This document shows positions 1-21,330 of a stretch of 21,330 nt of DNA, piece after piece. The notes beneath the pieces were generated by a model. That model saw nothing but the letters and a program-made list of their open reading frames with translations. It did not search any database and had not been told where the DNA came from. The first letter of the stretch is position 1, and every line of letters begins with the position of its first letter. Source of the DNA: Amoeboradix gromovi X-113 (taxonomy: Eukaryota; Fungi; Sanchytriomycota); NCBI GenBank assembly GCA_018985225.1, contig JADGIF010000094.1, positions 1-21,330 of the forward strand, given 5' to 3'. The position numbers were made by a program, and so were the translations under genes.

Positions 1-137
1 CTAGTTTTATTTTGAAGAGGGGATTGAAAGTAATGAAAGAAAACTGGTATAATAGAAGATCTTTTATTAATGATAGCGTTTCCTCCGTATGGTGCACCTT
101 TAAAAACGAGTTAGTCTAGTTTTATATTTGGTGTCCC
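1..137 (+). mobile_element. Right end of GGGAC-TIR non-autonomous element (putative Fanzor1 ghost), copy 1, truncated by window start
   Basis: 1-137 aligns by eye with 16381-16503. It ends in TIR GTTAGTCTAGTTTTATATTTGGTGTCCC (110-137), the near reverse complement of the left TIRs at 16076 and 21109, and is followed by ATT. Confidence 0.85.
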
Positions 138-308
138 ATTATGATAAATGAAACAATATTTCTGAAAGGCTATTCAGTGTGCTTCGAGAAACACGTATTA
201 CTGTGCAAGGCAAAGAGCAATTAGCTTGGTTTGAATATGCTCAAGGTAAAAGGATCAAAACAGGATACCATGTATGCGCAAAGTATCAAAATATTAATTA
301 CGGTTACC

Positions 309-786
309 GAATGATTTAAATCAACCATTTATTATTGTGCTTATATGTCTTACATCTATCGATAAATCTCTAAAGATTTTCGCAATAAATTTCAATACTA
401 TATTCATTCCTTTCATATCTGAAAAATGGCTCCAAATAATCAGAGCCAGAATGCTACAAGTCTAAAGACATATAGCGATGTTATTTGCAGCCATTGACAT
501 TCAAAAATGGTGGAAAATGTTTAACGCATAAAAGGAAAAGACAATAGTAGGCCGTAATGAAGAATTTATTCGCCAAACGTGCTGAAGTTGTGGCACTCTG
601 ACGAAAACAAAGTTAGAGGCATAAATAACTACAAACCGTCATTTACAAGTTAATAGAGTCCCTAGGTCAGCAAGGAACAGCCTCAGGTTTGTGGAAACAT
701 GGTCAAGCGCGGTAATTGACGGATATGCATTGTAAGCTCCTCCATAGATATTCTCGATTTTCCAACAAACCCGACCATTAATGAGG
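309..786 (+). mobile_element. Degenerate non-autonomous Fanzor2/IS607-TnpB-like element, copy C
   Basis: ~535-680 translates as EKTIVGRNEEFIRQTC*SCGTLTKTKLEA*ITTNRHLQVNRVPRSARNS, colinear with copy A (GKTMVECNESFTSQTCTRCGILKKTNLET*TCTNCHLKIDRDHMAARNI). ~310-415 aligns with the reverse complement of 12170-12296. 682-786 aligns with the conserved 3' segment and ends TTAATGAGG. Left boundary approximate. Confidence 0.8.
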
Positions 787-800
787 ATATTTTGCTACGC

Positions 801-3800
801 ATGGAGAAGAAACGAAAGAACTGTCATGCTGTTCTAAGTGCCAAGTTTAGTAAAAAGCAACACACGCAATCTCAGTTGTACGAACTACCAGTAGAACATG
901 CTCGTAAAATAATTAAAGACAGAGCGGACATGAAGGATAAGAAGTTCGCCAGTGAACAAACCGCTTATCTGCAAGCACTCAAGTATATGCCTCATGCTAT
1001 AATGAAGCTATGGGAGACTATTCCCATGCCATGGGAGAACCAAAAGCAAGTAAAAGCTATATACCACGTGAATGGTGCCTTGACAATGGTTAATGAAATA
1101 CATAAAGTAGCTCCACCAGTTTTCATGGCACAGTGGGGTTGTATGTGGGTTGCTATGAGACGTGAAAAAAGAGACAGAAAGCATTTTAAGCGTATCAGAT
1201 TCCCTTGCTTTGATGATGAAGAGCCAATTGTAAATTTTAGTGAAAACATCATGGACGTTGATCCCTTAGAAGCTGTTCAATTAGACTTGGATGATCAGGA
1301 AGATGAATCTGTCATAGACTGGATTTATGAGCCAGATTGTCCCATGACTAGTGGAAATCACTATCGATTTGACGCCAATACTTTAAGCACTTTGTATCGA
1401 TTAGCATCTCCATTAACCACGGATATATATGACTTGAACTATTATTATCTATTTAATGACAAATCTTTTCTCACTAGTAAAGCTTTAAATGTTTCTGTCC
1501 CGAGTGGTCCCAAATTTGAACCATTGTATCCAGATTTATTAAAAGAGGCAATTAATGAAGACTGGAACGAGTTTAATGACTTGAAGCGCGTCCTAATACG
1601 ACACCCTATCCGTGAGGAATATAAAATTGCGTTTCCACACTTATACAACCAGATTCCCAAAAGTGTTGAAGTCGATGTGTACCATTACCCAGTGAATTTA
1701 TTTAATAATGAAGCAATTGAAGACGGATTTGTATTTGACAACAGCTTTAACCCTATCAATACTCGTGATTTGCGAGATCCCTGGGACGAGGATATACTTT
1801 TAAATGAGTTTGATGATTTTTCTGATAATGAAATTGAATGGGATACATATCCTTTCCTAAGCGAATATGAGTTATACTCTGATAATACTAACAATGGACT
1901 CTCACTTTACCATGCGCCATGGCCATTCACATGCAGAGGTAACTTGTCAAGACCACAAGATGTTCCTGTGATAAAGAACTGGTATTTGCAGCGGTGTCCG
2001 CCTAATCAACAAGTTAAGACACGTGTATCGTATCAAAAGCTTCTAAAAAACCATGTCAAGAATCAGCTAAAGCGCAAAACTATTCTTCATAACAAAAAGC
2101 AAATCAAAGCGCATGTACTTCGAAACACAAAGTACTTTCAGCAAACCAGAATGGATTGGATAGAAGCAGGCACCCAGCTGTTGCAGCAGGGCCACAATAT
2201 GCTGAACATATTGATAGAGCGAAAAGAGTTGCAATACCTAAATTTAGATTACAACTTCAATTTAAAGCCAATAAAAGCTATGTCAACGAAAGAACGAAAG
2301 AGAAGTAGGTTTGGAAATGCTTTTCATTTAATTAGAGAAATGCTTAAACTCACAAAACTAATTGTTGACGCTCATATTCAATTTAGATTGGGTAACTGTG
2401 ACGCATATCAGCTTGCGGATGGTATTCAATATATATTCAGCCATGTTGGTCATTTAACGGGTATTTACAGGTACAAATATAAGATAATGAAGCAGATAAG
2501 GCTTTGTAAAGATTTAAAGCATCTGATCTACCACAGGTTCAATAATGGACCTGTAGGAAAAGGACCTGGATGCGGATTTTGGCTACCTATGTGGAGAGTC
2601 TGGATTAATTTCAGCAGGGGCATTACACCTCTGTTGGAAAGATGGCTGGGTAATATCTTAAGTAGACATTTTGAAGGCAGACAGAACAATAAAGGTGCGC
2701 TTACCGTTAGCAAACAACGAATAGAGGCGCAGTATGACTTGGAATTAAGGGCGTCAGTATTGAATGATCTGGTTGATATGATGCCACATGGCGTTAAACA
2801 AAAGAAAACTAAAATCATATTACAGCATTTGTCTGAGGCATGGAGGTGTTACAAAGCTGACATAGTATGGGATGTCAAAGGTATGCCTGTCCCTATAACC
2901 AATGTAATCAATAAGTACATCAAACTTAAGGCGGAATGGTGGATATCAACTACTGAGCAAGTTAGGAATAGAATAGCAAAAGGTGCAACTTGCGATAAAA
3001 CTGTTGTGGTAAAAAATCTCGGCAGGCTTACCAGATTATATTTAAAACAGGAGAATAAGAGGCAAACACAATACTTGCAAAACGGTCCTTATATGACAGT
3101 GAATGAAGGTATTAAATGTTATGAATGTATGGTAGACTGGCTGGATGCTACCAAGTTTAACCCAATACCATTTCCGCCTCTTAATTACAAGCACGATTCA
3201 AAATTGCTGGTTCTCGGTTTAGAAAAGCTGAGAGAGGCTTATAACGTCAAAAGTAGATTAAATCAGCAACAGAGGGAAGAGGTTGCATTAATCGAAGATG
3301 CCTACGATAATCCCAATGATGCTTTAACTAGAATCAAGAGATTGTTGTTGACTCAAAGAACGTTCAAATCAGTGGGAATTGAATTTTTAGATCTTTACTC
3401 TTCTATCACGCCCATGTATGATGTGGATCCACTAGAAAAGATAACAGATGTATGGCTGGATCAGTATTTATGGTATGAAGCGGATAAAAGGCAACTATTT
3501 CCAAACTTCATCAAGCCAAATGACAACGAACCACAGCCTATGCTAGTTTATAAATATTGCCAGATATTTAACGAAATTGAAGCCAACAACAACGTGGTGG
3601 TATTAAACTCCAAATTGCACAATTTTTACGAGAATATGGACTTGTCCCTTTTAAACAAGTTGTTGAGATTGATAATGGATCCTAATCTAGCTGACTATAT
3701 AACTAGTAAGAATAATATTGAGTTGTGCTACAAAGACATGTCTGTTACTAATCATGTTGGTGTAATCAGAGGACTACAGTTTAGCAGCTTTGTTGTACAG

Positions 3801-6800
3801 TACTATGGACTAATGCTTGACTTGTTGCTAGTTGGTCCTAGTAGAGCATTGGAGCTTAGGAATATGGATATCGACATGAGTAATAACAATCACCCAATTA
3901 TGCACTATATGCGTTTTATTGACCAGGTTTATGTTGTATTCAATTTGAACAGTGTTCAAACAAATGAGCTTCTAGAAAATGGTATGCTCAAATATCCTGT
4001 GAACCACCCTGATTACAACACCTACAGTAACATAAAATCATTCGGCAAACAGGACAGAATGAGATTGTTGCAAAAGGACGTTATGTTAGGGAAGTGTTGC
4101 TATTTCATGCTAAACAGCAGACTACCTGTTAGTATATGTACTATGCAATGGTCCGACACCTTTCCTTGTGTTTATAGTAGAGACAATCCTAATATTCTAT
4201 TTAACATGTGTGGATTTGACGTGCGCATACACTTCAACAGTACAGCAGACAGCAACAGCTCTAGTGATTCTAGTACGTGGCCAATTACTCGAGATTCCAT
4301 TATTATCGGACATGCAATATTAAAAGTTAGTGAGTCATCAATTAAACAGTTTTCTAATAGAATGCGACAGATATTAATGAGCAGCGGTGGCACTACTTTT
4401 CTTAAAGTTGTACAGAAATGGAACACTGCGTTGTTAGCATTGATTGTATATTATAGGGAAGCAATACTCAACACCCCGGAATTGTTGGACTTGTTGATAA
4501 AAAGCGAGAACAGGGTGCAGAATAGAATCAAAATGGGACTCAATAGCAAGATGCCTAACAGATTTCCACCAGTTGTATTCTATACCCCAAAGGAACTAGG
4601 TGGTTTGGGTATGCTGAGTATTGGTCATATTTTGATCCCTAGTAGTGATTTAAGAGGAGCTTCTACTGCTGCTACTCACTTTAGGCAAGGACTCTCCAAT
4701 TCTGTCATTCCTAATATATTCCGATATATCACGCCTTGGTATAATGAGATTACGGATTCTACTCGCGTTTGGACAGAGTACGCTGTCAAAAGACAAGATG
4801 CCAAACTCCAGAATAGAAGAATAACTTTGGATGAGCTGCAAGACTTGTTTAATAGAGGTATTCCTCGTATCAACACTTTGTTCCAAAAAGACAGACACGT
4901 TCTTGGCTATGATCGTGGCTATAGAATTAGATTGCTATTCAAACAGTACAGTATATTGCGTGTCAATCCTTTCAACTGGACGGATACTAAGCATGATGGC
5001 AAGTTATGGAATATACTGAACTATAGAACTGACATGATTGAAGCATTGGGTGGGGTTCAGGTGATTTTAGAGCATACTTTGTACAAGGCCACCAGATTTA
5101 CAAACTACGAGGGTCTTTTTTGGGAGAAGTCTTCAGGATTTGAAGAATCCATGAAGGGCAAGAAATTAACAAATGCTCAACGAAGTGGTTTAAATCAAAT
5201 CCCTAACAGAAGATTCACGTTATGGTGGAGTCCTACTATCAACAGATCGCAAGTGTACATTGGATATTTAGTGCAGTTAGATTTGACGGGTATTCATATG
5301 ACGGGCAAAATACCGAATTTAAAGATTAGCTACATTCAGATATTTAGAGGGCATCTGTGGCAAAAGATTCATGAGTCCCTTGTGATGGATATATGCCAGG
5401 TACTCGACATGGAAATGGAATCGCTGGACATTGCTACAGTTACAAAGGAGACTTTGCATCCTCGCAAGTCGTATAAAATGAACAGCAGCTGTGCTGATAT
5501 ATCTATGACCAGCAACTATGAGTTCAATTGTACCGCGCCATGTTATATTACAGACTCAACCCCTTCAATTTCTAATATCAAGTCAAAGGTACTATGGGTT
5601 GATGTTCAACTTAGATGGGGTGACTATGATATGAGTGATATCAATAGATATTGTAGAACAAAGTATCTGGACTACTCTACTGATAACATGAGTATATACC
5701 CCAGTAATACTGGTTTGATGGTTTGCATTGACTTGTGTTATAACACATGGTCTGTTTATGGTAACTGGATACCTGGAATGCAGGTACTGATGAATACAGC
5801 CATGCAAACTATCATCAAGCATAATCCTGCGCTATTTGTGCTCCAGGAGCGAATACGTAAAGCTCTGCAGCTATACAATACAACTAGTACTGATGACTTG
5901 CTAAATGCTCAAAATTATACTGATTTGTTCAATAACAAAACATGGTTTTTGGACGATACAAATGTCTATCGTGTTAACATTCATAAATCTAGTAACGGTT
6001 CAATGACTACAAAGCCAATTAACGGTGCATTGGCCATTATCAATCCAATAAATGGTCAGCTTTATCTGGGCATATTTCATTCTAGTACCTGGCATAATCA
6101 GCCTCGTGTAGGTCAATTAAGCAAGTGGAAGGTTGCAGAGTGTGTGTCTGCATTAATCAAGTCATTGCCAATAAAAGACCAACCTCAGCAGTTAATAGTC
6201 ACAAGAAAGGGAATGCTGGACGCATTGGAAGTACATTTATTAGATTTTCCAAACATCACAATTAAAGGCACCCTGCTACAGCTGCCATTTCATTCGTTCA
6301 CCAAGCTAAGTATATTGAATGACACGATAATGAACGCAAGCAAGGATCAGCTGCTTCTGTTCAACACGTATGATGACTGGATGACTACAATGAGTCCATA
6401 TACATGCTTCAGCAGATTAATACTGATATTGCGCGCAATGCATGTGAATACCACACAAACTATAAGTATATTGAATACAGCAACAGATAATACAACAAAG
6501 ACACTCGCCAACTCATTGTTTCCTTTGCATTCTACTGACGAATGGATAGAATTGGAAGTAAAGCTAAAGGAGCTAATAATAGAGGACTATGGTCTAAAGA
6601 ATGCTATAAACACCAAAGCACTGACTCAGACAGAAATAAGAGATATAATTCTAGGAAGCACAGTCATAAATCCTAGTATTCAACGGCAGGAAATGGTAAG
6701 CAATGCGGATACACAAGTACAGGCACTCGCAGTTAAAACATTTAATGTGCATGGCGAGGAGATGATTGCAGTAACTACAAGCAAGTATGAACAGGAGCAG

Positions 6801-7421
6801 TTTAACAGTAAAGCAGATTGGAGGAGCAGGATGAATGCCAGCATCGGGTTGATTAAGAGAAGTGAGTATTGTATAGTGACACCGCTAGATGAGCAGAAAG
6901 ATGGGCAAAAGCTGTCTATTCCACGTAAATTAGTGCAGCAGTTTATAAGGATATCAGATATAAAGACAAGAATAATAGGATTGATGTATGGGGAGAGTAA
7001 CGTAGAGTTCATTGTCATGGTACCGCAATACGGGAACAACAAGCATTTAGAATTGAGCATCACAAGCTTAGAGATGAGTAAACCTTTTATTGGTATAATA
7101 ACAACGATATTCAATGAACCAATGGATGTGAAAGAACAGATTGCAGAAATAACAGGATCACAGGATTACAAAGTGGTAGAAATCAAGTATATACAAGGAG
7201 GGATAGAGTTGTCAAGCAAGAGCGAAATAGAGCTGAACGATTTAGATGGATATTATATGGTGCCAATGGATAGCATCTGGCATTACAACTTCAATGGGAG
7301 CATGCATAGAAAAGAACACAAGTATGGATTAAAGATTGATGTGCCGATGGGATTTTATGACGGAAACCATAGAAGGATACACTTCAGTGGATTTGATAAG
7401 ATGGAGACAGTAGAGGACTAA
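801..7421 (+). CDS. PRP8: Pre-mRNA splicing factor Prp8 (U5 snRNP), apparently intronless, no intein
   Basis: Hallmark motifs: ALKYMPHA, MRREKRDRKHFKR, GPVGKGPGCGFW, GLNSKMPNRFPPVVFYTPKELGGLGML, KKLTNAQRSGLNQIPNRRFTLWWSPTINR, HPRKSYKMNSSCAD. First ATG is at 801 (the ORF track starts at TTG 792). Confidence 0.98.
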   Translation: MEKKRKNCHAVLSAKFSKKQHTQSQLYELPVEHARKIIKDRADMKDKKFASEQTAYLQALKYMPHAIMKLWETIPMPWENQKQVKAIYHVNGALTMVNEIHKVAPPVFMAQWGCMWVAMRREKRDRKHFKRIRFPCFDDEEPIVNFSENIMDVDPLEAVQLDLDDQEDESVIDWIYEPDCPMTSGNHYRFDANTLSTLYRLASPLTTDIYDLNYYYLFNDKSFLTSKALNVSVPSGPKFEPLYPDLLKEAINEDWNEFNDLKRVLIRHPIREEYKIAFPHLYNQIPKSVEVDVYHYPVNLFNNEAIEDGFVFDNSFNPINTRDLRDPWDEDILLNEFDDFSDNEIEWDTYPFLSEYELYSDNTNNGLSLYHAPWPFTCRGNLSRPQDVPVIKNWYLQRCPPNQQVKTRVSYQKLLKNHVKNQLKRKTILHNKKQIKAHVLRNTKYFQQTRMDWIEAGTQLLQQGHNMLNILIERKELQYLNLDYNFNLKPIKAMSTKERKRSRFGNAFHLIREMLKLTKLIVDAHIQFRLGNCDAYQLADGIQYIFSHVGHLTGIYRYKYKIMKQIRLCKDLKHLIYHRFNNGPVGKGPGCGFWLPMWRVWINFSRGITPLLERWLGNILSRHFEGRQNNKGALTVSKQRIEAQYDLELRASVLNDLVDMMPHGVKQKKTKIILQHLSEAWRCYKADIVWDVKGMPVPITNVINKYIKLKAEWWISTTEQVRNRIAKGATCDKTVVVKNLGRLTRLYLKQENKRQTQYLQNGPYMTVNEGIKCYECMVDWLDATKFNPIPFPPLNYKHDSKLLVLGLEKLREAYNVKSRLNQQQREEVALIEDAYDNPNDALTRIKRLLLTQRTFKSVGIEFLDLYSSITPMYDVDPLEKITDVWLDQYLWYEADKRQLFPNFIKPNDNEPQPMLVYKYCQIFNEIEANNNVVVLNSKLHNFYENMDLSLLNKLLRLIMDPNLADYITSKNNIELCYKDMSVTNHVGVIRGLQFSSFVVQYYGLMLDLLLVGPSRALELRNMDIDMSNNNHPIMHYMRFIDQVYVVFNLNSVQTNELLENGMLKYPVNHPDYNTYSNIKSFGKQDRMRLLQKDVMLGKCCYFMLNSRLPVSICTMQWSDTFPCVYSRDNPNILFNMCGFDVRIHFNSTADSNSSSDSSTWPITRDSIIIGHAILKVSESSIKQFSNRMRQILMSSGGTTFLKVVQKWNTALLALIVYYREAILNTPELLDLLIKSENRVQNRIKMGLNSKMPNRFPPVVFYTPKELGGLGMLSIGHILIPSSDLRGASTAATHFRQGLSNSVIPNIFRYITPWYNEITDSTRVWTEYAVKRQDAKLQNRRITLDELQDLFNRGIPRINTLFQKDRHVLGYDRGYRIRLLFKQYSILRVNPFNWTDTKHDGKLWNILNYRTDMIEALGGVQVILEHTLYKATRFTNYEGLFWEKSSGFEESMKGKKLTNAQRSGLNQIPNRRFTLWWSPTINRSQVYIGYLVQLDLTGIHMTGKIPNLKISYIQIFRGHLWQKIHESLVMDICQVLDMEMESLDIATVTKETLHPRKSYKMNSSCADISMTSNYEFNCTAPCYITDSTPSISNIKSKVLWVDVQLRWGDYDMSDINRYCRTKYLDYSTDNMSIYPSNTGLMVCIDLCYNTWSVYGNWIPGMQVLMNTAMQTIIKHNPALFVLQERIRKALQLYNTTSTDDLLNAQNYTDLFNNKTWFLDDTNVYRVNIHKSSNGSMTTKPINGALAIINPINGQLYLGIFHSSTWHNQPRVGQLSKWKVAECVSALIKSLPIKDQPQQLIVTRKGMLDALEVHLLDFPNITIKGTLLQLPFHSFTKLSILNDTIMNASKDQLLLFNTYDDWMTTMSPYTCFSRLILILRAMHVNTTQTISILNTATDNTTKTLANSLFPLHSTDEWIELEVKLKELIIEDYGLKNAINTKALTQTEIRDIILGSTVINPSIQRQEMVSNADTQVQALAVKTFNVHGEEMIAVTTSKYEQEQFNSKADWRSRMNASIGLIKRSEYCIVTPLDEQKDGQKLSIPRKLVQQFIRISDIKTRIIGLMYGESNVEFIVMVPQYGNNKHLELSITSLEMSKPFIGIITTIFNEPMDVKEQIAEITGSQDYKVVEIKYIQGGIELSSKSEIELNDLDGYYMVPMDSIWHYNFNGSMHRKEHKYGLKIDVPMGFYDGNHRRIHFSGFDKMETVED

Positions 7422-7714
7422 TAAATTTCAACTTGAAGATTTTTACCTGATTTGAATTCTTACGATCTATAGCATCCAAAAGGGCAGCCTGAGGATAGGC
7501 AGTTCTCCTGTTCTAAATTCTAATGAAATCAATTAAATTTGTTTACCAATGACGCGATTAGAATAAATTAAAAAGAACCAAAATTTGGTTGTTTTATTGG
7601 CTTCACCTCGCAACCCCTGGAATGCAATAAAAATAGCACCAATCAATTGCAACGGATGATGAACATCAATTTAGGATAATCTGTTTATAAGAAAATGCAA
7701 GACACCAGACACTA

Positions 7715-8083
7715 ATGCTCAAGATACTGCTGTTGACACCAAAGGAATCATACATTGTAAGAAAGATGGTAGTTATATTCAAAATACCAAAATATACCAT
7801 GGGGTACGCATTATGCTATTATCAAGACATAGGCATTAGTAGTTTTAAAATGTTTGTATTATGTCTGCTGATTGCGCATAAATTTATGGAGGATTATAAA
7901 ATAAGATCATCCACTTGGTCTAAATATACAAATATTGATAAATATTGGCTGATTGCGAATGAGATAATAGTATTGCAGTTCTTTGATTACCAAATGAATA
8001 TGCCGCAAGAGCGTGTTATAGCCGCTGTGTTGAATTGTATAAACGAGTTCTATCCTGTACACAAGTATGAAAACAGTAAATAA
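7715..8083 (+). CDS. Small Pho85/Pcl-type cyclin (cyclin N-terminal box)
   Basis: LLIAHKFMEDYKIRSSTWSK...ANEIIVLQFFDYQM matches the PHO80/Pcl cyclin-box pattern (LxxAxKxxxD...W...ExxxLxxLdy). Confidence 0.7.
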   Translation: MLKILLLTPKESYIVRKMVVIFKIPKYTMGYALCYYQDIGISSFKMFVLCLLIAHKFMEDYKIRSSTWSKYTNIDKYWLIANEIIVLQFFDYQMNMPQERVIAAVLNCINEFYPVHKYENSK

Positions 8084-8110
8084 TTTAAGATGAAAATTGG
8101 CATTATTTAT

Positions 8111-10675
8111 TCATTGCTTTGTTAGCATATCGTAGCTCATCAAGTACTTGTCTACTCTAATATATCCATTCTTTACAGGCAACATCATTGTCTGCTCCAT
8201 ATCTTTGTAAAACAGCGGATGAATATAAGTTGTCTTGTTATTGCTATCGTACAGCGTCTCCCTTGATTCCTTGTTTTCCAGTGTATAGAGCTGTGATGCC
8301 ACATCACTCATGACCGGACTATTCTCATGGATGTAATCGTGATTCATTACTGGGAGGGAGTCAAAGATGGTTTGCATTGTATTGACCGTGTCTTCAGTAT
8401 TCATTATTGGTGGAAGCACGTCCAATGGTACGTGACTGCATTTCTTGATCAAATGCCTACTGAATCTCCAAAAGTATATTGTAAGTAATAGCAGCACAAG
8501 TACTATAATTGACGGCCCTATGGCTTCTTTTATTAGTAATATACTAATTACTATTAATTGCAAGAATACAAGTCCACATATAGCCCAATGGTATAGATTA
8601 GGGAAAGCCTTGCCTTGAGAATCGTATTTCGGAACATAAGCAAACATGAATTGATGTTTAAATATTACGTAGCCTATGACATAGTAAATGAATCCTAATA
8701 TTATGATCATAGGATGCAGAATGCTATAAACTAAAACTATCATGAATATCAATGCATGAGTTGGATAAAAATAAAAATATAGAAATTGCCACGGTTTCTT
8801 GTAGTGCTGCTGCTTTCTGGGTGTGCTGCTGATCCACTTTATGCTGGTAATCCACTTTATAACTAATGCCCAATTGAATTGGACCAACTCCAAGAAATGG
8901 AGATTCAACTGCAAAACAATGTAATTAATGTAAAAGAATCCTCCCTGTGGTATGTTGCCACCCAATAACTGCAATATACTAGACACACTTGTATTGGTAC
9001 TATTCTGAGATCTTGGAATAATCACGTCTATGATTGTGTTCAACAGCGAAGATCCTATCGTAAACACAAATATTAGATTAAATACGCTAAATATAAAGTA
9101 TCTGATGGTTACAAACAGATCTAATTGACTGTTACTGGGCAGTTTTTCAATCCAACTTAGTCCTACTAACAAATATGGTAAAATAGCCAAGCAGATAGTG
9201 ACTACAATTGTCGGTAAAATTTCCTCTATATACTTGTTGTATCCTTCAGGAACACCTTGTAAGATAGGAAAGAATTGAACTATACGCCTATAGTTTGTCA
9301 AACTTATAACAGCAGTCATGAAAAACACCCACAGTACAGTTATTAGTACAACGATACTTGTTATAATCAAGGATCTTATACTTCTATTGTACTGTCTAAC
9401 TATGAGATTATGCCACTTTATGTCGTTGATTTGAGGAGCCTCCTGGACTAGGATTTCCGTATCCAACATGCATTGTACCATTATCTGTTGCGAGGTACAA
9501 TTTGAGAATGTTACAAATGCTGAATCTGTACACTTAAATTCAGACAGGTTGTTGAAATGACGATACTGATCAATCAAAGTATCAATTCTTTGAAGTTTTA
9601 GTAGTAGGTGATCCACCAAGTAGATGTCATGATTTCCTGTAGAATTGTGAATCGTATGGATGGGATGAAACTGATCAATTATATTCCTATTCAAAGCATA
9701 AATGTCTTGCCATTCCAAGGTGTTATCACGGTACTTTGCAGTTAGATCGGAGAGCCATTCGGATGACATAATGGTGTCTGTTATTATAGGATTACTCAAC
9801 TCAAACTCATCTTCCATTGTGGAATTCCGAAGCATCTTATTTATCTTAAGTTTAGACTTATGGACAACACGAGTGAGGCTGGCCTCTAGGTTACCGTGTT
9901 TAATTGCATCTGTTACATTCTTGAATATACGGATGTGTGCTATCTCTAACTGAGACAAATAATATTTCCTTTTATGGATTAACTGCTGCAACAAATGCAT
10001 ATTGCGAACCATGAGGCAGGATTCCACAGACCCTATGTTGAGCGACTGGACATAGTTTAATAAAGACTCGTCAGTTCTTAATTCTTTGGGTATATTCATT
10101 ATTAAAACAGTTCTCTGATTCAAATCATATAAATGAGACTTGACAAATTCTAGCCTAATTATAACAAATCTAGATAGCATCATATAGAACTTGTACATAG
10201 CTAGAACACTGATATAAATGCAGAGAATGGCGTGAATGTAGAATAAATTACTGCCGTTTTCAGAAATGGTAGAAATGCTAAACATGTCTAGACCATTTAA
10301 ACCATCGTTGCTCCAAAAATGAAGAGGCATTAATATTATGGGTATCAACAAACTGAAAGTCAGTATTTCATTTATAGCATAAATGTACTCGCAGTAAACA
10401 TACTGATCCAGTCCAATGTGATTCAATATTATAGAATGATCACATTTGATAATAAAACTCACTAAACTTATGCCAGATAAACCATCGATATCAGTACCTG
10501 TCCAATTCTTCCAGATATAATTATGGTTTTTGTATAAATGTGAGTAGTTGGGATTATTTCTAAGAAAAATAAATAAACCAGTGCAAATCGTGGCAACACT
10601 GCCTAAGAATGCGCACTGAATGCCGAATCCGCCAAAATCGTCGGAATACTGTTTAGCATCATTAAGAGTTGCCAT
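8111..10675 (-). CDS. CSC1/OSCA/TMEM63 (RSN1-like) calcium-permeable stress-gated channel
   Basis: 854 aa with many TM segments. Motifs GLDQYVY, RTVLIMNIPKEL, SAFVTF, EAPQINDIKWHNL, FYINYI, FKHQFMFAYVPKYDSQGKAFP. Confidence 0.93.
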   Translation of the reverse strand: MATLNDAKQYSDDFGGFGIQCAFLGSVATICTGLFIFLRNNPNYSHLYKNHNYIWKNWTGTDIDGLSGISLVSFIIKCDHSIILNHIGLDQYVYCEYIYAINEILTFSLLIPIILMPLHFWSNDGLNGLDMFSISTISENGSNLFYIHAILCIYISVLAMYKFYMMLSRFVIIRLEFVKSHLYDLNQRTVLIMNIPKELRTDESLLNYVQSLNIGSVESCLMVRNMHLLQQLIHKRKYYLSQLEIAHIRIFKNVTDAIKHGNLEASLTRVVHKSKLKINKMLRNSTMEDEFELSNPIITDTIMSSEWLSDLTAKYRDNTLEWQDIYALNRNIIDQFHPIHTIHNSTGNHDIYLVDHLLLKLQRIDTLIDQYRHFNNLSEFKCTDSAFVTFSNCTSQQIMVQCMLDTEILVQEAPQINDIKWHNLIVRQYNRSIRSLIITSIVVLITVLWVFFMTAVISLTNYRRIVQFFPILQGVPEGYNKYIEEILPTIVVTICLAILPYLLVGLSWIEKLPSNSQLDLFVTIRYFIFSVFNLIFVFTIGSSLLNTIIDVIIPRSQNSTNTSVSSILQLLGGNIPQGGFFYINYIVLQLNLHFLELVQFNWALVIKWITSIKWISSTPRKQQHYKKPWQFLYFYFYPTHALIFMIVLVYSILHPMIIILGFIYYVIGYVIFKHQFMFAYVPKYDSQGKAFPNLYHWAICGLVFLQLIVISILLIKEAIGPSIIVLVLLLLTIYFWRFSRHLIKKCSHVPLDVLPPIMNTEDTVNTMQTIFDSLPVMNHDYIHENSPVMSDVASQLYTLENKESRETLYDSNNKTTYIHPLFYKDMEQTMMLPVKNGYIRVDKYLMSYDMLTKQ

Positions 10676-10821
10676 GAAAAATGTTTTTTTGGAGTTTTAG
10701 GGGATAAATTTATTTACTACAAGACGAGAGTACAAAAGTAGCACAAGTGACCAAAACAGAGATTCGTGATGCTAGGTGACGAACAAATATTGAAAAGATA
10801 GAATAAATGGATAATAGTTTA

Positions 10822-11109
10822 CTAGCAATTCAAATAATCAGCACACACTAAGACTTCTGGTGATATCGATGGGTCAAAATTAAATCTGTTAGCTTCCTCC
10901 GGATTGTCTTTATACTTGTGTTTAAAGTTTAAATATTCTACCACTACTTGAATTACTTCTGATCTAAAATCTTCCAATTCGATTTCTAATGTTTTACTTT
11001 CCATGAATAAATCATTTGACAGAATTTGATCCAGAGTCTTTGATTCCTTAGCTATTTCAATTGGCAACACTATGTCCACACCGTCTTTACACCTGAGAGT
11101 CACATTCAT
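10822..11109 (-). CDS. ELC1: Elongin C (Skp1/BTB-POZ family)
   Basis: 95 aa: VTLRCKDG...AKESKTL...FMES...IELEDFRSEVIQVVVEYLNFKHKY...EVLVCADYLNC, the typical Elongin C C-terminus. Confidence 0.92.
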   Translation of the reverse strand: MNVTLRCKDGVDIVLPIEIAKESKTLDQILSNDLFMESKTLEIELEDFRSEVIQVVVEYLNFKHKYKDNPEEANRFNFDPSISPEVLVCADYLNC

Positions 11110-11339
11110 TGTTAAAACAAGTGGGACTTGCTTAATGAAAAGAAGACTTTGGAGTAAAAGGAGATGACAAGAAGAAAATACGAGTTTTACATGACTAAAA
11201 CCCCATTAAAACGTGTTTAAACCGTTGAAGATTTATAATGTCAAATGTTTTGAAATTGCATTTGCAAAATAATAATAAATTCTTCGGCCCAAAATAAAGT
11301 TGTGCAACTCTCCTGCCACACCTGGTATGGAAGCCAAGC

Positions 11340-11715
11340 GCTTATTTCAGTATTAAAAGTATCCTCAGGAGCACCATCAATAATGAAGCGACTATTGAGA
11401 AGCTCACTGAAGCAGCTCTACTCACAAACAGAATCATGACTCACAGTTTGAACCTCCTGAAGCTACAGTTGCTCCATTACCCTGAAGCTAGAGATGCTCT
11501 ATCCGCCAACAACGAGCTTAGATAAAAGCAATCAAAGCTGATAAAGATACCTCAGAGCACAATAATCAAAAATTAGCTTTGTGTCGCGAGCTTCGCAAGG
11601 TGAAGAATAGCATCCTCGGTATTAACGACAAAAGACATCAGACGTGCAGTGCCCTGTCTGGATCGATACTGAAAGGGTCAAGATCATGCCGCACTCAAAT
11701 GCTTGTTACCAACTC
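11340..11715 (+). pseudogene. Decayed Fanzor1-like gene, N-terminal region
   Basis: Segments in shifting frames: AYFSIKSILRSTINNEATIEKLTEAALLTNRIMTHSLNLLKLQLLHY; KLALCRELRKVKNSILGI; VWIDTERVKIMPHSNACYQL. Order and pattern resemble the N-terminal half of Fanzor1 proteins as I recall them (LKSIL...NKIVIHTLQFLKLYLL; LCxxLRKIKxDIL; WIxxxxxxIxP...YYDL). Contains a stop, a frameshift and an apparent internal deletion. Confidence 0.6.
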
Positions 11716-11817
11716 CTCGTTAAAAGTCCAGATTTCCGAGAAAATTGAGAATTTCCACAGAGAAACTAATGCTAGATGCTCCGTTACAGTGATCGCTCAC
11801 GCTTTCACTACCCTGAG
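11716..11817 (-). ncRNA. Candidate omegaRNA scaffold of the Fanzor2-like element (copy A)
   Basis: Lies directly 3' of the RuvC-III motif and is conserved in copies B and C. Stems: TAGTGA/TCACTG enclosing GC-GTGA-GC, GTTTC/GAAAT, CTCG/CGAG. Homology ends sharply at the element end. Confidence 0.65.
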
Positions 11818-12142
11818 ACGGGATTAAATAAGGATACATGTATTTGATGTATATGTTCCTTGCTGCCATATGGTCTCTATCTATCTTCAAATGACAATTT
11901 GTACAGGTTCAGGTTTCTAAATTGGTTTTCTTTAGAATACCACACCTTGTACATGTCTGACTAGTAAATGATTCATTGCATTCGACCATCGTCTTTCCTC
12001 TTTGCTTATACTTGAACTTCAAGCGTTCCTTGAATGCGTAATGGGACATTGTAGCCATGTTTCCTGCGACCTTGCTCGACAAGCTACTTAGCATCTGGCT
12101 CGTATTGAACGAGGGTAAGTATATCAGATCATATGTCTTTGT
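11720..12142 (-). pseudogene. Fanzor2/TnpB C-terminal fragment (RuvC-II region, zinc finger, RuvC-III) with an in-frame TGA
   Basis: TKTYDLIYLPSFNTSQML...SHYAFKERLKFK...VECNESFTSQTCTRCG...LET*TCTNCHLKIDRDHMAARNIY. Shows CxxC...CxxC, DRDxxAARNI, and the Fanzor-type Glu (NESFTS) just before the zinc finger. RuvC-I is absent. Stop at 11909-11911. Confidence 0.9.
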
Positions 12143-12445
12143 ATGCTGTACCTGTTAGTTATTTCTTTAGAATTGATTTACCATTTGCGAAAAGGAAGAA
12201 TATAAAGTATTTAAGCTATTAGAAAATCTGAAAAAGTCTTGAAATTATACAAAAATGCATACAAATTCGCGATAAATGATTTATTCAAGAAAATTCAATA
12301 GCTGCTGAAAAGGGTCCAGGTTTCGAGATCCTGAATAATCTTCGATTCTAAGGAAATCGGTAATATATACAGAATGCACTCTTCCTCGGAACCTATACGT
12401 TGTCTCTAAACATCAGCAAAGAGATTTCTATACAATTAACATTTT

Positions 12446-12612
12446 ATGGAGATTGCGACCACGTGGCAGCAAGGAACACGTACTTATATGCACCACTATT
12501 TGATACCTTATCAGGGAGTGGAAGCGTGAGACACCGCAGTAACAGAGCTACTGTCTTTGTTAGTTTCCTTTGGAAATTCTTAATTTCCTCGGCAGGAAGG
12601 ACTCTTAACGAG
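12446..12612 (+). mobile_element. 3'-end fragment of the Fanzor2-like element, copy B (RuvC-III remnant plus candidate omegaRNA 12511-12612)
   Basis: DCDHVAARNTY at 12451-12483 (GGCAGCAAGGAACA identical to copy A). TCAGGGAGTGGAAGCGTGAG...TTAGTTTCCTTTGGAAATTCTTAATTTCCTCGG...GGACTCTTAACGAG aligns with copy A in inverted orientation. Confidence 0.85.
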
Positions 12613-12757
12613 AATGAAGTATTAAATGACTCAAGCGCGCATATTTTAACTCAAAGTAACTAGTAATTGAAGGCTAGTTGATGATTCAAATTAGTGCAAG
12701 TCTCACAATAAATTTAATAAGCGCTCGTGGCTTAACCCTTAAGTTTTACAATTTCTT

Positions 12758-14192
12758 ATGAGTCAAATACCAGAGTTTTCAACAACCTTTTCAAAGCAAT
12801 TAAGTGCCTATCTACATAAAGATTTGCCAGATGAGGCTGAAGATCCTTTTTTCGGACTCAAAGATAAATTATATGACTTGGAATCTCAAAAGATATCTGC
12901 TCAAAAACAAATTACTGATCTCGAAGACCAGTTGGCATCATTGAAATTTGAACTTCAAGGCCAATTGAAGTTGAACAACGAAAACAAGAATAGAAGACAA
13001 ATTAAGAGTGATTCTGTATTTGAATTGGAGAACTCAAAGTCAAGACACAGCAGGCTTGAGCAAGTTACCGAGTTGGCTACTGATATGCAAGTCCAATTCG
13101 ACAGCTCATTTAATCAAGGAAATCAAGATTCTGAATCTTTGAATGTGGAAGCTCCATCTACAGAGTTATCCAACAACTATAATAAAATCAACAAGGAATC
13201 TGCTTCTGTTAATCAAAAAGAAGAAAGTGACGTTGACCACTTTGCAAAGAGCATTGACGAGTATTTATACAATACCCATGAAGATATAAATCCCATAAAT
13301 TCCAAAGTATTTGGCTCCACAATACAAATTGAAGAAACCACAAACCCTGAAGACTCTATAATTTCGATGGCTTCTCCGTCTCCAAAACGCTCTGGTCAAA
13401 AGACTGTAAGAATAGCTAAAGAATCCATAGGAATAGAGGCTTCTCCTATGACTAAGTCTTACGGCACAATGACCTCTACACTGGACCCTCCAAATATTTT
13501 GTATCAAACTAATAACCTAAACTACAATAAGACTTCTAATATTTCTACATCTACAGATTATACTGATGCTCGCACGAACAAAAAAAAGAAACCGAAAGAT
13601 TCAAAGCCTTTGAAAGACTTTGTTGACGAGCAAACTCAAATCGAATTTAAAACACCTGTAAAGAATGCAAAATCAGCGGCAGACAAGCCACCATTTTTAA
13701 CAGGTACTACTCCAACTACTTATTCAATAAATGCTATTCTACAGCAAAAAAGAAATCAAAGCAAGTTTTCACCGGCAAAAGTGCCAGAAACATTAACTAG
13801 CTTATCTAGAAAGAATTATAACATTGATGTCAAGCATCCAAAAGAAGAAAACGTTCTGCGACGAGTTATAAACTCTTTGGAGAATGAGCGATTGTTGTTA
13901 GTTAGATATTCTAGGGATGTTACCATGATGAAATTAAGAATATTTAAACCGGGAAAGTTAGCAAAAGCCTCCATTGAACATTTATACTCAGAGTTTAGTA
14001 TGGATTCAGCACCTAATAACCAGAAGCTACTGGAATTAAAATCAAGAATTCGTAGAGTGACGGTACAACCAGCCATGGAACGAATTATACAAAAAGAGTT
14101 TGATTATTTCTTTCAGGTAATTTATATTTACTTAGGCATATGCTGAAAAAGCGCATCAAATTAATCTACTAGAAAACACTTTACATCGCTAG
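12758..14192 (+). CDS. Hypothetical protein (N-terminal coiled coil, S/T/N-rich disordered middle); exons 12758-14116 and 14136-14192
   Basis: 462-aa ORF. A GT..AG intron at 14117-14135 (GTAATTTATATTTACTTAG, 19 nt) would give the C-terminus FFQAYAEKAHQINLLENTLHR*. Unspliced stop is at 14146. Confidence 0.7.
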
Positions 14193-14223
14193 CAATAAGT
14201 CTAAATAAAAATTGTAAATATTC

Positions 14224-14580
14224 TTACTTGTGCTTCAGCCCGTGTATTTTTACTAGCTTAGTAAGTCTCTCATTTTTGAGTCGTTGTGCTCTGGGCTGCT
14301 TAGATTTCTGCATAGATTCTGTATCTTGTCTGATGCTATTCAGGTTTTGAATCTGCATCGCCCTTTTGTCCTCATTTTGACTAAAAGCGTAATAGCCAAC
14401 GCCTAATACTCTATTTGATTCCATTGCGCTGAAGAATTTACATTTTGGAGGTTTATGAGAAGATGCCTTTTGTTTATGAGCTTTGATACTAAGCTTAGAA
14501 TTGTTCGTACTAGACTTAAATCGATGCTCTTTTGACTTGGAATCATTGATTGCGCTTTGAAGTTTAACCAAACTTTCCAT
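14224..14580 (-). CDS. CCDC174-like (DUF4078-type) small protein
   Basis: RVLGVGYYAFSQNEDKRAMQIQNLNSIRQDT resembles the recalled CCDC174 motif RxxGVGFYAFSxDEExRxxQMxxLxxLRxET. Confidence 0.65.
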   Translation of the reverse strand: MESLVKLQSAINDSKSKEHRFKSSTNNSKLSIKAHKQKASSHKPPKCKFFSAMESNRVLGVGYYAFSQNEDKRAMQIQNLNSIRQDTESMQKSKQPRAQRLKNERLTKLVKIHGLKHK

Positions 14581-15037
14581 GGATTGCGTGTTTCACAAAA
14601 TGTCTCATATTGTCTTGAGTTATTTGGTCAGAAACAGATACAAGCACCTGAAAAACTGCATGGAAGAGATTCAAAAAATAAACAACAAAGTGCTTTTAAC
14701 AAGACTGGTGATTAAATCAGAATATGATATGCTATTTAAAAATCAGAAGATAATATTTAGAATGCGGTTGCAAGGTGCTGTGTTTCCGAAAATAGTCTAT
14801 AAGATTGTTGTAGATCGAAGCAATGTGGTGCATTTAAATCCTAGATCTTCTGCAGGATCAAGTAATCATTGGAGAATGTTAAATATGGATCTTTTATTGA
14901 AGAAAAAAACTACCTTAAAGTCGCCAAATGAAGAAATATCCAGAACTGCGTTAAAAAGCAACCTGATGCAATTCGACTTAGAAGTCAATCACTTCTGTAT
15001 AGAAACTTCTATAACAATAAATGATTTATTAAACTAA
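14579..15037 (+). CDS. C11orf65(MFI)/CXorf58-like hypothetical protein
   Basis: FRMRLQGAVFPKIVYKI...NHWR resembles the recalled RFRLGGxxFPPxIxYKI...NxWR motif. True start may be a downstream ATG. Confidence 0.55.
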   Translation: MDCVFHKMSHIVLSYLVRNRYKHLKNCMEEIQKINNKVLLTRLVIKSEYDMLFKNQKIIFRMRLQGAVFPKIVYKIVVDRSNVVHLNPRSSAGSSNHWRMLNMDLLLKKKTTLKSPNEEISRTALKSNLMQFDLEVNHFCIETSITINDLLN

Positions 15038-15044
15038 ACCAGAA

Positions 15045-16059
15045 TTAGTCGCGCTTCTTCTTTTTTTGTTCCATCGAAACTGGCTCTTCTATTCTGACTT
15101 TAACTGCCATAGATTTCATTCCTGATTCCAGAAGTATTCCCGCAAATACAAATGCAACAGCCATCCACTGATATCCTGATATACCATGGTTGAACCAGAA
15201 TACTGATAATAAAATAGAAAATACTTTTCTGGTAACATTGACTGTAACCAGAGTTCTACTTCCAAAATTTTCAAGGGTATGGAATATGAATATTTGGCCA
15301 ACAGCTCCTGCTATGCAGAATAAGAGCACATCTGATAAAATTGCAGGATGCGCCAGAAGCAATCCAAGACCTTCATTCAGCTCCTTTTGCTCATAAATAA
15401 GGTACAATATCATCCATACAGCTGACGACACATTCATGCCAAACATGAGTTGCTTTGAAGTTAGATTTTTGTGTACTACAAATAGATTATCTTGTTTCGA
15501 GTTGGTAAATCCATCTAGGAATAAGTTCAAGAGTACCAAAAATATGCCGAACCACGAATTTGAGCCTTCTTCATTTTCCTTTTGCTTTTTAAATGTCATG
15601 AACAAAGATACCCCCACGGATATCATTACTACACTTAAGTATTGATAAAGTGCAAACTTCCTACCGAAAAATACACGGCTAACGAACATCAAAGGTAGCA
15701 GTTTGCAGCTTTTAGCTAATAAGAATGTCTAAATTAGTCTAATAATACAGGATAGTTGATATACTTTAACGATATGTAACCCACAGGTGAAGCCAAAGAA
15801 GACGACAAAGCAACAAGGAAAAAGTCTTTATAAAACAGTAAAGGCAGTTTATATGCTTTGGTGTACAGCAGTCCTATAATTCCAGCGAATATGGATTGGA
15901 TAAAATTTAAAAGAGTAAAGTGTGAAAATGACGCACCGCCATAAACTTTTGTAGTTAGAGACTCTTGCAGCACTCCCCAGCTTAAAAAGCAAATATAAAT
16001 TCCACTGATCTACGTAAGCCATATGTTACCGAAACTAGAAAATTCAATGACGTAGCCAT
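15045..16059 (-). CDS. HUT1: UDP-galactose transporter homolog (HUT1/SLC35B1, UAA family); exons 16059-16030, 16009-15749, 15728-15045
   Basis: Removing two 20-nt GT..AG introns (16010-16029, 15729-15748) restores MATSLNFLVS|ISGIYICFLSWGVLQE...SLKYINYP|TFLLAKSCKLLPLM...LDGFTNSKQD...GAVGQIFIFHTLENFGS...VNVTRK, joining two ORF-track fragments. Confidence 0.9.
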
Positions 16060-16228
16060 GTTTTAAAATACATTTGGGACATCAAATATAAAAACTAGAC
16101 TAACTTTCTGAAATAGTTTGAATCATTATTTCAAGTGTGTATTAACCGATACATTAAATTAGTCTGACTGGTTCAAAAGTAAATTATTTTAGTGTAAAAG
16201 CTTTTCATCTATCAAAATCTTAGATACA

Positions 16229-16402
16229 ATGATTAATAAGAAGAGAAAACAAAAAATAAGTTATACGAAGAAAAAGAAAAAGAAAGAAAAAGGAACAGAT
16301 AAAGAGTATCGTCTAAGAAAATGCACCTTTTGCTTAGGCATTCAAAGACCTCATATATTTGAAAGAGATAGTGGGTCATTCTGTTTTATTTTAAAGAGGT
16401 GA
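16229..16402 (+). pseudogene. 57-aa collapsed Fanzor1-like mini-ORF inside the TIR element
   Basis: MINKKRKQKISYTKKKKKKEKGTDKEYRLRKCTFCLGIQRPHIFERDSGSFCFILKR*. A basic tract, then RLRKCxxC, then GxxRPxxFxR, resembling the Fanzor1 extreme C-terminus with the intervening NRDxNAAxNI motif missing. Confidence 0.5.
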
Positions 16403-16503
16403 ATGACATTAATGAAAGAAGGACTTTTATTAATAATAGTATTTCCTCCTTATGGAGCACCTACTTTAAAAACGACTTGGTCTAGTTTTTATATTTGGTG
16501 TCC
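16389..16503 (+). ncRNA. Candidate structured RNA (omegaRNA-like) at the right end of the TIR element
   Basis: Outer stem TTTTAAAG(16389-96)/CTTTAAAA(16464-71). Hairpin ATTAATGAAAG(16408-18)/CTTTTATTAAT(16424-34). GAGG/CCTC pairing. The same stems occur in copy 1 with a longer loop. Confidence 0.55.
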
Positions 16504-16534
16504 ATTTACAACAACTGATTTATTCAAAATGATG

Positions 16535-17293
16535 CTAAGTATTCCAGACGGTCTGTCGAAATCGTTCAAACTGATTTTGAAAATGGCAAGTCAACATTAT
16601 TCTAGAATCTACATCTTTTGATCCCCTACATTTTAATAATACATCTGCATAATCAACAGGATCACCAAATGCAATTTCAATTACGCCACCAGCTGTCGGT
16701 ATGCTATTAATGTTTTCTCTAGTGGTCTGGCGTAACGGCATAAGTTTTTCCAATCCCCTGTGAGCAAATGGGATGACTGTAACAGGCTTTTTGCATTCCA
16801 TGACCAGCCTCGATATTCCCCACTTCCATCGTATGCATTGATCGATATTCTGATTCACCTTGCCCTCTGGGTACAAATGTATCCATCCATCATCATTCAA
16901 TTTGTTAACGCAGTGGTCAACTCCCTTTTGCCATATCCCGTGTCCTCTTTTCACGGGTACAACACCACCGGAATTAAAGAAGTATGAATTTACATCAAAC
17001 GTCAATTCCTGGGCACCAGGTACAATTCTCATTTTTTTGGGATCTATAAAGACACTAAATGGTAGTATTCCAAACAGAAGAGGATCATCAAGTGTAGATA
17101 GGTGATTGCTTATAGTTATAGCCGGTCCGTTTCTGTTTAGCACATGTTTTTCTAGTTTTTCATATCCAAATATTTCTACGTTATGGCGTTTTAGTGCTAT
17201 TTTGGACATCAAGCCGACACTTCCAATTACTAATTGAGTACTCACATATCTGAAGGTGCTGGTAGGATGCCAAGGCAAAAACGCGTGAGTCAT
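16535..17293 (-). CDS. TAZ1: Tafazzin (cardiolipin transacylase)
   Basis: ITISNHLSTLDDPLLFG (HxxxxD), VPVKRGHGIWQKGVD, WIHLYPEGKVNQ, RWKWGISRLVME. Confidence 0.93.
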   Translation of the reverse strand: MTHAFLPWHPTSTFRYVSTQLVIGSVGLMSKIALKRHNVEIFGYEKLEKHVLNRNGPAITISNHLSTLDDPLLFGILPFSVFIDPKKMRIVPGAQELTFDVNSYFFNSGGVVPVKRGHGIWQKGVDHCVNKLNDDGWIHLYPEGKVNQNIDQCIRWKWGISRLVMECKKPVTVIPFAHRGLEKLMPLRQTTRENINSIPTAGGVIEIAFGDPVDYADVLLKCRGSKDVDSRIMLTCHFQNQFERFRQTVWNT

Positions 17294-17478
17294 TACAATT
17301 CTACTTGTTTTGAAATGATTAAGCCAATTTTAAAAAGCTCCGTCGCCCATCGAAAACTCAGCTCGACGACACTCAACCGGGACTTTTAACTGCAGATAAA
17401 AATTTACATAAAAGCTTGAGAATTAGCCAAAAAAGTTGGATCTCGTGTATTTAAATAATTACTATTTATTCCAACTAA

Positions 17479-18942
17479 TTAAAAATCCATTTCATCATCT
17501 AGATCGCCTTGCTCAATTTCATTGATTAATTCTCTTTCCTTTTCTCTAGCCTGTTCCATATCCTTCAATGGTTGATCTTCGACTTTGTATCTCATTGCTT
17601 GAACTGCGGCATTATGAATCTGGTGACAGTATGTAATTCTGTCATGATACTGATTGACAGTCTTTTCAAATGAAATTGTTGGATCAAAGAGTGAGGAAGA
17701 GGCACTAGAATTTTTTGGATTTGGTGCTTGCCCAGGTTCTAATATAGGTACGGGCATCTTCATACCTGAATAAACTGTTCCGTTAGTATGATCTACACTT
17801 CCGTTTACAATTCCCTCCTCAATACATTTGCCAACCATGTACTCTAATTCGTGTTCAGTGACATCTACAAGCATTTCTACATTAATAAAACAAATACCAT
17901 CAGTTCTTGAGCTAGACATATTTGTAATCATTATTGCCATGTCTTTCAAACTTATACAGCTGTAAACATTCATAATTGACTTTATAGCAGATTTTCGAAC
18001 GGCTGGCTTCAATCTGAGCATAAAAGAAAATGTATAATCTGATTCAAACACTTGAGTATTTGTTTTTAAAGTTGTAGAGTAAGACTGCATATCTCCAAAT
18101 TTCACAGCTTTACAAATCTCCTTATAAAAGAACAGAGGATTAGATGGCTCATTAACATGTTTAAACAAGCTTTTTTCTGGAACATCACCCATCAGCAAGT
18201 GGCAAGCGATTAAAAGTTTAGTACAGGCTAACAAAAACCCGTTTCTACCAATGGTATGTTTCTTTTTATCGAATTTGAATAGATTTGTGTCTACTGGGTC
18301 ATCCACCTGCATAGCATCACCTGGTGTTGCAGATTCTGCAGCCGCTACACTAGGAATTGGGACTAGTCTCATACTTTCCTGAATCCATTTCAATGCCAAA
18401 GAGGTACTACCAACTGTGCCTAAATACCATGCCCCGTAATAGTAAAATCTAGCTGATAACGTAGAAGGACAGGTGGTAAAACATACAGGGAGGGTCCATT
18501 CACCTTTATTCTTTTTACTGAATTTCTCTAAGAGAGAATATCCAAGCATGGGCTGGCTTCTGTATAACTTCAACAGCAAAACAAGAGACGAAGATTCTGT
18601 AAATGGCTGAGCATTTAATTTCGCATATGTCAAGATGTGATGAATTTGTTTGCTCAAGGTCAAAACATCACTAGGATTAGGTTTTCTGTTCGCAAATATG
18701 CAAGACAACGAGTGCCCTTTTAAAATGTCATGCTTAATCAGAGATATCTTGTCTAAACATTCCTGAACGGTTCCTTTATTTGCATCCCAATGTTTGATAA
18801 GTTCTTGAGCATAATTAACAGTACCAACCTCTATATGACCGTTTGAGGATTGCGGCTTGGTTATCTTTTTTAACTGATCTATTTGATTTTGGTTAATTTC
18901 CATTTGAATAACTTGAAGTGGCGATAGAGTATGCAAACTCAT
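17479..18942 (-). CDS. RPN3: 26S proteasome lid subunit Rpn3 (PSMD3), divergent N-terminus
   Basis: ARFYYY, HLLMGDVPEKSLF, YSCISLKDMA (PCI domain), YHDRITYCHQIHNAAVQAMRY, ARE..REL, acidic DDEMDF end. ATG 18942 is preferred over 19023 (inference). Possible in-frame 21-nt intron at 17877-17897. Confidence 0.9.
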   Translation of the reverse strand: MSLHTLSPLQVIQMEINQNQIDQLKKITKPQSSNGHIEVGTVNYAQELIKHWDANKGTVQECLDKISLIKHDILKGHSLSCIFANRKPNPSDVLTLSKQIHHILTYAKLNAQPFTESSSLVLLLKLYRSQPMLGYSLLEKFSKKNKGEWTLPVCFTTCPSTLSARFYYYGAWYLGTVGSTSLALKWIQESMRLVPIPSVAAAESATPGDAMQVDDPVDTNLFKFDKKKHTIGRNGFLLACTKLLIACHLLMGDVPEKSLFKHVNEPSNPLFFYKEICKAVKFGDMQSYSTTLKTNTQVFESDYTFSFMLRLKPAVRKSAIKSIMNVYSCISLKDMAIMITNMSSSRTDGICFINVEMLVDVTEHELEYMVGKCIEEGIVNGSVDHTNGTVYSGMKMPVPILEPGQAPNPKNSSASSSLFDPTISFEKTVNQYHDRITYCHQIHNAAVQAMRYKVEDQPLKDMEQAREKERELINEIEQGDLDDEMDF

Positions 18943-19213
18943 TGTTTCGAAAATTAAATAATTAAAAAAGAAATGCCACCTCTTGCGATGGATTCTTAAG
19001 TTATTATGCGCTGCCATAAACATAAGTCTTTGATGGAGTTGACAAAAAATTAAGTGTCTTAAAATATGCCCAGATAGATTTTAAGTATATTTGAAGAAGT
19101 AGAGAAGTAAGAAAGATTTGAAGACTCAGAGTATTTTCATGGGTAGAATATATCTGGATACAGTTACCAAGCTAATCTGAATTATGTTGGTACAAAAATT
19201 ACTTTTATAGTTT

Positions 19214-20425
19214 ATGAAACCGCAAATATATAAGCATATTAAACCATTTTTTACTGACAGCAACTACAAGTTCAACACTTTTAAAATAGCGTACGAGACC
19301 TGGGGAGACAAGAAAAATCCTGCAATATTACTATTCACTGGATTATCAGCCAATAGTCATGCAAAGTCAAACTCAAGTGATCCCACGAATGGATGGTGGG
19401 AGCAGTTTATCGGAAAAAACAAGCCTTTGGATAGTGATAAATTTTTTATTGTCTGTGCTAACTATCTGGGTGGCTGTCACGGTTCAACTGGCCCGAGTAG
19501 TTTTGATGAATCTGGGAAAAGATACGCTTTGAAATTCCCAGTTCTTACAATTTTTGATCAGGTTCGTGCTCAATTCCAGTTATTACATCATTTAGGCATT
19601 GAAAAGAACATACATGCTGTGGTGGGATCCTCGAAAGGTGGAATGGCATCGTTGGCTGCTGCTGCACTTTACCCTCAAGTTAAATCCGTCGTTTGCATAT
19701 CATCTTGTACAGCAACGCATCCATACGCAATCGGATTAAGAACTTCTCAACGACAAATATTAACCAGCGATCCAAATTGGAAAAATGGTAACTATTATGA
19801 ATCCGAGTTTCCTCACACTGGTATGAAACTAGCAAGAATGGTTGCTACAATTGGTTATAGAAGTGGTCCAGAGTGGGAACTAAGATACGGAAGATCTAGA
19901 AAAGTTGAGGCCACGGGCACAGCCCCTTCTTTATTGGAGCCTGAATTTCTAATCGAGACTTATTTAGACTATCAGGGTCGAAAGTATTCCGAAGGTTATG
20001 ATCCTAATTCCCTACTATATTTGTCGAAGTCAATGGATTTATTTGACATAAGTTGTGTTTACCATCCAAATGAGAATATTAGGCAAGAACTACTTAGGCC
20101 TGACCCTAGTGAGCCACCGAAGCAGCAGGATTTTTGCGTATCGTATCGTGAAAGACAAGATATATCTTGGTACAATACAGGTGATGATTACATGGTACAG
20201 GCCTTATCAAACATTTGCCAACCAATTCTGGTTTTAGGAGTTAAAACAGATATTTTGTTTCCGATTGATCAGCAAAGAGAACTGGCAGACAAACTAAAAA
20301 AATCTGGAAATAAGTATGTTACTTTTTATGAGATTGATTCGTTATTCGGACATGACACCTTTTTGCTGGACTTAACCTCAATTGGAGCTGCTGTAAAAGG
20401 ATTTCTAGAGACCAGAATTGAGTAA
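19214..20425 (+). CDS. MetX-family alpha/beta hydrolase, Cys2/CysA-type serine O-succinyl/acetyltransferase
   Basis: IAYETWG; LLFTGLSANSHA (TGLS rather than the HALTG of Met2); GWWEQFIG; NYLGGCHGSTGPSS; GSSKGG nucleophile elbow; DILFP; GHDTFL. May start at ATG 19184 via a 21-nt intron at 19190-19210. Confidence 0.85.
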   Translation: MKPQIYKHIKPFFTDSNYKFNTFKIAYETWGDKKNPAILLFTGLSANSHAKSNSSDPTNGWWEQFIGKNKPLDSDKFFIVCANYLGGCHGSTGPSSFDESGKRYALKFPVLTIFDQVRAQFQLLHHLGIEKNIHAVVGSSKGGMASLAAAALYPQVKSVVCISSCTATHPYAIGLRTSQRQILTSDPNWKNGNYYESEFPHTGMKLARMVATIGYRSGPEWELRYGRSRKVEATGTAPSLLEPEFLIETYLDYQGRKYSEGYDPNSLLYLSKSMDLFDISCVYHPNENIRQELLRPDPSEPPKQQDFCVSYRERQDISWYNTGDDYMVQALSNICQPILVLGVKTDILFPIDQQRELADKLKKSGNKYVTFYEIDSLFGHDTFLLDLTSIGAAVKGFLETRIE

Positions 20426-21060
20426 TCTAGTAAAAATAATTTTTTTACATCAAGGCACCATATATAGAGAATATGCCTCTAGAGCTTTCAAAGCTAGTAT
20501 TTTAAATTTCTCACAGTAAATGAGGACACGAATATCTTAACCAAGTAATTTACCAGCCCAAAGTTTATACTTAAGATAAGTTTAATTTCAAAGACCCTCT
20601 TAAGGCAATTAGTAATATAGCTTTCGAAAAGGCCTAGCATTGCAGATTTTGATTTATACTATGCTTTGTGCCTGGTGCCTAGTGTTTCTTGATAACAATT
20701 TTTCTAGTATGAGAGTTAATATTAAAACTAGTCTATAAGGTCCTTTTATATAGCTATTTGGAGCTGTTGGCTCAAAGTCCGAAACCTACCTTTGTCTAAG
20801 AATTGAAATTTAGAAATAAATTAATTTCAGTTAACTTCCTTATATTCAGGATTGTACTTCAAAGGATGACCGCCAGAGTATCAAAAACTTTTTACCTAAG
20901 TTTGTGACTTAGGCAAACCTTGACATTCTGATAGACTCTCCCCAGCAAAGTAAAGGGTATTTAAAGATTGATTTAAGCCAAGTAGAATTTTCCTTTAGTC
21001 AATATGAGGAGTCTGATTTCCTAAGACTATCAGAAGTAAATAAAAGACAGCCCAGCGATC

Positions 21061-21098
21061 ACTCAGGTAGCAACTCAGGTTATTACAGAAACTCAGGT
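21061..21098 (+). repeat. Three direct copies of ACTCAGGT
   Basis: At 21061-68, 21073-80 and 21091-98. Confidence 0.7.
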
Positions 21099-21108
21099 TT
21101 AAACAATT

Positions 21109-21330
21109 GGGACATCAAATATAAAAACTGGACTAACTTTCAGTAACAACTTGGAACATTATTTCGGCTTTATTAATTTTATGGATTTAAGAAGCGAGTG
21201 GACATTCAGCTAGTTGCGGAGTTGACGAGTATAAAAGGAAATAAATAACTTTTTGTGTCGAAATTTAAAAAATAAATATTCTGTACAGCTAGTCTCTTAC
21301 TCATCCAATCTTTATTTCAAATAAAATATC
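21109..21330 (+). mobile_element. Left end of GGGAC-TIR element, copy 3 (no right end seen before the window end)
   Basis: GGGACATCAAATATAAAAACTGGACTAACTTTC...CATTATTTC...TATTAA aligns with 16076-16145. Confidence 0.85.

Follow-up and report, generated by a model that had tools for sequence, protein, structure and literature searches.

The 21,330-nt stretch of DNA analysed here (the window) contains three related fragments, A, B and C, and raises the question of whether these are dispersed guide-RNA donors for an intact Fanzor2 nuclease encoded elsewhere in the genome, as the original prediction proposed, or the remains of a transposon. Taken as a whole, they are likely to be MITE-like internal-deletion derivatives of an IS607EU TnpA/Fanzor2 transposon, mobilised by their parents and now relics; we observe the corresponding anatomy, ends and copy number, selection on the protein and RNA of the parents, and neutral decay of the copies. 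The window is gene-dense and eukaryotic, with Prp8 (792-7421), a CSC1/RSN1-type channel and a Skp1_POZ-domain elongin C-like gene, and comes from the sanchytrid fungus Amoeboradix gromovi, whose assembly used here comprises 10.5 Mb in 1319 contigs (1167 in the published description, for DNA sequenced after whole-genome amplification; PMC8371127). Pairwise alignments confirm that the RuvC-III remnant and some 100 nt of 3' sequence are common to the three copies (A aligns with B over 170 nt at 72% identity, E 1e-19, and with C over 144 nt at 71%, E 5e-13), and a profile of full-length copies matches A, B and C and nothing else in the window. Instead of a family of three, about 500 copies are present in the genome: when up to three mismatches were allowed, pattern counts recorded the right end of this family (family A) 521 times, its left end 408 times and its RuvC-III motif 482 times, against zero for each reversed control. 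A genome search returned 825 candidates, the best 39 other copies being at 90-94% identity, and by our own estimate the family occupies roughly 2-3% of the genome. Anatomy, ends and counts all support the proposed origin of these non-autonomous copies from an IS607/Fanzor2 element.

That such a family could result from contamination or faulty assembly is extremely improbable. The source was an alga-parasite culture, amplified DNA was assembled with SPAdes (PMC8371127), the haplotypes described below are strongly mosaic, and the join between A and B is unspanned among the Logan contigs listed. Against this, the copies have hundreds of unique flanks and lie beside eukaryotic genes (Prp8 and the Skp1_POZ-domain elongin C-like gene), an 11.6-kb Logan contig passes the right end of A without differences, by 27 nt only, and identical ends occur in an unrelated metagenome. 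For the family as such, an artefact is refuted by the unique flanks, the eukaryotic genes and the metagenomic relatives; the host is eukaryotic, as indicated by the Prp8 flank and by the presence of its proteins in EukProt.

Copy A (11713..12304, minus strand; nhmmer 694 bits) is complete: it is a non-autonomous deletion derivative of an IS607/Fanzor2 element, 592 bp long, with ends set from 30-47 aligned copies; loose ends of Logan contigs fall at 11713 (47 contigs) and at 12293/4. It consists of the left ~160 bp of the element, with the left end and the first TnpA codons, joined to the last 140 Fanzor2 codons. The left part (12143..12301, minus strand), recognised by matches to sister copies, carries the 5' remnant of an IS607 serine recombinase with its ATG at 12184 and the start of the HTH, and the longer sisters L053 and L054 match the HTH of the intact TnpA of a metagenomic relative, L068, with E 2e-14. 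The TnpA/Fanzor2 deletion junction, located by junction comparison at 12140..12142 (minus strand), has a 3-bp microhomology, ACA, and is present in 29 of the 30 top copies; within the family as a whole the internal breakpoints vary and many differ from that of copy A. The C-terminal Fanzor2 remnant (11720..12142, minus strand) includes the zinc finger and was identified by motif comparison and by the placement that had been anticipated from an HMM search, in the TnpB zinc-finger families PF07282 (E 4e-10) and NF040570 (E 5e-8). Its motifs, NESFTSQTC...DRD, correspond to the alternative catalytic Glu (11974-11972), six residues before the C4 finger, followed by the RuvC-III Asp (11875-11873), the alternative Glu and zinc-finger criterion for Fanzor2 being that of PMC10711439. 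A premature TGA lies at 11911-11909 and the natural stop at 11722-11720, all on the minus strand. The ~100-nt 3' part is indeed shared, as claimed, but it is also coding, since the Fanzor2 frame crosses into it, traverses the entire RNA scaffold and stops 7 nt short of the element end. The DPG of RuvC-I occurs in L050, a fragment of a family-A parent, and in P0001, P0123 and P0125, and this region is deleted in the window copies.

The two other copies are older. Copy B (12305..12615, plus strand), delimited with the full-length-copy profile, lacks its left end and abuts the left end of A; its terminal AG has decayed to AT. A probable TnpA HTH remnant at about 12347-12436 is joined straight to RuvC-III in this copy, the HTH match being weak (E 0.02) and borderline against shuffles. 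The single close copy of B (87-90%) is found on contig C1073, and an insertion of A into B with both halves of B kept was rejected, the far flank being unlike this C1073 copy. Copy C (301..788, plus strand) is an old complete derivative according to the same profile, with a left-end score of 106 against a shuffled maximum of 85.5, and is composed of the left end, a TnpA HTH remnant (419-517), a zinc finger/RuvC-III remnant and a scaffold with a 34-nt deletion. It terminates 12 nt upstream of the Prp8 ATG at 801 (window 788-801) and thus sits in the promoter region of a gene that is essential.

The sharp homology boundary expected on the right side is borne out in 47 right ends, but homology does not stop at TTAACGAG: it reaches TTAACGAG-GAG, 3 nt further, with G at +1 in 33, A at +2 in 42 and G at +3 in 40 of these ends, and is variable beyond. 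Because conservation continues through GAG, the elements end at 11713 (A), 12615 (B) and 788 (C), and the guides quoted earlier begin 3 nt early. On the left, the junction is CAG (C in 32/33, A in 28/33 and G in 32/33 copies), with a purine bias directly upstream (27/33, p=3e-4), and the same CAG is found in the metagenomic loci L067 and L068. Flanks are variable outside C-AG and G-AG, with AG at both junctions (C-AG-element-G-AG). The comparison of ends in family A identified neither TIRs nor a TSD, just one 8-bp subterminal inverted match, in agreement with the absence of TIRs noted originally. The recombination at GG supposed at the same time was not supported, and a GG crossover core was rejected on the ends of family A and of L067/L068, which give AG, and on those of a sister family, Y, which give CG; GG is typical of most IS607EU members without being universal (PMC13565253). 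Recombination of IS607 elements uses a 2-bp core, and the target motif doubles as the TAM (PMC6188088; 10.1101/2023.11.20.567912), and the core flanking the right end counts as part of the scaffold (PMC10711439). From these published rules and the family-A ends, we infer an AG crossover core and a predicted CAG TAM, which in copy A would correspond to the left junction C-AG at 12302..12304 (minus strand, left-end alignment), and a guide starting at 11712. The predicted guide of copy A is accordingly the first 15-20 nt of flanking DNA (11693..11712, minus strand), as suggested by the boundary and PMC10711439. Homologues of an empty site were not found, and neither a circle (RE-LE) joint nor a clean skip was seen among 15/30 Logan joints, so the evidence for the AG core consists of the two ends together with the CG ends of the sister family. 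An empty site deduced from L051, inserted in a family-Y element, was rejected as too diverged.

An omegaRNA-type scaffold at the right end of the element is supported, with changes in its pairing partners. The predicted core of copy A (11713..11822, minus strand, terminal AG at 11714-11713; folding and covariation) would comprise a small hairpin (11822-11811), three stem-loops and a pseudoknot between the hairpin loop (11818-11815) and 11718-11715. Compared with shuffles, the folds of single copies are only modestly better, with z values of -0.6 (A), -1.9 (B) and -2.7 (L002). The three-stem model gave 84% paired cells in 24 copies, better than column shuffles. The compensatory change described for the first large stem is real (AU in 12/24 and GC in 6/24 sequences), and this stem contains the only well-supported compensatory pair, in a type of test that is inflated by the kinship of the sequences; with mixed old copies, RNAalifold likewise predicted the first stem alone, and an Rfam search gave zero matches. 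The CTCG/CGAG pair thought to close the end is absent in L067/L068 and in copy C, with weak counts even in the family-A alignment, and was discarded; the covarying partner is the loop of the first hairpin. In every family, this loop is complementary to the four bases preceding the terminal core, with changing letters: CCTC-GAGG in A and C, CCTA-TAGG in L067 and L068, CTTA-TAAG in the C542 locus and TCTA-TAGG in family Y, copy B keeping 3/4 pairs. Covariation across families thus supports a pseudoknot between the first-hairpin loop and the 3' end of the predicted scaffold, in registers that were set by hand because MAFFT did not align the RNAs of the different families. Such a pseudoknot is needed in IS607 TnpB and has been predicted for Fanzor2 RNAs (PMC10711439).

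The search for intact copies called for by the original prediction gave a different picture from the one expected. DNA coding for the family-A RuvC-I is present at just four places in the genome, none in a long frame, and a cognate intact Fanzor2 for family A was not found in this fragmented assembly of amplified DNA, which is about 92% complete (PMC8371127) and could conceal an intact parent. The only open Fanzor2, on contig C542 (L049:1473-3488), is a single-copy gene of 671 aa in which the three catalytic motifs are all present; its identity with the family-A remnant is ~48-56%. It was rejected as the cognate nuclease of family A, being single-copy and having a different RNA (predicted cores of ~68 nt at its 3' side and ~110 nt in family A). 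Its first 240 nuclease codons overlap a serine-recombinase gene in another frame, whose HTH has an in-frame stop, and this locus may have lost its mobility recently, or its nuclease may have been retained. The C46 locus (L064) is no intact parent either, with stops in TnpA and truncation by the contig end. Across the genome, 12 resolvase loci overlap Fanzor2-like frames, and NF033518 scores above cut-off on C542 and C459. Decayed IS607/Fanzor2 elements from the resolvase loci form family Y (L056-L066), with a 65-nt RNA core; they start with CCG and end with TTAACGTAGG-CG (GGCG), both ends being shifted together relative to family A, and C459 in this family encodes the sole clearly intact TnpA found in the genome. 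At L050:4343-5800 (G000 C385), two Fanzor2 relics lie back to back in opposite orientation, which may reflect a real inversion or an amplification chimera.

Intact relatives were found in a metagenome (GCA_013565735.1), where the proteins P0123 and P0125 are 57-59% identical to the family-A fragment; their loci, L067 and L068, start with CAG and end with CTAGGAG. The element at L068:2957-4828 is apparently intact and autonomous, with a TnpA of 240 aa and a Fanzor2 of 604 aa whose starts are 7 nt apart. A search of viral contigs with P0123 returned nothing, and the best PDB match is the mimivirus Fanzor2 (9b0l).

The history of selection was read from 37 copies chosen by similarity to copy A. 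Within the coding remnant, changes private to one copy comprise 34 synonymous and 114 non-synonymous ones (dN/dS ~1.05), whereas those present in at least 4 copies comprise 26 and 18, respectively (dN/dS ~0.22; Fisher p=1e-5 against private changes). In the scaffold, variants common to at least 4 copies fall at unpaired positions in 7/7 cases (p=4e-4), and private changes occur at 1.08 times the coding-remnant rate at paired sites and at 1.8 times this rate at pseudoknot sites, the latter figure being for the pseudoknot of the original prediction, with the revised pair columns likewise without obvious protection. As shared variants have been purified and private ones are neutral, selection acted on the parents for both RNA and protein but does not act on the inserted copies, which points to the present-day family-A copies being decaying relics. 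Stops or frame changes are present in 30/37 copies, and the closest two are 94.4% identical. Every predicted scaffold pair is retained in 10/37.

Moreover, copies sharing one deletion junction (L001-L052) carry shuffled, synonymous-biased haplotypes, in which 81-90% of site pairs more than 30 nt apart fail the four-gamete test. This mosaicism fits gene conversion with coding parents, the alternative being assembly chimeras. A bolder reading, which we hold to be very unlikely, is that hundreds of omegaRNA cassettes are still transcribed, each targeting its own flank, with gene starts such as that of Prp8 among them, and that they serve a Fanzor2 which has survived or been domesticated and accepts foreign scaffolds; C542, with its open nuclease frame and a stop in its transposase, would be an example, and gene conversion at such breaks would account for the mosaics.

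The proposal of guide donors for an intact Fanzor2 therefore stands in one part, the retention of the scaffold, and is opposed by the missing cognate nuclease and the neutral decay. Across many independent breakpoints, ~165 nt that include the whole scaffold region remain in over 90% of the right ends. Donors expressed today, serving an unassembled cognate nuclease or C542 loaded with foreign scaffolds, are unlikely: the ~500 scaffolds, the copies with all predicted pairs, the three catalytic motifs of the open C542 frame and the activity of ghost omegaRNAs with SpuFz1 (PMC10432273) speak for them, and set against these are private mutations undepleted at paired and pseudoknot sites, the short RNA of single-copy C542 and the lack of a cognate long frame in the genome, together with zero guide targets within the ~280 kb searched, a search of low power. 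At the other extreme, the copies could be plain MITEs whose 3' 170 nt were kept for the transposase or by chance and whose scaffold never acted in trans. Neutral decay would agree with this, as would the derivatives in which parts of the scaffold are missing (joints 11765-12152 and 11768-11848 in Logan contigs) and short GACTTTT-type repeats at both ends, possibly TnpA sites; nevertheless, excision of a bacterial IS607 requires an end of only ~40-60 bp (10.1101/2023.11.20.567912), much less than the length retained here, and we consider plain MITEs improbable. That guides were supplied in trans while the family was amplifying is plausible, since the 521 right ends are accompanied by 482 RuvC-III motifs.

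For parent-mobilised deletion derivatives, the favoured reading, the parents would have encoded the overlapping serine recombinase (TnpA) and Fanzor2 nuclease, and TnpA from full-length parents would excise the short copies in trans as circles, which would insert at C-AG sites through a 2-bp crossover that leaves no TSD. Transcription of the right end would yield an omegaRNA made of the scaffold ending in GGAG and ~15-20 nt of flank; the parental Fanzor2 loaded with it (TAM CAG) would cleave the emptied donor site, and gene conversion would restore the copy. Such restorative homing, modelled in PMC13565253, would favour short copies that retain the scaffold.

Comparison with known systems places family A close to the eukaryotic IS607EU/Fanzor2 elements (ACa-1/2, ISvMimi, ApmFz2; PMC3627910, PMC10711439, PMC13565253), which likewise combine a serine recombinase with a Fanzor2 having the DPG and alternative Glu, overlapping ORFs, a right-end RNA with a pseudoknot and a 3-nt motif at the left junction, and lack TIRs and TSDs. 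It departs from them by its AG core (CG in family Y) where GG is usual, and by its abundance, with ~500 non-autonomous copies in a fungal nuclear genome of 10.5 Mb. Gilbert and Cordaux reported no evidence for IS607 transposition within eukaryote genomes (PMC3673617), and no sanchytrid Fanzor2 was reported in the literature searched; the comparative evidence here is for massive amplification of an IS607-type serine-recombinase transposon inside a eukaryotic nuclear genome, and for a core that has switched naturally between sister families (AG, CG), each time at both ends. Fanzor ghost loci resemble these copies in size (~550-600 bp) and in having both ends and an omegaRNA scaffold without a nuclease ORF; the Spu-1 ghosts of Spizellomyces punctatus number 134, 19 of them full-length, and others occur in N. 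lovaniensis and M. mercenaria (PMC10432273). Spu-1 differs in being a Fanzor1 with inverted repeats, whose cognate genes are intact and whose ghost RNAs have been shown to be active, whereas the evidence here is from sequence only and the assembly yielded no intact Fanzor cognate to family A, such as accompanies ghost loci. Bacterial IS607 elements and IS607 IStrons (PMC6188088; 10.1101/2023.11.20.567912) also have a 2-bp core at both junctions, a target motif equal to the TAM and a model of restorative homing, but with GG/TGGG in place of AG/CAG and CG/CCG, and the present elements have a eukaryotic host and no intron. TAMs ending in CG or AG, as the left junctions do here, have been measured for NlovFz2 (CCG) and MmeFz2 (TAG) (PMC10432273), while CAG is predicted.

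Ghost loci, non-GGG Fanzor2 TAMs and eukaryotic IS607 elements have thus been published (PMC10432273, PMC3627910, PMC3673617), and the departures from IS607EU/Fanzor2 ghost loci are the AG/CG cores and the density. The end of the scaffold, its pseudoknot and a predicted CAG TAM are now defined, and L068, with intact TnpA and Fanzor2 and the same ends, renders the predictions testable and might broaden the TAM range of compact nucleases. A role as guide donors would matter far more if true; the evidence currently favours relics.

Finally, two further repeats were noticed in the window. On the guide side of copy A, a dispersed decayed repeat (11216-11693) is 70-79% identical to sequences on C511, C383, C974, C994, C412 and C623. 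The peptide at 11298-11522 presumably resembles the N-termini of Fanzor1; a Fanzor1 origin was not confirmed by PDB, Atlas and protein searches with this peptide or by Pfam on neighbouring pieces. A second family of ~430 bp, with terminal inverted repeats beginning TGGGACATCAAAT, is present at 1-138, 16075-16503 and 21108-21165. A close variant of the TGGGACATCAAAT family lies beside the metagenomic Fanzor2 locus L067, which suggests that this contig comes from a related organism.
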